Source: a virus. Taken from it: a stretch of 64,000 nucleotides of DNA. Below are positions 1 to 64,000 of the stretch, one piece after another. The stretch's first letter is position 1, and the number at the start of each line of letters is the position of its first letter. The DNA is taken from positions 32,001 to 96,000 of IMG/VR virus record IMGVR_UViG_3300032753_001573; one strand, 5' to 3'. The notes beneath the pieces are model-generated. The model saw nothing but the letters and a program-made list of their open reading frames with translations, did not search any database and was not told the DNA's origin. The position numbers were made by a program, and so were the translations under genes.

Positions 1-1
1 C

Positions 2-283
2 AAGTTTATATTTTGCAATCACGTTGAATGGCCATTGCATATGAGTGCTCAAGTATTACCCAACGATGTTAAAAACGCTATTGCGTTAGAGATAGACAAA
101 TACAACTGGGGAATAGATCGCGATGTAGTAATGTTTTACCTTAATCATATGTTTGAAAGAAATCTGTGGGAAGAATACGGTCATACTTTTCTCAATTATC
201 TAGATGATTTAGACACATCTAGGAAGATCGATTGGAAGTATAGCCTTTCTGAAATGAATCTCAGTGCATATGATACAAGATAA
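2..283 (+). CDS. C-terminal fragment of a gene truncated by the window edge, probably a phage radical SAM-type protein
   Basis: Frame is open from base 2 (KFIFCNHVEWPLHMSAQVLP...). The LDDLDTSRK ending resembles C-termini of phage radical SAM proteins, but no diagnostic motif lies inside the window. Confidence 0.45.
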   Translation, partial: KFIFCNHVEWPLHMSAQVLPNDVKNAIALEIDKYNWGIDRDVVMFYLNHMFERNLWEEYGHTFLNYLDDLDTSRKIDWKYSLSEMNLSAYDTR

Positions 284-301
284 TATAGAAGGGACTGTAA
301 T

Positions 302-1060
302 ATGGGCGAGCTTTTTAAAACTGACATAGATATACCAACTGATGCATTTGGTATAGGATTCAAATTATCAGGTGGTGCCGATAGTAGCATAGTATACTAT
401 GCAGTATGCAAGGAATTGGCAAGAAGAGATCTAAAAATTCCTGTATACGTAACTACTCTAGACACTGATATAAAACTATGGTACAGTCACTACGCTAAGA
501 AAGTTATTAATTTCACTGCAAACGAAACAGGTGTAAGTCCGGTTAATCATATTACTAATTATATATCAGGCCCATATGACGACGACAGGTATACGGATGG
601 GCAAGACATTATGGTATATAATCTTGTTGATGATAGAAAGATAAATGTTTTGTATAGCGGACTTACACAAAATGCAAAAGTACAAGATCTATATGATGCA
701 GCTATCGGACATCCTGATATCAAATTAAGTTCGGCGCCATTGATGGAATGGTGTATCAATGGTACTGATCCGACTAGGAATGATCATTCTAAACAAGGAT
801 ATCGCGGTATTGACCGCAAGCATGCATCATTACCGTTTTGGGCAATATATCCGTTTTTGCATCATGATAAAAAATATGTAGCAGAACAGTATAAAGATTA
901 TGACGTTATGGAAAAGTTGTTTCCATTAACATATAGTTGCGAGCATGAAAATTCTGAGATAAAGACCAAATTAGATATAGTTGATGGATTCCAAGAACAC
1001 GCACACTGCGGACAGTGTTGGTTTTGTATAGAACGAGTTTACGGTTTTGGAAAGCTGTAA
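302..1060 (+). CDS. QueC-like PP-loop ATP pyrophosphatase
   Basis: PP-loop LSGGADS and a C-terminal Zn cluster TYSC...HCGQCWFCIER, as in the QueC family. Confidence 0.7.
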   Translation: MGELFKTDIDIPTDAFGIGFKLSGGADSSIVYYAVCKELARRDLKIPVYVTTLDTDIKLWYSHYAKKVINFTANETGVSPVNHITNYISGPYDDDRYTDGQDIMVYNLVDDRKINVLYSGLTQNAKVQDLYDAAIGHPDIKLSSAPLMEWCINGTDPTRNDHSKQGYRGIDRKHASLPFWAIYPFLHHDKKYVAEQYKDYDVMEKLFPLTYSCEHENSEIKTKLDIVDGFQEHAHCGQCWFCIERVYGFGKL

Positions 1061-1061
1061 C

Positions 1062-1622
1062 ATGAAGATATGTATAACAGGCAACAACAATAGTGGCTTA
1101 GCAGGCGCATTAGCTACAATATATCCATCGGCTACATTTATTAGCAGACATACTGGATATGATCTAACAACTATTGCCGATCAAAATAGATGTGCAAGTA
1201 TAGCACTTGAACACGATGTGTTTGTTAATTGCGCTGCACTTTGGAAATTTAATCAGACTATTCTGTTAGATACAGTATATAAACTTTGTCTAGACAATAA
1301 ACATCCAATACATATTATATGTATAGGTAGTACCACTGATAGAGTTAAAAATGGCAAAGCATGGTTATACAATGCTGAGAAGAAAGCATTAAGGGATTAC
1401 TGTAATACATTAGCATTGGGAGGTGTTTGGGGTTCATCGCCTAAGATAAGCTATCTAAGCTTAGGTACGTTATCTAATAATCAGGAAAAACATCCGGATC
1501 GAAAATGTATTGATATGTCTTTAGCTGCTAACTATGTAAAATGGTTGATAGATCAGCCAAGAAATATAAACATAAATGAAATTAGTATAGATCCAATGCA
1601 GGATGGTAGATGGTATGAATGA
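1062..1622 (+). CDS. short-chain dehydrogenase/reductase-like protein
   Basis: N-terminal MKICITGxxxSGLA Rossmann strand, VFVNCA, IGS and YxxxK (YNAEK). ATG 1062 is preferred as start, right after the upstream stop. Confidence 0.7.
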   Translation: MKICITGNNNSGLAGALATIYPSATFISRHTGYDLTTIADQNRCASIALEHDVFVNCAALWKFNQTILLDTVYKLCLDNKHPIHIICIGSTTDRVKNGKAWLYNAEKKALRDYCNTLALGGVWGSSPKISYLSLGTLSNNQEKHPDRKCIDMSLAANYVKWLIDQPRNININEISIDPMQDGRWYE

Positions 1623-1689
1623 TCAACTTAAATGGAGTCAATACGATTTCACTAAGATACCGTTTGATGATATTGTTAAATTTGGCTGA
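1615..1689 (+). pseudogene. 24-codon orphaned 5' stub of the radical SAM gene at 2504
   Basis: MNDQLKWSQYDFTKIPFDDIVKFG* versus MNSNLKWSEYDFTKIPFNDIVKFG at 2504: 20/24 aa and 59/72 nt identical by hand count. Confidence 0.9.
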
Positions 1690-1706
1690 TTTTGTAATAA
1701 TATTTG

Positions 1707-1714
1707 TATAAATA
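1707..1714 (+). promoter_or_regulatory. T4-like late promoter TATAAATA for the GIY-YIG gene
   Basis: Exact T4 gp55 consensus, 4 nt before ATG 1719. Confidence 0.65.
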
Positions 1715-1718
1715 AGGT

Positions 1719-2507
1719 ATGACATACTACATTGTTTACAAAACGACAAATTTAATTAATGGCAAACGATATATAGGTTATCATAAAACAGATAATTTAG
1801 ATGATGGATATTTAGGATCTGGATTGGTTTTATTAAATGCTATTAAAAAATACGGTAAAGAAAATTTTATTAGAGAAACACTAGGAATGTTTAGTGATAG
1901 TAAATCTGCATTAGATTACGAACGAATGTTAATTACAGAATATGTAATATATAGCGATGATTTTTACAATTTAATGCCAGGTGGTATTGGCGGAGATGCA
2001 AAAGGCGAATCATCTCGTAATTATGGTATAAAAAAATCTACAAGTCACAAAGAAAAATTGAGTTCTTTACGAAAAGGTAGATTTACTGGAGAAAATAATC
2101 CATTTTATGGAAAAAAACACACAGATGAATTAAAGAAATGGTTCAGTGAAAGACAGATAGGCGATAAAAGTCCTGTATATGACAATACATTGTATAAATT
2201 TATAAATCATAAAACGGGCGAATGTTTCGAAGGTACACAATATCAGTTTGTACACAAATTTAACCTTGATTCAGGTAATGTTAATAAATTGGTAAGAAAA
2301 GTTGTTACGTCTTATAATATGTGGACGTTAGATGGTAATAAACCTTTGAAAAAAGGTCCAAAGATTGATGAAACTATCTATACAATATATAAGGATGATG
2401 AGATATTTGCAGGAACACGACAAGAAATAGAACACATGTTAAAAACATGTATATCTAGATTTTTGTCAGGTAAAATCAAAACATGTAAAAAATGGAAACT
2501 TAAATGA
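1719..2507 (+). mobile_element. free-standing GIY-YIG (Seg-like) homing endonuclease with NUMOD3-like repeats
   Basis: YIVYKTTNLINGKRYIG, YLGSG, KYGKENF, GENNPFYGKKH; more AT-rich than its flanks. Confidence 0.9.
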
Positions 2508-3643
2508 ATAGTAATCTTAAATGGTCTGAATATGATTTTACTAAAATACCGTTTAATGACATTGTTAAATTTGGACAAAGAAGTTTATTATATAAGGATA
2601 TTTTTTGTGTAAGTTGGATCGTCGGAAGGTATTGCAACTACAATTGCAGTTATTGTTGGCCTTATGCTAGGAGTAATACTAAAGATTATAGACCGTTTGA
2701 ACTCAATCGTATGACTATGGATGAGATTAAGCGACAGAGCAGAGAACGAGGATATAACAGTTTCCATTTCAGCTTTAGCGGCGGAGAACCAACGGTATAT
2801 CCTGATTATCTTAAACTGCTAGCACACTATTCTAACGATACTGAAAATTGCAACTACCAAAGTGTGCATATGACTAGTAACATATCACAAGGAATTCGAT
2901 GGTTTGAAAAATATGTTGATACGACAAAAGATCTTCACAGAGTATCTGTTACTGCTAGTTGGCATCGCGAACAGGGTATCAAGCAAGGTGATTTAAAAGG
3001 ACATACAGAAAAATTTGCAGACAAGTTGGTATTTCTGCAAGAGAACGATGTGCAAGTAACTATAAACACAGTAATGGTACCTGAGTGGTTTGATACTCTT
3101 TATGCAGAAGCAGAATACTTTCTCAGCAGAGGCATTAATGTTACTCTCAAACCTCAAAGCGATCCCACAGCTAGCAGAGTAGTTGAGGGATATACTGCGC
3201 AGCAACTGGCTACATTACACAACGGCATGCCGCAACGAGATTTCACTGCAGTAAAGAGCAAAGTTGTTCGTCCAAAACCTCCGGTTAGCATGCATGCTAT
3301 GAGCATTAACAATGGTGATGATGCAGCAGTGCCGCAGATTATGCAGGTAGAGTTTGAAGACGATACTGGTAAGAAATGGTACATGGATCAGGCCGAGAGA
3401 TTCAATGCGTTTGATTTCAATAATTTCAAAGGTTGGGACTGCGAAAGCGGGTATCGCAGTATTATTATCAGAGAACCAGATGGTGCTATCAAACGTAGCT
3501 ATAGCTGTCAAGATAAACCTCTTGGTTACATTGAGACTGGATTCAAATTGTTTGATAAACCGATGACATGCATAAGCGATGCATGCGTTAGTAGTGCTGA
3601 TAGTAAGATACCAAAACAGCGATCTATTTCAAGAATTTTCTAG
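2504..3643 (+). CDS. radical SAM protein with C-terminal Cys (SPASM/twitch-like) region
   Basis: CNYNCSYC (CxxxCxxC), SGGEP, and several C-terminal Cys. Confidence 0.9.
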   Translation: MNSNLKWSEYDFTKIPFNDIVKFGQRSLLYKDIFCVSWIVGRYCNYNCSYCWPYARSNTKDYRPFELNRMTMDEIKRQSRERGYNSFHFSFSGGEPTVYPDYLKLLAHYSNDTENCNYQSVHMTSNISQGIRWFEKYVDTTKDLHRVSVTASWHREQGIKQGDLKGHTEKFADKLVFLQENDVQVTINTVMVPEWFDTLYAEAEYFLSRGINVTLKPQSDPTASRVVEGYTAQQLATLHNGMPQRDFTAVKSKVVRPKPPVSMHAMSINNGDDAAVPQIMQVEFEDDTGKKWYMDQAERFNAFDFNNFKGWDCESGYRSIIIREPDGAIKRSYSCQDKPLGYIETGFKLFDKPMTCISDACVSSADSKIPKQRSISRIF

Positions 3644-4375
3644 GAGTTGTTCAACTTCTTGCCAATTGCGAATTATTTGTTTCTTTTCATCAAGAGTTAA
3701 CATTTTTCTAGTTAGTAGCTCATTTTGCTCTAGTTCATCTACATTAAGCGCAGTGTACGATGTATCATCTAGTCCATAGGTCTTTAACACACTGGGAATC
3801 AAGTTTACACAATCAGCAACCATTGATTCGTAGTTGATAATGCCGATGCAATCGCATTCATTTATCAATCTGTATCTATATTCGTTGTAAACATTTGTGT
3901 AACCTATTTCGGTTTTCAATTCGTCTAACGATACATCAAATGGACGTAACTCTTGTTTAAGTTTGTCTACAACATCCTGTTTGGTGGTAACCCAAACATT
4001 AGTATGTCGTGCTATATACCAACTGAGATATCGTTCTAATTGGTTGCGCTTTACTTCTATCCATTTTGCACTATGGTCAGACATCCATCGATCTAAATAT
4101 GGTATTGCAGAGGGATGAAAGGAATGTTTAATCAACCTATGTCGATGAGAAAAACTATCGTACATCTGTAAACGTTGGTCAAATTTGTTGCGGTCTGTGG
4201 TAACGATACCAGTAACCTCAAACCCAACATCGTGTTGCACTAAATTTATTGCATTGTTAGATGGTTCCCACATATCGGTGAACTCTAATCCTGCTTGTCT
4301 CAGCAATCTAGTAAAGTAATAGAATGAAAAACTTGTGCCTGTTCTAGGTAATCCTACTAAATGTAGATCGGTCAT
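3629..4375 (-). CDS. sulfotransferase-like P-loop protein
   Basis: GLPRTGTS resembles the 5'-PSB loop; KRNQLERYLSW resembles the 3'-PB motif; INYE near the C-terminus. Confidence 0.6.
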   Translation of the reverse strand: MTDLHLVGLPRTGTSFSFYYFTRLLRQAGLEFTDMWEPSNNAINLVQHDVGFEVTGIVTTDRNKFDQRLQMYDSFSHRHRLIKHSFHPSAIPYLDRWMSDHSAKWIEVKRNQLERYLSWYIARHTNVWVTTKQDVVDKLKQELRPFDVSLDELKTEIGYTNVYNEYRYRLINECDCIGIINYESMVADCVNLIPSVLKTYGLDDTSYTALNVDELEQNELLTRKMLTLDEKKQIIRNWQEVEQLLENS

Positions 4376-4875
4376 GGCTGTTCTATAATGTTAGCAAATG
4401 GTATGAAATCATCAATAGGTTCGGCATATTGGACTTGAAACACATACCTATCGTGCTCGTTGTTGTACATGGCGTGCACCTTTGTGGTATTCAGTATTAC
4501 AGGCTGCACCGTATAATGGTAAGTTTCACTCACTGATGAGTTATCATCTAAGCTGTCATAATACGTGACTGGTGCAAATTTATTCAATGAAGGTAACAGT
4601 GCAATACTGAGACAACTGGTACGATTTGACGAATCGTCTATGTGACGAGCAATGTGTGTACCTGCTCTAAACAGCGTGAAGATCTAGCCAGTTGATTTGA
4701 ATGGTATGTAACTGGTCATTTCAGATGCATCGATATCACCTGCATCTGCCCATTCTAAACCGACGCGAGTACCCTTCAAGCTAACATAGGCATTGTAATT
4801 ACCTACCAATGCCTTTGATACTAGTATTTCTCTAAAGGTAGATGATATGGTTTTTTTGAATTCTAGAACATTCAT
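4372..4875 (-). pseudogene. 2OG-Fe(II) oxygenase-like gene interrupted by one in-frame TAG at 4684-4686
   Basis: The two track ORFs (4684..4875 and 4372..4587) share a frame. Reading through gives ...KSTG*IFTLFRAGTHIARHIDDSSNRTSCLSIAL...KVHAMYNNEHDRY (HxD...H...R). Confidence 0.75.
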
Positions 4876-5010
4876 GTTTTTTCATCCTTTATATAGGATT
4901 TATGCAATGTAGCCGCCTATATTTGAAAGATACCGCCGCATGGCATTTCCTGCAATATTTTGCCTAACAAACATCTGATAAATTATAGTATAGTCGAGGG
5001 GAAACCATAC

Positions 5011-5577
5011 ATGAGATACGTAGAAAAGTTAGATCTAACCTTTGATATAAACGATCTGCTTCGTGGTTTAGAAACCGTGCTTGCTATATGTGACTGGCAT
5101 CCTCATCACAATCAAATTGGTCTTACACAGTCAATTGGCTCGGATGCAATCGAATCATGGTACAATGCAGCCGGAAGCTTGATTTATAAATGGAGCAACG
5201 ATCCGTTTGACAAAGACGGTGTATTAAAGAAGATTGATATAGTTAGAGCCGAATCTGATTTTTGTTATTTTGTGCGCGAGTTTTCGGATACTGTTTTTAA
5301 AGATGTTTTTGATAAGTTATCTGCGAGGTATAAGCTTGGTAGAGTTAGATTGATGAAGAGCCGACCTAAGACCTGCTTAAGCTGGCACACTGACAGTGAA
5401 AAAAGATTACATATTCCAATAATTACCAATCTCGGTGCAAGACTGGTGATAGAAGATACTGCTAATCATCTCATTGCCGACGGTAGCGTTTACATAGCAG
5501 ATACTACCAAATATCACACTGCATTTAATTCTGGCATGGAAGACAGGATACATCTAGTAGCCTGTTTATTAGATTAA
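5011..5577 (+). CDS. aspartyl/asparaginyl beta-hydroxylase-family 2OG-Fe(II) oxygenase
   Basis: WHTD...RLHIPI...YHTAFN...RIHL; SD gagggg before ATG 5011. Confidence 0.8.
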   Translation: MRYVEKLDLTFDINDLLRGLETVLAICDWHPHHNQIGLTQSIGSDAIESWYNAAGSLIYKWSNDPFDKDGVLKKIDIVRAESDFCYFVREFSDTVFKDVFDKLSARYKLGRVRLMKSRPKTCLSWHTDSEKRLHIPIITNLGARLVIEDTANHLIADGSVYIADTTKYHTAFNSGMEDRIHLVACLLD

Positions 5578-6624
5578 TCTTTTTGGTTTACTGCACCATT
5601 TGATGCATGCCTTGTTAGCAGTAGTGCATTTTTGTATGGATGTTTCTAATCCATCTTTGAACCATGGGGTAGATAAGATGGTTCCTAGCGGATGTTTGAA
5701 TACATTTATATCGCCCGACGATCTAAGATTTTGTATGCGTCTTACATTTTCGTCTAGGTCTGGATTGCCGTGATCGGCTTCAGTTTGAATCCAACAGCAC
5801 GGCCAAACATTGCCCTTGTAATCCATCTGTAGTCTTGCCTGATCGGCTGCTGCGCAGGATATTTGATGCGTGTCGTCTGAATAGATCAGATCTTCAAGTT
5901 TGAAATTTCGAATCTTTCGAGTTTCTGGTAGATATGATCTCAGCTGCAAATCGGTCTGGTGTAATTCGTGTTTGATACCTTTGCGATCTGTGTACCTGTA
6001 CACATCATTGCGTTCTTGAAAGAATCTCGCAGATTCTATAACATCCCAATGATCGGCACCGTGAGCTTTTGTGAGCTCCTTGATCTCATCTAAATACGGT
6101 TGATTATGTTCAAAAACAACAGTTAGTACTCCAACGGTATTAGCACATGCGTCTGATAGAGCTTTCATGTTAGCAAGTATCTTCTTGAGACTGGTGTTCC
6201 TCCGATACCTAGCATGCATTTCTTGGTTAATACCGTCTACGTCAAATTGAGTGTGCGTGTTTTTCCCGCCTATCAATCCAAGCTGTCTCCACCATTCTGT
6301 GGTCCGTGTAGATCCGTTGGTTGTTATCTTTATGATTGTTGACGGAGAACTTTCTCTGACATATCTAACTATTTCTAACAGATCTTTGCAGGTCGTTGGT
6401 TCACCATATAATCCTGAGAATATTATCTGATTCATGTGCTGCAAGTCTTCGGGTGAGAATGCTTGCTTGAAATCATTCAGCGACCACTTCTTGCGCTCTA
6501 GAAAATCGTAGGTATCTAATGTGCCTGGCTTAAATCTGTCGCATTGTGGGCAAGCAGCATTGCACACAGAGCTAAGCTCTACTAAGACTTTCAGTTTGTT
6601 AGAATTGTATAAGTCTAACCACAT
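5569..6624 (-). CDS. radical SAM/SPASM-like protein
   Basis: CNAACPQC, GxxGEP, TNG, DG...YRR, VWPCC. Confidence 0.9.
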   Translation of the reverse strand: MWLDLYNSNKLKVLVELSSVCNAACPQCDRFKPGTLDTYDFLERKKWSLNDFKQAFSPEDLQHMNQIIFSGLYGEPTTCKDLLEIVRYVRESSPSTIIKITTNGSTRTTEWWRQLGLIGGKNTHTQFDVDGINQEMHARYRRNTSLKKILANMKALSDACANTVGVLTVVFEHNQPYLDEIKELTKAHGADHWDVIESARFFQERNDVYRYTDRKGIKHELHQTDLQLRSYLPETRKIRNFKLEDLIYSDDTHQISCAAADQARLQMDYKGNVWPCCWIQTEADHGNPDLDENVRRIQNLRSSGDINVFKHPLGTILSTPWFKDGLETSIQKCTTANKACIKWCSKPKRLI

Positions 6625-7622
6625 TATAACACTATGGTTCCTTTGAGTATATCAACATCTCTGGCCATTTGAGCCAATAGATTAGCCCTATGAGATAAAC
6701 CCTCCGGTATGATGCCCTTGTGTAATAAGCTATTGTTTACAAAATAGTATTTGCCCGGCGTAAGAACGTATCTACCTTTTTCAAAATCCATTACCACTGG
6801 GTCGATGGGAACCATGAGTCTGAATCCGTGCATTACTGGTGTTGCATGATCCTTGTGCCAGATTGTTTCCCACCCGTTCCGGCTAATCACATAGTTGTGC
6901 CTGAATACTTTAGATTCAAGCTGTCCATATACAAACTTTGCATATTCTGGGACGCTTGGGTCAATATCTGCAGTTCCTTGTATGTTAAGCGGATGGCTGG
7001 CATATTTCTCAGTAGTAAACCCTACATGCTTTAGATAGTTGATGACTTCTGCTGCGGGTACCAAAAATTTCTGAAACCTGTCAGACACATAGTGAGGTCG
7101 CTCGCTGCCTACCCAATCGTCTAGTTCTTTCCTTAAACGTTCTGGATCTATTGGATCTATAGCTAGCTCTACTACGCAACCATACATTTCTGGAGTTTCG
7201 CCGTAATGATGTTCTACTGGTAGTGTTTCGTAGGTATCCATGGGTAGTATGTTGTGTGTCATTGCTATCTGATCAATTTCTTGATAGCGTTTGGCTATGT
7301 CGTACATATACATGCCATTTGATAATTCAATTAGATGCTGTTTGTAAACAACATCGTCATTGGATAGTGGCATGCTCATAACAACTTTGCTGATCTTTAG
7401 ATCAATAGCTTTGCCTATCATCCGATACAGTGCACCAAATTCTGCATAGAAATCATTGTTTGTGAAATCATGCACGATGTAATCTGCGATATACGTGTCG
7501 CCGTTGGCTTTGCCAGCAACTAAATGTTTGCCTGTGGTATCTACAACAACCGCATCAGATGACGACAGATCAATATCAATTGATATCGTTGGATCGGTTG
7601 GCAGTGTTAGCATGGTTTTCAT
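6624..7622 (-). CDS. two-domain protein with a C-terminal 2OG-Fe(II) oxygenase-like (cupin) domain
   Basis: WHKD...RLMVPI...LHKG...R; start 7622 gives an ATGA overlap with the upstream gene. Confidence 0.6.
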   Translation of the reverse strand: MKTMLTLPTDPTISIDIDLSSSDAVVVDTTGKHLVAGKANGDTYIADYIVHDFTNNDFYAEFGALYRMIGKAIDLKISKVVMSMPLSNDDVVYKQHLIELSNGMYMYDIAKRYQEIDQIAMTHNILPMDTYETLPVEHHYGETPEMYGCVVELAIDPIDPERLRKELDDWVGSERPHYVSDRFQKFLVPAAEVINYLKHVGFTTEKYASHPLNIQGTADIDPSVPEYAKFVYGQLESKVFRHNYVISRNGWETIWHKDHATPVMHGFRLMVPIDPVVMDFEKGRYVLTPGKYYFVNNSLLHKGIIPEGLSHRANLLAQMARDVDILKGTIVL

Positions 7623-7828
7623 TGTTTTGTGATTCCCCATTTGATTCTTAACCATATGCGTTCGTGTATGTAATAATCAAGGCTTAGAAACACATGCAGC
7701 AGTGTTGCAAATCCGGTAGCACTGCCGATGTCCCCTGTGAAAAGGTAAGTCAACGGCAGCGTTAATAACCACGCAGTTAGCCTGTAACTTATCATTCTCG
7801 TTATAGTGCGAGTATGTGTTTCTTTCAT
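7619..7828 (-). CDS. DUF2061-like small membrane protein
   Basis: ETHTRTI...SYR N-terminus, two hydrophobic segments, YYIHERIW..IKWG C-terminus. Confidence 0.75.
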   Translation of the reverse strand: MKETHTRTITRMISYRLTAWLLTLPLTYLFTGDIGSATGFATLLHVFLSLDYYIHERIWLRIKWGITKQ

Positions 7829-8445
7829 AGGATTAACTGCGATGGTTCGAATTTGGTAGCAGAAAATGGATAATAGAAGAAATCTTGCGGTACATCATTG
7901 AATTGATGTTGTCCCATATGCTGTAAATCGTCCCAGTGTTTAAGCTTTGATCTAACATGGCTTATTCTTCGAGTAGTATGATTTAATACCATTGCCTTGA
8001 GTTTAGACGAGTGAGCATATATTGTAAAGAATAAACCTTTGCATCTCGTAGCTTTGGCAAACATGATATGTCGGTCAAAGAATCCTTGGTCGACGTATAC
8101 TATTCCGTTATATTTGCTGCGATATGCTTTGAGTATGTAATAGAACATATTTACTCTGAGAAACTTATTTCCTGCAGTGTCGTCGTACACCTTTGCCCCG
8201 CCCATGCTTACTACTTTACCATCCTCGAGCGCAACTTCTATGGCATCAAATCCTACATCAAACCATTTACGGTTTGAATACTTGTATGCATCCTCACTGT
8301 AATTGGTTATCCACCAATTGTGATTTTCTGTAACTGACAGTAATTCTGTGTCAATGCTTAGATCATCTCTGTAGATAGATTTTCTAAATTCAGCAAGGCG
8401 CTGGTCTGTTGGATCGTATATGGTGGTTAGCTCAAAATCTTGCAT
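7825..8445 (-). CDS. hypothetical protein, possibly GNAT-fold
   Basis: EDGKVVSMGG...LRV..YYILKAYR pattern resembles GNAT motif A; overlaps both neighbours. Confidence 0.4.
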   Translation of the reverse strand: MQDFELTTIYDPTDQRLAEFRKSIYRDDLSIDTELLSVTENHNWWITNYSEDAYKYSNRKWFDVGFDAIEVALEDGKVVSMGGAKVYDDTAGNKFLRVNMFYYILKAYRSKYNGIVYVDQGFFDRHIMFAKATRCKGLFFTIYAHSSKLKAMVLNHTTRRISHVRSKLKHWDDLQHMGQHQFNDVPQDFFYYPFSATKFEPSQLIL

Positions 8446-9068
8446 TATGATAATGATGCTACCATATCATCAAATCTCAGCATCGAATCCCAGGATACCG
8501 ACACTCGACGATAATTGTCTGGATGGCCAATTTCAGCTTCCCAGGCATTGTGCAGTGATGAAACTCTAAATATTATTGGACGATTGCCGCTAATTATTTC
8601 TGCTGGTGTGGTATCTAACGGACAGCTGTAACGTTTCTTATCTACCGGGTCGCCTAGAGCAACTCCTAGCTTTAGAGGTTTGATCTCTATTATCTGGTCG
8701 GGTGTTGGTTCAAAGAATGCGGTACCGGCATAGTCGCTATAATAGATCGGGAAGAACAGATTGCTGTCTACGCTTTCGTGATCGTGTGGCAGATTTAGGT
8801 ATGTGTGCCTGCCCTTGTATTCGAGAAATGTCATGCGCTTGTCTAGATTATATTTCGCTCTGAATTCTTCCATCTCTGGAAACAACGCACTGACCTCGTC
8901 AAACGTGCTGTCTCTTAAGAACAGTGCTTCTTTGACAGGCCTATATTTTGGTATCAATTTGATATGATCATAAACATTGCGCAGATAGTCTGACATCATT
9001 ACGATGTCTGGCACATGCTCTGTTGAATAGAAATATTTGCCGCTCTTGCCAGTTTTGTCCATGATCAT
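8445..9068 (-). CDS. 2OG-Fe(II) oxygenase-like (cupin) protein
   Basis: PHDHE...FPI...FRVSSLHNA...RRVSVS. Confidence 0.55.
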   Translation of the reverse strand: MIMDKTGKSGKYFYSTEHVPDIVMMSDYLRNVYDHIKLIPKYRPVKEALFLRDSTFDEVSALFPEMEEFRAKYNLDKRMTFLEYKGRHTYLNLPHDHESVDSNLFFPIYYSDYAGTAFFEPTPDQIIEIKPLKLGVALGDPVDKKRYSCPLDTTPAEIISGNRPIIFRVSSLHNAWEAEIGHPDNYRRVSVSWDSMLRFDDMVASLS

Positions 9069-9078
9069 TATATTCCTG

Positions 9079-9672
9079 TCAATCTACGTCTATGTAACCC
9101 ATATTATGTAAGATAACACAGGATTCTTCCCAGCTGGCCTCAGACATCTCCCACTTGATGATGGTACGAGTCTCACCTTTGGGCATGTTATTGAACCCCT
9201 TATGTATGATATCACTGCGGAACAAGCAAGGCATACCAGTGCTGGTGAGCATGGCTTCGGTATGGATCGGCTCTAGATCCTCGACGTTTTCTACTAGATA
9301 GCTGTCCTTGTAGAGATCATTCTTGAATCTAACTTCTGTCTTGCAAGTATACCAGGTGCTAGGACTGTGTGCTTCGCAGTTGAGGATGGGCCAGTTGATG
9401 CTGGCTGCTCCACCGCTACCAGGTGTACCTTGTATATGCGGGGGAAATTCTCTGGCAAGGCGGTTGGTATTGAGGACAAAGAAGTGTTCACGCAATGACG
9501 GTATCTGCTTGCGCAGTTCTACGGCAAAATCATAATGCGATACTTGGCATCTATAGTTAAGACCAAACTTGTAGGTATCGTCTCTGCGTCTTGCTTCTTT
9601 TTGTATATCATCCCACTGCTGGAAGCTTAGCAACGGCTTCTTAAAGTTTATGATGTATTTGTTTTCGAACAT
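9079..9672 (-). CDS. 2OG-Fe(II) oxygenase-like protein with atypical HxQ motif
   Basis: PPHIQG...INWPI...LFRSDIIHKG.N...R. Confidence 0.55.
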   Translation of the reverse strand: MFENKYIINFKKPLLSFQQWDDIQKEARRRDDTYKFGLNYRCQVSHYDFAVELRKQIPSLREHFFVLNTNRLAREFPPHIQGTPGSGGAASINWPILNCEAHSPSTWYTCKTEVRFKNDLYKDSYLVENVEDLEPIHTEAMLTSTGMPCLFRSDIIHKGFNNMPKGETRTIIKWEMSEASWEESCVILHNMGYIDVD

Positions 9673-9727
9673 TGCGATAGAACTTTCTGCTATGAATGTT
9701 ATATGATAACGGTTCGTCCAAAAACTA

Positions 9728-10450
9728 TCAATAAAGATGTTCTATGGGCGCTTGGCTATCTATGCTTATGATGAGATGATTTCGTGGAGTGCTGCCACCG
9801 TTTATCGCATAGTGTTTGACACCCGGATTTACAAACCACACTGACCCATCGGCGGGAATGTGATGCTTGACTTCATTACCATCCTTGTCCCAGCCACCGT
9901 TGAAGCATTCTTCGTTGGTATCAAAGGCGATATGAAGCCTAACTCCGTAAAGAGTGTCATAATCGATGTGTGGTTTGACTTCCGAATGAGGAGCAAGGTT
10001 AGCAAATCTAGCACGATGAGATCCAGGAAATGCTGCTAAAACCTCTCTTAGATATGGCGGAACATCTTGTTTAACTTTGCGAAACCAACGTTCGTCTGCT
10101 TCCGTTTTGCCTTTGGCTATCCTGTTGTCCCAGGCACTGCCCGATTTTTCAGTTCTTTTATCTAGGCTGAACGAGTTGTCGTACTCTGTTAGACTTAGCT
10201 GTTGATAACTGGTATGTTCCCAGTCGAGCTCGCAAACATGATTGATACCAGCAAGCTCCTCATCCTTGAAGAACATTGCAGGCAACTTGGTATGAGCTTC
10301 GCACATATCGGCATAATCGGAACCTAATCCGTCCCAGACTTTCCCTCTTTCAAACTGTGATAATTCTTCTCTAAGTCTATCGATGTTAAATCTGATATTA
10401 AGTGGAGCAATGACGGGTAACTCGTATCGTCTTTTCCATGTTGTAGACAT
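9728..10450 (-). CDS. aspartyl/asparaginyl beta-hydroxylase-family oxygenase
   Basis: PHIDYD...RLHI...HIPADG.VWFVN...HYAIN...RNHLI; SD ggagg. Confidence 0.8.
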   Translation of the reverse strand: MSTTWKRRYELPVIAPLNIRFNIDRLREELSQFERGKVWDGLGSDYADMCEAHTKLPAMFFKDEELAGINHVCELDWEHTSYQQLSLTEYDNSFSLDKRTEKSGSAWDNRIAKGKTEADERWFRKVKQDVPPYLREVLAAFPGSHRARFANLAPHSEVKPHIDYDTLYGVRLHIAFDTNEECFNGGWDKDGNEVKHHIPADGSVWFVNPGVKHYAINGGSTPRNHLIISIDSQAPIEHLY

Positions 10451-10543
10451 TTTAACCTCCAGTAAACTTCTTGTACACTATTTAAAGATCTGCTCCATAG
10501 ATGAGGTTTCAAATAAGATTTTTCCATAAGCTCAAATATGATA

Positions 10544-11293
10544 TTACTTGCTTAATATTCTAATAAAAAAATAAGAAATGTCAAATTGCCACCAGCGATC
10601 TCCACCAAAATTTGGACTTAGAGGTTTGTGATGGTGATTGTCGTGCCATCCTTCTCCCCACACCAAATATGCTAATGGTGCATTATTGCGGGCATCATAC
10701 TCGTGGCCATTGTCATTATTGCCATACATATGTGCAAATGTAACTATACTAGATCCTGCATTCCATAAAACGGCAGCCGGTACTAACCATGCATATATAA
10801 CTGCCATTGGATCTATCATATATAGAATTGCAGCATATACAAAGTTAATTAAGAAATAGTATTTATGCTGCCATTTCATAAATGGATCTCGTAGAAGATC
10901 TCCAACGTAACGTATGTTAACTTTTGAAAACATACTCAAATAGTGGGCATAAAACCAACCCTTATGCTTAGGACTATGTGGGTCTCTATCAGAATCTACG
11001 TATCTGTGATGTTCTCGATGAATAGCAACCCAAGGTATAGCTGCTCCCGTTAATCCTATGGTAGCACAAAGCGTACCTATGTATCTAAACCATTTTGGTG
11101 CTGGCCATGAATCATGACTAAGAAGTTTATGATATGTCATAGTCATTCCAATACATCCATTTAGGAAATATACAAATAATACTATGCACCATTGCCACCA
11201 ATGACCTACAACTATCAATACTAACACGCTGATATGTGCAATGATTTGTAGTGCTAATAGCAACCATTTGTCTGGTATATACTTAGAAAACAT
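10544..11293 (-). CDS. membrane fatty acid desaturase (delta-9/OLE1/DesC-like)
   Basis: Three His boxes HKLLSH, HREHH...DPHSP and GEGWHDNHH; hydrophobic helices. Confidence 0.92.
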   Translation of the reverse strand: MFSKYIPDKWLLLALQIIAHISVLVLIVVGHWWQWCIVLFVYFLNGCIGMTMTYHKLLSHDSWPAPKWFRYIGTLCATIGLTGAAIPWVAIHREHHRYVDSDRDPHSPKHKGWFYAHYLSMFSKVNIRYVGDLLRDPFMKWQHKYYFLINFVYAAILYMIDPMAVIYAWLVPAAVLWNAGSSIVTFAHMYGNNDNGHEYDARNNAPLAYLVWGEGWHDNHHHKPLSPNFGGDRWWQFDISYFFIRILSK

Positions 11294-11372
11294 AATCTTA
11301 TCCTCGATATTAAATTATACAAAATGTTTTATCCAGATTCAACCTACCTAAGGTTTTAAAATTACCGGTTGT

Positions 11373-11380
11373 CATAAATA
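11373..11380 (+). promoter_or_regulatory. late promoter (CATAAATA)
   Basis: ATAAATA core upstream of the SD aggag and the tail tube ATG. Confidence 0.6.
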
Positions 11381-11409
11381 TATTTGCACGTACAAAAGGA
11401 GATTTTACC

Positions 11410-12090
11410 ATGGCAACAAATTTACCAACCAATGGTTCAAGCAGCGCTGGTACACTAAGTAAATTTGGTGTTCCAATAACGTCTGGCGCTTCTCAAGGTT
11501 CTGGCATATTGATGCCAAAGTTGAAGTATCGTTATGCTGTTTACCTACAGAATTTTGGAGATGGGCAGGGTGTTACGCAACAGAACATAACACAACAGGT
11601 TGTGAGCTGCGGACGTCCTCAAGTCCAGTATAACAGGACTGAACTACACAGCTATAATAACGTGATGTTTATCCCACAGAAACCAGTATGGCAGACGCTT
11701 GAATTGGTTGTGCGCGATGATATTACTAGCGTTTCAACTCAGTCAGTTGGTGAGCAACTACAGAAGCAGATGAATTATTTCAATATGACTACTGGTATGG
11801 CTGGTATCAATTACAAGTTTACCATGCAGATACTCATGCTAGATGGTAATTATGGTGCAACTGATTCAACTAATGCAGCATTAGAAACATGGCATATAGA
11901 GGGTTGCTATCTAGAAACTGTAGCTTATGATAATAATGATTATAGTTCAAGCGACCCTGTACAGATAACACTAACTATAAGCTTTGATAACGCTACACAG
12001 GTTATTAATCCACCTTCTCAGAGCAGTACTGGTACTGACGATCCAGGTAATCTTGCTGGTGTGCTTGCTGGTGGTGATGGTTCTTATTAA
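11410..12090 (+). CDS. tail tube protein (T4 gp19-like)
   Basis: MPKLKYRY...RP...W..L.L.VRDD...W.IEGCY....Y...DY.SSDPVQITLTI.FDNA; late promoter, strong SD and terminator. Confidence 0.8.
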   Translation: MATNLPTNGSSSAGTLSKFGVPITSGASQGSGILMPKLKYRYAVYLQNFGDGQGVTQQNITQQVVSCGRPQVQYNRTELHSYNNVMFIPQKPVWQTLELVVRDDITSVSTQSVGEQLQKQMNYFNMTTGMAGINYKFTMQILMLDGNYGATDSTNAALETWHIEGCYLETVAYDNNDYSSSDPVQITLTISFDNATQVINPPSQSSTGTDDPGNLAGVLAGGDGSY

Positions 12091-12138
12091 AATACCCAAG
12101 TTGGTAAGGCTCAATAATTTAATACCTAATGCATTGAC

Positions 12139-12170
12139 AAAAAGGCTGTTGGAAACAACAGCCTTTTTTT
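12139..12170 (+). terminator. rho-independent terminator
   Basis: aaaaaggctgttg-gaaa-caacagcc followed by a T7 run. Confidence 0.9.
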
Positions 12171-12186
12171 ATGGATAAATATTATC

Positions 12187-13197
12187 ATGGCAACTACTAT
12201 TTTACGTAATGATCAATTAGCTAGTATATTCTACGGAGCCAATAATCCCGGCCAGCCAATGACTATGGTACCTAAGATTAGGTACATGTTCTATGTCAAC
12301 TTTGTATTAAATTCTGCAGCACCTAGCATGGATAGTGGTTTTCTTAGTAAATTGGGCAAAGCAGGTACAGTTGGTAACATAAGCTTTAAAGTTAAGACCA
12401 TAGATAAACCAAAAGTTGATCCTACTGTTGTTGAACTAAATCAGTATAATCGTAAACGTTTAGTATATTCAAAGGTTGAATATATGCCATTTACTGTCAA
12501 ATTGCATGAAACTGTTGATAGTGCTGTAGTTAAGCTTTGGAAAGATTACTTTACATATTATTTTGGAGATTCTAGACCTAAAACAGCAAATGACCTTAGT
12601 TCTATTGGATCTAGTCCAGCTGGATCATCTTTTAATGACTCGTCGGGGTGGGGACTTAGACCAATAGCAGAAGATACAAATTTCTTTACTAGGATAGAAT
12701 TGTATTCGCTGTTTGGTACTCAATATCAGAAAACTGCATATTTAAATCCTCGTATTACTAATATTGATTTTGAACAATATGATTCAAGTTCATCTGATCC
12801 AGAAGAAGTAAGCATTACATTTAAATACGAGGCTATAGAATATAATGCTGTAGCTCAAGTATCTAATTCGTCAGCAGATGGAGTAGACTTTGGATTTGAC
12901 CAAGACGGTAACACATTAAATGTTCCTGCTACTCTTGCAGGTGCACAAACCGCACAGAGTCCAGGCGATCCTCCTGCTTTATATCCTTCTCCATTAGTTG
13001 GATTAAGTACAGGTTCAACTAGCCAATCTGCAGTTATAGCTCCTAGTACTAAATCATTAGTTGTGAATGCACCGCCCGGTTATGCATTGGGATTTACAAG
13101 TTCAGGTGTAGTCAACAGTACTATGTCTAATCCTACAAACAATAATTCAACTTCAGTAACGACTGCCGCAGGACTTTTAAATTTTGGAACTCAATGA
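12187..13197 (+). CDS. tail tube-like / baseplate tube initiator (gp54/gp48-like)
   Basis: KP...LNQYNRKR...Y.P...H...W..YF.YYF...I.F.YE, a paralog of the tube fold; GATAAATA at 12174. Confidence 0.65.
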   Translation: MATTILRNDQLASIFYGANNPGQPMTMVPKIRYMFYVNFVLNSAAPSMDSGFLSKLGKAGTVGNISFKVKTIDKPKVDPTVVELNQYNRKRLVYSKVEYMPFTVKLHETVDSAVVKLWKDYFTYYFGDSRPKTANDLSSIGSSPAGSSFNDSSGWGLRPIAEDTNFFTRIELYSLFGTQYQKTAYLNPRITNIDFEQYDSSSSDPEEVSITFKYEAIEYNAVAQVSNSSADGVDFGFDQDGNTLNVPATLAGAQTAQSPGDPPALYPSPLVGLSTGSTSQSAVIAPSTKSLVVNAPPGYALGFTSSGVVNSTMSNPTNNNSTSVTTAAGLLNFGTQ

Positions 13198-13206
13198 GAT
13201 ATAGCA

Positions 13207-13833
13207 ATGGCAACTGATTTAACATTACTAAACATTCAACAACAGATTGCATTAAACAACGGCTCTATTAGCATTGTGAATTCTGGTGGCAGTTATCAGT
13301 TTGTTGACACTGCTACTGGCAAATCCTTAACAAACGCACCTTCAGTAGGTAATTACCTTTTAAGTAATCCAACTGCGGTTTATCAAACCGGATTGCGTGC
13401 AGACGTTTATAATTATGCGTTGGGTGTGTTTGGTGGTAAAACTGTACCAAATGAAGTTGTTGATACTCTTGCAGCTATGGCATCTTATTATAATGCACAG
13501 ACAGGTCAGTCAGTTACATCTTTGTTTAATAATGGTATATTGCTTGACCAGTTTCTTGCTACGATAAACAACATAAGAGGTAATACTAGCCAAATTGGAT
13601 ATGCAGGATTAAATCTATCGCCAAAATGGACAAATAATCCGGTTCTTAGGGCTAGTATAGCTAAAGCTATAGAACCCTGGGATGCAACAGGAACTTATGC
13701 TCAGCGCAGTCAATACAATACAGAATCTTCTGGATTTACCTACTATGCTAGCGACACTGATGTTGTGTATGTGATGACAGAAACTGGTACGTGGGAAGTT
13801 TATCCAATAACAGAACCTATATGGCCTGCATAA
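13207..13833 (+). CDS. hypothetical virion protein
   Basis: 208-aa ORF in the tail operon with SD gag. Confidence 0.5.
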   Translation: MATDLTLLNIQQQIALNNGSISIVNSGGSYQFVDTATGKSLTNAPSVGNYLLSNPTAVYQTGLRADVYNYALGVFGGKTVPNEVVDTLAAMASYYNAQTGQSVTSLFNNGILLDQFLATINNIRGNTSQIGYAGLNLSPKWTNNPVLRASIAKAIEPWDATGTYAQRSQYNTESSGFTYYASDTDVVYVMTETGTWEVYPITEPIWPA

Positions 13834-13889
13834 GGCGATCGATATGACTGGACCATTTCCGCCACCTGTTTAAAATATGAGATTGATAT

Positions 13890-14330
13890 ATGCCAAAATA
13901 TAGTCAGGAATACTTTGTACCAAAGAATCCGCATAAGCTGATAGGTAATGCTAAACCTTTTTATCGCAGTGGGTGGGAACTTGCATTTATGACATTCTTA
14001 GACAATCATCCCAGCGTAATACAATGGGCCAGTGAAAGTATCAAGATACCTTATACAAATCCTCTCACAGGCAAGCGTAGTCAATATGTGCCAGACTTCC
14101 TTGTGTTATATCAAGACAAGAACGGCAGACAGAAAGCAGAATTAGTTGAAGTTAAACCAAAAAAAGAAGCTATGATTGAGAATGCTAAGAGCAAGCGAGA
14201 CAAAGCTGCCTTGATACTCAACACGGCTAAATGGGCGGCTGCAATGGAATTTTGCAAGAAGAACGGATTAGAGTTTAGAATTATCAATGAGGATCATTTG
14301 TTTCAACAATCAGGTAAGAAGAAAAGATGA
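13890..14330 (+). CDS. head completion nuclease (T4 gp4-like, TnsA-type PD-(D/E)XK)
   Basis: PKNPHK, YRSGWE..FM..LD, WASE.I.IPY, YVPDF, EVKP, KWAAA. Confidence 0.85.
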   Translation: MPKYSQEYFVPKNPHKLIGNAKPFYRSGWELAFMTFLDNHPSVIQWASESIKIPYTNPLTGKRSQYVPDFLVLYQDKNGRQKAELVEVKPKKEAMIENAKSKRDKAALILNTAKWAAAMEFCKKNGLEFRIINEDHLFQQSGKKKR

Positions 14331-14818
14331 GTAATAGCAAAAGATTTAAGAACCTAGAAGAAACCTTTGACTTACCTAGCATAGACGAAGACGATGACGA
14401 TTCTATGTCAGAAGAAGTACCTAGCATAGAAGACGTTGGTACAGCTCTAGAGCAAGCTAAGAATCTAGAAAAACAATTCCGCAAGATGGATCACTATGAT
14501 ACTCATGATAAGGAAATGGATGAGTTAGCTACGCTTGCCATACAGGCACATAAAGATCTGCAGGATCTTGGTATGAATGTTGAAATAAGGCATGCCGGTG
14601 AAATTTTTAGTAGCAGTAGCCAAATGTTGAAGATAGCTGTAGATGCAAAGAACAACAAAGTAGAAAAGAAATTAAAACTTCTCAAGTTGCAGCTAGATAA
14701 GATGAAAATAGATCTAGCACACAAGAAGGAAGATGACAGCGTAGATGGTACTGCTGTTAAATTAGACCGCAATGAATTGTTAAAACAGCTGAAACAAATC
14801 AATGAAGATGATAAATAA
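14327..14818 (+). CDS. putative terminase small subunit
   Basis: Helical/coiled protein ending DRNELLKQL, upstream of TerL; assignment is by context. Confidence 0.45.
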   Translation: MSNSKRFKNLEETFDLPSIDEDDDDSMSEEVPSIEDVGTALEQAKNLEKQFRKMDHYDTHDKEMDELATLAIQAHKDLQDLGMNVEIRHAGEIFSSSSQMLKIAVDAKNNKVEKKLKLLKLQLDKMKIDLAHKKEDDSVDGTAVKLDRNELLKQLKQINEDDK

Positions 14819-14844
14819 CTCTGCATTGGAGTTGAAATCATACC

Positions 14845-15642
14845 ATGAAATCACTTAAAAACTACATAGCTGAATCAACCAAGGTACATGTCTATCACAT
14901 CAAGTTAGCCATAGAACCAAGTAGTGCGCAGGTCAATGCGGTAGAGTCGTTGCTGCGTGCATACCAACTGGTTGATTTTGGCAAATCAACACGCATACAA
15001 GATGACAAATTTGACTTCTTTGATATAACCAGCAAAGACGTTCATTGCATTAGAATAGTAACTGGTACTCCTCTTAGTAGCTATATGATACAGCAACAGT
15101 TGAGAGATGTTCTCAATATACCTGAGAAGTATATCGTTGTTCGTGCGGTAAACGAGCCAATCGAGTTGGAAGCAGAGGAACAGCGGTTCAAACAGCTAGC
15201 AGCAGATGAAGCTAAGGAAAAAGGCTTCACATTTGCTAGTATGTTGGATACTGATAGAATACATCAGCCAGATGAGAATCCAACACTTACTAATGTATTT
15301 GGCAACGAGTATAACAAGAATCTATTAGCAAACTTAGCCAATATAAAGGCTGATCGCAAGAGCATGGAAGTTGAACCTCACATGTCGCTATTCAGTTGGA
15401 TAGACATGAAGAAAGTTAAGCCTCATGAGCCTATACAGGATGCGTCAGATTTTAACGCACATATAGATACACCTAAGCCAACTTCCGGCAAGAATAATAC
15501 CGCTGCTGCTATAGATAATCAGTTCCTTGGAACAGAAGGAAACTTTGATGATGGTGCAGCAAAGAATATTGTAAGATACAATGACAAAGGCACAAGAAGG
15601 ACAACAATAGCTCCGCGTGCAAACAAAAAATTAAAGGGGTAA
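14845..15642 (+). CDS. putative head/internal protein
   Basis: Starts MKSLKNYIAES (capsid-targeting-like); GATAAATA at 14810. Confidence 0.5.
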   Translation: MKSLKNYIAESTKVHVYHIKLAIEPSSAQVNAVESLLRAYQLVDFGKSTRIQDDKFDFFDITSKDVHCIRIVTGTPLSSYMIQQQLRDVLNIPEKYIVVRAVNEPIELEAEEQRFKQLAADEAKEKGFTFASMLDTDRIHQPDENPTLTNVFGNEYNKNLLANLANIKADRKSMEVEPHMSLFSWIDMKKVKPHEPIQDASDFNAHIDTPKPTSGKNNTAAAIDNQFLGTEGNFDDGAAKNIVRYNDKGTRRTTIAPRANKKLKG

Positions 15643-15646
15643 GATT

Positions 15647-16675
15647 ATGGACATCGAAGAAATCCTAAAGAAGTTTCGCGCGCTAGCTGAATCAGAAGAT
15701 GAGTGCAATATGACAGCTGAAGGCACATATTGCCCTGTTCATGGTATGGAAGAGTGCTCTATGATGCGCGAAGCTGATGGTGATGAAGGCGACACTGATG
15801 CGGTAGATGCAACATCGACTGCTGATGATGATAGCGAAACGCCTGCTTCCGAACCATTTGATAGCGGCGACGACGCAAGATTTGATAAGACTGATCAGGC
15901 TGAAAATGAAGACGAAGCCGACATTAAAGCTAAGGATGATGAATATTACGATGCTATCAAAGCTGGTAATGTTCCTGAGGACGTAGTAGAACCAGATCGT
16001 TTTATGCGTTATTATGAGAAGAAGTATGGCGTTAGAGAAACCGTAGAAGTAAGTGAAGATGTACACATTACATTAAATGGTCCAGAAGCAGACGCATTTA
16101 TTCATAGATTGAGTGTTCTAGCTGGACAAGCTGAAGATAACGGCCAATGGTCTCAGGCTACAGAAGTATGCCCAGACTGCGGAATGCCAGAAGACCAGTG
16201 TGCATGTGATCACGACGATCACGGCGAATCCTGCCCACATTGCGGAACTCCAATGGATCAGTGCAATTGTGACGGTTCACACGAGGCAACTTTTGGACCA
16301 GATGGCGTTACTATGGAAAATGCCGATCATGATTTTGGAAGTCAAGAACACTCTGACAGTGGAGAGCCAGTTGATCTCGACACTTACATGTATAAGGCAC
16401 CTGATGGTCCGCAGCGTTTAGTCAAGAGTGTTATGGGCGATAATCCGCTAATCAAAGAAGATTCAGAAAAACTCTTTGCCAAGTTAAAGGGCGATTATAG
16501 GACTTATGTAGCAGAAGCTGAGTTAGCTGCTAGCAATGCTCCTGGTGCCAATAGTCCTTTGACTGCTACAGACAGGGACGACTTTGAGAAAGACCCATTT
16601 GCAGACGAAGAGCCAGTTACGGACGGAAGCCGTAGTCCGCTCAGCATTATAAAGAGGCAGAGCGTAGCAAAATAA
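15647..16675 (+). CDS. very acidic head-associated protein with Cys-rich motifs
   Basis: D/E-rich; CNMT..G..CPVHGMEEC plus two CPxCGxPxDQCxCD repeats. Confidence 0.5.
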   Translation: MDIEEILKKFRALAESEDECNMTAEGTYCPVHGMEECSMMREADGDEGDTDAVDATSTADDDSETPASEPFDSGDDARFDKTDQAENEDEADIKAKDDEYYDAIKAGNVPEDVVEPDRFMRYYEKKYGVRETVEVSEDVHITLNGPEADAFIHRLSVLAGQAEDNGQWSQATEVCPDCGMPEDQCACDHDDHGESCPHCGTPMDQCNCDGSHEATFGPDGVTMENADHDFGSQEHSDSGEPVDLDTYMYKAPDGPQRLVKSVMGDNPLIKEDSEKLFAKLKGDYRTYVAEAELAASNAPGANSPLTATDRDDFEKDPFADEEPVTDGSRSPLSIIKRQSVAK

Positions 16676-16683
16676 ACGATGGA

Positions 16684-16938
16684 GTGAAAACTTTGTTGCT
16701 GAACAAATTGCAGTTAGTTACGATTGATATATTTTATTATCGACCCGATTACACAAACATTGTTCAAGAATTTCTCTGGCAAGTAGAAGACACAATACCA
16801 GAGTTTAGACGCACTCATAAATTTCTGAATCACTGGCATAAGAATATTGATGCAGTGATTCAGGAAGTGCAGATATGTGTAAATGAACGCAAATACGGCA
16901 CATATCGATCAGTTGATCAGTTTTTGCAGATAAATTAA
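16684..16938 (+). CDS. Usg-like protein
   Basis: T.DIFYYRPD...VQEFLWQ..D..PEF....KFL.HW...I pattern of the Usg family; GTG start with SD ggag. Confidence 0.65.
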   Translation: MKTLLLNKLQLVTIDIFYYRPDYTNIVQEFLWQVEDTIPEFRRTHKFLNHWHKNIDAVIQEVQICVNERKYGTYRSVDQFLQIN

Positions 16939-17856
<918 letters not shown>

Positions 17857-17906
17857 ATATATTCAAAATAAATAGGTATTGATAAATTTAATAGAGAGTA
17901 TGTTGT

Positions 17907-18920
17907 ATGCGCGCAGTTCGATATATCACATCAAAAATTGATAATATCAATTATTGTTTAACAAATGGACAATTTGCACGGCATTTGCGCGCATACAACT
18001 ACACATATCAGCAATATTATGAACAATATATCACCGGTATTGTTGAAACCTGTAAGTATTGTGGTAACTCAAAAAAGTTTTATCAAACATCTCATACTTA
18101 CGCTGCTACTTGCGGAAAACCTGAATGTCGAGGGTATGTGATAAAGGACACAAAAAATAGCTGGACAGATGAGCAGCGAGCAGCTGATTCTGCTAGCAAG
18201 AATCGTGTTAATGCTCTTCGCACAGCAGAACAAAAACAAAAGATCTTAGAAAAAGTTAAAGCAACCAATCTAGAAAAATTTGGTACTGAGTTTTCTTTTC
18301 AATCTGATGAAATAAAGGCTAAAGCCGTTCAAACTAAATTGCAACGTTACGGAAATGAAAATTACAACAACAGTAGGAAAGCTAGTGAAAGTAGAATTAA
18401 CCGATCAAGCGACGACAAACGTGAATCGGCATCAAAACGCCGATTAACAAATTTAACACGGTATGGTGTAGAAAATTCTCTATTACTTAACAACGGTGCA
18501 TCTAAATCAAATAAAAGTAACTCATTAGTAAAAACTTATACATTGCCATCGGGAAAACAGATAGGTATACGAGGGTATGAACCGTTTGTTTTGGATAAAT
18601 TATTAAAAATTTATAATGAAGATGATATAATAGTTCATGATAATTTTTCCAAAACAGTTGTTGAAACAATAGATTATATTGCTGTTAATAGACATCATCT
18701 AAAATATTATCCTGATATCTATATTAAACCAATAAACACAATTATTGAGGTAAAAAGTGAATGGTGGTGGAATGGCAACGGTGATAGCAAATATAACTCA
18801 CGTTTTGAGAACAACTTAAGAAAACGATCAGCAGCATTAGCTAAAGGCTACATATATGAAGTATGGCTATTTAAAAATAAATATGATTATAGGATAATTC
18901 GTAATGACTCGGATATTTAA
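17907..18920 (+). mobile_element. free-standing putative homing endonuclease (PD-(D/E)XK, with YGxxN repeats) between the intein halves
   Basis: CxxC...C...C Zn site, KFGTEF/RYGNEN/RYGVEN repeats, YYPDIYI...IIEVKS; TATAAATA at 17852. Confidence 0.8.
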
Positions 18921-20010
18921 ACCAAATACCATAGGGTTAAAAGTACAAACTCCGTTGGGATTTAAATCGTTTGCCGGCGTTGCGTACATGGGTGACAAAG
19001 AAACTATATTAATAACATTGAGCAATGGTATGTCAGTTAGTTGCTCACCCATGCATAAAATCTTTGTTTCAGATAATGATTATGTACTTGCTAATAATCT
19101 TTCAATTGGTCAATATATAATGACCATTAACGGGTTATGTGATATTAGCTCGATAGCACCTACTGGTAAAACCGAACCAGTGTATGATTTAATAGATGTT
19201 GGTGGTGGTCATAGATATTATACAGATGGTATACTATCATCAAATTGTCAGTTTTTAACCGCAGATGAGACTTTGATAAATGCTGTTACTTTGTTAAAGT
19301 TGCAGGGAATTGATCCAATGTATAAAACTAATGAAATACGTTGGTATGATAAAATACAACCCAACAAGACTTACCTAGTTGCATTAGATCCCAGCGCAGG
19401 AGTAGGTAAAGATGCCGCTGCTATCGAAGTGTTCAGCTTACCAGATATGAAGCAGGTAGCAGAGTGGACATATAACAGGACCAGCATACCCAATCAAGTT
19501 AGAATCATGCAGAATATTGTTAATTTTATACACAGTGAGATGCGTAAGTTTCCTGATCAAAGAGGCGAACCAGATATCTATTTTACTCTAGAAAACAATA
19601 GCTGGGGAGAAGCAGCGCTGCTGACAATAGATGAAATTGGAGAAGATCGGTTCAACGGTATTATGATGCATGAGCCTAAAGCACGCGGTGTTGCTAGATA
19701 TCGTAAAGGTCTCAATACCAATGGTAGATCCAAAGCATTAGCCTGCACTAAATTTAAGAGTCTATTAGAAGCAGACAAGCTCAAAATATTCAGCAAATCT
19801 CTAGTGAGACAGATAAAATTCTTTGTCAGCAAAGGTGATAGTTTTGCAGGCAAATCTGGTGAGAATGACGATTGTGTTATGGCAACATTGCTGTGCGTGC
19901 GAATGATGCAGATGGTTACTAGGTGGGATGAGAGCGTTGGTAATCTCATGCGTGAAGATTTTATAGATGAAACCCACGAAGATCCAATGCCAATCTCTAT
20001 AGGCTTCTGA
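18904..20010 (+). CDS. terL: 114-aa C-intein (18904-19245) fused to terminase large subunit C-terminal nuclease part
   Basis: V.TP.GFK.F.G, CSPMH (block B), VYDL...YY.DGILSSN|CQFL; then VALDPSAGVGKD and NDDCVMA RNase H-like motifs. Confidence 0.93.
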   Translation: MTRIFKPNTIGLKVQTPLGFKSFAGVAYMGDKETILITLSNGMSVSCSPMHKIFVSDNDYVLANNLSIGQYIMTINGLCDISSIAPTGKTEPVYDLIDVGGGHRYYTDGILSSNCQFLTADETLINAVTLLKLQGIDPMYKTNEIRWYDKIQPNKTYLVALDPSAGVGKDAAAIEVFSLPDMKQVAEWTYNRTSIPNQVRIMQNIVNFIHSEMRKFPDQRGEPDIYFTLENNSWGEAALLTIDEIGEDRFNGIMMHEPKARGVARYRKGLNTNGRSKALACTKFKSLLEADKLKIFSKSLVRQIKFFVSKGDSFAGKSGENDDCVMATLLCVRMMQMVTRWDESVGNLMREDFIDETHEDPMPISIGF

Positions 20011-20041
20011 TAAATATATCAACATATAGTAGGATCTTATT

Positions 20042-21223
20042 ATGAGTTTTAACTGGGAAACGATTGGCGATAAAGTATATGGTATACTTGCCGCAGCAGG
20101 ATATGGCATACAGATGCGAGACGATAAGGGTCAAGCAACTATGGATCCTCACAAAGCCATAAGATTCCTTGCTACTGTAAAGAGTCAAGATCCAAAGCTT
20201 GACACGTATAATGTTTTAATTGGTTTGCATGACGAGGACGCATACAGCCATTTAGATTTTAGAACACCTAAAACAGTTTCAGATGCAGACTTTGATACTA
20301 TCACTAATCTCAAGAACAGCATACAGAAGAATCTTGGTGATATTGAAGGATTGAAGATCAATTGGACACCATTTGGTAGCAGTATTACATTGAAGGATGA
20401 TCCTGTAAAGAAAATCTCAGAGAGCAAAGACATCAGCAAAGTCTACGGCACAATGAAAAGTAGTTATCAGAAGGTTGGTGAGAGCAAGCTGATCATAAGA
20501 CATAGCGATCCAATAGATGAAAGCAAGCAAGGTAGTCGTTGGCGCAAGATACGTGCTGTGTTTATAGAGACTAAAGAAGGTGAACGCTTCAAATATCAGC
20601 ATCCTCATGTATCAGGTGCAAGAGCACTTGCTAGGCATATTAGCGAGGGCGGTAATACCCACGATTTTATAGGTCAAGGTATTGCCAATATGAGCGACGA
20701 TTATATGAATCTAAAGCGTGCAAACATGCTATTAAGGCATGCAGGCAAACATGATGATTCTGTGCATGTAAGAAATGCCATGAAGGATATAAATCACAAT
20801 CTTCGCAGGATGAGCGGACCTAGAGGATACAGATCTGCACAGGATTTGATGAAATCTCAAAGCAATCGTTATGACACAGGTGCAGCAGGCAATTTGTCTA
20901 AGCAACTGTTAGTTGATTGTGGATGTAGCGATGATACAGATAAAGCTGCACTCGATACTGCAGCCAAATACATAGTTAAAATTGGTTCAAATGTTCATAC
21001 TACAGAAGTCCCCGGCTGGCTAAAAACAATGTTGCAAAATCTAGCAACCAAGCTTAGCGACAGAGAACACCTTGACCAAATAATGGGTATGACACAGGAC
21101 GTTGAAGCTGGCAAGATACCGGATGCTACTCAGATAAGATGGGCAGCTGGCCTAGCCAAAGACATCAATGCTCCTGCACAAGATCCCGAAGTTGATCGCA
21201 TACGTCAACTGAGCGGCATTTAA
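20042..21223 (+). CDS. hypothetical late (head-associated) protein
   Basis: 393-aa ORF after GATAAATA (20009); ends RIRQLSGI like other head-associated proteins here. Confidence 0.5.
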   Translation: MSFNWETIGDKVYGILAAAGYGIQMRDDKGQATMDPHKAIRFLATVKSQDPKLDTYNVLIGLHDEDAYSHLDFRTPKTVSDADFDTITNLKNSIQKNLGDIEGLKINWTPFGSSITLKDDPVKKISESKDISKVYGTMKSSYQKVGESKLIIRHSDPIDESKQGSRWRKIRAVFIETKEGERFKYQHPHVSGARALARHISEGGNTHDFIGQGIANMSDDYMNLKRANMLLRHAGKHDDSVHVRNAMKDINHNLRRMSGPRGYRSAQDLMKSQSNRYDTGAAGNLSKQLLVDCGCSDDTDKAALDTAAKYIVKIGSNVHTTEVPGWLKTMLQNLATKLSDREHLDQIMGMTQDVEAGKIPDATQIRWAAGLAKDINAPAQDPEVDRIRQLSGI

Positions 21224-21276
21224 TTTTTCTTATACAATTGACAGATAAGGTACTCCTGCAGCATAAATATAGTTGT

Positions 21277-21341
21277 TAATAGTAATGCGCGATGTAGCGT
21301 TACTGTTATCTTAACACATTATGAGGCACAATAGGAGGCAC
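21277..21341 (+). promoter_or_regulatory. structured 5' leader of the ssb gene
   Basis: 12-bp stem taatagtaatgc/gcgttactgtta with two G-U pairs, 8-nt loop, and gaggcac twice before the start. Confidence 0.55.
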
Positions 21342-21347
21342 TTAATT

Positions 21348-22382
21348 ATGGCACTTAGTTTAAAAGAAATCCAGGCAAAACTTCAGGCACAGCAAGACCG
21401 CAAGGACCGTACAAAGAACGGATCATTCTCAGGTGAGAGCGGCATTTACCCATTTTGGAACAATCCTGAGGGCAGCACAGCAACAATGCGATTTTTACCA
21501 GATGGAGATGATTCCAATGACTTCTTCTGGGTAGAACGCCTAATCATCAAGCTACCGTTCCCAGGTATTAAGGGACAGAACGATGCTAAGCCAGTTGAAG
21601 TGCAGGTTCCCTGCATGGATATGTGGAAGCCAAATAGCTGTCCAATTGCAGCAGAGACTCGTCCTTGGTGGAAGGATCCGAGCCTAGAAGACCTAGCTCG
21701 CAAGTATTGGAGGAAGAAGAGTTATTTGTTCCAGGGATTTGTGACACAGAATCCAAATCCGCAGGATGTATCTCCTGAAAATCCAATTCGTCGATTTGTG
21801 ATTAACCCCAGCGTGTTCGATGTTATCAAGAACATTCTTATGCGTCAGGATCTAGAATATAGTCCAACTGATTATGATCATGGTCGAGACTTTTATCTCA
21901 GCAAGACCAGCAAGGGTGGTTATGCCAACTATGCAAGCTCAAGCTGGGCAATAAAGGAGCGTTCACTTAGCGATGCAGAACGAGAGGCTATAGACAAGCA
22001 TGGGCTGTATAAACTCAGCCAGTTCTTGCCCAAGAAGCCAGACGATGCGGGTGTACAGGCTATCATTGAGATGTTCCATGCTAGCGTGAACGAGGAACTA
22101 TATGATACCGATCGTTGGGGTCAGTATTTCCGTCCAAACGGTATGCGTTTTGATAATGCAGGCAGCGAGTCCAACAGCGCACCTTCTGCACATTCTGAAC
22201 CATCTGCTAGCAGTGCAACAGCGGCTAGCATCATGAACAGGGTTGCTAAGGCACCAGTTGAAGATACTCCTCCCTGGGATGATGCTCCAGAAGAGAAGGT
22301 TGCATCAGCTGAAAGCAAGCCAAAGATGCAGACTCCGGATGATATCCTAGCTGCTATCAGACGCCGCACTCAGAGCAAGTAA
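21348..22382 (+). CDS. single-stranded DNA-binding protein (T4 gp32-like)
   Basis: RFLPD, VPC...CPI, YW.K.SY, G.DF...K..KGGYA.Y..S; ATG 21348 follows SD aggagg. Confidence 0.88.
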   Translation: MALSLKEIQAKLQAQQDRKDRTKNGSFSGESGIYPFWNNPEGSTATMRFLPDGDDSNDFFWVERLIIKLPFPGIKGQNDAKPVEVQVPCMDMWKPNSCPIAAETRPWWKDPSLEDLARKYWRKKSYLFQGFVTQNPNPQDVSPENPIRRFVINPSVFDVIKNILMRQDLEYSPTDYDHGRDFYLSKTSKGGYANYASSSWAIKERSLSDAEREAIDKHGLYKLSQFLPKKPDDAGVQAIIEMFHASVNEELYDTDRWGQYFRPNGMRFDNAGSESNSAPSAHSEPSASSATAASIMNRVAKAPVEDTPPWDDAPEEKVASAESKPKMQTPDDILAAIRRRTQSK

Positions 22383-22400
22383 TCTATAAAACAACACAAT

Positions 22401-22426
22401 GAGGTGGGAGAAATCCCGCCTCTTTT
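22401..22426 (+). terminator. rho-independent terminator
   Basis: gaggtggga-gaaa-tcccgcctc-tttt. Confidence 0.85.
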
Positions 22427-22458
22427 ATATAATTGATTAGCTTATACAAGGAGAGCAC

Positions 22459-23532
22459 ATGCGCCCGTTTGACATTTCAAAATTTAGAAAAGACCTAACC
22501 AAGAGTATACCTGGGGTCAGCGTAGGTTTCCATGATCCAAAGACTTGGATACATAGTGGTAACTTTGCCCTAAACTATGCTATCAGTGGTGATTTTACCA
22601 AGGGTATTCCGCTAGGCAAGGTTACAATGTTTGCAGGACAGAGTGGTTCGGGAAAGAGCTTCATCTGTTCAGGCAACGTAGTTCGAAATGCACAGAAGGC
22701 TGGGATATTCCCAATTGTAATTGACACTGAAAACGCTCTAGATGAAAAGTGGCTAGGTCCGTTGGGTGTTGATACTAGCGATGACAAGTTGCTGAAAGTT
22801 AATATGGCTATGATTGATGACGTAGCCAAACTGATCAGCGATTTTATGAAAGACTATAAGTCTAGATTTGATAAGGTAGATCCCGAGGAACGACCAAAGA
22901 TTCTATTTGTGTTGGATAGCTTGGGCATGCTACTTACTCCAACTGATGTTAACCAGTTTGAGGCAGGTGAGATGAAGGGCGATATGGGTCGCAAACCCAA
23001 GGCGTTGGCATCTCTAGTTCGCAATTGTGTTAATATGTTTGGAGAGTATGATGTTGGGCTAGTTGTAACCAATCACAGCTATGCGTCGCAGGACATGTTT
23101 GATCCAGATGACAAGATATCCGGCGGACAGGGATTCATCTACGCAAGCTCTATTGTGGTTGCCATGCGCAAGCTCAAGCTCAAAGAAGACGACGAAGGCA
23201 AGAAGACTACTGACGTTCGCGGCATCAGGGCTGCTTGCAAGATCATGAAGACTCGTTATAACAAGCCATTTGAATCTGTTGAGATCAAGATACCTTGGGA
23301 TAAGGGTATGGACGAATATAGCGGTCTTATTGATCTATTTGAGAAGAAGGGCATTCTTGTCAAAGACGGCAATAAACTAAAATATACAGACAAGACCGGA
23401 AATGAACATAAGTACTTCCGTTCAGGTATCACAAATGAGTTATTAGATTTGATCATGCAGGAATGGGATGAGAACAAACTACCTGCTGCTCCATCTGATA
23501 ATGTCGATGATGCTAATCAAATTGAGGAGTAA
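22459..23532 (+). CDS. uvsX: RecA-like recombinase UvsX
   Basis: GQSGSGKS Walker A, IDTENA, VLDSLG, TNH.Y, SGGQG..YASS. Confidence 0.93.
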   Translation: MRPFDISKFRKDLTKSIPGVSVGFHDPKTWIHSGNFALNYAISGDFTKGIPLGKVTMFAGQSGSGKSFICSGNVVRNAQKAGIFPIVIDTENALDEKWLGPLGVDTSDDKLLKVNMAMIDDVAKLISDFMKDYKSRFDKVDPEERPKILFVLDSLGMLLTPTDVNQFEAGEMKGDMGRKPKALASLVRNCVNMFGEYDVGLVVTNHSYASQDMFDPDDKISGGQGFIYASSIVVAMRKLKLKEDDEGKKTTDVRGIRAACKIMKTRYNKPFESVEIKIPWDKGMDEYSGLIDLFEKKGILVKDGNKLKYTDKTGNEHKYFRSGITNELLDLIMQEWDENKLPAAPSDNVDDANQIEE

Positions 23533-23537
23533 AATTT

Positions 23538-23786
23538 ATGGAATTGACCGCCGGACTTATGCTTGATGTATGGGAGTTGGTTAGTGAATACTTGCCCACC
23601 AACCGCAAGGAAGATGTAGCTAACAAGATGATCAAGATATTTGCAGACAAAGGGGTGGATCAAGACGACTTTGAAAGCATTAGGGGAGAAGATGGTCATC
23701 TAGATACTGCTATAGATAACTTTAGTGAATCAGATCGAGATGAGGACGAGTATGATTACGAGTCTGATGATTACGATAACGATTGA
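23538..23786 (+). CDS. small acidic hypothetical protein
   Basis: SD gaggag, 82 aa, acidic tail. Confidence 0.65.
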   Translation: MELTAGLMLDVWELVSEYLPTNRKEDVANKMIKIFADKGVDQDDFESIRGEDGHLDTAIDNFSESDRDEDEYDYESDDYDND

Positions 23787-23808
23787 CACTAGGCATATAT
23801 GAGTGTGT

Positions 23809-23840
23809 AATGATAGCGGCCTCAGCCGCTATCATTTTAT
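23809..23840 (+). terminator. hairpin/terminator
   Basis: aatgatagcggc-ctca-gccgctatcatt followed by T-rich sequence. Confidence 0.7.
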
Positions 23841-23857
23841 TAAAAGGCGTTTTCTAT

Positions 23858-24328
23858 ATGTGGTATAGCAAGATAGTCGATAATTTAGCTGAAGTAGTAT
23901 CGGCTGTTGAATTCTACAACAAAGAACTGTCTGATGCACAAGATGAATCGCGGATAAAGGGCAGCATTGAAAAAAATGCACAAGAACTTAGTGGAATTAT
24001 GAGCCACAGGTATAACCAATTACAGGAAATTGAAGCGATTTTAAAATACTTAAATATTAAGTATGATAAAATGCGTAGCGACCATTATCGCAAATATAAC
24101 GAGCGTTATAACAGAGAATTAAGCGACCGCAGCATAGAAAAATACATTGACGGCGAGGACGACATAGTAACTATGTCAATGTTGATAAATGAGGTAAGCT
24201 TAATACGCAATAAGTATCTGGGATTAATAAAAGGCTTAGATGTTAAGCAATTCCAAATATCTAACATAATTAAACTGCGAGTAGTGGGCCTAGAGAACGC
24301 AACTGTAGAGAATAACACTAGATTATAG
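23858..24328 (+). CDS. uvsY: recombination mediator UvsY-like
   Basis: Helical; KY...Y.R.L..R.IEKYIDGE...IKGL..K.FQI.NI. ATG 23858 is preferred over the TTG that overlaps the hairpin. Confidence 0.7.
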   Translation: MWYSKIVDNLAEVVSAVEFYNKELSDAQDESRIKGSIEKNAQELSGIMSHRYNQLQEIEAILKYLNIKYDKMRSDHYRKYNERYNRELSDRSIEKYIDGEDDIVTMSMLINEVSLIRNKYLGLIKGLDVKQFQISNIIKLRVVGLENATVENNTRL

Positions 24329-24370
24329 TGAATTAAATTCTAAAAAAAGATGCCAAAAAAGTGAAATTTT

Positions 24371-24400
24371 GGTTGACGGATCCGCTGTAGATGCTATTGT
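24371..24400 (+). promoter_or_regulatory. sigma70-type early promoter
   Basis: TTGACG-N16-TATTGT with TG extension; same layout at 34613. Confidence 0.6.
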
Positions 24401-24430
24401 ACCTACATAGCAACAACGGAGCGATACTAA

Positions 24431-25462
24431 ATGTCCAATACGCTTGTGCATGTTACTGCTGGTCGTACCCGCGGTGGGGTTGTCGTTACTAATGCTACTG
24501 TCAAGCTCATCGAGGGCGAGAAGAAGGACAAGGACGGGCTGTATATTACCGTTGAGGGCGGCAACGTTCCGGGCCTGCGCAACGGTCGCAACCGCATTTA
24601 CATGGAGAACGTTAGCTGCTACCATGCAGTGAGCGAAGACGGCGCTGCCGTTGTTAACAAGACCAATTTGGTTGTGGAGCGCACGGACGAGGAGATTTCC
24701 AAGGACCTTACCGAGACGTTCAACATCCTGAGCGAGATGACCGACGCTGTTGCGAGCGGTATTGTGCGCGGGCTGGTTGTCAGCGGTCCCGCTGGCATTG
24801 GTAAGAGCCATACGGTGACCAGCTCGCTGGTGCGTAGCTTGGACCTGCTGGGCAAGCTGAACGGTATGGGCAGCATGTACCAGATCGTCAGCGGCACTGT
24901 TAGCGCTGCTAGCCTCTATGAGATGCTGTGGAATTATAAGGAAGAGGGCATGGTGTTGGTGTTTGACGACTGCGACGCTGTTCTCTACGATGAAGATTCG
25001 TTGAATATCCTCAAGGCTGCGCTTGACAGCAAGAAGACCCGGCGCATTCACTGGAACACTCGCAGCCAGTACCTCGAGAAGAACGACATTCCCAATAGCT
25101 TTGAGTACCAGGGTGGGATCATCTTTATCACCAACGTGAAGTTTGATCAGGTGCGTAGCCACCGAATCTCCAATCACCTCGAGGCCATTGTTAGCCGCTG
25201 CCATTACATGGACATTGGCATTGACAGCAAGCGTGAGAAGCTCATCCACATCCGTAACACTGTTGAGCGCAATGACATGATGCGCGAGTATGGGTTTACT
25301 GCTACGGAGAAGAAGGAAGTGGTTGATTACATTGTCACTAACCATAACAAGCTCAGAGAACTTTCACTTCGTATGGTTCTTAAGATCTGCGATTGCCGCA
25401 AGGCGATGCCGACCAATTGGACCCGGTACGTTGAAAAGACCTGCCACCTCAAGGCTGCGTAA
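24431..25462 (+). CDS. AAA+ family ATPase
   Basis: GPAGIGKS, VLVFDDCD, IFITN, SR; visibly more GC-rich than its flanks. Confidence 0.85.
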   Translation: MSNTLVHVTAGRTRGGVVVTNATVKLIEGEKKDKDGLYITVEGGNVPGLRNGRNRIYMENVSCYHAVSEDGAAVVNKTNLVVERTDEEISKDLTETFNILSEMTDAVASGIVRGLVVSGPAGIGKSHTVTSSLVRSLDLLGKLNGMGSMYQIVSGTVSAASLYEMLWNYKEEGMVLVFDDCDAVLYDEDSLNILKAALDSKKTRRIHWNTRSQYLEKNDIPNSFEYQGGIIFITNVKFDQVRSHRISNHLEAIVSRCHYMDIGIDSKREKLIHIRNTVERNDMMREYGFTATEKKEVVDYIVTNHNKLRELSLRMVLKICDCRKAMPTNWTRYVEKTCHLKAA

Positions 25463-25481
25463 CACAACCGGTTAAACAATC

Positions 25482-25510
25482 TTTCAAGATCTCAATATGA
25501 GATCTTGAAA
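25482..25510. repeat. perfect 13-bp inverted repeat overlapping the groES -35 element
   Basis: tttcaagatctca-ata-tgagatcttgaaa. Confidence 0.85.
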
Positions 25511-25533
25511 TTTACATTGTAATTGATTATATT

Positions 25534-25583
25534 ATGGGTTGACTAGCTAGTGGCTCTAAGAGCACTATGTTTAGTCAACCCAT
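25534..25583 (+). promoter_or_regulatory. long hairpin upstream of groES
   Basis: atgggttgacta/tagtcaacccat outer stem enclosing tagt(g)gctc-taa-gagcacta. Confidence 0.6.
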
Positions 25584-25603
25584 TTTCACATAAGGAGAAC
25601 ACG

Positions 25604-25894
25604 ATGGAACTAAAACCGCTTAATGATAGGGTTGTAGTAAGACGAGTGGACGCAGAAACAGTCACTAAGTCTGGTATCGTAATACCCGATACTGCTACAG
25701 AGAAGTCAGACCAGGGTCTTGTATTGGCTGTTGGTCGAGGCCGCCGAGACGAATCCGGCAACCGCATACCGCTTGAAGTTAAGATCAACGATCGAGTGAT
25801 CTTCAGCAAGTACAGTGGTAGCGTTATCAAGCACAAGGGCGATGAACTCTTGGTGCTCAAGGAAGAAGATATCTTTGCAGTTCTAAACGATTAA
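25604..25894 (+). CDS. groES: co-chaperonin GroES
   Basis: [29 protein letters not shown]; SD aaggag. Confidence 0.97.
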
Positions 25895-25905
25895 TGGGAG
25901 AATAA

Positions 25906-27531
<1,626 letters not shown>

Positions 27532-27553
27532 TACTACACTCATATACTCAATG

Positions 27554-27583
27554 AGGAAAGGGACACTGTGTCCCTTTCCTTTT
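27554..27583 (+). terminator. rho-independent terminator after groEL
   Basis: aggaaagggaca-ctg-tgtccctttcct-ttt. Confidence 0.85.
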
Positions 27584-27634
27584 AATTTTACACAACCGCT
27601 TGGCAAAGTAGCATTTATTGCGCATAATGCATAT

Positions 27635-30199
27635 ATGAAAACCTGCACAGTAATACTTGAAGACGAATGCAACATTAAACTTGAAGGTCTCGACCTAAAC
27701 ACTAGGCGCGATTGCGTAAAGACGGTTAAGTACTTCTTGCCCCACGCAAGATATAGTGCAGCTTACAAACTTGGTAGATGGGACGGGACAACTAGCTTTT
27801 GTACAATTGGCGGTAGAACCTACCTCAATCTTCTTGACAAGATGCTACCTGTATTGGCAGAAAATGGATATACGGTAGAGCTAGATGACAAGCGACACAC
27901 GTATGATTTTAAATTTGATAAGATAGATGAGAATTACCTAAGCAACATAACTTGGCCTACAGGACACAGAGCAGAAGGTCAACCCATAATACTTCGAGAC
28001 TATCAAGTTCAGGCTATCAACGAGTGCATTGATAATTTGCAGGGACTCAGTATTGCTCCTACTAGTGCGGGCAAATGTCAACCTCTAAGCAGCAAGGTTA
28101 AAGTACCGGGCGGCTGGATAGAAATGGGAGATATATCGGTAGGTGATGTGATAACTATACCAGACGGTAGTACAGCTAGCGTGATTGGAGTGTATGATCC
28201 CGGTATCAAAGATGTATACGAGATAACCTTTGAAGACGGACGTAAGGTCAGATCATGCAGCGATCATATATGGAAGGTTCATAATCATAACCGGACTAAC
28301 AAGTGGAAGCTTTTAAGCTTATCAGAGATAATAGCATATCAAAAAACTAATAATAGACACATATCTGTGCCATTAGCATCGCTAGTTAACGATACTTGTG
28401 TTGCAGATCTACCGATGCATCCGTACCTACTTGGTGTACTACTTGGCGATGGATCATTCGGGCATTGTTTTGGTATCACATCGGCAGATGAATTCATACT
28501 TAATAAAGTATCTTCTCTTCTTGATTCTGATTATAAACTGTCACATATATCAAGATATGATTATAGTATAAAATTTGTATCTGAAGATGTTCACATGAAA
28601 AAGCGATCAGAATGGATGAAACATTACCCGCGTCGTGCAAATGGTACTACACTGCCAAATACAACTTATCAAACCTATCATATGTATAAATCGATAATTA
28701 AAGATCTTGGATTGTCAGGAACTCGCAGCCATACAAAGTTCATACCTCAGATATATCTCAATGCAGGATATGAACAAAGGTTGCAGATGATACAAGGCTT
28801 GTTGGACACAGACGGGTATGTTGATCGTCGAGGTTGTATAAGTTTTACGACTACAAGCCAAAAGTTAGCTGACGATTTTGCATATCTTATCAGAAGCGTT
28901 GGAGGTATTGCTAAACATACTAGAGGCACGAATAGGAAATATCGATATAATAGTGAAATAGTGCCTTGCAAAGATTGTTTCAATGTATCTGTATATCATC
29001 CTACTCCTGCAATATTAGTTACCTTGCCGCGTAAGCTAGAAAGAATAAATTCTCGTAATGTTAAACGACAGCCAGTGTTACATATTGTTGACATACAGAA
29101 AGTATCAACGGAACCGGTGCGTTGCATAATGATTGACCATCCCGACCATCTGTATTTGACAGACAATTTTGTAGTAACACATAACACACTTATTACTGCC
29201 AGCCTTAGCAAGATAGCAGAGAAGTATGGCCGTACTATTGTCATAGTCCCAAATAAAAACCTAGTACAACAGACAGAAGAAGATTATCGAAACATAGGAT
29301 TAGAAGTTGGAGTGCTGTTTGGCGACCGTAAAGAGTATGATAAAAAACATACTATTTGTACATGGCAGAGTCTAAACGTACTAGACAAGAAGAACAAAGA
29401 TGCGCTTGACGATGATCAATTATCAGTGTTCCTTGACGGGCTCATTGCAGTTATTTGCGATGAAGTCCATATGGTAAAGAATGCTAATGTGTTACATACC
29501 TTATTAACTACGACATTTTCTAGCATTCCAATACGTTGGGGATTAACTGGTACCATACCAGAAGAAGAATACAATCAAGTTAGTTTATATAGTGCTATAG
29601 GACCTCTTATTGGTTCTCTCACTGCCAAAGAATTACAAGAAGCTGGGCACCTAGCACAGTGCAATATTAACATACTACAAACTCAAGAAACCGCCGTATA
29701 TAACGATTATCAATCAGAGCTAAAATATCTAGTGACAAACAAAGATCGATTACAGTGGCTAGCCAATAAGGTTACTGAAATATCCAAGACAGGTAATACA
29801 CTGGTTCTGATAGATCGTATCGAAACTGGTGAGATACTAAATGAGATGTTACCCGATGCTACATTTATCAGTGGTAAGATGAAGGCTACTAAACGCAAAG
29901 AACATTACAAGGAAATTAATCTAGAGAACAATTCAGTAATGATTGCTACATATGGTACAACTAGTACCGGTATTAGTATCAATCGAATCTTCAATCTAGT
30001 GTTAGTTGAACCTGGTAAGAGCTTCGTGCGTGTTATACAGAGCATTGGTCGTGGCTTACGCAAAGCGGATGATAAGGATGCAGTTGAAGTTTACGACATA
30101 GCTAGCAAGTGTAAGTTTAGCAATAGACATCTGCTCAAGCGTAAGAAGTTTTATAAAGAAGTATCATATCCGTTTGATCAAGAAAAGATTATGTACTAA
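27635..30199 (+). CDS. uvsW: UvsW-like SF2 helicase containing an intein
   Basis: WDG, LRDYQ, APTSAGK|..|T, DEVH, GLTGT, QSIGRGLR; ATG 27635 follows TTGGCA-N17-CATAAT. Confidence 0.92.
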   Translation: MKTCTVILEDECNIKLEGLDLNTRRDCVKTVKYFLPHARYSAAYKLGRWDGTTSFCTIGGRTYLNLLDKMLPVLAENGYTVELDDKRHTYDFKFDKIDENYLSNITWPTGHRAEGQPIILRDYQVQAINECIDNLQGLSIAPTSAGKCQPLSSKVKVPGGWIEMGDISVGDVITIPDGSTASVIGVYDPGIKDVYEITFEDGRKVRSCSDHIWKVHNHNRTNKWKLLSLSEIIAYQKTNNRHISVPLASLVNDTCVADLPMHPYLLGVLLGDGSFGHCFGITSADEFILNKVSSLLDSDYKLSHISRYDYSIKFVSEDVHMKKRSEWMKHYPRRANGTTLPNTTYQTYHMYKSIIKDLGLSGTRSHTKFIPQIYLNAGYEQRLQMIQGLLDTDGYVDRRGCISFTTTSQKLADDFAYLIRSVGGIAKHTRGTNRKYRYNSEIVPCKDCFNVSVYHPTPAILVTLPRKLERINSRNVKRQPVLHIVDIQKVSTEPVRCIMIDHPDHLYLTDNFVVTHNTLITASLSKIAEKYGRTIVIVPNKNLVQQTEEDYRNIGLEVGVLFGDRKEYDKKHTICTWQSLNVLDKKNKDALDDDQLSVFLDGLIAVICDEVHMVKNANVLHTLLTTTFSSIPIRWGLTGTIPEEEYNQVSLYSAIGPLIGSLTAKELQEAGHLAQCNINILQTQETAVYNDYQSELKYLVTNKDRLQWLANKVTEISKTGNTLVLIDRIETGEILNEMLPDATFISGKMKATKRKEHYKEINLENNSVMIATYGTTSTGISINRIFNLVLVEPGKSFVRVIQSIGRGLRKADDKDAVEVYDIASKCKFSNRHLLKRKKFYKEVSYPFDQEKIMY
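28076..29185 (+). mobile_element. contiguous intein (370 aa) with LAGLIDADG endonuclease
   Basis: CQPL...SDHIW...YLLGVLLGDG...QGLLDTDG...VVTHN|T, inserted in Walker A (GK|T). Confidence 0.95.
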
Positions 30200-30253
30200 A
30201 CCATTGATTATTTGTTAGATATGGCATTGTTGACGGTTAAATAACTGTCAACA

Positions 30254-30754
30254 ATGAAAATACTCACCAACGAAAATCAAGCTTACTCTATCAATCAAAT
30301 ACCAGATGTAATCCAAGACATTAGATATTGTGTTTTGGATTACAGTGATCAATCCAACGTAGATTATTATTTCATGCCTCTTATATTCTTAGAGAGTTTT
30401 AATAGTCCATGTGTTGATCTAAAGATAGGACCATATAACATACAGATGCCTCTTGATTGGAGTGTTGTGATAGGTGACATTAATCTAGGCGATCTAGAAA
30501 TAATGCAACTGATTTACCTCAATGACAAAGACTTTGATGTTTTTGCATTTAATCCTATAAGCGGATATATGCCTAAGTATTTGAAACTTGAAGTTCTCAA
30601 TATATGGCCAGATGTAAAATGGTACTTTCCAAAATTAAAAAATGGGCATTTGCTAGCAGTACCGTTACAAGATGGTGATTCTCCATTATGTGCTCTTTTT
30701 ATTAAAGACATTGGTAAGATTACGGAGAGTTTAGATATAAGAAAGATGTTTTGA
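30254..30754 (+). CDS. hypothetical protein
   Basis: 166-aa ORF after TAAATA. Confidence 0.65.
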   Translation: MKILTNENQAYSINQIPDVIQDIRYCVLDYSDQSNVDYYFMPLIFLESFNSPCVDLKIGPYNIQMPLDWSVVIGDINLGDLEIMQLIYLNDKDFDVFAFNPISGYMPKYLKLEVLNIWPDVKWYFPKLKNGHLLAVPLQDGDSPLCALFIKDIGKITESLDIRKMF

Positions 30755-30758
30755 TAAA

Positions 30759-30796
30759 CGAATCCCCTGGATTACTATGGTTCTCCAGGGGATTCG
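30759..30796. terminator. hairpin between convergent genes
   Basis: cgaatcccctgga...tccaggggattcg, 13-bp stem. Confidence 0.7.
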
Positions 30797-30830
30797 CTCG
30801 AGTCTGCTTGATTTCACATCAAGCTAGCTT

Positions 30831-31928
30831 TTACTGGCTACTTATATGAGCCCAGCCATATCCTGGTAGTGTTGTACCAGTGAATGCCCATTCATACTGA
30901 TTTCCGCTCCATGTGTAAACGATTCTATCAGTTATCTTTTGAGCATATGCAGATTGTAGTGCTTCTGCAATTTTAACAGTTGGTACAGATGTATATGATC
31001 CGCCCGAATCTACCACAACACTTCTAACACTATTGCCTGACAATACAGTGTGTGCTGTAGCGCCTGCAGGTGTAAATGTTACCGCTGGAGCTACTTCATA
31101 ACCGCTACCGCCAGCTGTTAGGGTAACATTGCTTACATTCCAATTTAGGTTAGCCTGTGCACCTGTTCCTAGTGCGCTGCCAGTGAAAGATACTGGATTA
31201 GTAGGTAGGGCAGTATAATCGCCGCTGTTAACTACAGTGTTCATGCTGTATACACCAAAGCGCACATCGAACGTTGCTCCTACACCGCTGTTAGTGTTTG
31301 AAGAAGTTGGTGCAAATGGACCAGCTGGCAATGAGTTATTGGTAAACACACCGCTGTTAAGTATGCTGATGCTGGTAATAGCACCGCTTACATTGACGCT
31401 GTTGACTTTTATGGACACATTGGTAGCATATCCTGCACCAGCAAAGTTCAACACGTTGTCTTGTGCATAACCAGAACCCAAGTTGTGTGCAGCGGCATCT
31501 GACCAAGTAACAGCGGTAACGCTAACATTTGCCTGCTTCTTACTGACATATGTGCCGCCTACTACGTGTAGAGTTTCGCCTGGAACATAATTGGCACCAA
31601 GAGCACCTGTTCCGTTAGCAGTAACACCGGCTGATGTTACACTGAGGTTTGCAGTAGCAGTAGCACCTGTTCCTTGTGCACCATATGGAGTAACAGTGAT
31701 GTTACCCTGTCCTGGACCTGTTACTGGTCCATTTACTAGCTGTACTAATCCGCCGCCGGGAACACCAGTACCGTTTACACTAGCCATCTTGTAAAGGTGT
31801 GTGCCTTTCTGAGACACTATATAGCTCTGACGTGCCTGACTATCGCCTGCAGTCCATGCATATCCAACAAGCTGCTGCCCAGCTACGGCAGAATTGCCTA
31901 TGAATAATTTATTAATTGGTCGTCCCAT
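30831..31928 (-). CDS. virion protein (MGRP family) with internal G/S/T/V-rich GxGY repeats
   Basis: Late promoter, SD aaggag, repeat-rich centre. Confidence 0.65.
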   Translation of the reverse strand: MGRPINKLFIGNSAVAGQQLVGYAWTAGDSQARQSYIVSQKGTHLYKMASVNGTGVPGGGLVQLVNGPVTGPGQGNITVTPYGAQGTGATATANLSVTSAGVTANGTGALGANYVPGETLHVVGGTYVSKKQANVSVTAVTWSDAAAHNLGSGYAQDNVLNFAGAGYATNVSIKVNSVNVSGAITSISILNSGVFTNNSLPAGPFAPTSSNTNSGVGATFDVRFGVYSMNTVVNSGDYTALPTNPVSFTGSALGTGAQANLNWNVSNVTLTAGGSGYEVAPAVTFTPAGATAHTVLSGNSVRSVVVDSGGSYTSVPTVKIAEALQSAYAQKITDRIVYTWSGNQYEWAFTGTTLPGYGWAHISSQ

Positions 31929-31945
31929 TTGTTTTTCTCCTTATG

Positions 31946-32006
31946 GTTGCCGTTCTAGGGCTACGAGGTTGGGATCCCCATAACTAATGAACTGCTCTAT
32001 TTATGG
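31946..32006 (-). ncRNA. candidate structured cis-regulatory leader, copy 1
   Basis: 48-nt core 47/48 identical to 32414-32461, lying between late promoter and SD. Confidence 0.6.
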
Positions 32007-32009
32007 TGT

Positions 32010-32399
32010 TCAGTTCTGAACGTACCAGTTATAATCTACATATACGCCGTTAGTTTGATCTCCGTAGTATTGCATGTGCCAGGGGAATTCGCCACCTTTG
32101 AAATCTCTCAGAGTATGATCATTGATTCTGGCTGCATATCCGCTGCTACTGTTTGGATACGTAAAATGTATGTAACCGTCTCCGGGATTGGTATAAACTC
32201 CGTTAGTTAATGTTATAACACCAGATACTTTTGGACTAGTTTCTGACCAGGTTCTAACTAGATATTTGTTACTACCAACCTGTTTGATAATATCATACCA
32301 TCCAACAGTTCCATTAATATTGCCATATATTAGCAGTACGTTGGTATTTGGTGGAGGCGGTGTTGTGCCTATTGCATTTTTGGTAATTGGCCTTCCCAT
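32010..32399 (-). CDS. virion protein (MGRP family), short paralog
   Basis: MGRPITK; shares N- and C-terminal blocks with 30831..31928. Confidence 0.65.
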   Translation of the reverse strand: MGRPITKNAIGTTPPPPNTNVLLIYGNINGTVGWYDIIKQVGSNKYLVRTWSETSPKVSGVITLTNGVYTNPGDGYIHFTYPNSSSGYAARINDHTLRDFKGGEFPWHMQYYGDQTNGVYVDYNWYVQN

Positions 32400-32413
32400 T
32401 TGTTTACTCCTTT

Positions 32414-32474
32414 GTTGCCGTTCTAGGGCTACGAGGTTGGGTTCCCCATAACTAATGAACTACAGTATTTATGG
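32414..32474 (-). ncRNA. candidate structured cis-regulatory leader, copy 2
   Basis: Near-identical to copy 1, with the same spacing to CCATAAATA. Confidence 0.6.
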
Positions 32475-32537
32475 ACAACTATGCTATCCTTGTAGTCTTG
32501 TATAACCGATGTTATAGCGGCATAATATATACAATAG

Positions 32538-33044
32538 ATGGAATGTGCGATGGCAGAAAGTAAACATAAATTAGACATGTTTGGTAAAGTGCTACCTGCA
32601 CTTGATCGGAGAGATCGTAACTTTTATAATAATCTCACTGATGAAGAGAAGAAGGGTTATTCTGCATTGGTCTTGATGAGAGCTATGAGCAGTTTAGGTG
32701 ATCAAAATCCTCATGCTGAGTATGAGTTACTTGCAGTAAATGATATTGTAAACATTGGATTTTGGTCTCTCAGTAAACATACAGAACTGCAACATCTCTT
32801 GTTGTGTACTGCTGGATTAGGTAGTAAACAATATCATCCTTGGATATCTGCCAAAGGTAAAGTTACCAAAACCAATCTTATTGATCAGTTCTTTATGGAA
32901 ATGAACCCAGGAATGAATGAACAAGAACTTGAATTAATGCGGTCTCAACATGATCCTAAGAGTATTAAACGTCTAGCACAGGATGCTGGTAAGAGTGATT
33001 CTGAGATAAAGCGACTTGTTGAAGATGCTAAATCGCTCAAGTAA
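32538..33044 (+). CDS. hypothetical replication protein, possibly clamp-loader small subunit (gp62-like)
   Basis: FY..L..EEKK.YS..VLMR.MS...YHPWI; family recollection only. Confidence 0.4.
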   Translation: MECAMAESKHKLDMFGKVLPALDRRDRNFYNNLTDEEKKGYSALVLMRAMSSLGDQNPHAEYELLAVNDIVNIGFWSLSKHTELQHLLLCTAGLGSKQYHPWISAKGKVTKTNLIDQFFMEMNPGMNEQELELMRSQHDPKSIKRLAQDAGKSDSEIKRLVEDAKSLK

Positions 33045-33735
33045 TAATAAACCTCATGTATGTGAATTTTGCAATCGAGGATTCGTTGAAGAAATCAACT
33101 TGATTAATCATAGTTGCGAGAAGAAGCGCAGGTGGTTTGGTAGAGACGAGCCTGCATCTAGATTGGCTTTTATGGCATGGGCTAGATTTTATGAACTTAA
33201 CAGTAGGTTAGTCAAGCATGGCGCAAAAAAACGCAGTTTTCGAGAGTTTATGGATAGCAAATACTATACAGCATTTGTGAAGTTTGCTAGACAGATCATA
33301 GACCTCAATGCAATGGAACCTGCTAAGTTTATTGATTATGTTATTAAAAATAACCTACCACTAGATAAATGGACACATGATTCTGTATATGAAGCATATG
33401 TGTCTGAGCTAGTTAAGCATGAAGATCCAGAGTCTGCACTAGCTCGTAATATTGAGTTGATGCAACAATGGAGTCAGCAAAGCGGAGAACCTTGGCAGGA
33501 TTTCTTTCGAAAGGTTAGTCCCATTCAAGCCGCTGCATGGATAAAAAATGGTCGAATTAGTCCTTGGGTGCTATATAATGCTGACAGTGCTGAATCACTG
33601 TTAGATCGTTGTGGTCCAGAACAATTGCAGATCATTCAAACTAGTGCTAAGGTACCGCAATGGAAAATACGCTTTAATAAAAATAAAGAAAGTGCAGATT
33701 GGATACGCAACACGCTACGACAAGCAGGTATATGA
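33025..33735 (+). CDS. Zn-finger-containing hypothetical protein
   Basis: CEFCNRGF...L..H.C at the N-terminus; start uncertain (33016 or 33025). Confidence 0.6.
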   Translation: MLNRSSNNKPHVCEFCNRGFVEEINLINHSCEKKRRWFGRDEPASRLAFMAWARFYELNSRLVKHGAKKRSFREFMDSKYYTAFVKFARQIIDLNAMEPAKFIDYVIKNNLPLDKWTHDSVYEAYVSELVKHEDPESALARNIELMQQWSQQSGEPWQDFFRKVSPIQAAAWIKNGRISPWVLYNADSAESLLDRCGPEQLQIIQTSAKVPQWKIRFNKNKESADWIRNTLRQAGI

Positions 33736-33748
33736 TTGGAGATTAAAA

Positions 33749-34051
33749 ATGGCAGATGATATGGATATGTATGATACTGATGAATTTATAGCACCAGAAC
33801 CAAAGACTGTTGAACCAACTTTAACAGCTATAGATAGAGGTATGGTTACTGAGATTGAGATTATGGGTAAACGAATAGAAATTGTAAATCCAAGTTACGT
33901 GAGGGAGTTACAACGTATTATGCTAGATATGAGCAACAAACTTAGAGCAGCTGATAGAAACATCAATACATTGAATTCTAACATCAAGAAGATGAATTCT
34001 CAGATTAATGATCTAAGAGCTCAACTGGCAGGAAAAATTGATCGTGCTTAA
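33749..34051 (+). CDS. coiled-coil hypothetical protein
   Basis: SD ggag before ATG 33749; heptad-like C-terminus. Confidence 0.6.
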   Translation: MADDMDMYDTDEFIAPEPKTVEPTLTAIDRGMVTEIEIMGKRIEIVNPSYVRELQRIMLDMSNKLRAADRNINTLNSNIKKMNSQINDLRAQLAGKIDRA

Positions 34052-34676
34052 ACGAGGAGATATAGATATAGACCTAGCAGATCGAACACGAGCTCTTGCA
34101 GAGCTTCCGCATGTTTCGGCTAGCATTATCAAAGATGGAAAGATTACCAAACACAATACAGGTGTATATTTCCACGCGGTGCCCATCGATCCTGTAACAG
34201 GTCAATGCAGTTGGGATTATGAAGATGCTGACCGCAAGGGCATGTTCAAGATAGACATGCTCAATGTCAGCGTTTATGATATGGTTAGAAATGAACAACA
34301 CCTATTGGATCTTATGGAGAGACCTATAGATTGGACCGTCTTTGAAGATCCAATGTTTGTATCTAAGCTATTTCATCTTGGACATTATGGCAAATTGACT
34401 GCTAAACTGAAACCTCGCAGTATAGAACATATAGCTATGATTTTGGCTTTGATTAGGCCTGGCAAGAAACATCTGCAATCTCGTTGTCTAGAGTACGGTT
34501 TTGATAGTATACGTGATAGCATTTGGACGCACGATTCTGGAGAAGCGTACTCATTTAAGAAGGCCCATGCTGTAAGTTATGCAATGCTTGTTTATGTTCA
34601 TGCGCAAATTCTGGTTGAAAGTTCTGCACAAGATGCTATACTTTTTACTAGTGCTAATTCATCTGGAGCATTTTAA
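34038..34676 (+). CDS. miniature DNA polymerase III alpha (DnaE)-like catalytic core
   Basis: DIDID, KHNTGVY, KIDML, KPRSIE...LALIRPG and YSFKKAHAVSYA, in DnaE order. Confidence 0.8.
   Translation: MIVLKRGDIDIDLADRTRALAELPHVSASIIKDGKITKHNTGVYFHAVPIDPVTGQCSWDYEDADRKGMFKIDMLNVSVYDMVRNEQHLLDLMERPIDWTVFEDPMFVSKLFHLGHYGKLTAKLKPRSIEHIAMILALIRPGKKHLQSRCLEYGFDSIRDSIWTHDSGEAYSFKKAHAVSYAMLVYVHAQILVESSAQDAILFTSANSSGAF
34613..34642 (+). promoter_or_regulatory. sigma70-type early promoter
   Basis: TTGAAA-N16-TATACT with TG extension; 21/30 identical to 24371-24400. Confidence 0.6.
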
Positions 34677-35137
34677 TGCCTACTAAGAAACTGGTTCTCA
34701 ATAGCAAGACTAACATGTTTGGTACCAATCTCAAACTAAGCACTCGAGACGGCTCACATAAATTTTCTGTAGGTAATAATATCAGTTATGATCCTACAAA
34801 GAAACTCAGTAAAAAGCTAGAGACTGGATACCTGTTTAGGAGCCCAAAGTTGGATCCAACTGATCTTTCGGAAATTTGGGACACTGTCGAAGGCTTTGCG
34901 GGTGCTGCGTCGTTGACAGCAGAAATTGATACCAAGAGCAACGAAGTTACTGCCTACATGCGGATCGCCGAAAAGGGCGACGCTGGTATGTTTGCTTACA
35001 CTCATAGCTTGTTTGAAAAGTGGAGCGATGAGAAGACAGCAGAAGCCAAGAAGGACAAGAAGAAGGCTCCCAAGCTTGTTGTTAACAAGGACGGAACTGT
35101 TAAAGTTCGAGTACAAGTAGAATCCCTAGGCAACTAA
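34676..35137 (+). CDS. Lys-rich hypothetical protein
   Basis: SD ggag and its own promoter. Confidence 0.6.
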   Translation: MPTKKLVLNSKTNMFGTNLKLSTRDGSHKFSVGNNISYDPTKKLSKKLETGYLFRSPKLDPTDLSEIWDTVEGFAGAASLTAEIDTKSNEVTAYMRIAEKGDAGMFAYTHSLFEKWSDEKTAEAKKDKKKAPKLVVNKDGTVKVRVQVESLGN

Positions 35138-35139
35138 TA

Positions 35140-35520
35140 TCAATCAATTGCGCGGACCAAAGTTATGGTCCGCCTTTTAATCCTCTTATTAATCATATCT
35201 TTGAGATTAACTACCGGACCTTGTAAAATTTCAGTGTCCTTTTTGGCAAAAGTCTTTAGGTATTTCCTATAGGGCGAAAATCTGTTTTTTAGAAACATGT
35301 TAATAGGGATTGAGCGGTTGCTCTCCCACCACCATATTTCTCCGCATTCTAAGAAATCTCTTTTCATATCAGCAGTAAAACTGATATCCATTACATATAT
35401 GCTTACAAACAAATTGTCGGCATGCTGTATTATTCCTAAATGTTCTTTGCCTAAATGATTGATTATGGTTAAAAATGGGAATTTTTCTTGTAATAATTTA
35501 TAAGTATCTTTATTTGTCAT
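35140..35520 (-). CDS. hypothetical protein
   Basis: FPFL...FLE.GE.WWWESNR.IPIN.FL; late promoter on the minus strand at 35550. Confidence 0.65.
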   Translation of the reverse strand: MTNKDTYKLLQEKFPFLTIINHLGKEHLGIIQHADNLFVSIYVMDISFTADMKRDFLECGEIWWWESNRSIPINMFLKNRFSPYRKYLKTFAKKDTEILQGPVVNLKDMINKRIKRRTITLVRAID

Positions 35521-35601
35521 TTTGAACTTTGCATGTTATAAAGCTAGGTTATTTAGTAATCTAATTTGCTAAATATCTAATAACTGCATGAAGAAAAGCT
35601 T

Positions 35602-36447
35602 ATGCCACTTGTATACTTATTCAAATTTCCAGAATACATACATCTTGTCAAGGCTGATCCTCTTGCCCCCAACATTAACTGGCCCATGATACAGTATGAT
35701 ACCAAAGTCTTCAAAGGCGTTACGAACAATATTGATTTCGTAGTACGTAACAATGATCGAAAACCAATACAGCTTTTCAACTGTCAATTGGACGCGCAGA
35801 TTCAAAAGGTAAACACTCCTAGCAACAGTATGGATTTCTTACCAGAGCTACAGCTTATAAAACCTGTGATAATAACAGACGATGTTAATGGAAAGGCAAG
35901 ATTGACACTCTTACCTGAGGACATACAGCATTGGGACCCAGGTTACTATCAATATGTAATAAAGATATTAAGTGGTTCTGGACAGTCAGAATACTTGTAT
36001 ACTGATGTAAACAAGAACACTTTTGGTTCATTTGAACTTAAAGAAGGTGTTATAAGTAGTTTAGCCCCTGCTATAGAGATTGACAATTCTCAGTTTACTC
36101 CTACTCCCGTAAATTTATATGATTATACTATATGGGTGTCTGGTGCAGTTCAAGGTGATGCGCAAACAGGACGTGCGAATGGTACACATACTGTAGCTGT
36201 TTATCAAAATAACTTCTTAGGTAAATTTTGGGTACAAGGGAGTTTGAGTAGCGATGCTCCGTTACCAGATGAATGGTTTGAAGTCCCATTAACGCCCACG
36301 TTTAATTATTTTGAATTTACTCAATTCAACAATAATATAGGACCCACTCTCATTAATTTCAGTCTCAATGTCTATTGGCTGCGTTTTGTCTATAGACCAG
36401 ACGTAGCAAATACAGGTACTTTTGGTCGCGTCTTGTATAAGGGCTAA
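35602..36447 (+). CDS. putative virion/baseplate beta-rich protein
   Basis: 281 aa, late promoter GCTAAATA, beta-sandwich-like pattern. Confidence 0.5.
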   Translation: MPLVYLFKFPEYIHLVKADPLAPNINWPMIQYDTKVFKGVTNNIDFVVRNNDRKPIQLFNCQLDAQIQKVNTPSNSMDFLPELQLIKPVIITDDVNGKARLTLLPEDIQHWDPGYYQYVIKILSGSGQSEYLYTDVNKNTFGSFELKEGVISSLAPAIEIDNSQFTPTPVNLYDYTIWVSGAVQGDAQTGRANGTHTVAVYQNNFLGKFWVQGSLSSDAPLPDEWFEVPLTPTFNYFEFTQFNNNIGPTLINFSLNVYWLRFVYRPDVANTGTFGRVLYKG

Positions 36448-36467
36448 GCTGCCATTATACTATCTAT

Positions 36468-37490
36468 ATGTCGTTGATACATGATGTGATAGCAAGACAC
36501 ATACCTGTAAAGCATCGAAACAGCAATAGAGGCTGGAGGATGTTCAATGCACCGTGCTGTCATCATAGAGGACATAGACCAGATACTAGGATGCGTGGTA
36601 ACATGCTGTTTGCATCTAATGGTGCTATAGCTTACAACTGTTACAACTGTGGTTTAAAGACTAAATTTGATGGTAGAAACCTAAGTAGGAATTTTGAAAA
36701 TTTAATGGTCTGGTTAGGTATACCAGATGACGATGTTAAAAATATCAAGTTAGAACTACTGCAACATCAACTGGATGGCACTAACAATCCCGTTGCGGTT
36801 CAAGATATACGATTTACAACAGACTTTGACGAAGTTGACCTTCCTGAAAATTCAATAGCATTTGATCACATTGCAGTTGAAGATGCAATACCTGAACAAT
36901 TTGTATCAGTGCTATCTTATTTGAATTCTAGAGGTGATGCTATATTGAATGGATGGGATTACTATTGGAGCCCTAGTACCAAATTGGATCTAAACAATCG
37001 AGTAATTATACCATTTTACCATTTTGATAAGATAGTAGGTTGGACAGCCAGATATGCCGGTAGTCCGCCTCACGGAACACCTAGATATTATAACAGTCAA
37101 TTACAACCTGGATATTTGTTCAATTGTGATGTACTAAACGATCGCAATAGGAAATTTGTTTTGGTTGCAGAAGGCCCATTTGATGCTATAGCTCTGTCTG
37201 GTATAGGTACGCTGGGAAGCGAATTGAGTAAGGAACAGATAGCTTGGTTGAATAGCACAGACGCTGAAAAGATAATAGTTCCAGATAGGCAGTTGAAGAA
37301 TCAAGGATTGATTGATGCTGCATTAGACCAAGGATGGTGTGTTAGCTTTCCAGAATGGGAAGATGATGTTAAGGATGCGGCACAGGCATCTCAGAGGTAT
37401 GGCAAGCTATATACTATACGCAGTGCAATAGCTAGCCGAACCAATAGTTCGTTAAAGATAGGTATAAAGAGGAAGATGTTTAGATCATGA
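36468..37490 (+). CDS. DNA primase (gp61-like)
   Basis: Zn domain CC...CYNC, RVIIP, EGPFD TOPRIM motif, KDA. Confidence 0.88.
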   Translation: MSLIHDVIARHIPVKHRNSNRGWRMFNAPCCHHRGHRPDTRMRGNMLFASNGAIAYNCYNCGLKTKFDGRNLSRNFENLMVWLGIPDDDVKNIKLELLQHQLDGTNNPVAVQDIRFTTDFDEVDLPENSIAFDHIAVEDAIPEQFVSVLSYLNSRGDAILNGWDYYWSPSTKLDLNNRVIIPFYHFDKIVGWTARYAGSPPHGTPRYYNSQLQPGYLFNCDVLNDRNRKFVLVAEGPFDAIALSGIGTLGSELSKEQIAWLNSTDAEKIIVPDRQLKNQGLIDAALDQGWCVSFPEWEDDVKDAAQASQRYGKLYTIRSAIASRTNSSLKIGIKRKMFRS

Positions 37491-37936
37491 AAATAGCTCT
37501 AGCAACTGGTGGGTTTGATCCGCCTCATAGTGGACACATTGACTATCTAAAAGCTGCTGCTACTCTAGGTGATAGATTGGTAGTAGGTATCAATTCAGAT
37601 TCTTGGTTGATACGCAAGAAAGGGCAACCTTTTATGCCTGCGCGCGATAGATTGGCAATCATACAGAATCTCAAGATGGTATCGGAAGTAATTGCATTTG
37701 ATGATCGAGATGGTTCTGGATCAGACGCAATAGCAAAGTTGCTATCGTTGTATCCAAACGATCAGATATTATTCTGCAATGGCGGCGATAGGCTTCCTTA
37801 CAATACAAGTGAGATGCGAGTGTTTGAAAATGATCCTCGAGTAAGATTTGAATGGGGTGTAGGCGGATTTGATAAGACAAATAGTAGTTCAAAGTTGTTG
37901 GACGATTGGGTTACCTATATGAATAATCGTACATAA
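37487..37936 (+). CDS. cytidylyl/adenylyltransferase (RfaE domain II/TagD-like)
   Basis: GGFDPPHSGH (HxGH), GINSD..L.RKKG, NGGDR, SSS. Confidence 0.88.
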   Translation: MKIALATGGFDPPHSGHIDYLKAAATLGDRLVVGINSDSWLIRKKGQPFMPARDRLAIIQNLKMVSEVIAFDDRDGSGSDAIAKLLSLYPNDQILFCNGGDRLPYNTSEMRVFENDPRVRFEWGVGGFDKTNSSSKLLDDWVTYMNNRT

Positions 37937-37974
37937 GAATTATAATTAAGATATAGCATTAGGAAAGACGGTCA

Positions 37975-39384
37975 ATGGCTCAAGAAGAACAAGATTATAC
38001 TAATGATTATGGTGAAGACAAGCAGAAGCTGTTGATAGATGTAATGCTCAGCAGCGAAGAGATATTCTCTCGATGCCAGAACATCATAAATCCAAAGTAT
38101 TTTGTCAACAAGTTTAGGCCTGCGGTTAGATTTATAATCAAGTACTCTAATGAATTTAGAGTACTTCCTAAAATTGAACATGTTAATGCCGAAACCGGTA
38201 TAAATTTTGTTAGAATTGATAATATATCTGTACAACATCAAGATAGCTTTCTCAAGGAGATAGAGGGATTCTGTAAGAATAAAGCTCTAGCATTAGCTGT
38301 TACTGATAGTGTTGAATTGATTGAGCATGGCAATTATGGAGAAGTAGAGAAGAGAGTTCGAGAAGCTATACTGATCAGTTTACAGAGTGATCTTGGTACA
38401 AACTACTTTGAAGATCCTCGTGCTCGATTGATGAAGATAAAGAGCAAGAACGGTCAGATGACTACTGGTTGGAAAACAGTTGATGATAAACTACATGGTG
38501 GTATCAATAGAGGCGAGATCACAATTTGGTGTGCAGGGTCAGGTGTTGGTAAATCATTGTTCCTGCAGAATCAAAGTTTGAACATGGTCAAGCAAGGGCT
38601 TAATGTTGTTTACATAACTCTTGAGCTTAGTGAAGAACTAACTAGCATGCGAATGGATAGTATGCTAACTGATGTTGGAACTAAAGAAATATTCCGTAAT
38701 CTTGATACAGTTGAGATTAAGGTCAAGCAAGCAGGATTTAAGAGTGGATTGCTGCACGTTAGGCAGTTACCGCAGGGCAGCAATTGCAATGACATCAAGG
38801 CATATCTAAAAAATTATGAAATTGAAACACAGAAGAGACCAGATGTATTGGTAGTTGACTATTTGGATTTGTTGTTTCCTAACAACAAGAAGATTAATCC
38901 TAGTGATCTGTTTATCAAAGATAAGTTTGTAACTGAAGAGCTACGCGGTCTAGCTGTTGAACGCAATATGGTATGTTTGACAGCATCTCAGTTAAACAGG
39001 TCTAGCGTAACTGAGCAGGAACATGATCAAAGCATGATCGCGGGCGGTATTTCAAAGATTCAAACTGCGGATAATGTGATATCTATTTTTGCTAGTGCGG
39101 CTATGAAGGAGCGCGGTCAATATCAGGTACAGTTTTTGAAGACACGTTCAAGTAGCGGTGTTGGTAGCAAAGTATATCTTGGGTTTGATCCTAATACTTT
39201 GCGTATATTTGACTTGGATGAGGATGCTGCTGCACTAGCTAGCAGCACCAACGGAGCCGATGTGTTTAATGAGCTTAGGAGAAAGAATACTGCGGCTACC
39301 AAGAAAGAAACTCAAACTCCTCCTCCGTCACCAATGGCTAGTGCAAAAGATCTAGAGAGTTTGAGAAGCCTTATTCGCAGGTGA
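37975..39384 (+). CDS. DnaB-like replicative helicase (gp41-like)
   Basis: GSGVGKS, ITLELS, VVDYLD, TASQLNR, K.R. Confidence 0.92.
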   Translation: MAQEEQDYTNDYGEDKQKLLIDVMLSSEEIFSRCQNIINPKYFVNKFRPAVRFIIKYSNEFRVLPKIEHVNAETGINFVRIDNISVQHQDSFLKEIEGFCKNKALALAVTDSVELIEHGNYGEVEKRVREAILISLQSDLGTNYFEDPRARLMKIKSKNGQMTTGWKTVDDKLHGGINRGEITIWCAGSGVGKSLFLQNQSLNMVKQGLNVVYITLELSEELTSMRMDSMLTDVGTKEIFRNLDTVEIKVKQAGFKSGLLHVRQLPQGSNCNDIKAYLKNYEIETQKRPDVLVVDYLDLLFPNNKKINPSDLFIKDKFVTEELRGLAVERNMVCLTASQLNRSSVTEQEHDQSMIAGGISKIQTADNVISIFASAAMKERGQYQVQFLKTRSSSGVGSKVYLGFDPNTLRIFDLDEDAAALASSTNGADVFNELRRKNTAATKKETQTPPPSPMASAKDLESLRSLIRR

Positions 39385-39774
39385 TTAGCTAGCCTTATGT
39401 ATACGTCGTAGCTGACTCAGAACCTTGCTGGTTGTGCTAGCATCTGCAGCCAATAGTCTATTAAATGCAATAGCTAGTTCTTTGAGCTGTGCAGTATTAG
39501 ATGGCAACTTACCGGCACGAAGATTATTAAATGCGGCTGCAAATAGTGCAGTGTTCTCAATTCCTAAAAGTTGAGCTAAACTTTTAATTTGTATAGATCC
39601 GGTTAGCTTTTCTGGTTTCTTTTCATGTGTCATAAGATCTGTTACAGTCTTATCGGCTTCGATATCAGCAGCATCATTTTGATCAACTTCTGGTTCTACA
39701 GCATCAGCTTCGACAATTGTATCTAACTGATTAGCTATTTTTCTGATATCTTCTGCTAAAAATTTATCACTCAT
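39385..39774 (-). CDS. hypothetical late protein
   Basis: Start 39774 (MSDKFLAE) follows SD ggag and GATAAATA at 39803-39810. Confidence 0.6.
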   Translation of the reverse strand: MSDKFLAEDIRKIANQLDTIVEADAVEPEVDQNDAADIEADKTVTDLMTHEKKPEKLTGSIQIKSLAQLLGIENTALFAAAFNNLRAGKLPSNTAQLKELAIAFNRLLAADASTTSKVLSQLRRIHKAS

Positions 39775-39862
39775 AATTATATGCTCCAATATGTAGTACT
39801 GGTATTTATCAATTCCAAATGATCGCGCTAAATATCTAACATAATTGCGGACAGGATATATC

Positions 39863-40108
39863 GTGGCTAATATTAAAAACTTTATAGATGAACTTGACAA
39901 AGCTGTTCCAAATAAGAACAAGCACAATGTTATAGAAAGTCGAGCATCACATATTATTGCTAGTGCAGTTAATCTAGTGCATTTGATCAAAGAAAGTTAT
40001 CCAGAAGCAGAGGCTACTGATCTAGTAAAGAGATTGTATCGTAGCATTATGACAGAAGACGAAAGAAAGTTTTCTAGGAAGATAAGAGAACTAAGGAATC
40101 AAAAATGA
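39863..40108 (+). CDS. hypothetical protein
   Basis: GTG start after SD agga and GCTAAATA. Confidence 0.6.
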   Translation: MANIKNFIDELDKAVPNKNKHNVIESRASHIIASAVNLVHLIKESYPEAEATDLVKRLYRSIMTEDERKFSRKIRELRNQK

Positions 40109-40908
40109 GGGCTAGCGAATTCGTAACAGAAATGACTCTTAATGAGATTACTCTTGCAAATATTTCAAATTGGTTTCAAAAATATGCTCAGTCTCGTGCT
40201 ATAAATGCAGGCGAAAAAGAAGTTAGAAATTATACAAATGGTGTAATGATGAACTTTGCTCGGTTTATTGGACGATATAAATTAGATTGGCGAAATGTTA
40301 CATTGTACGTTATGTATACATTCTTACGTTTACAAATGAAATTATCTGACAGTTATATATTACGTATAGTAAATTCAATAATGAAAGATATAGGGGCTAA
40401 CGCTTTAACTATAGAGCAGATAAAAGATAAGAATAATGATACCCTAATAGCTAATTTAAAAAAGGTAGGTAATATTCCTTCACAATATGCACAAATAATA
40501 AGTGAAAAAATAATAGCAGCGGCTGTACTGCAAAAGCTCGAATTAGAATGGCATAGTCAAGCAAATGTTGCCAAAGATGATGAAGATGATTCAACACAAG
40601 ACCAAAAGGTTACAGCGCAAGCTCCTAAATCTAAAGAACCAATAGTAGTTAATGGTGAAAAGATTATGCCAGAGGATGAAAGATATGCGCCGATAGCTGC
40701 TGCACTTGCTAAACAGGGCATAGCTGAAGATTATGAAAATCTCAAAGAAACAGCTACAGGCGGTGCCACTGCATCAGGAAGTGTAGCTAGCATAGCTAAT
40801 CCAATGGGCGGAGTAATAAGCAGGACACCAAATCTTTTTGGTTATATACCGGCTAGCGAACCTGATACTCAAAAGAAACGCAAGAACAAACGCAAGAACG
40901 CACGTTAA
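40105..40908 (+). CDS. putative internal head protein
   Basis: MRASEFVTE leader; LKETATGGATASGSVAS motif. Confidence 0.5.
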   Translation: MRASEFVTEMTLNEITLANISNWFQKYAQSRAINAGEKEVRNYTNGVMMNFARFIGRYKLDWRNVTLYVMYTFLRLQMKLSDSYILRIVNSIMKDIGANALTIEQIKDKNNDTLIANLKKVGNIPSQYAQIISEKIIAAAVLQKLELEWHSQANVAKDDEDDSTQDQKVTAQAPKSKEPIVVNGEKIMPEDERYAPIAAALAKQGIAEDYENLKETATGGATASGSVASIANPMGGVISRTPNLFGYIPASEPDTQKKRKNKRKNAR

Positions 40909-40920
40909 CAATGCGATCGA

Positions 40921-40928
40921 TATAAATA
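40921..40928 (+). promoter_or_regulatory. late promoter TATAAATA
   Basis: Exact consensus upstream of SD aaggag. Confidence 0.7.
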
Positions 40929-40966
40929 ATCATGCAAAGAATTTTGCATATTAAAGGAGAAAAAAT

Positions 40967-41746
40967 ATGACAGATCTAGTCAATGGAGCAGTGCATGCCG
41001 GTGAGTTCCTCTCTGGTAAGATGGACTTCTTCAGTTTTGCTACAACTGTACCAGTTGGTCAGACCAATGTAGAAACACCTGTAGTTGATCTACCAGGATA
41101 TCAGACTTACCAGACACTTGGTGTTTGGTCAACTGTAACCGTTACCGACGCTTTTGGTAATGCAACATCATATAGCACACTCAACAGCTATCTAGATGCA
41201 TTCTATCAGCAGCTGAACCTCAACAATCTAATTGCATTGTTTGCCACCCGTGCAAACCCAGTTGCAGTTAGCGTGAAGACTTTCCCAGCTTCTGTAAACG
41301 GTTCTGCAGTTAATCCACACAGCAGCGCAATCTTCGCTGACATGGGTTATGCAAACAGCGTTGGTGCAACAGTGTTTGGTAGCTCATACAATAGCACCAG
41401 CGACGTTGTTTATGTTGTTAACATAGCAACTGAAAAGACCCTATTGTGGACAGCTAACGGTAATGGTAACTTCGCAGGTACTGCTGCTGACAACACCAAC
41501 ACCAATGGTTACAACGTACTCAGCAACAATGTTACATATGGTGGTCTTGATGGGCGTATAGCTTATGACATGCAGGATGCACAGGTAATTGGCGGTTCAC
41601 AGAGCTTCTCTGGTGCATCAACCAATTTCTACACACTGAAGAACACTGTTGCTCCATTCGTAAGCGCATGGAATGCAAGCAGCACATCTGCATGCAACGT
41701 GTTGGCTGCACAGAACCTCTATCTAGGCGGTTCACTGCTCGCTTAA
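40967..41746 (+). CDS. probably abundant virion structural protein (decoration-like)
   Basis: Own late promoter, strong SD and terminator; A/S/T/N/G-rich. Confidence 0.55.
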   Translation: MTDLVNGAVHAGEFLSGKMDFFSFATTVPVGQTNVETPVVDLPGYQTYQTLGVWSTVTVTDAFGNATSYSTLNSYLDAFYQQLNLNNLIALFATRANPVAVSVKTFPASVNGSAVNPHSSAIFADMGYANSVGATVFGSSYNSTSDVVYVVNIATEKTLLWTANGNGNFAGTAADNTNTNGYNVLSNNVTYGGLDGRIAYDMQDAQVIGGSQSFSGASTNFYTLKNTVAPFVSAWNASSTSACNVLAAQNLYLGGSLLA

Positions 41747-41774
41747 TAACTAAGGTTATTAAACTAGTTAAATT

Positions 41775-41800
41775 CAAAGGGTGCCGAAAGGCACCCTTTG
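41775..41800 (+). terminator. hairpin terminator
   Basis: caaagggtgcc-gaaa-ggcaccctttg. Confidence 0.85.
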
Positions 41801-41828
41801 TCTTATCTAAATGGCTAAATATCAAACC

Positions 41829-41999
41829 ATGAACAATAAATCAACAGCACTAGATAACGTTTTTGATGAAGCAATACAAGTCAAGACACAGTTTGTGAGA
41901 CAAGACGGTAAGCTTAAAATGGTACGTCGCAAAGTTAAGAATCAAGAAATTAAACCTGCTAAGAAGCAGTTGTTCCCCATCAGTAAGGAAAGACAATGA
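41829..41999 (+). CDS. small basic hypothetical protein
   Basis: ATG after GCTAAATA; ATGA overlap with the next gene. Confidence 0.45.
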   Translation: MNNKSTALDNVFDEAIQVKTQFVRQDGKLKMVRRKVKNQEIKPAKKQLFPISKERQ

Positions 42000-42775
42000 A
42001 ATCCCTTAAGACCTATTTCCAAGATTTAACCGCAACATCATCAGAAGGTGTTGCCAATTGTGTGGAGAATGAAGCCATGAGACCCCTCAAGAAATATGCA
42101 CAGGTTGATTTAAACGGTTCAGAAGGTCTGTATGACACTAATATTGACCGTTGGAGTCGTAATGCCAAACATCACATGGCTAAGAGTGAACTAGCAGGTG
42201 CAATGGATTTGCCTATCTTTGAAGAAGGTGATACAGCTATCTATGAGGGACAAGAAGTGTCTGTCAAGATCCCACAGGGACCAAAAGGTACTACTGGTAT
42301 TATGTTTGAAGGTCATCTCAAGATGGTACATCAAAGTAAACTAGAGAAGATTGAAGAAGGTGTAATGGGTGGATTGCAGAGTCTAAATCCTCTCAATAGA
42401 ATTATGCAGCTTGCTGGTTTAGAACATACCGGTGCTGTAAGCACTGACACTATTGAAGAAGCTGAAGTTGTGACAGAAGCAGATGCAGCAGGTATGTTGT
42501 CACAGTTGGTAGCTTCTGCACAGAATATGCCCCAGTACAAAAACAATGAAGAAGCTGCAAGATTATATGTCATTGGAAGTATACTCAGTGAGATATATCA
42601 AGATGTCACTACCAATAAGTTGCAGACTGTTGTTGGACAGGGCAAGATGACAGAATTAACTCCGTTGGGTGCAATGGGTGCTGATCTTATCAAGACTGCA
42701 CAGAGTTTGTCTCAAGGATCGACAGCGTCATCAACTCCTGCGCAGACACAGGGTCAATCCACAGCACAGGCATAA
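41996..42775 (+). CDS. putative internal head protein
   Basis: MKSLKTYF leader, RIMQLAGL motif, multiple I/VxE sites. Confidence 0.5.
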   Translation: MKSLKTYFQDLTATSSEGVANCVENEAMRPLKKYAQVDLNGSEGLYDTNIDRWSRNAKHHMAKSELAGAMDLPIFEEGDTAIYEGQEVSVKIPQGPKGTTGIMFEGHLKMVHQSKLEKIEEGVMGGLQSLNPLNRIMQLAGLEHTGAVSTDTIEEAEVVTEADAAGMLSQLVASAQNMPQYKNNEEAARLYVIGSILSEIYQDVTTNKLQTVVGQGKMTELTPLGAMGADLIKTAQSLSQGSTASSTPAQTQGQSTAQA

Positions 42776-42778
42776 TGC

Positions 42779-43000
42779 ATGAGATTTATAGAGATACAAG
42801 GCGGGCTAAGAGTTCCTGTTAGTAATGAGGAATTGGTTGTTGCGGACATCATCCGCAACAATCATGAGCCTATGCCTAAATCAAAATTAAACATAAGAGA
42901 ACAAGAATTAGCTCGTAATCTTGTACACAAGGGCATCATAGATAGAGTATTGATTGATGAAAAGATGCATTTTGTTTACAATGATATAAATGACTTCTAA
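42779..43000 (+). CDS. small hypothetical protein (winged-helix-like)
   Basis: L..RE..LARNLV.KGII.R. Confidence 0.55.
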   Translation: MRFIEIQGGLRVPVSNEELVVADIIRNNHEPMPKSKLNIREQELARNLVHKGIIDRVLIDEKMHFVYNDINDF

Positions 43001-43014
43001 TAAGTGGAGAAACT

Positions 43015-43677
43015 ATGTCAGTATCACAGCAAGACAGAGATGCCATGAAACGGATATTAGGTGCATTAAATGGCGATCTCACATATGAAGAACCTTTGAA
43101 TTTGCACGAAAGCCAAACTTCTCAAGTAGAACTAGCTGGCCTAGGACAAGTCACTCAGAAAGACATAACCGCTATGGCAGATGTTCTCAAGAAGTTGAAC
43201 AATGTCACCGCGCAGGTTGTAACTGAGAGCAAGTTCAATCCTCAGTTAGCTGAAGCTGTTAATACTTCAAAGGTTGAAGATGGTGTTAAAGTAGGTAACT
43301 ATCAGATAATGATCAAAGAAGATGCCAAGAGAATGGCCGGTAAGCAATATTACAGCATTTATCACAGCCAAACACATGACGTTATAGCAGACGACATTAC
43401 CTTATATGAAACAGCATTATCGGTAGTTAAACTATTAAATTCTGGCAAGTTTGCAAATTCACCAATAGTTAGAAAACTATTTGAGGCTGATGATAGATAT
43501 ACAGCAAATAAAACTGATGCAATGAGATTTAAATCACTATCAAAGTCTGCTCAGAACAAGATGGATTTTAACAAGAGCGACTTATATGAGAGTCGATACC
43601 AATCTAGTGTCAACAATGCTATGGCGGCTAAGAGAGACATCAAGAAGATCATAGAAGAGAGCCGCAGGGGTAAGTGA
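43015..43677 (+). CDS. hypothetical late protein
   Basis: SD ggag, 220 aa. Confidence 0.6.
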   Translation: MSVSQQDRDAMKRILGALNGDLTYEEPLNLHESQTSQVELAGLGQVTQKDITAMADVLKKLNNVTAQVVTESKFNPQLAEAVNTSKVEDGVKVGNYQIMIKEDAKRMAGKQYYSIYHSQTHDVIADDITLYETALSVVKLLNSGKFANSPIVRKLFEADDRYTANKTDAMRFKSLSKSAQNKMDFNKSDLYESRYQSSVNNAMAAKRDIKKIIEESRRGK

Positions 43678-43678
43678 T

Positions 43679-43996
43679 ATGCCTGTGATCATAACTGAAT
43701 CTGCTGCAAACAGATTTAAATCAATGATAACTCCACTTGGTCCTATACCTAGGATTGAAATTGTAGCTGGAGGTTGCAATGGGTTTGAGAAACGATTCAG
43801 TATGGATAATCAACGAGAAGATGATATCTGCATTGATTTACCAAACGGTGCATGTGTCTTGATAGACGGCATGAGTTATGATCTATTGAGTAACAGTACC
43901 GTTGACTACAAGACTAGCCTAACTGGAAACTATTTCTCTATTGAAATACCAGAATCAACTAGCACATGCGGTTGCGGAACTAGTTTCAGCTTATAA
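43679..43996 (+). CDS. IscA/HesB Fe-S cluster carrier protein
   Basis: ITESAA, GGCNG, VDY...G..F, CGCGTSFS. Confidence 0.92.
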   Translation: MPVIITESAANRFKSMITPLGPIPRIEIVAGGCNGFEKRFSMDNQREDDICIDLPNGACVLIDGMSYDLLSNSTVDYKTSLTGNYFSIEIPESTSTCGCGTSFSL

Positions 43997-44088
43997 GATT
44001 TGATAGGTTTCTTGATATCATCAAGGTCTTTGGCGTTGATAAATAAATACCATAGCATCATTATGGCCCGCAGTGGGAAAGGTTATCA

Positions 44089-46998
44089 ATGTTTATCAAC
44101 GATTTCGAAAACAGCAATGAATATAAGCTGCAACAAATCACACACACTCTAAAGAGTGTGCATGGTATAGAACTATCACTAGACGAAGCAACACAAGAAG
44201 ATCTCAATGCTATACAACAAAGCAGTGAGATCATAAAGAACAGCATAGTTAGTGAAAGCCAGTTTAACACATATAATACCAATCCCGAATATACCAAGCA
44301 CATGTTGATCATGGAAGCTATACGTTTGTACCTAACTGAGATAGCACCAAAGCGCAGCAAAAAGACCAAAGTCAAAGAAAATGCTGTACCTAGCACTCCC
44401 ACAACATCAACCACACAGGCACAGAATAAGCCACAGCCTGGCATGATAAATGTTCAGAAAGGTACTGACAAAAAGACAGTTCCCGCAGCACAGCTTGCCA
44501 ATCTACAACAGCAGGGGTATAGTGTAGTTGGTGACGATGAAATAGAAGAAAAATCACTAGAGGAAATGCCTAGTGTTCGATCAATGGATAGAGCAAGTAG
44601 GTCATGGGCCGACAAAATGAAATATTTAGATCGTCAACGCCGTGCGGTCTCTCCATATAAAATAGGCGACGACATTAAACGTCGCGATGCCGAAGCAGAT
44701 ATGGAAAAGGCAAAGGCAGAATATTTTGCAAAGGGCGGCACAGTAAAAAAAGTTGGCGAAACAAGTGATGTTGAATCTAATTCTGAACTTGCATCTCTTA
44801 TGAAGAAATATGGAATTGAAGAAGAAATTACTGACGAGGGTAATGAATTCTCTGGTGCATTAGCTGCTGCTAAAGCTGCTGGTAAAGACACCTTTGAAGT
44901 AGGCGGCAAGACTTATAATGTTAATGAGTCTGTACAGATCAATGAAGCTAAGTTTGATCACGATAGCTATCAGGCTAGCATGGCTCGCAGCGAGCTATAT
45001 CGCAATACCAAGTATGCGCTAGACATGATGAAGATGATCAAACCTGAAGATGACATACAGCCATGGATAGCAGCAAACCTAACCAAAGCTGCAAATTATC
45101 TCGACAAGATATTCCATTATCTAGATTATTACACTACATTTGAACCAAGCCAATTGCCGGAAGATATGGACATGGATCCAGAAGTCAGCAATATGGAGCT
45201 TGGAGAAACCAGCGGCAGCATTGCTCGTGAGAGCCTGTTGATGATTGTAGAGTACAGCACCAAATTGTTCAACATGATCCAGCCAGGAGATAAACTAGAA
45301 GGTTGGGTAGCTATGAAGCTAACTACTGCTAGCGAATGCGTTAGTAGCAGCAAGCACTATCTAGAATATGCACAGTTTGAGAAGCATGCCAGTGACATGC
45401 TGCACGACGTAGACGGCATGGAGCAGGAAGGTACAGATATGAAGAAGCCAATCAAAGAAAGTGTAGGCCAGATGCTATATCGCATGATGATCAATGAAGA
45501 TCAGGACCTTGCACAGGCACAGGTATTACTTGCAGCCAAAGCATTGAGTGATGATCTGCAAGACATGGCAGAGAAGCTAGCCAAGATGAGTGTTGAGGAT
45601 CTTATGCCTCTAGTAGATAGCATGAAGGATCAATTTGGTCCAGAGGCTGCTGACGGTTACAATTCTGCTATGAAGCAGTCTCTAGAGAGCTTGTTGAATG
45701 CAACTACAGAAGCTAAGGAAACCAGCGACAATGCTATTACCCAGCTACAGGGCGGGCAAATACCAGGTGCAGAAGACACAATGGGCGGGGAAGCTCCTGC
45801 TCCTGAAGTACCAGGTGAAGAAGGCGGAGAAGCTGCTATGCCAGAAGTACCAGAGGAACCACTTGGTCGTGCCAAGAAGGAAGAAGAGCCAGAAGCAGTA
45901 GCTGAAGCTTGGGGTACTACTATGAAGACCAAAGAAAAAGACAAGGGCATGTGGGACGGTTGGACCGTTGCAGAACTCAAAGCTGAAAAGGCCAAGCTCA
46001 TGAAGAAGGAAGAGCGCAGTGCAGCTGAGCAAAAGAAAGTCAAGCAGATTGACTTTGCTATCCGTGCTAAGCAGAAGAACAAGTGGGGCAAGATCAAAGA
46101 GAGCGAGCAGCTCGATGAGAAGAATAAAGAGAATGCTGCCAAAATGAAAGATCTCAAGCAGAAAGGTGTAGTCAAGAAAGATCCAACGGACAAGATCAGC
46201 AAGTTTGATCCTCGCACCGATCTAAAGTTAAAGAAGGACGGCAAAGTAGAGGAAGCCAAGAAGGCAAAGCCAGACTTCCTAGACGTTGACAAGGACGGCA
46301 ACAAGAAAGAGTCCTTCAAGAAGGCTGTCAAGGACAAAGCCAAAGCTGACAAGAACAAGAAGGTTGACGAAGCTGCTCTAAAAGAAGTTGCACCTCCAGG
46401 CAAGAAGGCTGAGGAATTCATCAAGGGCAACAAGGAGAGCTTCAAGAAGCGCTACGGCAAGCGTTGGCAGGAAGTACTGTATGCTACAGCTTGGAAGAAG
46501 TTTGGCGACAAGAGCGAGAGCTACGTCAAAGCTGAGAAGATGCTGGAAAGCAATCTAGCTTGGTTAGCCAAAATAGAATCAGCATTTGCTGCTCACAAGA
46601 AGCAGTTCTCACGTATGCTAAGCGAAGGTAAAGTTGACGATCCTTTGAATATGGGTTATGGCCTAGATGGCGAGCTTATGCTAGAGCAAATGACTGACAT
46701 GAACGCAGTTATTGCCAAGTTGCGTGAGATGATCAAGAATGAAGTCAAGCAGGGTACTATAGATTTGATAGTAGCCGAGCAGACTGCAGCAAAGATCAAA
46801 ACTGTTCAGGAAGCTAAAGCTGCTGCACCATATGGCGTAGCATGGAAGACTAAAGCAGGAAAGACTGAGGCCAAGTTCTTTGAGAACAGCAGCGATCGTG
46901 ATTACTGGCTAGGTTTAAAGAAGCTTAAAGAAGCCAAGCTGATCAACCCTGATCACTTTGACAAGCAAATCAACAAGCTATCTGGCAAGAAGGATTGA
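44089..46998 (+). CDS. large mosaic prohead core/scaffold-like protein
   Basis: 969 aa, E/K-rich and modular, many xxE sites; late promoter at 44038. Confidence 0.55.
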   Translation: MFINDFENSNEYKLQQITHTLKSVHGIELSLDEATQEDLNAIQQSSEIIKNSIVSESQFNTYNTNPEYTKHMLIMEAIRLYLTEIAPKRSKKTKVKENAVPSTPTTSTTQAQNKPQPGMINVQKGTDKKTVPAAQLANLQQQGYSVVGDDEIEEKSLEEMPSVRSMDRASRSWADKMKYLDRQRRAVSPYKIGDDIKRRDAEADMEKAKAEYFAKGGTVKKVGETSDVESNSELASLMKKYGIEEEITDEGNEFSGALAAAKAAGKDTFEVGGKTYNVNESVQINEAKFDHDSYQASMARSELYRNTKYALDMMKMIKPEDDIQPWIAANLTKAANYLDKIFHYLDYYTTFEPSQLPEDMDMDPEVSNMELGETSGSIARESLLMIVEYSTKLFNMIQPGDKLEGWVAMKLTTASECVSSSKHYLEYAQFEKHASDMLHDVDGMEQEGTDMKKPIKESVGQMLYRMMINEDQDLAQAQVLLAAKALSDDLQDMAEKLAKMSVEDLMPLVDSMKDQFGPEAADGYNSAMKQSLESLLNATTEAKETSDNAITQLQGGQIPGAEDTMGGEAPAPEVPGEEGGEAAMPEVPEEPLGRAKKEEEPEAVAEAWGTTMKTKEKDKGMWDGWTVAELKAEKAKLMKKEERSAAEQKKVKQIDFAIRAKQKNKWGKIKESEQLDEKNKENAAKMKDLKQKGVVKKDPTDKISKFDPRTDLKLKKDGKVEEAKKAKPDFLDVDKDGNKKESFKKAVKDKAKADKNKKVDEAALKEVAPPGKKAEEFIKGNKESFKKRYGKRWQEVLYATAWKKFGDKSESYVKAEKMLESNLAWLAKIESAFAAHKKQFSRMLSEGKVDDPLNMGYGLDGELMLEQMTDMNAVIAKLREMIKNEVKQGTIDLIVAEQTAAKIKTVQEAKAAAPYGVAWKTKAGKTEAKFFENSSDRDYWLGLKKLKEAKLINPDHFDKQINKLSGKKD

Positions 46999-47004
46999 TT
47001 GCTG

Positions 47005-47346
47005 ATGAGATATGCCGAGCTTACAGCACTGCCCGCAACGCCAGATGAAGCCAAAGCCAGCATATTGGATTTGGTCACGGTAGCTATAGGCAACGGAAAG
47101 ACTGAGATACCAATGGATGAGGTCCTAGACGTGTTACATCAACAGGGATGGGATCTCACTCGACGCATGATCATGGATATCCTCAAGGATAATGAAATGA
47201 TCAAGCGCACTACCAAAGACAAGATAATCCTCAAAGGCGACACTGAGGATACAGGCGACGCTTCTCAAGATGAAATTGAAAAGAGCAAGAAGCACGTTGA
47301 CAAGATGGCTAAGAAAGCTCTGAAGAACCAAGCAGGTAAGATGTAA
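47005..47346 (+). CDS. hypothetical protein
   Basis: ORF in the late operon, TAATG-coupled to the next gene. Confidence 0.6.
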   Translation: MRYAELTALPATPDEAKASILDLVTVAIGNGKTEIPMDEVLDVLHQQGWDLTRRMIMDILKDNEMIKRTTKDKIILKGDTEDTGDASQDEIEKSKKHVDKMAKKALKNQAGKM

Positions 47347-49826
47347 TGGCCGGTAATATGATCTTCATAAATGCAACAGATGCTAGGCAGAATCCTATCA
47401 GAGAACATGTTATACACGATGAAGGTAAGGCGATTGAAAGTGCTGTTCTCGATGCAGTGCAAGCTGGATTGTATTCGGTTATTGTAAGCGATGGCACTCC
47501 CATGACACAAAGTACTGTTGTGGCTAGCTCTGTCACCAACGTTGATACATCTACTAGCACATTCTTTGTGCCCAATCATGGGTTCTCTACAGGCGATACT
47601 GTAAAGGTTAGCGGCACTGGAACATTGCCCAGTCCTCTTGTTAGCACATCTAGTTATTATGTGATATATGTAGATCCAAATAACATCAAATTAGCTGCTA
47701 CGATGCAGAATGCAATAAGCGGTAGACCTATACCTATAACTATTACTCAGGGTGTTAACAACGTACAATTGGTTGATCAGGGTAGCGGGTATTTGCTAGC
47801 TCCTACAATTACATTTACCGGCGGCAATCCAACGGTATCTGCTACAGCTCTTGCTAATCTAGCAAATTACGGTAGCGTTAGCAGCATAGCAGTGATAAGC
47901 AACGGTGGCGGATATACAGATGTACCAACAGTTAGCATAGTAGCACAAGGTGCTGGTGCAACTGCTGGTACAGTTAATATGGGAGTAGTAGCTGCTACAG
48001 TATCAGCTGGAGGTAGCAGCTATAGGCTAAATGATACGTTAACAGTGCTAGGTGGAACTGGTACCGCTGCTGTACTGACAATTACCGATGTTGACGATAC
48101 TGGTGCTGTGTTATCTGTAACAGTTACTAGTGCCGGAGCATACTCTGTATTGCCATCACTAAGCGGAGTGTCTACGATAGCTATACCAAGCGGCGGTAAT
48201 GGATGCACACTTAATCTCAACATGGGTGTAGCAAGTATATCAGTAGCTGCAGGTGGTGCAGGATATACTGCACAACCGTTTGTATCGATAATAAGCAATT
48301 CTGGCACAGGTACAACTGCTACTGCATTGGTAACAGCTGGTACAGTAGTACAAGTAAACATAACTAATCCTGGTAGTGGTTATACAGACATTCCCTCTGT
48401 AGAGTTTATCAGTGGTGAGAATGCATCTGCAATAGCAATATTACAACCAACCGAAGTAGGCAATATTACTGTCACTAATAATGGTGGCAATACATACACT
48501 GACATACCAGATGTTGGTATAATAGCAGCCGGTAGTGGTGCAACAGCTGGTCAAGTATATATGAGTGTTACCGCTGTAACACTAGATGCTAGTGGTGTTA
48601 ATTATACAGTTGGCGATACGTTGCTCGTAGCTGGAGGTGCAGGTAGTACAAATGCTACCATACAGGTTATGGGAGTTGGTGCTCAAGGACAAATAACTGG
48701 ATATGTGTTGACAACAGGCGGTATATACAGGCAATTACCTCCGTTGGTTAATAACAGCGTGCTAGGTGGTACAGGTACAGCCGCAACGTTTAACCTAACA
48801 ATGAGCGTGTATGGTGTAGATGTACAAAATCCAGGAAGTGGTTATGTTACACCACCAACTGTTGTTATAACTGATTCTACCGGATATGGTGCTAGTGTTA
48901 TATCAACAATTGAAAATGGACAAGTTACTGCATTAACAGTGGTAGCACCAGGCACAGCTTATACAGACATACCAACAATAACTATAACAAGTGGAGAAGG
49001 TGCTATAGGTATTCCTTACCTAGTACCAACCGGTGTTGCATCATTCAATATTGGAAATGTTGGATCAGGATATACCTACGCTACTGTGCAAATAACAGGT
49101 ACAGGAATCAATGCGTCTGCTGATGCCAACATAGTAGACGGTCAAGTAGTTGGATTAGTAGTAGATCAAGCTGGTACTGGATATACAAGCGCTCCTAACG
49201 TTACTATACAGGGTGACGGTGTTGGTGCAGAAGCTACAGCGGTCTTAATTCCAACAGCACTCAATTATATTGCTGTAACTGACGGCGGAGATGGATATAC
49301 AAGTCCGCCTAATGTTGTTATATCTGGTGCAGCAACAGCTACCGCTTCTCTAGCTCCAACCGGTATTGATCGTATTGATATAGTAAACGGTGGCGATACT
49401 TATACCAGTGTTCCTATCGTTAACATAATACCTGCAGATGATCAACAGGGATCGGTAACAGCACCTTCCACAAGTACCAGCATAGGATATAGTGTTGGTG
49501 CTATAAACATTACAAACAGTGGCACAGGATATCAATCTGCACCAACTGTAAACATCAGTGCACCTCAAGCAACTGACGGCAACATTGCTGTAGCAACTGC
49601 TACTATAGGCATTGGACAAGGAAGCCTTAGCATATCATTGTATCCAGCTAGTTTGGATTACTATGCTGTGTGGAAGAATCTAACTCCAAGCGATCCCAGT
49701 GTGGTTAGACCTTATTCTGATAGGATGACTACAGTAATCAATTATTTTACCAATCTAGGTTATACTATCACGCAACAGACTAACCCAGCAACCGGTAATA
49801 CAATGCAGTGGTTGGTGTCTTGGTAA
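47346..49826 (+). CDS. virion protein with long array of G(S/A)GYTxxPxV repeats (fibre/adhesin-like)
   Basis: More than ten GxGY-P-V repeats between non-repetitive termini. Confidence 0.7.
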   Translation: MAGNMIFINATDARQNPIREHVIHDEGKAIESAVLDAVQAGLYSVIVSDGTPMTQSTVVASSVTNVDTSTSTFFVPNHGFSTGDTVKVSGTGTLPSPLVSTSSYYVIYVDPNNIKLAATMQNAISGRPIPITITQGVNNVQLVDQGSGYLLAPTITFTGGNPTVSATALANLANYGSVSSIAVISNGGGYTDVPTVSIVAQGAGATAGTVNMGVVAATVSAGGSSYRLNDTLTVLGGTGTAAVLTITDVDDTGAVLSVTVTSAGAYSVLPSLSGVSTIAIPSGGNGCTLNLNMGVASISVAAGGAGYTAQPFVSIISNSGTGTTATALVTAGTVVQVNITNPGSGYTDIPSVEFISGENASAIAILQPTEVGNITVTNNGGNTYTDIPDVGIIAAGSGATAGQVYMSVTAVTLDASGVNYTVGDTLLVAGGAGSTNATIQVMGVGAQGQITGYVLTTGGIYRQLPPLVNNSVLGGTGTAATFNLTMSVYGVDVQNPGSGYVTPPTVVITDSTGYGASVISTIENGQVTALTVVAPGTAYTDIPTITITSGEGAIGIPYLVPTGVASFNIGNVGSGYTYATVQITGTGINASADANIVDGQVVGLVVDQAGTGYTSAPNVTIQGDGVGAEATAVLIPTALNYIAVTDGGDGYTSPPNVVISGAATATASLAPTGIDRIDIVNGGDTYTSVPIVNIIPADDQQGSVTAPSTSTSIGYSVGAINITNSGTGYQSAPTVNISAPQATDGNIAVATATIGIGQGSLSISLYPASLDYYAVWKNLTPSDPSVVRPYSDRMTTVINYFTNLGYTITQQTNPATGNTMQWLVSW

Positions 49827-49839
49827 TACAGATATTTAG

Positions 49840-50106
49840 ATGAGAAGCACGCTACACGGCCCCGACGAGTTCCTGCTAAAAAGCAAGAAACCTCATATAC
49901 AAGCATTGGTAGCTAGGGTCAACGATATGTCTATAGAGGACATTGAAAACCTTAATGAAAAATCTGATATCAAGCGTGGTTTGAAAGAACTCAAGAAGAA
50001 AAACAATCAAGCTGAGGCTGCACTAGTTGCAACACGCCTTGCAGATATCATGACAGCAAAACATCATCCTGAACTAGCTAGACAAACGGATCAATCTAAT
50101 ACATAA
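49840..50106 (+). CDS. hypothetical protein
   Basis: 88-aa ORF in the operon. Confidence 0.5.
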   Translation: MRSTLHGPDEFLLKSKKPHIQALVARVNDMSIEDIENLNEKSDIKRGLKELKKKNNQAEAALVATRLADIMTAKHHPELARQTDQSNT

Positions 50107-50112
50107 TGATTT

Positions 50113-50793
50113 ATGAAATTAAATCAAATCTACACCTACAAGAAACTAGATAGACAGGACGGCGGCGCACAAGGTCGCGTTTATGTTGATGAAATTGGGA
50201 ATAAGATACCAAGTGTTACAACGATACTGGGTGCTACCAAAGACAAATCTCATTTGGTAGCATGGAGAAAGCGTGTCGGCGATGAAAATGCCAAACGCAT
50301 CACTGAAGAGTCGGCTGGACTTGGAACTACTATGCATGCCCATCTAGAAGCTCACATACTTGGTGAGCAAAGGCCGGGCGGCAACAACTATGGTAGATTG
50401 ATGGCCAAAAAGATGGCAGATACTGTTATCTCAGAAGGTCTCATAGACGTTGACGAAGTGTGGGGAGTAGAAGCTCATTTGCATTATGAAAATCTCTGGG
50501 CAGGTACTACAGATCTCGCAGGAGTTTTTCAAGGTAAGCCAGCTATTATGGATTTCAAAACTACTATCAAACCCAAGAAGCGTGAATGGGTTGAAGATTA
50601 TCAGATGCAGCTGACCGCATATGCTATGGCTCATGATTCTCTATACAAAACCAATATACAAACTGTTGTAGTGTTTATGGTTAGTCGAGAGTGCGAGTTT
50701 CAAAGATTTGTATGGACTGGTACTGAGTTTGAAGAAGGCAAACTCAAATGGGCTAACCGAGTAAGCGACTATTACGAAAAATATGTGTTATGA
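50113..50793 (+). CDS. PD-(D/E)XK exonuclease (Cas4/MGME1-like)
   Basis: PSVTTIL, GT.MH..LE, E, AGT.D, DFKT, Q..AY. Confidence 0.85.
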   Translation: MKLNQIYTYKKLDRQDGGAQGRVYVDEIGNKIPSVTTILGATKDKSHLVAWRKRVGDENAKRITEESAGLGTTMHAHLEAHILGEQRPGGNNYGRLMAKKMADTVISEGLIDVDEVWGVEAHLHYENLWAGTTDLAGVFQGKPAIMDFKTTIKPKKREWVEDYQMQLTAYAMAHDSLYKTNIQTVVVFMVSRECEFQRFVWTGTEFEEGKLKWANRVSDYYEKYVL

Positions 50794-51174
50794 TTAAGTT
50801 ATTGGCTTGCTCTTGAAAATTTCAGGATGTGCCTTATCAAAATGTCGCATGATGATGCCAGCTACAGCATGCGCCTGATTCTCAATATCACTGCCCGTCT
50901 CACCACTCTTTGAATCTATATCACCATTTAAGAATTGCTTGTAATGAGTCAATTCGTGGGCAAGAGTTCTCATTATGTCTAACGGATGACGGTTCTTGAT
51001 CTCTATGCTTATGGTTTGATCACCATTCTTGAACATTCCAAATGTTGGCTGTTTACCGGTGATCCCTCCAGTAGTCAACCATTTGATTTTTGGCAATTTA
51101 TCTAGATCTAATTCTTCCATACAGAGTTTAAGAAATTCTCTCATAGCTTCAATAAATGCTTGATGGTTTGTCAT
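50794..51174 (-). CDS. zincin-like metallopeptidase domain protein
   Basis: RTLAHELTH..Q...E..A (HExxH). Confidence 0.7.
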   Translation of the reverse strand: MTNHQAFIEAMREFLKLCMEELDLDKLPKIKWLTTGGITGKQPTFGMFKNGDQTISIEIKNRHPLDIMRTLAHELTHYKQFLNGDIDSKSGETGSDIENQAHAVAGIIMRHFDKAHPEIFKSKPIT

Positions 51175-51251
51175 AACTACAGTTCTCTTTTGTTGATATT
51201 TATTAAATTTAGGGCACTGATAAATATCATACGCATTGGAGTTGAACTAAA

Positions 51252-52814
51252 ATGGCAATTACATCTATATCAAGGATACAGCATCGTAGAGGCATCAAGA
51301 CCGATTTACCTGCTAATTTATATGAAGGTGAGCTTGGCTGGTGCTTAGATACTCGAGAATTGTATATTGGTAATGGTCCAACAACCAATGGCAATAGCCA
51401 GATACTTAGTCAATATAGTGATAATGATCAATTGATTACACACGTTTATAGAGGTAGTGCATCTATACCTGCAACTACTAATTCTAGTACGGGTACACCA
51501 ATTGCTAGACCGTTGGGTGCTATATTAGACGATTGGATAAGTGTGAAAGATTACGGCGCTATGGGTGACGGTGTTACAGATGACACTGCTGCTATACAGC
51601 GTGCTATAAATGATAGATGGGCTACTCAAGATTTCAGTTGCATAAGGTTTCCTGCAGGTGTGTATTTGGTTAGCAATACCATATATGTACTACCTAATGT
51701 ATCTTTAATAGGAGAAGGGTCCCAAGCAACGATATTAAAAATGTTTTCAGCTGGGTCAAGCACAACTTGCGTTATTTCTACAGCAGACAGCATTGGCCAA
51801 ACAGGAACTAGCATTGGGTTGTCAAATGCAGTATTACCTAATAATATTACTATACAAGGTATTACTATTGATACTACTCAAAATTCTTCCATTGATGGTA
51901 TTAAATTACAGCGTAGTAGTGAGGTACTGATATCAGATTTATCTGTTATTGGCAATTGGACGACTGGTCAAAATCCTCAAATGAATAGTAATGTACCAAT
52001 GACCAATGGAATTTCTATAGAGACCTTAGGTAGTCTTTATCTAGCAGATGTAGTTAAGATAAGAAATTATAGCGCAAACGGATTTGCAAACGGTATCTAT
52101 TGTAATGATGTTGCTAGATATATTACTATAGATGTATTTGATATCAATAATTGCTTTAGAGGAGTTGTATTCGAAGCTAACATAGCTACAAACACCAATG
52201 GGCCGCGATATGTTAGAGTAACTAACGGCTCATTTAGAAACATAGATTTTTACGGGTTGGTTGTTAGCAGCAGTAACCCTGGCATCGTAAGTGGTAATAA
52301 TACATATGATACAGTAGGTAATGTATATAATTCTCCCCCAATATTTTTTGGAACATCGAGCAATAACTGCTCAAGTATAAACGATACTTTCTCTAATATT
52401 AATGGAAATTTAATAGAGATAGGAAATCCAATAAGTAACATCATAATATCTCCACAAAAAGTTAGTACAGCAATACAGGATGTTACACCAGTTGGACCAG
52501 TTGAATTGTTAGATAATTCAACAAACATGAGCACTGGTATTGAATGGAACAGTTCTATAAACAATACTTTGTTCCTTCATTACAGCATCAAAAGAGGTAC
52601 ATCTAGAAGAGCGGGAAAACTTACTGTAATAAGTGATGGCACTTCTGTTGATTTTGATGATGAAGGTGTTGACCTAAATCCAGATGTTTTGGGTACGGTG
52701 GGAGTAACTTGGTCTACAACTGTAGTTGATGGTATAATAAGTCTTATGTATAATACAACAAGCACCGGCACTAATGGAAATCTTTGGTATACACAAATGT
52801 CTTGGTTTATGTAA
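51252..52814 (+). CDS. tailspike-like protein: Mtd N-terminal-like domain plus pectate lyase 3-like beta-helix
   Basis: RIQHRRG...L.EGELGW..DT..LYIG, then SVKDYGAMGDGVTDDTAAIQRA...FPAGVY. Confidence 0.8.
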   Translation: MAITSISRIQHRRGIKTDLPANLYEGELGWCLDTRELYIGNGPTTNGNSQILSQYSDNDQLITHVYRGSASIPATTNSSTGTPIARPLGAILDDWISVKDYGAMGDGVTDDTAAIQRAINDRWATQDFSCIRFPAGVYLVSNTIYVLPNVSLIGEGSQATILKMFSAGSSTTCVISTADSIGQTGTSIGLSNAVLPNNITIQGITIDTTQNSSIDGIKLQRSSEVLISDLSVIGNWTTGQNPQMNSNVPMTNGISIETLGSLYLADVVKIRNYSANGFANGIYCNDVARYITIDVFDINNCFRGVVFEANIATNTNGPRYVRVTNGSFRNIDFYGLVVSSSNPGIVSGNNTYDTVGNVYNSPPIFFGTSSNNCSSINDTFSNINGNLIEIGNPISNIIISPQKVSTAIQDVTPVGPVELLDNSTNMSTGIEWNSSINNTLFLHYSIKRGTSRRAGKLTVISDGTSVDFDDEGVDLNPDVLGTVGVTWSTTVVDGIISLMYNTTSTGTNGNLWYTQMSWFM

Positions 52815-52815
52815 G

Positions 52816-53283
52816 ATGTCAAATCCTTTCCTATGTAGCCCAAAGCAGTTGGGTCAGCATTGGCGTTCAGTTAGAGCACAGCTCACAGCTGAAAAAACAG
52901 ATTTAGAACACCTAAATATAGTAACAGACTTTTGGAGACATGCACCAATATCGGCACCTTTCTTAGATTGGGATCATCCCAACACATGGCCAGATCCTTG
53001 GGAATTGATGTCAGAGATGTCATTTGATCCGAGTGCTATAGCGCTTGGAATGGAATATACTCTATTACTAGCTGAAGATCAGAGATGGAATTCAAACAGA
53101 TTAGAGTTGGATCTGTCATGTTTTGTTGACGGGTCGCAGCAATTAATAGTTCTATCGGTTGATAACACCTATTTCTTAAACATAGAATATGGTAAAGTAA
53201 CTATGGCAATAAATGCTGCGAAAGAGCTTGTTATACAACAGCGTTACCATTATATTAATAAGACTCACAAGTTTAAAGATTAG
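52816..53283 (+). CDS. hypothetical protein
   Basis: W...R...FW..AP...WPDPWEL. Confidence 0.6.
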   Translation: MSNPFLCSPKQLGQHWRSVRAQLTAEKTDLEHLNIVTDFWRHAPISAPFLDWDHPNTWPDPWELMSEMSFDPSAIALGMEYTLLLAEDQRWNSNRLELDLSCFVDGSQQLIVLSVDNTYFLNIEYGKVTMAINAAKELVIQQRYHYINKTHKFKD

Positions 53284-53409
53284 CTAAAGGTCTTAAAATA
53301 ATTTATAAACATGTACGAGAATATCATGATGAGGTGATGTAAATATGTGCTCAATGACGCAATACGTCATTCATGTTTTTCATCTCACGATTCTATAAGG
53401 AAGGTTCAA

Positions 53410-55059
53410 ATGTCACTGAGCAATAAGTCTGATATCATGGTTATCAAGAGAGAAGGCAGAAAAGAAACGTTAGATGTTGAAAAGTTACACAAAGTGGTAT
53501 TTTGGGCAACCGAAGGTATCAGCGGAGTTAGTGCAAGTGAAGTAGAAATTCGCAGCCAAATACAATTCTATCCTGGTATTACGACTACTGATATACAGGA
53601 AACTTTGATCAAAGCGGCTGCTGAGCTAATATCAGAAGAAACACCAAACTATCAATATGTAGCAGGGCGTTTAATTAACTATCATCTACGCAAACAAGTG
53701 TATGATCGATATGAGCCAAAAGGATTCTTAGACCATATCAAGAAAGTTATCAATGAAGGCTATTATGATCCAGAGATATTATCTTGGTATACAGAAGATG
53801 AAATCAAACACTTAGATTCTCATATCAATCACACTAGAGATTATGATATCACTTATGTAGGTATGGAACAGCTACGTGGCAAATATCTAGTAAAGAATCG
53901 CGTAACTGGACGCATCTACGAAACTCCGCAGATGGCATACATGCTGATAGCAATGGTGTTGTTCCGTCGTTATGGCGCAGATAGGCTAAAGTGGGTCAAA
54001 GATTTTTATGATGCTATCAGCACATTTGAGATCAGCTTACCAACTCCAATTATGGCAGGATTGAGAACACCTCAGAAGCAGTTTAGTTCCTGTGTGTTGA
54101 TTGAGACTGATGACAGCCTCGATAGTATCAGTGCTACTTCTAGCGCTATTGTCAAGTATGTGAGTCAGAAAGCTGGTATTGGAATTGGTGGCGGTCGTAT
54201 AAGAGCTATCAACAGTCCAATACGCAACGGAGATGCTAGCCATACTGGTGTAATTCCGTTCTACAAGCATTTCCAAAGTGCGGTAAAGAGTTGTTCTCAG
54301 GGAGGCGTTCGCGGCGGCGCGGCTACTCTGTACTATCCAATTTGGCACTTGGAAGTTGAAGACCTATTGGTCCTCAAGAATAACAAGGGCATTGAAGATA
54401 ACCGTATACGACACATGGATTACGGTGTTCAATTCAACAAGGTGATGTATGAGAGGTTATTGACTGGCGGTAACATAACCCTGTTTAGTCCTCACGACGT
54501 ACCAGATCTCTATGAAGCATTTTTTGTTGATGTTGATAAATTTAGAGATCTCTATGAAAAGTATGAACGCAGCAGTAAGGTAAGAAAAAAGTCTGTACCG
54601 GCTATAGAACTGTTTGGCAGTTTTATGCAGGAACGCAAGGACACCGGTCGTATCTATCTTATGAATGTAGATCATGCTAATGATCACGGGTCATTTATTA
54701 AAGAACTTGCTCCTATTAGACAGAGCAATTTGTGTCTAACAGGTGATTCTATGATTAACATCATGGGAACAGATGGTGCAATACAACATATCACACTTCA
54801 AAGCTTTGTAGAACAATACGAGCTTGGAGGAATGCATGGCGTTAAGGTTAAAAGTTACAACATAGATACTGATACAGTGACTTGGAATTTAGTAAGTAAT
54901 GCTGCAAAAACTGCAACGGTTACGACATTAATTGAAATTGAAGATGCGAGTGGTAAAATTATACGTTGTACTCCAGACCATCAGATTTTTACTAAAAATA
55001 GAGGATATGTTATGGCTAAAGACCTAAAAGAAACTGACGTGCTATGCACTGAAATATGA
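53410..55059 (+). CDS. nrdA: class Ia ribonucleotide reductase alpha, N-terminal part with a 108-aa N-intein (54733-55056)
   Basis: ATP-cone VIKREG, TPIMAG, QFSSC, QGGVRGG, QSNL|CLTGD...CTPDH. Confidence 0.95.
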   Translation: MSLSNKSDIMVIKREGRKETLDVEKLHKVVFWATEGISGVSASEVEIRSQIQFYPGITTTDIQETLIKAAAELISEETPNYQYVAGRLINYHLRKQVYDRYEPKGFLDHIKKVINEGYYDPEILSWYTEDEIKHLDSHINHTRDYDITYVGMEQLRGKYLVKNRVTGRIYETPQMAYMLIAMVLFRRYGADRLKWVKDFYDAISTFEISLPTPIMAGLRTPQKQFSSCVLIETDDSLDSISATSSAIVKYVSQKAGIGIGGGRIRAINSPIRNGDASHTGVIPFYKHFQSAVKSCSQGGVRGGAATLYYPIWHLEVEDLLVLKNNKGIEDNRIRHMDYGVQFNKVMYERLLTGGNITLFSPHDVPDLYEAFFVDVDKFRDLYEKYERSSKVRKKSVPAIELFGSFMQERKDTGRIYLMNVDHANDHGSFIKELAPIRQSNLCLTGDSMINIMGTDGAIQHITLQSFVEQYELGGMHGVKVKSYNIDTDTVTWNLVSNAAKTATVTTLIEIEDASGKIIRCTPDHQIFTKNRGYVMAKDLKETDVLCTEI

Positions 55060-55075
55060 TTACCAACATAAATAC

Positions 55076-56050
55076 ATGCAACGGAGAGGTTGCATGTATA
55101 AGTTGCTGTATAAAGATATTATTGATAATGCTAAAGCTGAAAATAGGATTAAAAAACCTAGAGTATATTATGAATGGCATCATATCGTTCCAGATTTTTT
55201 ATTCAAACATCGATCAAGACGTGGGCCATCGGGGCATTTAGATGGTAATCCTAATTCAGTTGATAACTTAGTATTATTAACTTTCAAAGAACATCTTATG
55301 GCACATTACTATCTATATGAAATATACAAAGATACTAGATATGGTTATGCAGCAGGATCTGCATTGCAATTCTTTTATACAAAAGCTACAGGTAAACACA
55401 AAAGACAACAGAATTTATCTAAACCAGATGAAGAGTTTTTAAATGAAATGTTGCATTTAAGAGAAATTGGTATAAAAAGTATCTCTGCTGCAAAATCTGG
55501 TAAGATGCCAGCCGTTGACGCACATACTAGGGAAAAGATTGGATCTGTACCAGTAGATCATCCAAAGGTAATATCGGGTGAATGGATTCATCATTCGAAA
55601 GGACAACCTTATAAAGGAATCTTAAAAGATCAAAAAGGGTCTAACAACAATAATTTTAGAGAAATGACTTTTCAACGCAAGGAACGATTATTCGATTGCG
55701 TCTCAAAATCATTGATTGACGGTAACTATTTGTCAATAAAGGCGTTGGTGCAAAATTTAAAAGAAGAATTTACCGAATTTAAAAAAATATCATTGGTTTG
55801 GGTGTGTAATAATTTTGGTAACATTAATAATTTAGTAGACGAATTCAACAAGGCGCGCGGTAGATCTATTGTATATTTCAGTTATTATAGAGGTAAAAAT
55901 CAGCGTGCCGTGTTAAGGAACCATAGCTTAAACTATGTGTGGGTTACTAACGGGTATACCAATACAAAGATTAGACTAGATGAGATTGATGAATATCTAA
56001 ATAATAATCCAGCATATACGAGAGGTAGAATTAACTATGATAAAGATTAG
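55076..56050 (+). mobile_element. MobE-like HNH homing endonuclease between the nrdA halves
   Basis: EWHHIVP...N..DNLV.LT.KEH..AH; CATAAATA at 55067; start may be 55094. Confidence 0.85.
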
Positions 56051-57122
56051 AACTATAGAGATTAACCCAACTGATGTATACGACATTACTGTTCCAGAAA
56101 CCTCATGTTTCTTTGCTAATGATATATTAGTTCACAACTGTGCCGAGATCAGCTTACCAACTAAGCCGCTCAATGATATTAAAGATCCAGACGGAGAGAT
56201 TTCACTTTGTACCCTAGCTGCCGTAAATTGGGGCAAGATACGAGATCCACATGATTTTGAGCGTCCTTGTACTTTGGCTGTACGTGCGCTGGACGAACTG
56301 CTGGATTATCAGGACTATCCGGTACTTGCAGCTCGCAACTCAACTATGGCACGTAGACCACTTGGTATTGGTATTATCAATTTGGCCTATTGGTTGGCTA
56401 AGAATGATTTGAGCTATCAGGGCATCACAACAGATGGCCTAACCAAATTGCACAATTACACTGAAGCATGGAGCTACTATCTAATCAAGGCCAGCGTTGA
56501 TCTAGCCAAAGAGAAAGGTGCATGTCCAAAGAGCAATGAGACCAAATATGCTCAAGGTATTATGCCAATTGATACATACAAGCGCGATGTTGATGAGCTC
56601 GTAAATCCTATTTACAAGTTGGATTGGGATGCGTTGAGATCTGATGCAGTGGCATATGGCATCCGCAATAGCACGCTTATGGCATTGATGCCAGCAGAAA
56701 CATCTGCACAGATCAGCAACAGCACCAATGGTATTGAACCACCTCGCAGTTTGATAAGCATCAAGCAGAGCAAGGATGGGGTGCTCAAGCAGGTAGTTCC
56801 AGAGATACGTAGGCTCAAGAACAAGTATGATTTACTCTGGGATCAGAAAAGCCCAGTTGGGTATTTGAAGATCTGTGCAATTTTGCAGAAGTTCATTGAC
56901 CAATGTATAAGTGTAAATACATCATATAATCCCAAGCACTATGCAGAAGAGCAGATACCAATGAGCGAAATGCTACAACATTTGTTAATGCATTACAAGT
57001 GGGGAGGCAAGACTTTGTATTATTTCAACACCATGGACGGTGCTGGTGAAATTGATGTGAAGCTGCCAGAGCTAGCTGCAGGACAAGTTGACGACGAAAA
57101 TTGTGAAAGTTGCACTATATAA
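56037..57122 (+). CDS. nrdA: 34-aa C-intein (56037-56138) fused to NrdA C-terminal part
   Basis: MIKI...VYDITV....FFANDILVHN|CAEI; LC.L, PAETS, KTLYY, CESC. Confidence 0.95.
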   Translation: MIKIRTIEINPTDVYDITVPETSCFFANDILVHNCAEISLPTKPLNDIKDPDGEISLCTLAAVNWGKIRDPHDFERPCTLAVRALDELLDYQDYPVLAARNSTMARRPLGIGIINLAYWLAKNDLSYQGITTDGLTKLHNYTEAWSYYLIKASVDLAKEKGACPKSNETKYAQGIMPIDTYKRDVDELVNPIYKLDWDALRSDAVAYGIRNSTLMALMPAETSAQISNSTNGIEPPRSLISIKQSKDGVLKQVVPEIRRLKNKYDLLWDQKSPVGYLKICAILQKFIDQCISVNTSYNPKHYAEEQIPMSEMLQHLLMHYKWGGKTLYYFNTMDGAGEIDVKLPELAAGQVDDENCESCTI

Positions 57123-57125
57123 AAG

Positions 57126-58733
57126 ATGTTTAGTTATGTAGAATGGTTTAAAGAAACTCTCTTTAATGCTCGAGGAAAATTAAATCCTCGAGCAAGCTCG
57201 CCAGTCTGGTGGTCAAATTTTACAGATCAATATGTTGATTTTAAAGAATCAACTATTTGGCTAGATGCAGAAAGTAGCTTTGCAGAAAGATCTTATTGTT
57301 ATATCAATCTTTTAACAGAAAGACCAACTTGTAAGGTTTGTTCAAATTTTGTAAAGTACAGCAAAGTTAAGAGGGGGTATAGCGAATATTGTAGCTCCGG
57401 GTGTGTGACCAAAGACAAGTCTATATTGGAAAAAAGATGTAGAACTATGGTGGACAGATACGGATATGTGAAAAATTTTTCATCTGAAAAACACAGATCT
57501 GTCGCACAAGTTGCAATTGAAGAAAAATGGGGTGTTGATCATCCTATGAAGTCTCAAATATTGATAGACAAGTTAAAAAACAAACATATCAACAAATATG
57601 GAAGTCATTATACTCAAACTGAAGAATATCAGCAGAAACGTAAAAAAACTTGTATTGAAAAATACGGGGAAGACAGCCATATGAAGTTGCCCGCCTTTCG
57701 TGATACAATTGGAAATTTGAATCGTAAATTAACCGATAAAATAAAAGATGAAATAAAGCATGATTACACGTCTGGCATGGCAAAACAGACATTATCTGAA
57801 AAATATGACATCAGTTTGAGTCATATGAACAAGATTTTAACTCTTATGGGGTTAGAAACAGATCTTCCTCAGAACAAAATAAATTATAACAAATGTTGGA
57901 AATCTTCTGCTGAGTTAGAACTAGTACATTGGTTAACAGAATTTTATCGCGGTCAAATACTGACTAGTCAAAGGTCACTGATATGGCCCTACGAGGTTGA
58001 CATTTATTTGCCAGAGATCAAACTAGCAATTGAATTCAACGGTACATATTGGCATTCTGATATATTCAAAGATCGCAATTATCACAAAAACAAAATTGAA
58101 AAACTAGAATCAATTGGCATAGATTGCGTTATGATATTTGAAAATATTTGGAATGACAGGAAGGACCTAATAAAAAGTAAACTGCTATCAAAGATATTGA
58201 AGTTACCTTCTATAGGTGCTAGAAAGTGTATCATTAAACCAATAGATTATAAGATATTGTCTGAATTTACAGAAATCTATCATTTGCAAGGGTCCAGAAC
58301 TAGTAGAATAAATTACGGTGCATATAACCAAGGCGAACTTGTTGCTTGTGCATCATTTAATAAATTCAGAGATGGGTTAGAGTTGGTTAGATTTTGCTCC
58401 AAACAAAGAGTTGTGGGTCTATTACCAAAAATTTTAAAATATCTTAAGATTTCATTTAATGGTCCTGTTTATTCATTTGCTAACAGGTGTTACACTTACA
58501 GATATAAGAATTTATACTCGATGAATGGATTTTCTGAGATTGACGTAACTGACCCCAATTATTATTATGTAAAAGGCAAAACAGTTCTAACTAGAAATGC
58601 TTGTATGAAACACAAGTTATGTAATTTTTTAGAAAATTTTGATCCAAATATATCTGAATACGAAAATATGAAAAAAGATGGTTGGCATAGATATTGGGAT
58701 TGTGGTAATATACTTTACAAGATAGATATATAA
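57126..58733 (+). mobile_element. free-standing putative homing endonuclease (Vsr/EDxHD-like) with YGxx repeats
   Basis: CKVC...YCS, repeated (Y/W)G motifs, DIYLPEIKLAIEFNGTYWHSD, ARKC...HLQG...WDCG. Confidence 0.75.
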
Positions 58734-58745
58734 GGGAACATAGAC

Positions 58746-59843
58746 ATGTCATACAGCGTTTTTGATTCTAATAACAAAAAGGATGCTACCAAGGTGCGAG
58801 CGTTCTTTGACGATCCTGTCACTATCGCGAGATATGATAGGCAAAAGTATCCGTTTTTAGAAAAACTCACTGAAAAACAATTGTCATTTTTCTGGCGGCC
58901 GGAAGAAATTGAAATCTATCGCGATGCTAAGGATTTCAAAGCATTGACGTCTCATGAACAGCATATTTTCACCAGCAACCTCAAGAGACAGATATTGTTA
59001 GACAGTGTACAGGGCCGCGCACCAACTTTAGCGTTTGGTCCAATTTGCAGTCTACCAGAGTTAGAAAATTGGATTTTGACTTGGGCGTTTTCTGAGAGTA
59101 TTCATAGCCGTAGTTATACATATATCATTCGTAACGTTTATCCAGACCCCAGCAAGATCTTTGATGAACTCTTAGATATACAGGAAATTGTAGATTGTGC
59201 AGGTGATATTAGCGAATGTTATGATCAGCTTATCAATCTAAATCAAATGCAAACTCTAGATCATCTATCTGAGAAGGAATATGAACACAAGAAGGCACTT
59301 TGGTTGTCATTGATGAGTGTTAATATTTTAGAAGGTGTGAGATTCTATGTGAGCTTTGCTTGCAGTTGGGCATTTGCTGAACTCAAGAAGATGGAAGGCA
59401 ACGCTAAGATCATCAAGTTTATTGCACGAGATGAGAATCTGCATCTAGCTGGTACTCAACAGTTGCTGAAAGTGTTACCTCAAGATGATCCAGACTTTGT
59501 TGCTATCCGCGAAGAGACTAAAGATCAAAGTATCAAAATGTTTATTGATGCTGTGAATCAAGAGAAAGTTTGGGCACATTATCTATTCAAAGATGGTAGT
59601 ATGATTGGACTTAATGAGCAGTTGCTGAACGATTATATTGATTGGATTGCCAACAAGCGCATGACTGCGGTTGGATTGCCTACTCCTTATAAGGGCGGTA
59701 GCAATCCTCTACCATGGACACAGAAGTGGATAGCTGGTAGTGAGGTACAGGTGGCACCTCAGCAAACGCAAATTTCTTCTTATACTGTAGGTGGTGTCAA
59801 GAAAGATGCCAGTGTAGACAGCTTCAAAGGATTTAGTCTATAA
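58746..59843 (+). CDS. nrdB: class Ia ribonucleotide reductase beta
   Basis: FFWRPEE, LLDSVQGR, ESIHSRSY, LEGVRFY.SF, RDENLH. Confidence 0.97.
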   Translation: MSYSVFDSNNKKDATKVRAFFDDPVTIARYDRQKYPFLEKLTEKQLSFFWRPEEIEIYRDAKDFKALTSHEQHIFTSNLKRQILLDSVQGRAPTLAFGPICSLPELENWILTWAFSESIHSRSYTYIIRNVYPDPSKIFDELLDIQEIVDCAGDISECYDQLINLNQMQTLDHLSEKEYEHKKALWLSLMSVNILEGVRFYVSFACSWAFAELKKMEGNAKIIKFIARDENLHLAGTQQLLKVLPQDDPDFVAIREETKDQSIKMFIDAVNQEKVWAHYLFKDGSMIGLNEQLLNDYIDWIANKRMTAVGLPTPYKGGSNPLPWTQKWIAGSEVQVAPQQTQISSYTVGGVKKDASVDSFKGFSL

Positions 59844-59846
59844 TTT

Positions 59847-60209
59847 ATGTGGACTATACCTATTGAAATAACACATGATATTATTGACTTCTGCCAAAAA
59901 TTAAATTGTGATTGGGTGGGAATGGTTCCAGTTGAATATCATGCTGCATACGATTATGGTAATTGTCATAACAGTGTTCATACACATGTGTCAATATACG
60001 GTGGTAGATCTGTGATTGGTTGGTATATTGTATCTGGTTTTGACACCTTACAGGCTGTACGACACACAGTATGGCAGACACCTGATAATGAGCTAATTGA
60101 CATCATACCTTATAAAGATAAAAGAACATATTGCGTTTTTGTTAGAAGCAAATCGCAAGAAAAAGATTACAGCATTAGTTGTTGTTTTAGTTGTGACATG
60201 CTAAAATAA
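59847..60209 (+). CDS. hypothetical protein with a possible papain/transglutaminase-like triad
   Basis: GNCHNSV...GW...HTVW...ID. Confidence 0.45.
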   Translation: MWTIPIEITHDIIDFCQKLNCDWVGMVPVEYHAAYDYGNCHNSVHTHVSIYGGRSVIGWYIVSGFDTLQAVRHTVWQTPDNELIDIIPYKDKRTYCVFVRSKSQEKDYSISCCFSCDMLK

Positions 60210-60213
60210 ATAA

Positions 60214-60882
60214 ATGATAAAACTAGTACCGATGACTTTGGCTATGATCACCAGTAGAACTTCTTTTAACGAGTCCTGGTTGACAGAAATGCCAGAAGGA
60301 GTTGGATCTTTTGAATTGTTTGATATGTTAGAATACCGTATCAAACAGCTCGCAGCTTCTAGCAGCACAGTAATTGATCTTGGCAATAATCTAAAAAAGA
60401 TAGACGGCAACCAAGTTAAATTTTATTGGTATGAGAAAAATGGTGACATTGTCTTAGCAATAGAATTATCAGTTTCTCAACAATCTCTAACGGTAAATGC
60501 TACAGGAAAAAATCCAAAATATAAAGGCTGTCCACCTTTTGCATCAGATCTATATGATGCAATTCTCAAAGATACTGATCGTAGTATTAGAATAATGAGC
60601 GATACTCAGTTAAGTGATGAGGGATACGACATATGGAAGCGATTGTTTAATCAGGGGCATAAGATATCGGTTTATGATAGATTAAATCCAACAAAGACAT
60701 TTCACACATTTAAAAATCTATCAGATTTAGATAACTTTTTCAAAAAAGATGACAGTGATTATAGTCGTTATCAATTTGTCCTAAGTGAATCACGTGAAAT
60801 GTTTGCAGAAATGCAAAGTTTTTTCAATACAAGACGGTATAGAGAATTAGCAGGTTTATCTCTTGATGACAACTGTGAGTAA
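60214..60882 (+). CDS. hypothetical protein (possible GNAT-like fold, possibly head-packaged)
   Basis: ASDLY...SD..LSD.G..IW..L; ends RELAGL. Confidence 0.45.
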   Translation: MIKLVPMTLAMITSRTSFNESWLTEMPEGVGSFELFDMLEYRIKQLAASSSTVIDLGNNLKKIDGNQVKFYWYEKNGDIVLAIELSVSQQSLTVNATGKNPKYKGCPPFASDLYDAILKDTDRSIRIMSDTQLSDEGYDIWKRLFNQGHKISVYDRLNPTKTFHTFKNLSDLDNFFKKDDSDYSRYQFVLSESREMFAEMQSFFNTRRYRELAGLSLDDNCE

Positions 60883-60883
60883 C

Positions 60884-61579
60884 ATGAAGGTAGCAGTAGT
60901 TACACCTTATTACCAAGAGTCCGAAGAGATCCTAACACGTTGCCACGACAGTGTGATGTCTCAAATAGATGCAAATGTTACTCATATCATGGTAGCTGAC
61001 GGTTATCCCAATTGGATATGTGATACATGGCAAATTCAACATATTAGAATGCCTAACAGTCACTCTGATGCCGGTGCAACACCCAGAGCAATTGGAGCAC
61101 TCAGCGCATTCAGTCAACAATTTGATGCAGTTGCATTTTTAGATGCAGACAATTGGTATGAACCCTATCATATCAGTGAAATGGTAGACAACATGGCAGC
61201 TAACGCTAGCGATGCTGTAATTGCTACTCGCACTATACATGCACTAGACGGTTCACCTTTATATGTTGATGATATAGAAAGTAATGGTGAGAACACTGTT
61301 GATACCAACAGTTGGTTCCTAGGTAAAAAAACTGTTAGATTGATGAGCTTTTGGATAACTGATCCTGCACAGCGGTTAGTTAGCGATAAGGTGTTCTTTC
61401 ATGCTTGTAAAATCAATAACGTAAAAATATCTAGGTGTCATAAACCAACTGTTGCATATGTAACACATTGGGGATGGCATTATCGACAAGCTGGTAAACC
61501 AATACCGCTTGATTCGGTTTGGATTGATACTGATCAATTTGGTAACTATATACATATTAAAGAAAGAGATAGGAGATAG
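60884..61579 (+). CDS. glycosyltransferase family 2
   Basis: VVTPYY, VADG, R..G, FLDAD (DxD). Confidence 0.85.
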   Translation: MKVAVVTPYYQESEEILTRCHDSVMSQIDANVTHIMVADGYPNWICDTWQIQHIRMPNSHSDAGATPRAIGALSAFSQQFDAVAFLDADNWYEPYHISEMVDNMAANASDAVIATRTIHALDGSPLYVDDIESNGENTVDTNSWFLGKKTVRLMSFWITDPAQRLVSDKVFFHACKINNVKISRCHKPTVAYVTHWGWHYRQAGKPIPLDSVWIDTDQFGNYIHIKERDRR

Positions 61580-61582
61580 ATC

Positions 61583-61852
61583 GTGAAAGCAGTCATTTAC
61601 ACCAAAGACAACTGCCCATATTGCACTAGGGCCAAGGCACTATTGAATAGCAAGGGTGTTACTTATGAAGAGCGCATACTGGATGTGTACGGTAGAGATG
61701 ATAGAGCTTTAACTGAAAGTCAACATTGGGTTACTAGAGATGACCTTCTAGCAGCATACCCTGCTGCAAAAACAGTTCCGCAGATTTGGTTAGATGATCT
61801 ACATATTGGAGGCTTTACTGATCTAGATGCATGGTTTAAAGAACACGGCTAA
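61583..61852 (+). CDS. glutaredoxin
   Basis: CPYC, TVPQI, IGGF.DL; SD aggag. Confidence 0.95.
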   Translation: MKAVIYTKDNCPYCTRAKALLNSKGVTYEERILDVYGRDDRALTESQHWVTRDDLLAAYPAAKTVPQIWLDDLHIGGFTDLDAWFKEHG

Positions 61853-61895
61853 TTTTTAAGATAAATAACATAGCATTTAAGTTAAGAGGAGTGCT

Positions 61896-62702
61896 ATGCC
61901 GTTAAATCCCCCAGCCTATTTAGGTCAAGATGTTTGGTACAGTCCAAATGTTTATGCCAATATGTCTCCTGTTGCGTTGTGGAAGCCGCCACTTAATCAA
62001 AATAGTATTTTGTATAGGTTTACTTTGCCTGAACCAAGTGCAGCTCCTGCACCTGATCCAGGTTTTGCGTCGTCTTATAATGCTGCATTTTTACAACAAC
62101 ATCCTGATGCAGAAGACGGAGGTATACCTGCTTCCCCCGGTGCATCTTCTAACAATCCAAACGGTGTGGTCCCGCCAAACCCAACTAGTTTAAAGTTACC
62201 TCCTGGACAAACACCGTACGGGACATTAATAAGCAATTTGAACGGAACATATAATCAAAGAAATCTATGGGACGGCAGTGGTGGCGCTACACCTGAGATT
62301 ACTAAAGCATTCAGCGATATAGGATGTGGTGTATCACCGTTTGAATGGTGTGCTGCATATGTTGGATCAATGTTATATAGGTCCGGGATTGGAGGTTTGA
62401 AGAGTTCAAACGCATTCGATTGGGAGAAGTTTGGCAAACCGATACCAACACAAGATACAAAACAATGGAGAACAGGTGACATAGCTGTTTGGAGTTATGG
62501 TCACGTTAACTTCATACTTGCTCCTAGCAGCGGCGGCAGTGCGTTTTATCAAGGTGGTAATCAAAGGATTTATGGTTCAAATCGTCAAATTCTTAAAGAA
62601 CATCAACTTACGCGAGGCCATAATAGTGTTAACCAAATAATAGCTCTCCGCAGGGGTTGGGAAGTACCTGACAGCGTTACAGGACCGTTGATCACCGGTT
62701 AA
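61896..62702 (+). CDS. CHAP/NlpC-like peptidoglycan hydrolase (TIGR02594-like), probably baseplate-associated
   Basis: WCAAYV...GD..V...GHV.F...GGNQ; late promoter at 61860. Confidence 0.75.
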   Translation: MPLNPPAYLGQDVWYSPNVYANMSPVALWKPPLNQNSILYRFTLPEPSAAPAPDPGFASSYNAAFLQQHPDAEDGGIPASPGASSNNPNGVVPPNPTSLKLPPGQTPYGTLISNLNGTYNQRNLWDGSGGATPEITKAFSDIGCGVSPFEWCAAYVGSMLYRSGIGGLKSSNAFDWEKFGKPIPTQDTKQWRTGDIAVWSYGHVNFILAPSSGGSAFYQGGNQRIYGSNRQILKEHQLTRGHNSVNQIIALRRGWEVPDSVTGPLITG

Positions 62703-62768
62703 GTATCTTGCAATATATATCAATGGTGGTGCATAATATGTTATACAATATAAATTATTGGAGACAAC

Positions 62769-63104
62769 ATGTTGCTATCAAAGACCATAACACAAGGTGA
62801 CATCGCCAGCCTCAAGCTGATAACTGGTGAAGAGATAATTGCTAAAGTAACCGACATCAATGCAGAATCAATGACCATAACTAAACCCATGCAGATTAGT
62901 ATTGGAATGGATGAACGCACAAGACAAGTTGGTATTCAAATGGTTCCATATTTCCTATTATGTGCAGAATCAGATGCTAAACTAACTATTAAGAATTCTC
63001 ATATCATAACATCAACGCTAGCTAACGAGCAAGCTAAGTCTGGTTATATACATAATACAACAGGTTTAACGTTGGCATCTGGTAATGGTGGTTTGACATC
63101 ATGA
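62769..63104 (+). CDS. Sm-like fold hypothetical protein
   Basis: GDI.SLKL.TGEEIIAK...I.KP...TTG. Confidence 0.55.
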   Translation: MLLSKTITQGDIASLKLITGEEIIAKVTDINAESMTITKPMQISIGMDERTRQVGIQMVPYFLLCAESDAKLTIKNSHIITSTLANEQAKSGYIHNTTGLTLASGNGGLTS

Positions 63105-64000
63105 TAGAAAAACCATTTCAGGGTAAAAGGACGTTTTGTAAGATCAGCGATCAAAACTTTCCAAATCATACCCATGCTGTAATTGGTATAGGTGTAGATA
63201 GCGGAACTACTTTCCGTAGTGGATCGAGGATGGCACCAACGGCGATCAGGGAAGCTAGCATGATGCTTACTGATGGAGTCAATGATGCATTCCCTGTTGA
63301 TATCAAGAAACACTGTGTTGATCTTGGTGATCTAGCCGTAACTAACGGTAATACGTCTAAAATGCTTGAACAGGTAGAAAACAGCGTAAGAAATACTATA
63401 GCATGGAAAAAGCATCCTGTTATACTTGGTGGTGAGCATACCATAACGTTGGCTGCATTAAGAGCTATGAATTCTAGCCATGGTAAGTTGGCTGTAATTC
63501 ATTTTGATGCACATTGCGATACGTGGAGCACACATTTTGACGAACCCATCGGACATGGTACTTGGTTATATAATGCAATCACAGAGGAATTGGTAGATCC
63601 CGCCAAGGTTGTCAGCATAGGGATACGTAGTCCTGCTGACCATAAGTCTAGGATGTTCTTGCATGAAAATGGTGGCACTACATTTACAGCTAGATATGCT
63701 AACCAAAATATGGATGCAGTTGTCTCTAACATCAAGAAATTGGTAGATGAATCACCTTGCTATCTCACATTTGACATAGATTGTCTAGATCCGGCATATG
63801 CTCCTGGTACTGGAACTCCCGAAGTAGGAGGACTCTCTACCATGTGGGTTCTAGAATGTTTGGAAAAATTGTATGATATTGATTTTGTTGGCATGGATTG
63901 TGTAGAGGTAGCTCCCGCATACGATCATTCAGACATAACATCTCTAGCGGCAGCTACAATATGTTGGACCTATCTCAGTATGGTGATTCATAAGCAAAAT
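63101..64000 (+). CDS. speB: agmatinase/ureohydrolase (runs off the window end; absent from the ORF track)
   Basis: G.RMAP.AIR, GGEHT, FDAHCD, HGT, FDIDCLDPAYAPGTGTPEVGG, VEVAP.YD. Confidence 0.9.
   Translation, partial: MIEKPFQGKRTFCKISDQNFPNHTHAVIGIGVDSGTTFRSGSRMAPTAIREASMMLTDGVNDAFPVDIKKHCVDLGDLAVTNGNTSKMLEQVENSVRNTIAWKKHPVILGGEHTITLAALRAMNSSHGKLAVIHFDAHCDTWSTHFDEPIGHGTWLYNAITEELVDPAKVVSIGIRSPADHKSRMFLHENGGTTFTARYANQNMDAVVSNIKKLVDESPCYLTFDIDCLDPAYAPGTGTPEVGGLSTMWVLECLEKLYDIDFVGMDCVEVAPAYDHSDITSLAAATICWTYLSMVIHKQN

Follow-up and report, generated by a model that had tools for sequence, protein, structure and literature searches.

In an uncultured T4-like phage, a GIY-YIG homing endonuclease cassette probably inserted near the start of a radical SAM gene, separating codon 24 from codon 25 at its 5′ end, and carried with it a replacement start for that gene. 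The DNA analyzed here, hereafter the window, is a 64,000-nt stretch of a metagenome-assembled viral contig of 155,688 bp (IMG/VR record IMGVR_UViG_3300032753_001573); coordinates are those of the window, and all of the features described in it lie on the plus strand. What are probably the original first 24 codons persist as a dead stub that retains the native ATGAATGA overlap with the upstream gene, and the working radical SAM gene starts anew at an ATG overlapping the endonuclease stop. Since the working gene has this new start of its own, neither an intron nor an intein is needed.

Layout of the locus and the endonuclease gene

In the list of open reading frames, the upstream gene (1062–1622) encodes a Rossmann/SDR-like protein of 186 aa, and its TGA stop (1620–1622) lies within the first codons of the stub, whose ATG overlaps it (ATGAATGA), as in the empty alleles. 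The stub (1615–1689) consists of 24 codons, 1615–1686, which translate as MNDQLKWSQYDFTKIPFDDIVKFG, followed by an in-frame TGA at 1687–1689. An AT-rich spacer of 32 nt (1687–1718, GC 16%), the putative left end of the cassette, precedes the endonuclease gene (1719–2507, 262 aa), and the ATG of the second radical SAM start overlaps the endonuclease stop as ATGA. The first 24 codons from this ATG (2504–2575), the replacement 5′ end, translate as MNSNLKWSEYDFTKIPFNDIVKFG and continue as a complete 379-aa radical SAM ORF up to 3643. This ORF matches the Pfam Radical_SAM profile (E = 7e-13), bears the CxxxCxxC motif at residues 44–51 and is full length relative to its homologues, with 80–89% amino acid identity to those of loci L002–L012 from residue 1–8 onward. 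The radical SAM family has no member in 50,697 cultured-phage records. The gene itself is an accessory gene, sited in a tail-region enzyme island. As for the upstream gene, its "SDR" label in the first-pass annotation was supported by the names that JGI gives to relatives (YdfG/short-subunit dehydrogenase) but not by Pfam or NCBIfam profiles, neither of which gave a match.

The free-standing endonuclease gene begins at its own ATG after a stop codon, in a frame different from that of the host gene, and is present as a single copy in the record, with no second copy in the genome. Its product matched PHROG 314 "homing endonuclease" over residues 1–254 (E = 2e-43) and the NUMOD3 motif at 25.6 bits (cut-off 20.4), while TIGR01453 (55.9 bits; cut-off 56.05) and Pfam PF01541 (19.3; cut-off 22.6) fell slightly below and under their respective cut-offs. 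The motifs YIVY...YIG, YLGSG, E68 and N84 are invariant (alignment A1), 1i3j, the DNA-binding domain of I-TevI, is matched weakly, and the best cultured relatives are SegB/SegD-like. By these matches and motifs, the endonuclease is intact and of the Seg/I-TevI type. The C-terminal 110 aa had no relatives in our searches, and neither IMG/VR nor the JGI metagenomes contained a close relative or donor of the endonuclease, the best match reaching ≤49% over the nuclease domain.

Divergence and origin of the two gene starts

The two 24-codon copies (1615–1686 and 2504–2575) are identical at 59/72 nt and 20/24 aa, and their similarity is not due to chance, because a BLAST comparison of the entire 155,688-bp record with itself returned the pair with E = 5e-13. 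Ten codons differ between the copies, six of them synonymously and four nonsynonymously, corresponding to an omega of ~0.24. If all 13 substitutions were neutral, the probability of ≤4 amino acid changes and no stop would be 2e-4, and that of retaining family-allowed residues 1e-4; even when just 7 substitutions are assigned to the stub, the probability is 0.008. The residues of the stub are all family-typical. The copies have therefore diverged under purifying selection, as orthologous ends of two lineages rather than as a drifting in-situ duplicate. Identity to locus L009 is 88% and 84% for the two copies, compared with 82% between the copies themselves. The two starts thus differ like two functional orthologues, one of which came from another phage lineage. 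The first-pass annotation had reported this repeat with exactly these coordinates and counts, as well as the many synonymous changes and the GIY-YIG endonuclease between the copies, all of which the present analysis bears out.

Base composition differs along the locus: GC is 24% in the replacement start (GC3 0.17), 28% in the endonuclease gene, 31% in the stub and 39% in the whole radical SAM gene. The AT-richness typical of the endonuclease gene extends through the new start to ~2590.

The earlier prediction that endonuclease-free relatives would have the upstream gene running straight into a full radical SAM gene was borne out: the endonuclease was found in 0/80 related radical SAM loci, and in many of them the upstream gene runs directly into the radical SAM gene via the same ATGAATGA overlap as in the stub. 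L003, L005–L012, L038, L040, L079 and others carry a homologue of the upstream gene directly 5′ of their radical SAM gene. Homology to the empty alleles ends at 1686/1687. A BLASTN comparison with L009 gave two HSPs, covering window positions 1002–1685, without a break between the upstream gene and the stub, and 2520–3616. The two overlap by 55 nt in L009, which is the pattern of an uninterrupted allele into which DNA has been inserted with duplication. The junction sequence itself was not found elsewhere in IMG/VR.

The collections contain no near-identical endonuclease-free relative of this phage, the best relative of its upstream gene among 5.8 billion proteins being 75% identical in amino acids. 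For this reason, the assignment of the stub as the probable native copy in the window rests on the junction, the composition, a weak comparison in which the stub is nearer than the functional start to 8/9 close relatives, and the analogy with the sister cases described below. Import of the whole radical SAM gene was also considered, since identity tables hinted at discordance with the upstream gene; this idea was rejected, as in the maximum-likelihood trees of both genes the window grouped weakly with L009. Nor did the gene trees strongly suggest that the remainder of the radical SAM gene is foreign.

Three independent sister cases (L206; L091/L170; L235) have the same architecture, and the polarity is the same in all four loci including the window: stub, endonuclease, replacement end, gene body. 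L206 is a clean case and has the same ATGA overlap as the window. Its stub matches five endonuclease-free relatives (L243–L247, 94–96% identical) at 42–43/44 nt (43/44 in L243 and L244), whereas its functional start differs from those relatives at 8/44 nt and resembles the start linked to the endonuclease of L258, which is 70% identical to that of L206. Both flanking genes of L206 are 94–96% identical to the endonuclease-free relatives, and the foreign part comprises the endonuclease and 44–60 nt only. These alignments directly show that in L206 the stub is native and the functional end arrived with the cassette. Together with the orthologue-like divergence of the copies in the window, this supports the earlier suggestion that the cassette inserted within the gene and supplied its own start. 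In L091/L170 and L235, the same layout is found at the 3′ ends of minus-strand genes; the native-versus-foreign comparison was uninformative for L091, whose helicase relatives are ≤44% identical. Other loci with flanking repeats were discarded as gene-end duplications: those of L104, L105, L190 and L203 are tRNA genes, and that of L197 bears a hairpin.

Proposed mechanism and alternative readings

In the mechanism that we propose, the cassette would consist of the spacer, the endonuclease gene and the 72-nt replacement start, roughly from 1687 to 2575–2600. The enzyme would cut endonuclease-free alleles near codons 24–26, and repair of the break would copy the endonuclease and its linked start from the donor, with the stub and the upstream gene providing homology on the left side. 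For the cassette to enter the gene in the first place, one illegitimate join, at 1686/1687, would have been needed. The copies diverge by 18% and their longest identical run is 14 nt, which would hinder deletion via recombination between the repeats, and the divergence may also shield the new start from the enzyme. The idea that immunity stems from the loss of an I-TevI-type CNNNG cleavage motif at the junction was rejected: conserved Gln-Arg codons dictate this motif, and the CAAAG of the window is also found in 10/62 endonuclease-free relatives.

The same final architecture would also arise at a recombination boundary, if the endonuclease had already resided 5′ of the radical SAM gene and a block with the upstream gene and the first 24 radical SAM codons of another phage had been joined to it illegitimately, so that the stub would be the newcomer. 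Nuclease genes have been reported to mark exchange boundaries between phages (PMC10448857), and the radical SAM family is mosaic, as illustrated by a tract of ~200 nt (3344–3553) that is 90–100% identical to L003 against a background of ~76%. However, L009 is among the nearest relatives for both flanks, the new start shares the low GC of the endonuclease gene, and in L206 the confinement of foreign sequence to the endonuclease and 44–60 nt, between flanks resembling endonuclease-free relatives, does not fit such an exchange. We therefore regard this history as unlikely. Duplication in situ during insertion, resembling a target-site duplication and followed by drift of the unused copy, would account for an inserted gene flanked by direct repeats, but it is very improbable in view of the excess of synonymous differences (6/10 codons) and the low omega, the retention of every family-typical residue in the stub, for which neutral decay is rejected (P ~1e-4 to 8e-3), and the fact that each copy is as near to L009 as the copies are to each other.

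A chimeric joining of two metagenome strains might be suspected, this record being a metagenome-assembled viral contig. An assembler would not, however, be misled by identical runs of at most 14 nt, the joining of two strains would not put a complete endonuclease gene between the copies, and the same architecture occurs in the independent assemblies L206, L258, L091/L170 and L235, which together leave an artefact even harder to credit than a drifting duplicate. Removal of 1687–2575 from RNA or protein is the least credible of the readings considered here, even though group I introns or inteins carry many of the endonuclease genes found inside ORFs. A search of Rfam for a group I intron ribozyme fold returned no match even at E up to 10, in line with the absence of intron features noted by the first-pass annotation; no in-frame Hint domain flanks the endonuclease, which is separated from the host ORF by stops and a change of frame and has its own start; and the ORF downstream of it begins at an ATG of its own and is full length as it stands. 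Insertion of a cassette with a replacement start is the reading that we favor.

Relation to known systems and the spacer element

Replacement of a gene end or segment by an endonuclease element is already known from yeast WHO elements, fungal mitochondrial mobile ORFs and, according to the secondary account cited below, the MobA cassette of T4. The first-pass annotation had suggested that the locus would be a splicing-free way of homing into coding sequence; in light of these precedents this is not new in kind, and the locus represents a phage version, at the 5′ end, of a device already described in yeasts and in the mitochondria of fungi.

WHO elements of Torulaspora/Lachancea yeasts home into FBA1 (Coughlan et al. 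2020, PMC7282813). As proposed for the window, what moves is an endonuclease gene together with a copy of the end of the host gene, and homing replaces the gene end and displaces the old one as a fragment that serves as the second homology arm. Both cleavage and resistance have been demonstrated for WHO, the resistance arising from allelic sequence differences and not from splicing (PMC7282813). WHO enzymes are, however, intein-derived LAGLIDADG-zinc-finger proteins that act in a eukaryotic nucleus and replace ~400 bp of the 3′ end, whereas the phage case involves a GIY-YIG enzyme and 72 nt of the 5′ end, with the start codon included in the replaced end and translational coupling to the endonuclease. 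Fungal mitochondrial mobile endonuclease ORFs (mORFs) form "gene hybrids" in Allomyces atp6 and in Glomus atp6, atp9, cox2 and nad3 (PMC3630166). Here, as is probable in the window, an endonuclease ORF (GIY-YIG in atp9) lies between a foreign, expressed end and the displaced native end, and in both systems the two ends are similar in protein and diverged in DNA, mostly synonymously; in contrast to the N-terminal end and separate ORFs of the phage genome, mORFs reside in organelle genomes, replace the C-terminus and are often in phase. The mode of action proposed for the window is likened to WHO and mORFs, mirrored to the 5′ end, but the window is not assigned to either group, as the 5′ end with its start codon is replaced and not the 3′ end. 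The 3′ ends replaced in sisters L091 and L235 correspond to the arrangement in WHO and mORFs.

Among phages, the MobA element of T4-like phages comprises mobA, an N-terminal extension of gene 60 and a bypass (Bonocora et al. 2011, as recounted in bioRxiv 10.1101/2022.08.31.505936). In that account, MobA resembles the window in being a phage homing endonuclease inside an ORF without an intron or intein, with an element-encoded region homologous to the displaced host segment, and its insertion disrupts the target of the enzyme itself. By the same account, it differs in its HNH enzyme, in a topoisomerase split into two polypeptides with added tails, in a 50-nt translational bypass and in the deletion of the native 55–75 nt, which leaves no stub; the window retains a stub and has a GIY-YIG enzyme and a single uninterrupted 379-aa ORF with no coding gap and no bypass. 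The free-standing Seg and Mob enzymes of T4, which home without introns (reviewed in PMC2988022), share with the window the enzyme family, presence/absence polymorphism, overlap with neighboring ORFs, a poor ribosome-binding site, and promoters that are either of the late type or missing. T4 seg genes lie between genes or split genes (nrdA of Aeh1, genes 39/60, gene 43), and gene-end replacement with a leftover stub is not described in that review.

On the reading favored here, coding sequence is open to phage homing endonucleases even in the absence of an intron, intein or gene splitting, provided that they bring along a spare end of the targeted gene in another spelling, which widens the sites open to such elements, here to an accessory radical SAM gene. 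Gene-end replacement may account for the short orphan ORFs and the "duplicated" gene starts that appear when phages are annotated, and gene termini beside endonucleases, being possibly foreign, can distort phylogenies. The stub probably marks the cleavage position, and therefore each such locus predicts an endonuclease target and a naturally resistant allele, predictions that would be useful for enzyme discovery. Phage Seg enzymes, yeast WHO and fungal mitochondrial mobile ORFs would be linked as convergent solutions. We also tentatively consider it possible that Seg-like endonucleases of T4-like phages share a general, undescribed mode of ORF invasion by gene-end replacement of fixed polarity, at the 5′ or 3′ end. 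Insertion would split the target site: the stub would retain the binding part but no cleavage site, and the new end would have the cleavage position together with a binding part spelled differently. A TATAAATA box as a possible leaderless late promoter would belong to the same scheme.

In the window, TATAAATA lies in the spacer at 1707–1714, 4 nt before the endonuclease ATG, which is immediately preceded by AAGG. The first-pass annotation had called this box a promoter, a label that is unverified and doubtful because the box lies only 4 nt from the ATG and is not enriched: it occurs 3 times in the window against 7.5 expected, and 9 times in the genome. With no enrichment, a role as a genome-wide late promoter was rejected, and a sigma-70 promoter scan yielded nothing over background. 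In the general scheme above, the box, which lies 4–5 nt before the ATG both in the window and in L235, might produce late transcripts without a leader and so limit the amount of enzyme made. A similar left end, TGAT..TATAAATAA, is present in L091 and L235.

Duplicated gene start and endonuclease-free alleles

The radical SAM gene, encoding a 379 a.a. protein (2504−3643, plus strand), reads continuously from its functional start at 2504−2575. As the first-pass annotation had noticed, these 24 codons are repeated upstream on the same strand as a stub (1615−1686) followed by a TGA (1687−1689). The repeat was confirmed: the copies are identical at 59 of 72 nt and 20 of 24 a.a., six of the 10 codon differences are silent, and self-BLAST of the whole record recovered the pair with E = 5e-13. 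The stub ATG overlaps the stop codon of an upstream 186 a.a. gene (ATGAATGA), and the ATG of the functional start overlaps that of a 262 a.a. ORF at 1719−2507 (ATGA). This ORF, present once in the record, encodes a Seg/I-TevI-type GIY-YIG homing endonuclease (PHROG 314, E = 2e-43), which exceeds the cut-off for NUMOD3 and falls just under those for Pfam GIY-YIG and for TIGR01453, "group I intron endonuclease" (55.9 bits; cut-off, 56.05). Its closest cultured relatives are T4-type SegB/SegD-like genes (~32% identity). Alignment with three homologues showed invariant nuclease motifs but divergent C-terminal halves, which fits different targets. An Rfam search of 1400−2900 detected no intron even at E up to 10, in agreement with the first-pass annotation.

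The radical SAM family comprises at least 598 loci in IMG/VR, and tblastn matched none of 50,697 cultured phage records. None of the best 80 of these loci holds the endonuclease. In L003, L005−L008, L010 and L038, the upstream gene enters the radical SAM gene directly through the ATGAATGA overlap, as retained by the stub in the window. The homology of the stub to these empty alleles ends exactly after codon 24, past which the relatives carry a conserved Gly-Gln-Arg...Leu-Leu-Tyr. Against another relative, L009, BLASTN gave two HSPs (window 1002−1685 to L009 5393−6071, and window 2520−3616 to L009 6017−7113) that overlap by 55 nt on the L009 side, as predicted for an empty allele and an insertion with duplication. 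Separately, a ~200-nt tract within the radical SAM gene (3344−3553) is 90−100% identical to L003, compared with ~76% for the remaining gene. The tract does not adjoin the endonuclease and seems to stem from a separate, recent recombination.

Provenance of the two copies

The omega value between the stub and the functional start is ~0.24. We simulated drift of the stub from an initially identical copy with 13 random substitutions: only 0.02% of the trials retained at most four a.a. changes without a stop codon, and 0.01% contained only residues allowed in the family. Even with only seven substitutions on the stub, the proportion was 0.8%. The omega value and these simulations rule against an in situ duplicate that has been drifting. 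Over 51 alignable nt, the copies are 88% and 84% identical to L009 and 82% identical to each other, so that the distances to L009 equal that between the copies. Together with the omega value and the improbability of drift, this argues that the copies are orthologous ends from two lineages.

Several pointers, individually weak, suggest that the stub is the native copy. It occupies the native ATGAATGA junction and is nearer than the functional start to eight of nine close relatives. Physically as well as translationally, the functional start is linked to the endonuclease, whose low GC content it shares (24% and 28%, respectively; stub, 31%; radical SAM gene, 39%), and the GC3 downstream of it climbs to the level of the gene by ~2590. 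The main alternative is that the upstream block, not the cassette, is the newcomer, which would make the functional start native. Among 5.8 billion proteins, no relative of the upstream gene exceeded 75% a.a. identity, and the trees gave no support for an import of the radical SAM gene beyond its start. All alternatives taken together seem unlikely to us.

A flanking-repeat screen of 140 loci holding endonuclease homologues revealed three further independent cases of the same layout. In L206 (2903−3842), a 15-codon stub comes after a 584 a.a. gene and precedes a 267 a.a. GIY-YIG gene; next is a 202 a.a. gene, of unassigned function, whose ATG overlaps the endonuclease stop codon. Five relatives (L243−L247), 94−96% identical in both flanking genes, all lack the endonuclease. 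Their 5′ ends match the L206 stub at 42−43 of 44 nt (43 in L243 and L244), whereas the L206 functional start differs from them at 8 of 44 positions; it is similar to that of the more distant L258, where the start is linked to a 70%-identical endonuclease. Beyond nt ~60, the L206 gene reverts to native sequence. Since the stub matches the endonuclease-free relatives and the functional start does not, L206 directly shows that the stub is native and that the unit consists of the endonuclease and a short gene start of foreign origin. The L258 allele itself has a much shorter stub (8 nt).

In L091 (same contig as L170; 3717−5008), a minus-strand DnaB-like helicase gene has its working 3′ end on one side of the endonuclease and, on the other, a displaced copy of this end that still adjoins the next gene; L235 (503−1355) has this layout on another minus-strand gene. 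These two are phage counterparts of the C-terminal replacements in fungal mitochondria. Read 5′ to 3′ along the endonuclease gene, the order in all four cases is stub, endonuclease gene, replacement end and gene body; in three of them, a TATAAATA box is no more than 20 nt from the stub. Other candidates were rejected as gene-end duplications: the homologue in L197 is flanked by an 84-nt hairpin-bearing repeat (2077−2158 and 3258−3339), and those in L104, L105, L190 and L203 lie among tRNA genes, SegB-like.

What is shown, then, is how the locus is built, that empty alleles exist, that the copies diverged in a foreign-type manner and that the layout recurs. The first-pass proposal, that the endonuclease inserted into the radical SAM gene and stayed harmless by carrying its own start, is supported by the empty alleles, the two-lineage divergence and the native stub of L206, and the locus is best read as an endonuclease cassette with a replacement gene start.

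Proposed spread and expression of the cassette

The enzyme would cut endonuclease-free alleles near the end of the stub sequence, and repair from a donor would copy the endonuclease and the start attached to it. Homology on the left would come from the upstream gene and the stub, and on the right from the gene body, as proposed for yeast WHO elements (PMC7282813). For the founding insertion, a single illegitimate join at 1686/1687 would have been required. Divergence of the copies (longest common run, 14 nt) should hinder repeat-mediated deletion and may confer immunity to cutting. Directly after the junction, empty alleles carry CAACG or CAGCG, and the native I-TevI cleavage motif is CAACG (PMC5009752). 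We rejected the CNNNG as evidence of a cleavage site or immunity, because it is forced by the conserved Gln-Arg codons and 10 of 62 endonuclease-free relatives likewise have the CAAAG of the window.

A review of the T4 enzymes (PMC2988022) covers free-standing endonucleases between genes, in addition to three gene-splitting insertions, and mentions no end replacement with a stub. MobA deletes a host segment and brings along its own homologue of that segment; the host gene is split and needs translational bypass. Fungal mitochondrial mobile ORFs and WHO elements replace 3′ ends, leaving the native end as a fragment, and cleavage and resistance have been demonstrated for the latter (PMC7282813). 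In the literature that we searched, end replacement of this design was reported neither for phages nor for a 5′ end.

The TATAAATA box at 1707−1714, taken for a promoter in the first-pass annotation, is doubtful as one: it ends 4 nt 5′ of the endonuclease ATG and is enriched neither in the window nor in the genome. The endonuclease may be expressed by read-through from the upstream operon, by analogy with the promoter-less T4 seg and mob genes (PMC2988022), or alternatively from a leaderless transcript. In both L235 (~570−586) and the window (1707−1721), only 4−5 nt separate the box from the ATG of the endonuclease. Late transcription of the T4 type would thus begin on or beside the ATG, so leaderless mRNAs are possible.

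Source genome

The window covers bases 32001−96000 of a 155,688-bp IMG/VR viral record (CheckV completeness, 36%). Judging from PHROG matches to GroEL, ribonucleotide reductase, a DnaB-like helicase, and baseplate and tail proteins, this is a large tailed phage, in which selfish elements seem abundant. A 535 a.a. HNH homing endonuclease (phrog_3339) is encoded at 57126−58733. An 882 a.a. helicase (27551−30199) has mid-protein PHROG matches to terminase families, possibly a common intein-like insert, and the ribonucleotide reductase large subunit (53347−55059) has an odd C-terminal helicase-family match. Radical SAM, QueC-like and SDR-like paralogues recur in varying orders across related contigs. 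A 94-nt repeat (31913−32006 and 32384−32474; 88% identical), unrelated to endonucleases, is the common leader and start (MGRPI...) of two adjoining minus-strand paralogous genes.

Follow-up and report, generated by a model that had tools for sequence, protein, structure and literature searches.

The RNA most similar to the element described here is the freshwater-2 motif (RF02980), which has the Rfam type Cis-reg. The motif presumably originates from a comparative screen of 224 motifs, and this screen reportedly sought riboswitch-type candidates. To our knowledge, freshwater-2 is catalogued as an orphan from environmental sequences only, with organism, gene function and mechanism all lacking. 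A full-text literature search for the name returned unrelated papers only, and the name is absent from the main text of PMC5737381. Among phages, the T4 genes 32 and 43 have autogenous translational operators, and the gene 32 operator includes a pseudoknot (PMC3014915). In the T4 genes e, soc and I-TevI, a late promoter goes together with a leader RNA structure that governs translation; the promoter lies inside the hairpin, and the late transcripts are made without the inhibitory 5′ arm (PMC3014915). T4 core genes are present in the jumbo phage Atu_ph07, whose gp694 is homologous to the late sigma factor of T4 (PMC6102473).

The window analysed here is a stretch of 64,000 nucleotides (positions 32,001 to 96,000) of the IMG/VR record IMGVR_UViG_3300032753_001573, which is estimated to be 36% complete. 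Its source is an uncultured jumbo phage of the T4-core kind, similar to Atu_ph07 and Rak2. The window contains two copies of an RNA element that are very probably a shortened, two-hairpin form of freshwater-2 and serve as structured cis-acting 5′ leaders. Each copy precedes a gene of one family, which we call MGRP after the first residues of its proteins.

Two leader copies and their match to freshwater-2

A repeat search of the window found a 61-nt direct repeat (31946-32006 and 32414-32474, 93% identity) upstream of two adjacent genes on the minus strand, both encoding proteins that start with MGRPI. Read on the minus strand, both copies contain CCATAAATA, followed by a 4-nt spacer (CTGT in one copy and GAGC in the other) and by a 48-nt block with a single mismatch, an A/U difference in a 7-nt loop. 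This reading agrees with the original prediction, which had described a core identical at 47 of 48 positions, mismatched only in the loop, in front of strongly diverged paralogues; the identity of the two proteins is 30% across a stretch of 94 residues (E 3e-5). The block had also been said to end just before AAGGAG, and it ends near there, 1 nt short at the 129-aa gene and 3 nt short at the 365-aa gene, with linkers that differ between the copies. The CCAUAA abutting the ribosome-binding site, predicted for one copy, was indeed found solely before the 365-aa gene. A 33-nt core pattern with up to three mismatches occurs twice in the window and not once in 100 shuffles, and the leader core is present in exactly two copies in the entire 155.7-kb viral record.

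Copy A belongs to the 129-aa gene (ORF at 32010..32399, on the minus strand like all features of the two leaders), a predicted virion-protein gene included in our 65-sequence alignment of the MGRP family. Upstream is a late-promoter box, CATAAATA, assigned by sequence reading at 32466..32473. The leader itself, which corresponds to the freshwater-2 core without the hairpin P1, was placed at 32417..32460 on the basis of the RF02980 match and the covariation among relatives. It begins with GUUCAUUAG (32460-32452) and continues with the P2 5′ strand (32450-32444), the P2 loop AACCCAA (32443-32437) and the P2 3′ strand (32436-32430), followed by P3, in which GCC (32429-32427) and GGC (32419-32417) enclose the loop CUAGAAC (32426-32420). 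The ribosome-binding site AAGGAG (32407..32412) lies outside the conserved helices. Copy B (31949..31992), placed by its RF02980 match and the repeat, has the same parts shifted by 468 nt, with the P2 loop AUCCCAA at 31975-31969 and the P3 loop CUAGAAC at 31958-31952. Its own box CATAAATA (31998..32005, again by sequence reading) begins 5 nt past the stop codon of the 129-aa gene, and its AAGGAG (31937..31942), with CCAUA before it, leads to the 365-aa ORF of the MGRP family at 30831..31928.

An Rfam search of the entire window at the gathering threshold returned no matches. When the region was scanned by E-value, two full-length matches to RF02980 were found, both spanning model positions 1-84 of 84: copy A at 32397-32472 (45.1 bits, E 1.5e-5) and copy B at 31926-32001 (43.9 bits, E 2.7e-5), 4.8 and 6 bits lower, respectively, than the gathering score of 49.9 bits, which neither copy reaches. 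With sub-gathering scores and without P1, both copies are non-members by Rfam's operational rule. All conserved blocks of RF02980 are present in them, namely UUAUG, the C-rich loop, CGUA, CUAGAAC, AAGGAG and AAACAAAUG. P2 is the 7-bp helix of the family, UAUGNNG/CNNCGUA with a U-G third pair and a C-rich loop, here in the form UAUGGGG/CCUCGUA with the loop A[A/U]CCCAA; P3, as GCC-CUAGAAC-GGC, directly abuts P2; and the element lies 5′ of a gene, with a linker, AAGGAG and AAAACAAAUG downstream, as in freshwater-2. The copies differ from the family in P1, which in the model is a 6-bp helix 5′ of P2. The distance from box to P2 is 14 nt in the copies, with about 9 transcribed nt before P2, and the P1 columns of the model fall on the promoter box and give non-canonical pairs there, which indicates that P1 is missing; the sub-threshold scores follow from this absence. 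Two smaller differences are a P3 of 3 bp instead of the 4 bp of the model, and a 5′ end, GUUC, that is complementary to the P3 loop. The element had first been put forward as an unnamed RNA, with a match to a known Rfam family named as the result that would end its novelty. The search returned RF02980 for both copies, full-length and sub-threshold, and the claim of novelty fell with it.

Several observations point to late promoters upstream of the leaders. The sequence ATAAATA has 39 sites in the record, of which 27 fall in intergenic sequence, a fraction that makes up only 6.5% of the genome, and 33 of the 39 lie within 150 nt upstream of a gene on the same strand. The box of the T4-type late promoter (gp55-dependent, TATAAATA) is thus concentrated in intergenic DNA shortly upstream of genes on the same strand. 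Among relatives of the leader, a TAAATA box is found at most 80 nt upstream of P2 in 168 of 171 cases, compared with 4.7% of random windows from the same loci. Late transcripts of T4 start 6 nt after the box. With this spacing, the predicted transcript starts are G32460 and G31992, and the transcripts of the window would begin with GUUC, where the two copies turn identical; the copies differ in the 4 nt after the box and are identical from about the predicted start. The two repeats are thus very probably untranslated 5′ leaders of late messages with a promoter of their own, and each of them starts a few bases after CATAAATA and ends at a strong ribosome-binding site.

Relatives, covariation and copy identity

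We collected relatives of the leader with two pattern scans of IMG/VR, one anchored on P2 and the P3 loop and the other only on CUAGAAC plus ATGGGNMGNCC, each giving at least 120 matches. Taken together, the matches listed in the two scans contain about 170 distinct true leaders, and every one of these precedes an MGRP gene. They share one layout: a box of the form [G/C/T]ATAAATA or CTAAATA, an optional P1, P2, an abutting P3, a linker, AAGGAG, an A-rich spacer and a start region AUGGG(A)CGUCC, which encodes MGRP. The P3 loop CUAGAAC is invariant across the relatives listed. The box lies 22-36 nt from P2 when a P1 hairpin, highly variable in sequence, is present and 12-16 nt from P2 when it is not; the P1-less form accounts for about 26-35 of 164 distinct relatives. 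In five large records, the ratio of leaders to MGRP genes is 1:1. A scan of 596 Gb of prokaryote genomes gave six matches to the core pattern, of which two are true leaders, both in metagenome bins. One is at 6011-6043 of L236 (NZ_JBBAKG010000003.1, a 148-kb contig in a Haliscomenobacter sp. bin) and the other at 706-737 of L233 (a 1.4-kb contig in a Rhizobium sp. bin). Both are probably phage contigs. The L236 contig is a weak lead to a host, as binning is not evidence of the host.

Covariation was assessed on a MAFFT alignment of 117 non-redundant leaders. P2 and P3 together are paired in 99.0% of cases, and they contain 188 double-change cells, compared with 38.9 ± 12.3 in shuffled alignments; none of 500 shuffles reaches 188, and slid controls give at most 35. 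Two variable pairs of P2 and the 3′ strand of P3 had been left unconstrained in the scan patterns, so the covariation at these positions was not imposed by the way the sequences were collected. The two free P2 pairs covary in the relatives, P3 occurs as 37 distinct stems, and pairing is almost always lost when the 3′ strand of P3 is shifted by 2 nt. Among the P1-less leaders, too, P3 covaries. When RNAalifold was run unguided on the 117-leader alignment, it returned exactly the ten pairs of P2 and P3. The third pair of P2 is U-G in 115 of 117 leaders, where the opposite strand would give a C-A mismatch, which places the structure in RNA of the sense strand. The ribosome-binding site and the start codon lie outside all covarying helices, behind an A-rich spacer. 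These results bear out the predicted structured cis-acting 5′ leader RNA under selection, with many double compensatory changes among the 117 relatives. As the P1-less form shows, the minimal conserved unit consists of P2 and P3.

The fold first proposed for the copies holds in its centre, where the hairpin is the P2 of the family, and fails in its periphery, where the outer helix of GUUC/GAAC plus UA/UA is paired in 35% of relatives. RNAfold on the copies themselves gave a minimum of -14.1 kcal/mol (z -2.3 and -2.1) with GUUC/GAAC and a 9-bp stem with three G-U pairs, as proposed, and with the UA/UA pairs missing; the two additional pairs at the base of the 9-bp stem take up residues that belong to P3 (GCC/GGC) in the family. 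A weak pairing of CCAU with the AUGG at the start codon is seen in copy B only. A new RNA family without a name, distinct from freshwater-2 and closed by the GUUC/GAAC helix, would agree with this minimum-energy fold, which is that of both copies, and with two scores below the Rfam gathering score. We regard it as extremely improbable. The RF02980 match spans all 84 model positions with every conserved block kept, the layout is continuous from P1-bearing to P1-less leaders among the approximately 170 relatives listed, and the outer helix is a minority feature of these relatives. The scores of other copies also overlap with those of the window: P1-bearing copies score 59.5-75.9 bits against RF02980, while P1-less copies score 56.1, 53.1, 48.9, 48.2 and 45.7 bits, with three further P1-less copies giving no report at E ≤ 0.001 (under about 46 bits). 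Together with the family covariation, this spread largely refutes a separate family. Readings of the element as tRNA-like or as a cloverleaf were also set aside, as the consensus consists of two or three independent hairpins.

How the two copies came to be nearly identical is a separate question from their structure. The copies differ at one of 35 core positions and at none of 10 upstream positions, whereas the nearest foreign leaders differ at 3-4 core and 7 upstream positions, with a between-locus median of 7. Such a pattern would result from recent duplication or gene conversion of a patch of 48-61 nt, with no functional meaning of its own, and the 129-aa gene lies between the two direct repeats. 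T4-type phages recombine efficiently, and the duplicated patch could also be a recombination site for gain or loss of the 129-aa gene. A search for relatives of the locus with the 365-aa protein found none, with or without the 129-aa cassette. We consider this account rather unlikely as the full explanation. The strong covariation across relatives shows an element under selection and thus more than the recent gene conversion that a lack of covariation was to indicate. Only one other contig among those listed has two leaders (L020, 453-540 and 1635-1724), which head MGRP genes of 367 and 134 aa, the same long-plus-short pairing as in the window. The P2-P3 cores of its two leaders are 1 nt apart, but their P1 hairpins are unrelated, with differences at 6 of 10 positions, a pattern that fits selection on the core as well as conversion. 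The copy identity can be explained by gene conversion or by adaptation of both copies to a genome-specific factor, and two cases cannot separate them.

MGRP genes and their phage context

The proteins encoded downstream of the leaders range from 109 to 521 aa and have in common an N-terminal domain of about 100 aa, with the pattern MGRP[LI]xK..FG ... [IV]xKQ[RK]Gx[KR]x[FY]. The family profile matches the two window genes at 5e-21 and 2e-9, and in the 365-aa protein it matches both the N-terminal and the C-terminal parts. The 365-aa protein looks like the 129-aa protein with a Gly-rich insert of about 230 aa, made of GxGY repeats, between the N-terminal domain and the C-terminal piece. Pfam gave no match to either gene, and a sequence-profile search of the PDB also gave none. 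PHROGs gave no match to the 129-aa family and only weak ones to the 365-aa gene, the best of which (8e-6, 'head closure Hc2') falls on the Gly-rich block. The AlphaFold2 model of the 129-aa protein is all-beta with a pLDDT of 77.7. Its structure matches in BFVD are uncharacterised phage proteins, two of them from Atu_ph07; A0A2L0V0E8 is matched at E 4.9e-6 with a TM-score of 0.69. Foldseek against the PDB found nothing below E 0.4, and ESM Atlas no usable match. In a wide search with VIA, residues ~21-79 of the model resembled a generic small beta-barrel of the SH3/Tudor/KOW-like type (Z ≤ 4.8), a match that says little about function.

Among cultured phages, tblastn with the 365-aa protein found relatives only in the jumbo phages Atu_ph07 (490 kb) and Sinorhizobium phage Phosso (469 kb), both with 43% identity across 81-82 aa; the E-values are 8e-7 for Atu_ph07 gp498 and 1e-7 for Phosso. 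No cultured phage was matched by the 129-aa protein in tblastn or by the locus in a blastn search with 'distant' settings. The Atu_ph07 homologue (MF403008, 360882-361862) is located six genes after ClpB (CDS 492), which identifies it as gp498, and its computed mass of 35.15 kDa fits the 35.16 kDa of Table S5. In that table, ESI-MS/MS of Atu_ph07 virions detected gp498 with 23 unique peptides and 75.5% coverage in all 13 gel slices (PMC6102473), so gp498 is a well-detected virion protein. By homology, the MGRP genes of the window are predicted to be virion-protein genes.

Atu_ph07 gp498 and Phosso gp429 share with the window genes the homologous MGRP N-terminal domain, and a late-promoter box and a ribosome-binding site upstream. 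In contrast, their leaders are only about 25-30 nt long and unstructured, and freshwater-2 was not found in either genome (best score 21.7 bits, E 0.1). The RNA is thus not needed to express this gene family. The window locus adjoins an intein-bearing helicase gene and a split DnaE-like polymerase, and DNA helicase and DnaE-like polymerase genes are also found near gp429. A 212-aa ORF of the window at 34038-34676 matches phage DNA-polymerase families (phrog_11778, 6e-60), and in Phosso, too, a DnaE-like fragment gene lies near the MGRP gene; the neighbourhood is therefore partly common to both phages.

In the sources available, we did not find the context described here recorded for freshwater-2, that is, a phage-borne leader of late messages linked to MGRP genes. 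With a phage origin, a late leader position and a single virion-protein family, freshwater-2 gains biological context and becomes a testable motif. The gain is modest, as the motif was already known. Relative to the papers that could be searched, the additions made here are the P1-less class, the proteomics link through gp498, the absence of the RNA in cultured relatives and the enrichment of P3-loop complements described below.

Possible roles of the leader

Translational control on a late virion-protein message is the role that we favour. With P2 stacked directly on P3, the element very probably acts in cis, as RNA of the sense strand, and it would tune the translation of the message. With a free ribosome-binding site, the default state would be high expression. 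The CCCR of the P2 loop could pair with UGGG of the invariant AUGGG start, and the P3 loop may be a factor-binding site or may pair with the 5′ end (GUUC in the window copies). Either option for the P3 loop would allow repression, possibly by unassembled MGRP protein. As for the form of this control, we lean tentatively, and somewhat short of an even chance, to a translational operator or a start-codon pseudoknot. A constitutive stabiliser or enhancer is possible though doubtful, and the same can be said of other mechanisms taken together.

The pairing between the P2 loop and the start codon is available in most relatives. CCC is present in 117 of 153 P2 loops, mostly within a CCCR that closes the loop on its 3′ side, and 112 of these 117 can form 4 bp with AUGGGN, counts that should be read in view of the fact that both partners are nearly invariant, hence no covariation signal is possible. 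The UCCCA of copy B can make 5 bp with UGGGA. No compensating change was seen in the P2 loops without CCC, and for covariation between the base before CCC and the third base of codon 2 the counts are too small and clustered to be read.

The invariant P3 loop also has possible partners. Among 26 distinct P1-less leaders, 85% have 4 or more nt in the short 5′ segment that are complementary to CUAGAAC (UCUAG, GUUC or UUCUA), compared with 12.5 ± 6.6% in the shuffled control. When the 5′ segment or the linker is considered, 65.6% of 163 leaders have a complement, compared with 27.4 ± 3.2% after shuffling; both enrichments are confounded by the relatedness of the sequences, and, since CTAG is a palindrome, some 5′ segments may repeat the loop motif instead of complementing it. 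The enrichment suggests that the P3 loop may have a partner in cis. The loop partner and the P3 3′ strand are only 0-2 nt apart, and this geometry suggests that pairing with the 5′ end would exclude P3, a helix that covaries in the P1-less class as well. A subgroup of leaders (L013, L087, L125, L127, L132, L138, L151 and others) has an additional conserved linker stretch, AUCGG[A/G]CUUCU[A/U], which lies downstream of P3 and ahead of the ribosome-binding site and whose UUCU(A) is complementary to AGAA/UAGAA of the P3 loop.

A leader without any regulator could also account for part of these data. Hairpins near the 5′ end might shield a very abundant late message from 5′-end-dependent decay and keep a strong ribosome-binding site unstructured, as a constitutive stabiliser or translation enhancer. 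The exclusion of the ribosome-binding site and start codon from the covarying helices, together with the A-rich spacer, is consistent with this role, as are the position of the hairpins a few nt from the predicted transcript start, the 5′-terminal GUUC that can pair, and the high peptide coverage of the gene product in Atu_ph07 virions. A stabiliser needs stems, however, and not invariant loops, and here CUAGAAC is invariant and CCCR nearly so; the motif is also limited to one gene family, while dozens of other late genes in the genome are without it. We therefore give this role a limited, though real, probability; with its invariant sequence, the P3 loop is better explained as the target of a protein or of a partner in cis than as part of a passive stabiliser. 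For a small-molecule riboswitch, the Cis-reg classification and the highly conserved unpaired nucleotides could be cited. Such a function is very unlikely, as a ligand pocket is hard to accommodate in two or three short hairpins that lack a conserved junction and a conserved internal loop, the genes encode virion proteins and not metabolic or transport functions, and there is neither an expression platform over the ribosome-binding site nor a terminator.

The most specific version of translational control is a feedback operator, in which CCCR and AUGGG would form a pseudoknot and the P3 loop would dock the N-terminal beta-barrel of unassembled MGRP protein or another phage factor. In the P1-less leaders of the window, the 5′-terminal GUUC would compete for the P3 loop and give two alternative conformers. 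That an MGRP protein binds the leader we infer purely from the strict linkage of gene and leader and from the invariant loops, and in this complete form the feedback operator is quite unlikely. If true, a major virion protein would be made in step with its use in assembly, and a translational operator would have been described for the first time for a structural protein of a T4-core phage. The closest precedents of the feedback operator are those of the T4 genes 32 and 43, which are also structured elements of phage 5′ leaders next to the translation start. There the encoded protein represses its own translation, which an MGRP protein might do here. These operators differ from the window leader in serving replication proteins instead of virion proteins, and they have no sequence or structural similarity to it. 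The T4 genes e, soc and I-TevI are comparable in their combination of a late promoter with a leader structure, whereas in the window the structure lies wholly downstream of the promoter and leaves the ribosome-binding site uncovered.

Another potential RNA structure was observed close to the locus. An inverted repeat of 15 nt at 30225-30256 (93% complementary, 2-nt gap) directly follows the intein-bearing helicase gene (27551-30199, with a LAGLIDADG domain). Its 3′ arm ends in ATG, which is the start of a plus-strand gene at 30254-30754 (phrog_11279), and the repeat could form a hairpin that hides this start codon.

Follow-up and report, generated by a model that had tools for sequence, protein, structure and literature searches.

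A viral DnaE-like gene that probably encodes the C-terminal unit of a two-gene minimal DNA polymerase

Introduction

C-family DNA polymerases are the replicases of bacteria and are normally 1000–1400 residues long. A cyanobacterial DnaE is reportedly split into two parts that are joined by the DnaE split intein, as Wu, Hu and Liu are said to have described in 1998. Like the phage enzyme considered here, the cyanobacterial enzyme draws its C-family catalytic subunit from two distant genes; there, however, a full-length enzyme is interrupted in its fingers region and the split intein splices the halves, whereas the phage enzyme is interrupted within the palm, after the GS motif and before the DxD strand, involves no intein, and measures ~380 aa in all. 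Phages also encode C-family polymerases in one piece. The full-length DnaE of group 3.2 jumbo phages (e.g., Bacillus phage G; phrog_405) is a host-like single chain of about 1100–1200 aa with a PHP domain and is the sole replicase, whereas the split enzyme accompanies a family B polymerase (PolB).

The closest described system comes from jumbo phages of group 2.2 (Rak2/PA5oct/Atu_ph07-like): the "split minimal DNA polymerase III alpha", which Iyer, Anantharaman, Krishnan, Burroughs and Aravind described computationally (Iyer et al. 2021, Viruses 13:63; PMC7824862). In that description, the enzyme is divided into an NTP-binding N-terminal unit (N-unit) and a Mg2+- and template-binding C-terminal unit (C-unit), and a role beside PolB is suggested, in repair, gap filling or the synthesis of one strand. 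N-units had been noted earlier as a "truncated" 172-aa Pol III alpha (CBB_328; PMC5259590) and as a Pol III alpha subunit (Atu_ph07 gp316; PMC6102473). A literature search returned no biochemical study of the activity of the split enzyme or of its heterodimer.

We analyzed a C-unit gene in a stretch of 64,000 nucleotides of viral DNA (hereafter the window), which comprises positions 32,001 to 96,000 of the IMG/VR record IMGVR_UViG_3300032753_001573 (155,688 bp, CheckV completeness ~36%). The split enzyme has already been described by Iyer et al. (2021; PMC7824862), and the window gene adds a member to it: family (PHROG 11778 + 11127), length, conserved gene order and the division of labor between the two units are the same. 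The window gene is unlike the described group 2.2 copies in that it comes from an uncultivated lineage, is coupled to an extra 153-aa ORF downstream, and has its partner off the fragment. Our additions are the precise position of the junction in DnaE, models of high confidence, an estimate of selection, the conserved gene module, and two single-chain forms. A palm and proximal fingers encoded in two genes bear on what the minimal catalytic unit of the C family is, and on the origin of that family from Pol-beta-like nucleotidyltransferases.

Results and Discussion

The polymerase ORF (window positions 34038–34676, plus strand) has 212 codons and starts with TTG at 34038; the public gene call (P0002) starts at GTG 34044 and yields 210 aa. 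It is gene number 4 in a tightly packed, co-oriented run (32538–35137), its start overlapping the stop of the upstream ORF (33749–34051) by 8–14 nt and its stop overlapping the ATG of the downstream ORF (34676–35137) by 1 nt. The record extends for 66 kb and 89 kb on the two sides of the ORF. Its assignment as the C-unit of a split minimal DnaE-like polymerase draws on PHROGs (phrog_11778), BLASTP, an AlphaFold2 model, and Foldseek and VIA-align comparisons.

The profile of phrog_11778, annotated "DNA polymerase", matches the ORF over its full length (PHROGs: E = 6.3e-60, residues 5–195 on profile positions 5–194 of 197), and the full-length DnaE family phrog_405 matches it at profile positions 554–680 (E = 5e-8). 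Against the E. coli DnaE reference (L012, extracted from NC_000913), pairwise BLASTP aligned C-unit residues 25–186 with DnaE 511–686 (E = 7e-6 for the pair), which pairs KIDML with KFDFL (D73 = D555) and LIRPG with LFRPG. A second BLASTP segment aligned residues 170–186 with DnaE 753–769 (YSFKKAHAVSYA on YGFNKSHSAAYA) and placed H177 on H760, which is the steric-gate residue of Pol III alpha in E. coli (PMC8485763). With a profile of 103 relatives, hhalign aligned residues 58–143 with DnaE 540–642. The only Pfam match to the C-unit was DNA_pol3_finger, below threshold (E = 0.014); neither PHP nor any other Pfam domain was matched.

The catalytic motifs, all on the plus strand, can be placed accordingly on the E. 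coli enzyme. DIDID (34059–34073) occupies the position of DFDVD, with D8 and D10 equivalent to the catalytic D401 and D403 and D12 to D405, as indicated by collinearity, conservation, the structural range given below, and the strand at residues 9–13 of the model. KIDML (34248–34262) contains K71 and D73, equivalent to K553 and to D555, the third catalytic carboxylate (BLASTP and hhalign; both residues invariant). The RPG finger motif R140-P141-G142 (34455–34463) corresponds to E. coli LFRPG (BLASTP, hhalign and conservation), and the finger helix FKKAHAVSY (34554–34580) carries H177 (second BLASTP segment and conservation). Among 103 family members at 28–75% identity, D8, D10, K71, D73 and P141 are invariant, and D12, H39, G42, R140, K143, K174 and H177 are conserved in at least 90%. 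BLASTP, profile and structure thus agree with the preliminary description that the ORF exists as claimed and is a true DnaE homolog, its motifs collinear with those of E. coli DnaE and its catalytic carboxylates intact. The pairing of KHNTGVY with HAGG that had been proposed there is probably one strand off: BLASTP puts HAGGVVI on HVSASII (aa 25–31), and in the AlphaFold2 model KHNTGVY forms the second strand of the HVSASII hairpin (strands at 26–32 and 35–44).

The AlphaFold2 model of the C-unit, built on an alignment of 103 sequences, is of high confidence (pLDDT 95.9, pTM 0.88). When it was compared with the PDB by Foldseek, the best 15 matches were all C-family polymerases (probability 0.54–1.00, with the top ten at 0.99 or higher), and VIA-align gave Z = 10.0–10.6 against the structures 2hnh (E. 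coli), 3e0d (Taq), 5lew (M. tuberculosis) and 3f2b (PolC), the next unrelated fold reaching Z = 3.4. Residues 1–198 of the model were superposed on residues 395–781 of E. coli 2hnh (190 residues aligned, rmsd 3.6 Å). Because the model aligns to this span, the C-unit represents the second part of the palm plus the proximal fingers and, judged from the model, is without the thumb (E. coli about 433–510) and without about half of the finger residues of the span. An earlier statement that PHP, HhH and OB domains are lacking and that the thumb and much of the fingers are gone is correct, both by Pfam, which finds no such domains, and by the structural span. In sum, the C-unit resembles bacterial DnaE and PolC (2hnh, 3e0d, 5lew, 3f2b) in its Pol-beta-like palm with DxD...D, the K553 equivalent, RPG and F-x-K-x-H-x-x-x-Y, and is unlike them in having no PHP, thumb, distal fingers, clamp-binding motif, HhH, OB or tau-binding domain, in a palm that is shared between two polypeptides, and in Pfam models that stay below threshold. 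A conserved C-terminal clamp-binding tail was considered for the family and rejected, being present in just 8 of the 103 sequences.

In E. coli DnaE (...VGPGRGSGAGSLVAY...), the triphosphate-binding helices and the GRGS loop precede the DxD strand; the C-unit starts 7 residues ahead of that strand, at the equivalent of E. coli ~395, and an equivalent of GRGS (E. coli 361–364) is absent from it. Because the N-terminal third of the palm, with the GS motif, is missing, the C-unit is not a complete minimal core. The preliminary description, which had called it a minimal core, was right that the three catalytic aspartates are kept, but the self-sufficiency implied by the term does not hold. For annotation of the window, this means half of a core and not a whole one, with a partner that is known by family.

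That family was found when residues 261–403 of E. coli DnaE were searched against PHROGs, where they matched phrog_11127 (171 positions, "DNA polymerase", E = 7e-5), a family of 2700 clusters of ~173-aa proteins that carry Pfam PF07733 and the GRGS motif. One copy each of the phrog_11127 gene was present in Sinorhizobium phage Phosso, in Pseudomonas phage Paride, and in G001, a complete IMG/VR relative of 518,643 bp that is the closest complete one and whose C-unit is 70% identical to the window copy. The two genes lie far apart: the N-unit is at 97 kb and the C-unit at 321 kb in Phosso (~224 kb apart), at 59 and 15 kb in Paride (~43 kb apart), and at 12 and ~339 kb in G001 (~327 kb apart; 191–327 kb). 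In SHEFM2K and phAPEC6 the halves are separated by 31 kb, and in phage records with both genes they are never adjacent, with 31–327 kb between them. By tblastn, each half occurs in 96 phage records, with almost equal tallies by genus; for the C-unit, all of these records are jumbo phages or pieces of jumbo phages.

No N-unit was found on the 155,688-bp record by searches with Pfam PF07733, phrog_11127 and phrog_21652/11165/12219, by scans for the GRGS and FERF motifs, or by tblastn with three N-units. This is expected of a fragment, since the halves of G001 are 191–327 kb apart and the flanks available here are 66 and 89 kb. The 155.7-kb fragment also has neither PolB nor a DnaQ-like exonuclease; in G001, a 922-aa PolB is encoded at 224.5 kb and an ORF of the RNase_T family (DnaQ-like exonuclease) at 107.7 kb. 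A weak phrog_21652 match at window positions 56070–56147, taken up as a candidate N-unit, was rejected because it belongs to an intein block of NrdA. As the partner gene was not found in the record, we infer the two-gene arrangement of this phage from its relatives, and its N-unit gene would lie outside the fragment. An earlier suggestion that the ORF belongs to a multi-subunit enzyme holds insofar as the C-unit appears to be a subunit of something larger. None of the three co-oriented neighbors that had been proposed is the missing subunit, which is the distantly encoded ~173-aa phrog_11127 protein.

A word-based search for longer, fused relatives returned none, whereas an exhaustive phmmer search returned P0176 (375 aa) and P0260 (336 aa), two proteins in which the N-unit is followed directly by the C-unit in a single chain. 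Both are from short metagenomic contigs (2.4 and 8.0 kb), and neither is mentioned in the available sections of Iyer et al. (2021). We folded P0176 with an alignment in which the placement of N-units and C-units had been verified. The model (pLDDT 88, pTM 0.85) aligned over 323–358 residues with M. tuberculosis DnaE1 (Z = 21.5), Taq Pol III alpha (Z = 20.2), PolC (Z = 18.0) and E. coli Pol III alpha (Z = 15.2). After the C family, the next matches were Pol-beta-like nucleotidyltransferases, namely terminal uridylyl- and poly(A) transferases (Z ~3.5). Adding the N-unit doubled the structural score, and N-unit plus C-unit make a continuous C-family palm. The two natural fusions are also convenient constructs for biochemistry.

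On the strength of sequences and models, we consider it highly probable that the ORF at 34038–34676 is the C-terminal unit of a two-gene, PHP-less and thumb-less DnaE-type polymerase, and we predict a non-covalent, dNTP-using heterodimer. The C-unit supplies the DxD strand (D8, D10), a beta-hairpin, the strand with K71 and D73, and a small helical version of the fingers that retains RPG and the putative steric-gate histidine (H177). The dNTP triphosphate would be held by helices and a GRGS loop that the separate ~173-aa N-unit (phrog_11127, PF07733) contributes. The two would associate non-covalently, without an intein, into one Pol-beta-like nucleotidyltransferase palm, and the heterodimer would act as a template-dependent DNA polymerase. 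The use of dNTPs and of a template is suggested by the retention of the steric-gate histidine and the finger motifs and by the position of the gene in a replication module. Beside the family B replicase of the phage, the enzyme may serve in repair, fill gaps or synthesize one strand.

It is improbable, in our view, that the split enzyme is real but repurposed, e.g., as a terminal transferase, as a maker of primers or nucleotide second messengers, or in DNA modification. Such a change of function would agree with the loss of the thumb, PHP, clamp-binding, HhH and OB parts, with the family B polymerase in the complete relative G001, and with the versatility of Pol-beta-fold enzymes, to which the terminal uridylyl- and poly(A) transferases that follow the C family in the structural comparison belong. 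However, the enzyme retains the parts of the fingers that touch template and incoming dNTP, among them the equivalent (H177) of the histidine that excludes rNTPs in E. coli (H760), and a helicase-primase-DnaB module surrounds the gene in all relatives compared. The retained histidine and finger motifs likewise disfavor the nucleotide-signaling or priming role that had been put forward for the ORF.

The gene order around the C-unit runs from a helicase through ORF 30254 and further ORFs to ORF 32538, ORF 33016, the C-unit, the reverse-strand ORF 35140, ORF 35602, a primase and DnaB, and this helicase...primase-DnaB order is kept in 8/8 relatives compared (22–89% identity). The upstream boundary of the conserved replication module is a Superfamily-2 helicase (27551–30199, plus strand; ResIII/DEAD and Helicase_C by Pfam) with a LAGLIDADG intein, whose orthologs in Phosso and Paride are annotated "DNA helicase". 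At the downstream end are a DNA primase homolog (36468–37490, plus strand), 32–35% identical to the proteins annotated as primases in Phosso and Paride and without a Pfam match at 1e-3, and a DnaB-type replicative helicase (37975–39384, plus strand; Pfam DnaB_C, E = 1.8e-16). A 149-aa cytidylyltransferase-like ORF (37487–37936; Pfam CTP_transf_like, E = 9e-15) stands between primase and DnaB in the closest relatives only, and the helicase is closely preceded by a GroEL-type chaperonin (25909–27531; Cpn60_TCP1, E = 7e-75; phrog_5725).

The co-oriented run itself opens with a 168-aa ORF (32538–33044, plus strand; phrog_11758) that has a same-position ortholog in 8/8 relatives (35–75% identity). 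It is followed by a 239-aa ORF (33016–33735, plus strand; phrog_11058), syntenic in 8/8 relatives, with an N-terminal CCHC/C2H2-like zinc finger in which C16, C19, H32 and C34 are invariant and which resembles eukaryotic C2H2 fingers (PRDM9, E = 9e-16). The remainder of this protein is conserved too, including a GR(I/L)SPW motif, and the gene is immediately upstream of the C-unit in every relative examined. Next comes a 100-aa ORF (33749–34051, plus strand), the one that overlaps the start of the polymerase ORF, with orthologs in L016, L017 and L019 only; its Pfam matches are weak and below threshold, several of them to long-helical proteins (myosin tail, fibrinogen alpha), and it reads as coiled-coil-like. 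The 153-aa ORF downstream of the C-unit (34676–35137, plus strand) occurs in L016, L017, L019 and L022 only, has no family match in Pfam or PHROGs, and is absent from the isolate phages compared. A terminator-like hairpin of 8 bp, 6 of them GC (35152–35173, plus strand), closes the run.

These neighbors bear on the reading first given to the ORF, that of a stand-alone minimal polymerase or nucleotidyltransferase core acting by itself or with the co-oriented 32538, 33016 and 33749 products. The three carboxylates are all there, the packed and overlapping ORFs are compatible with translational coupling, and ORFs 32538 and 33016 keep their place in every relative. Yet the half of the palm with the GS motif is absent and is supplied by a dedicated, co-occurring family that is fused to the C-unit in P0176 and P0260; searches of Pfam, PHROGs, PDB (sequence and profile) and the ESM Atlas found no DnaE similarity in the neighbor ORFs, and a zinc finger only in 33016–33735; and ORFs 33749 and 34676 are not conserved outside close relatives. 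A stand-alone core is very improbable on this evidence.

In a two-gene DnaE, a split intein might instead ligate the halves once they are translated, on the pattern of the cyanobacterial enzyme, and inteins do occur elsewhere in this phage (helicase, NrdA). The ends of the two units, however, form an exact junction on the DnaE sequence. N-units end with ...WGVGRGSSV.SYVL.LIG......LD..EFLK/N, the equivalent of E. coli ...FERFLN, stopping right past the EFLK/N motif, and C-units open at the equivalent of PER...PDxDxD, 7 residues before the DxD strand; there is no space for IntN or IntC blocks, and the C-unit has no Pfam intein match. Post-translational joining has next to no probability and is, judging by these sequences, already contradicted. 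It had been held that DnaE parts found elsewhere as intron- or intein-split exons would speak against a polymerase core of this kind; the rest of the palm is indeed a separate gene, in the relatives, but the junctions contain no intein or intron sequence. As a separate observation, residues 261–403 of E. coli DnaE also match the last 110–120 positions of phrog_7513 (461 positions) and phrog_13169 (463 positions); these families seem to end at or near the same point of the palm, so other phage DnaEs (PHP plus N-terminal palm) may be split there as well.

The family is large. A word-indexed search with the C-unit gave 1026 clusters of 116–371 aa, and the exhaustive phmmer search gave 375 representatives at 50% identity, nearly all of 180–215 aa; the mini-DnaE family as a whole amounts to thousands of clusters and sits in the replication module of a whole jumbo-phage lineage. 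The C-units nearest to the window copy are on IMG/VR contigs (70–76% identity), and copies in Phosso, PA5oct-like phages, Atu_ph07, GAP32 and PBECO4 are 38–47% identical to it. Many relatives are annotated "DNA polymerase III alpha subunit" by JGI. Between the window gene and its relatives, pN was 0.15–0.23 and pS 0.77–0.86, a saturated value. A dN/dS of the window gene itself is not computable because its synonymous sites are saturated; in one unsaturated pair of relatives, dN/dS was 0.07. The C-unit family is under strong purifying selection, and with pN far below pS the preliminary description's argument against decay is upheld. The notion that the halves are decaying remnants (pseudogene fragments) of a full-length phage DnaE, prompted by a C-unit of about one-fifth of DnaE length and by an N-unit called "truncated" in an older paper (PMC5259590), is already contradicted by the purifying selection, by a length that is constant across hundreds of diverged lineages, by invariant active-site residues, and by a compact fold with a very confident model, and its probability is negligible.

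More tentatively, the two-gene mini-DnaE (~380 aa in total) and the single chains of 336–375 aa may be active as they stand, a prediction that we regard as possible but doubtful; the loss of the thumb and of clamp binding might be offset by phage partners such as the CCHC protein (33016–33735) or the phrog_11758 protein (32538–33044). If so, the next smallest C-family polymerases would be three times as large; the architecture would be a new one among multi-subunit polymerases and could serve as a model of the ancestral Pol III core.

Inteins and homing endonucleases are found at other places in the window. The Superfamily-2 helicase ORF has 882 aa vs about 485–510 aa in most relatives, with LAGLIDADG_3 at aa 409–495, and its insert reads as an intein in the Walker A GKT because it begins with Cys after ...APTSAGK and ends with ...THN before TLITAS. 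The large subunit of a class I ribonucleotide reductase (NrdA) is spread over two ORFs (53347–57122), of which ORF 53347–55059 combines the ATP-cone and the N part of the barrel with an N-terminal intein block, and ORF 56037–57122 has the remaining barrel together with a C-terminal intein block. Between them, a homing endonuclease is encoded by an ORF of its own (55076–56050), and the arrangement looks like a split intein or an intein with a separately encoded endonuclease. A further homing-endonuclease ORF (57126–58733; phrog_3339, E = 1.6e-103) is located between nrdA and nrdB, which makes this region dense in selfish elements.
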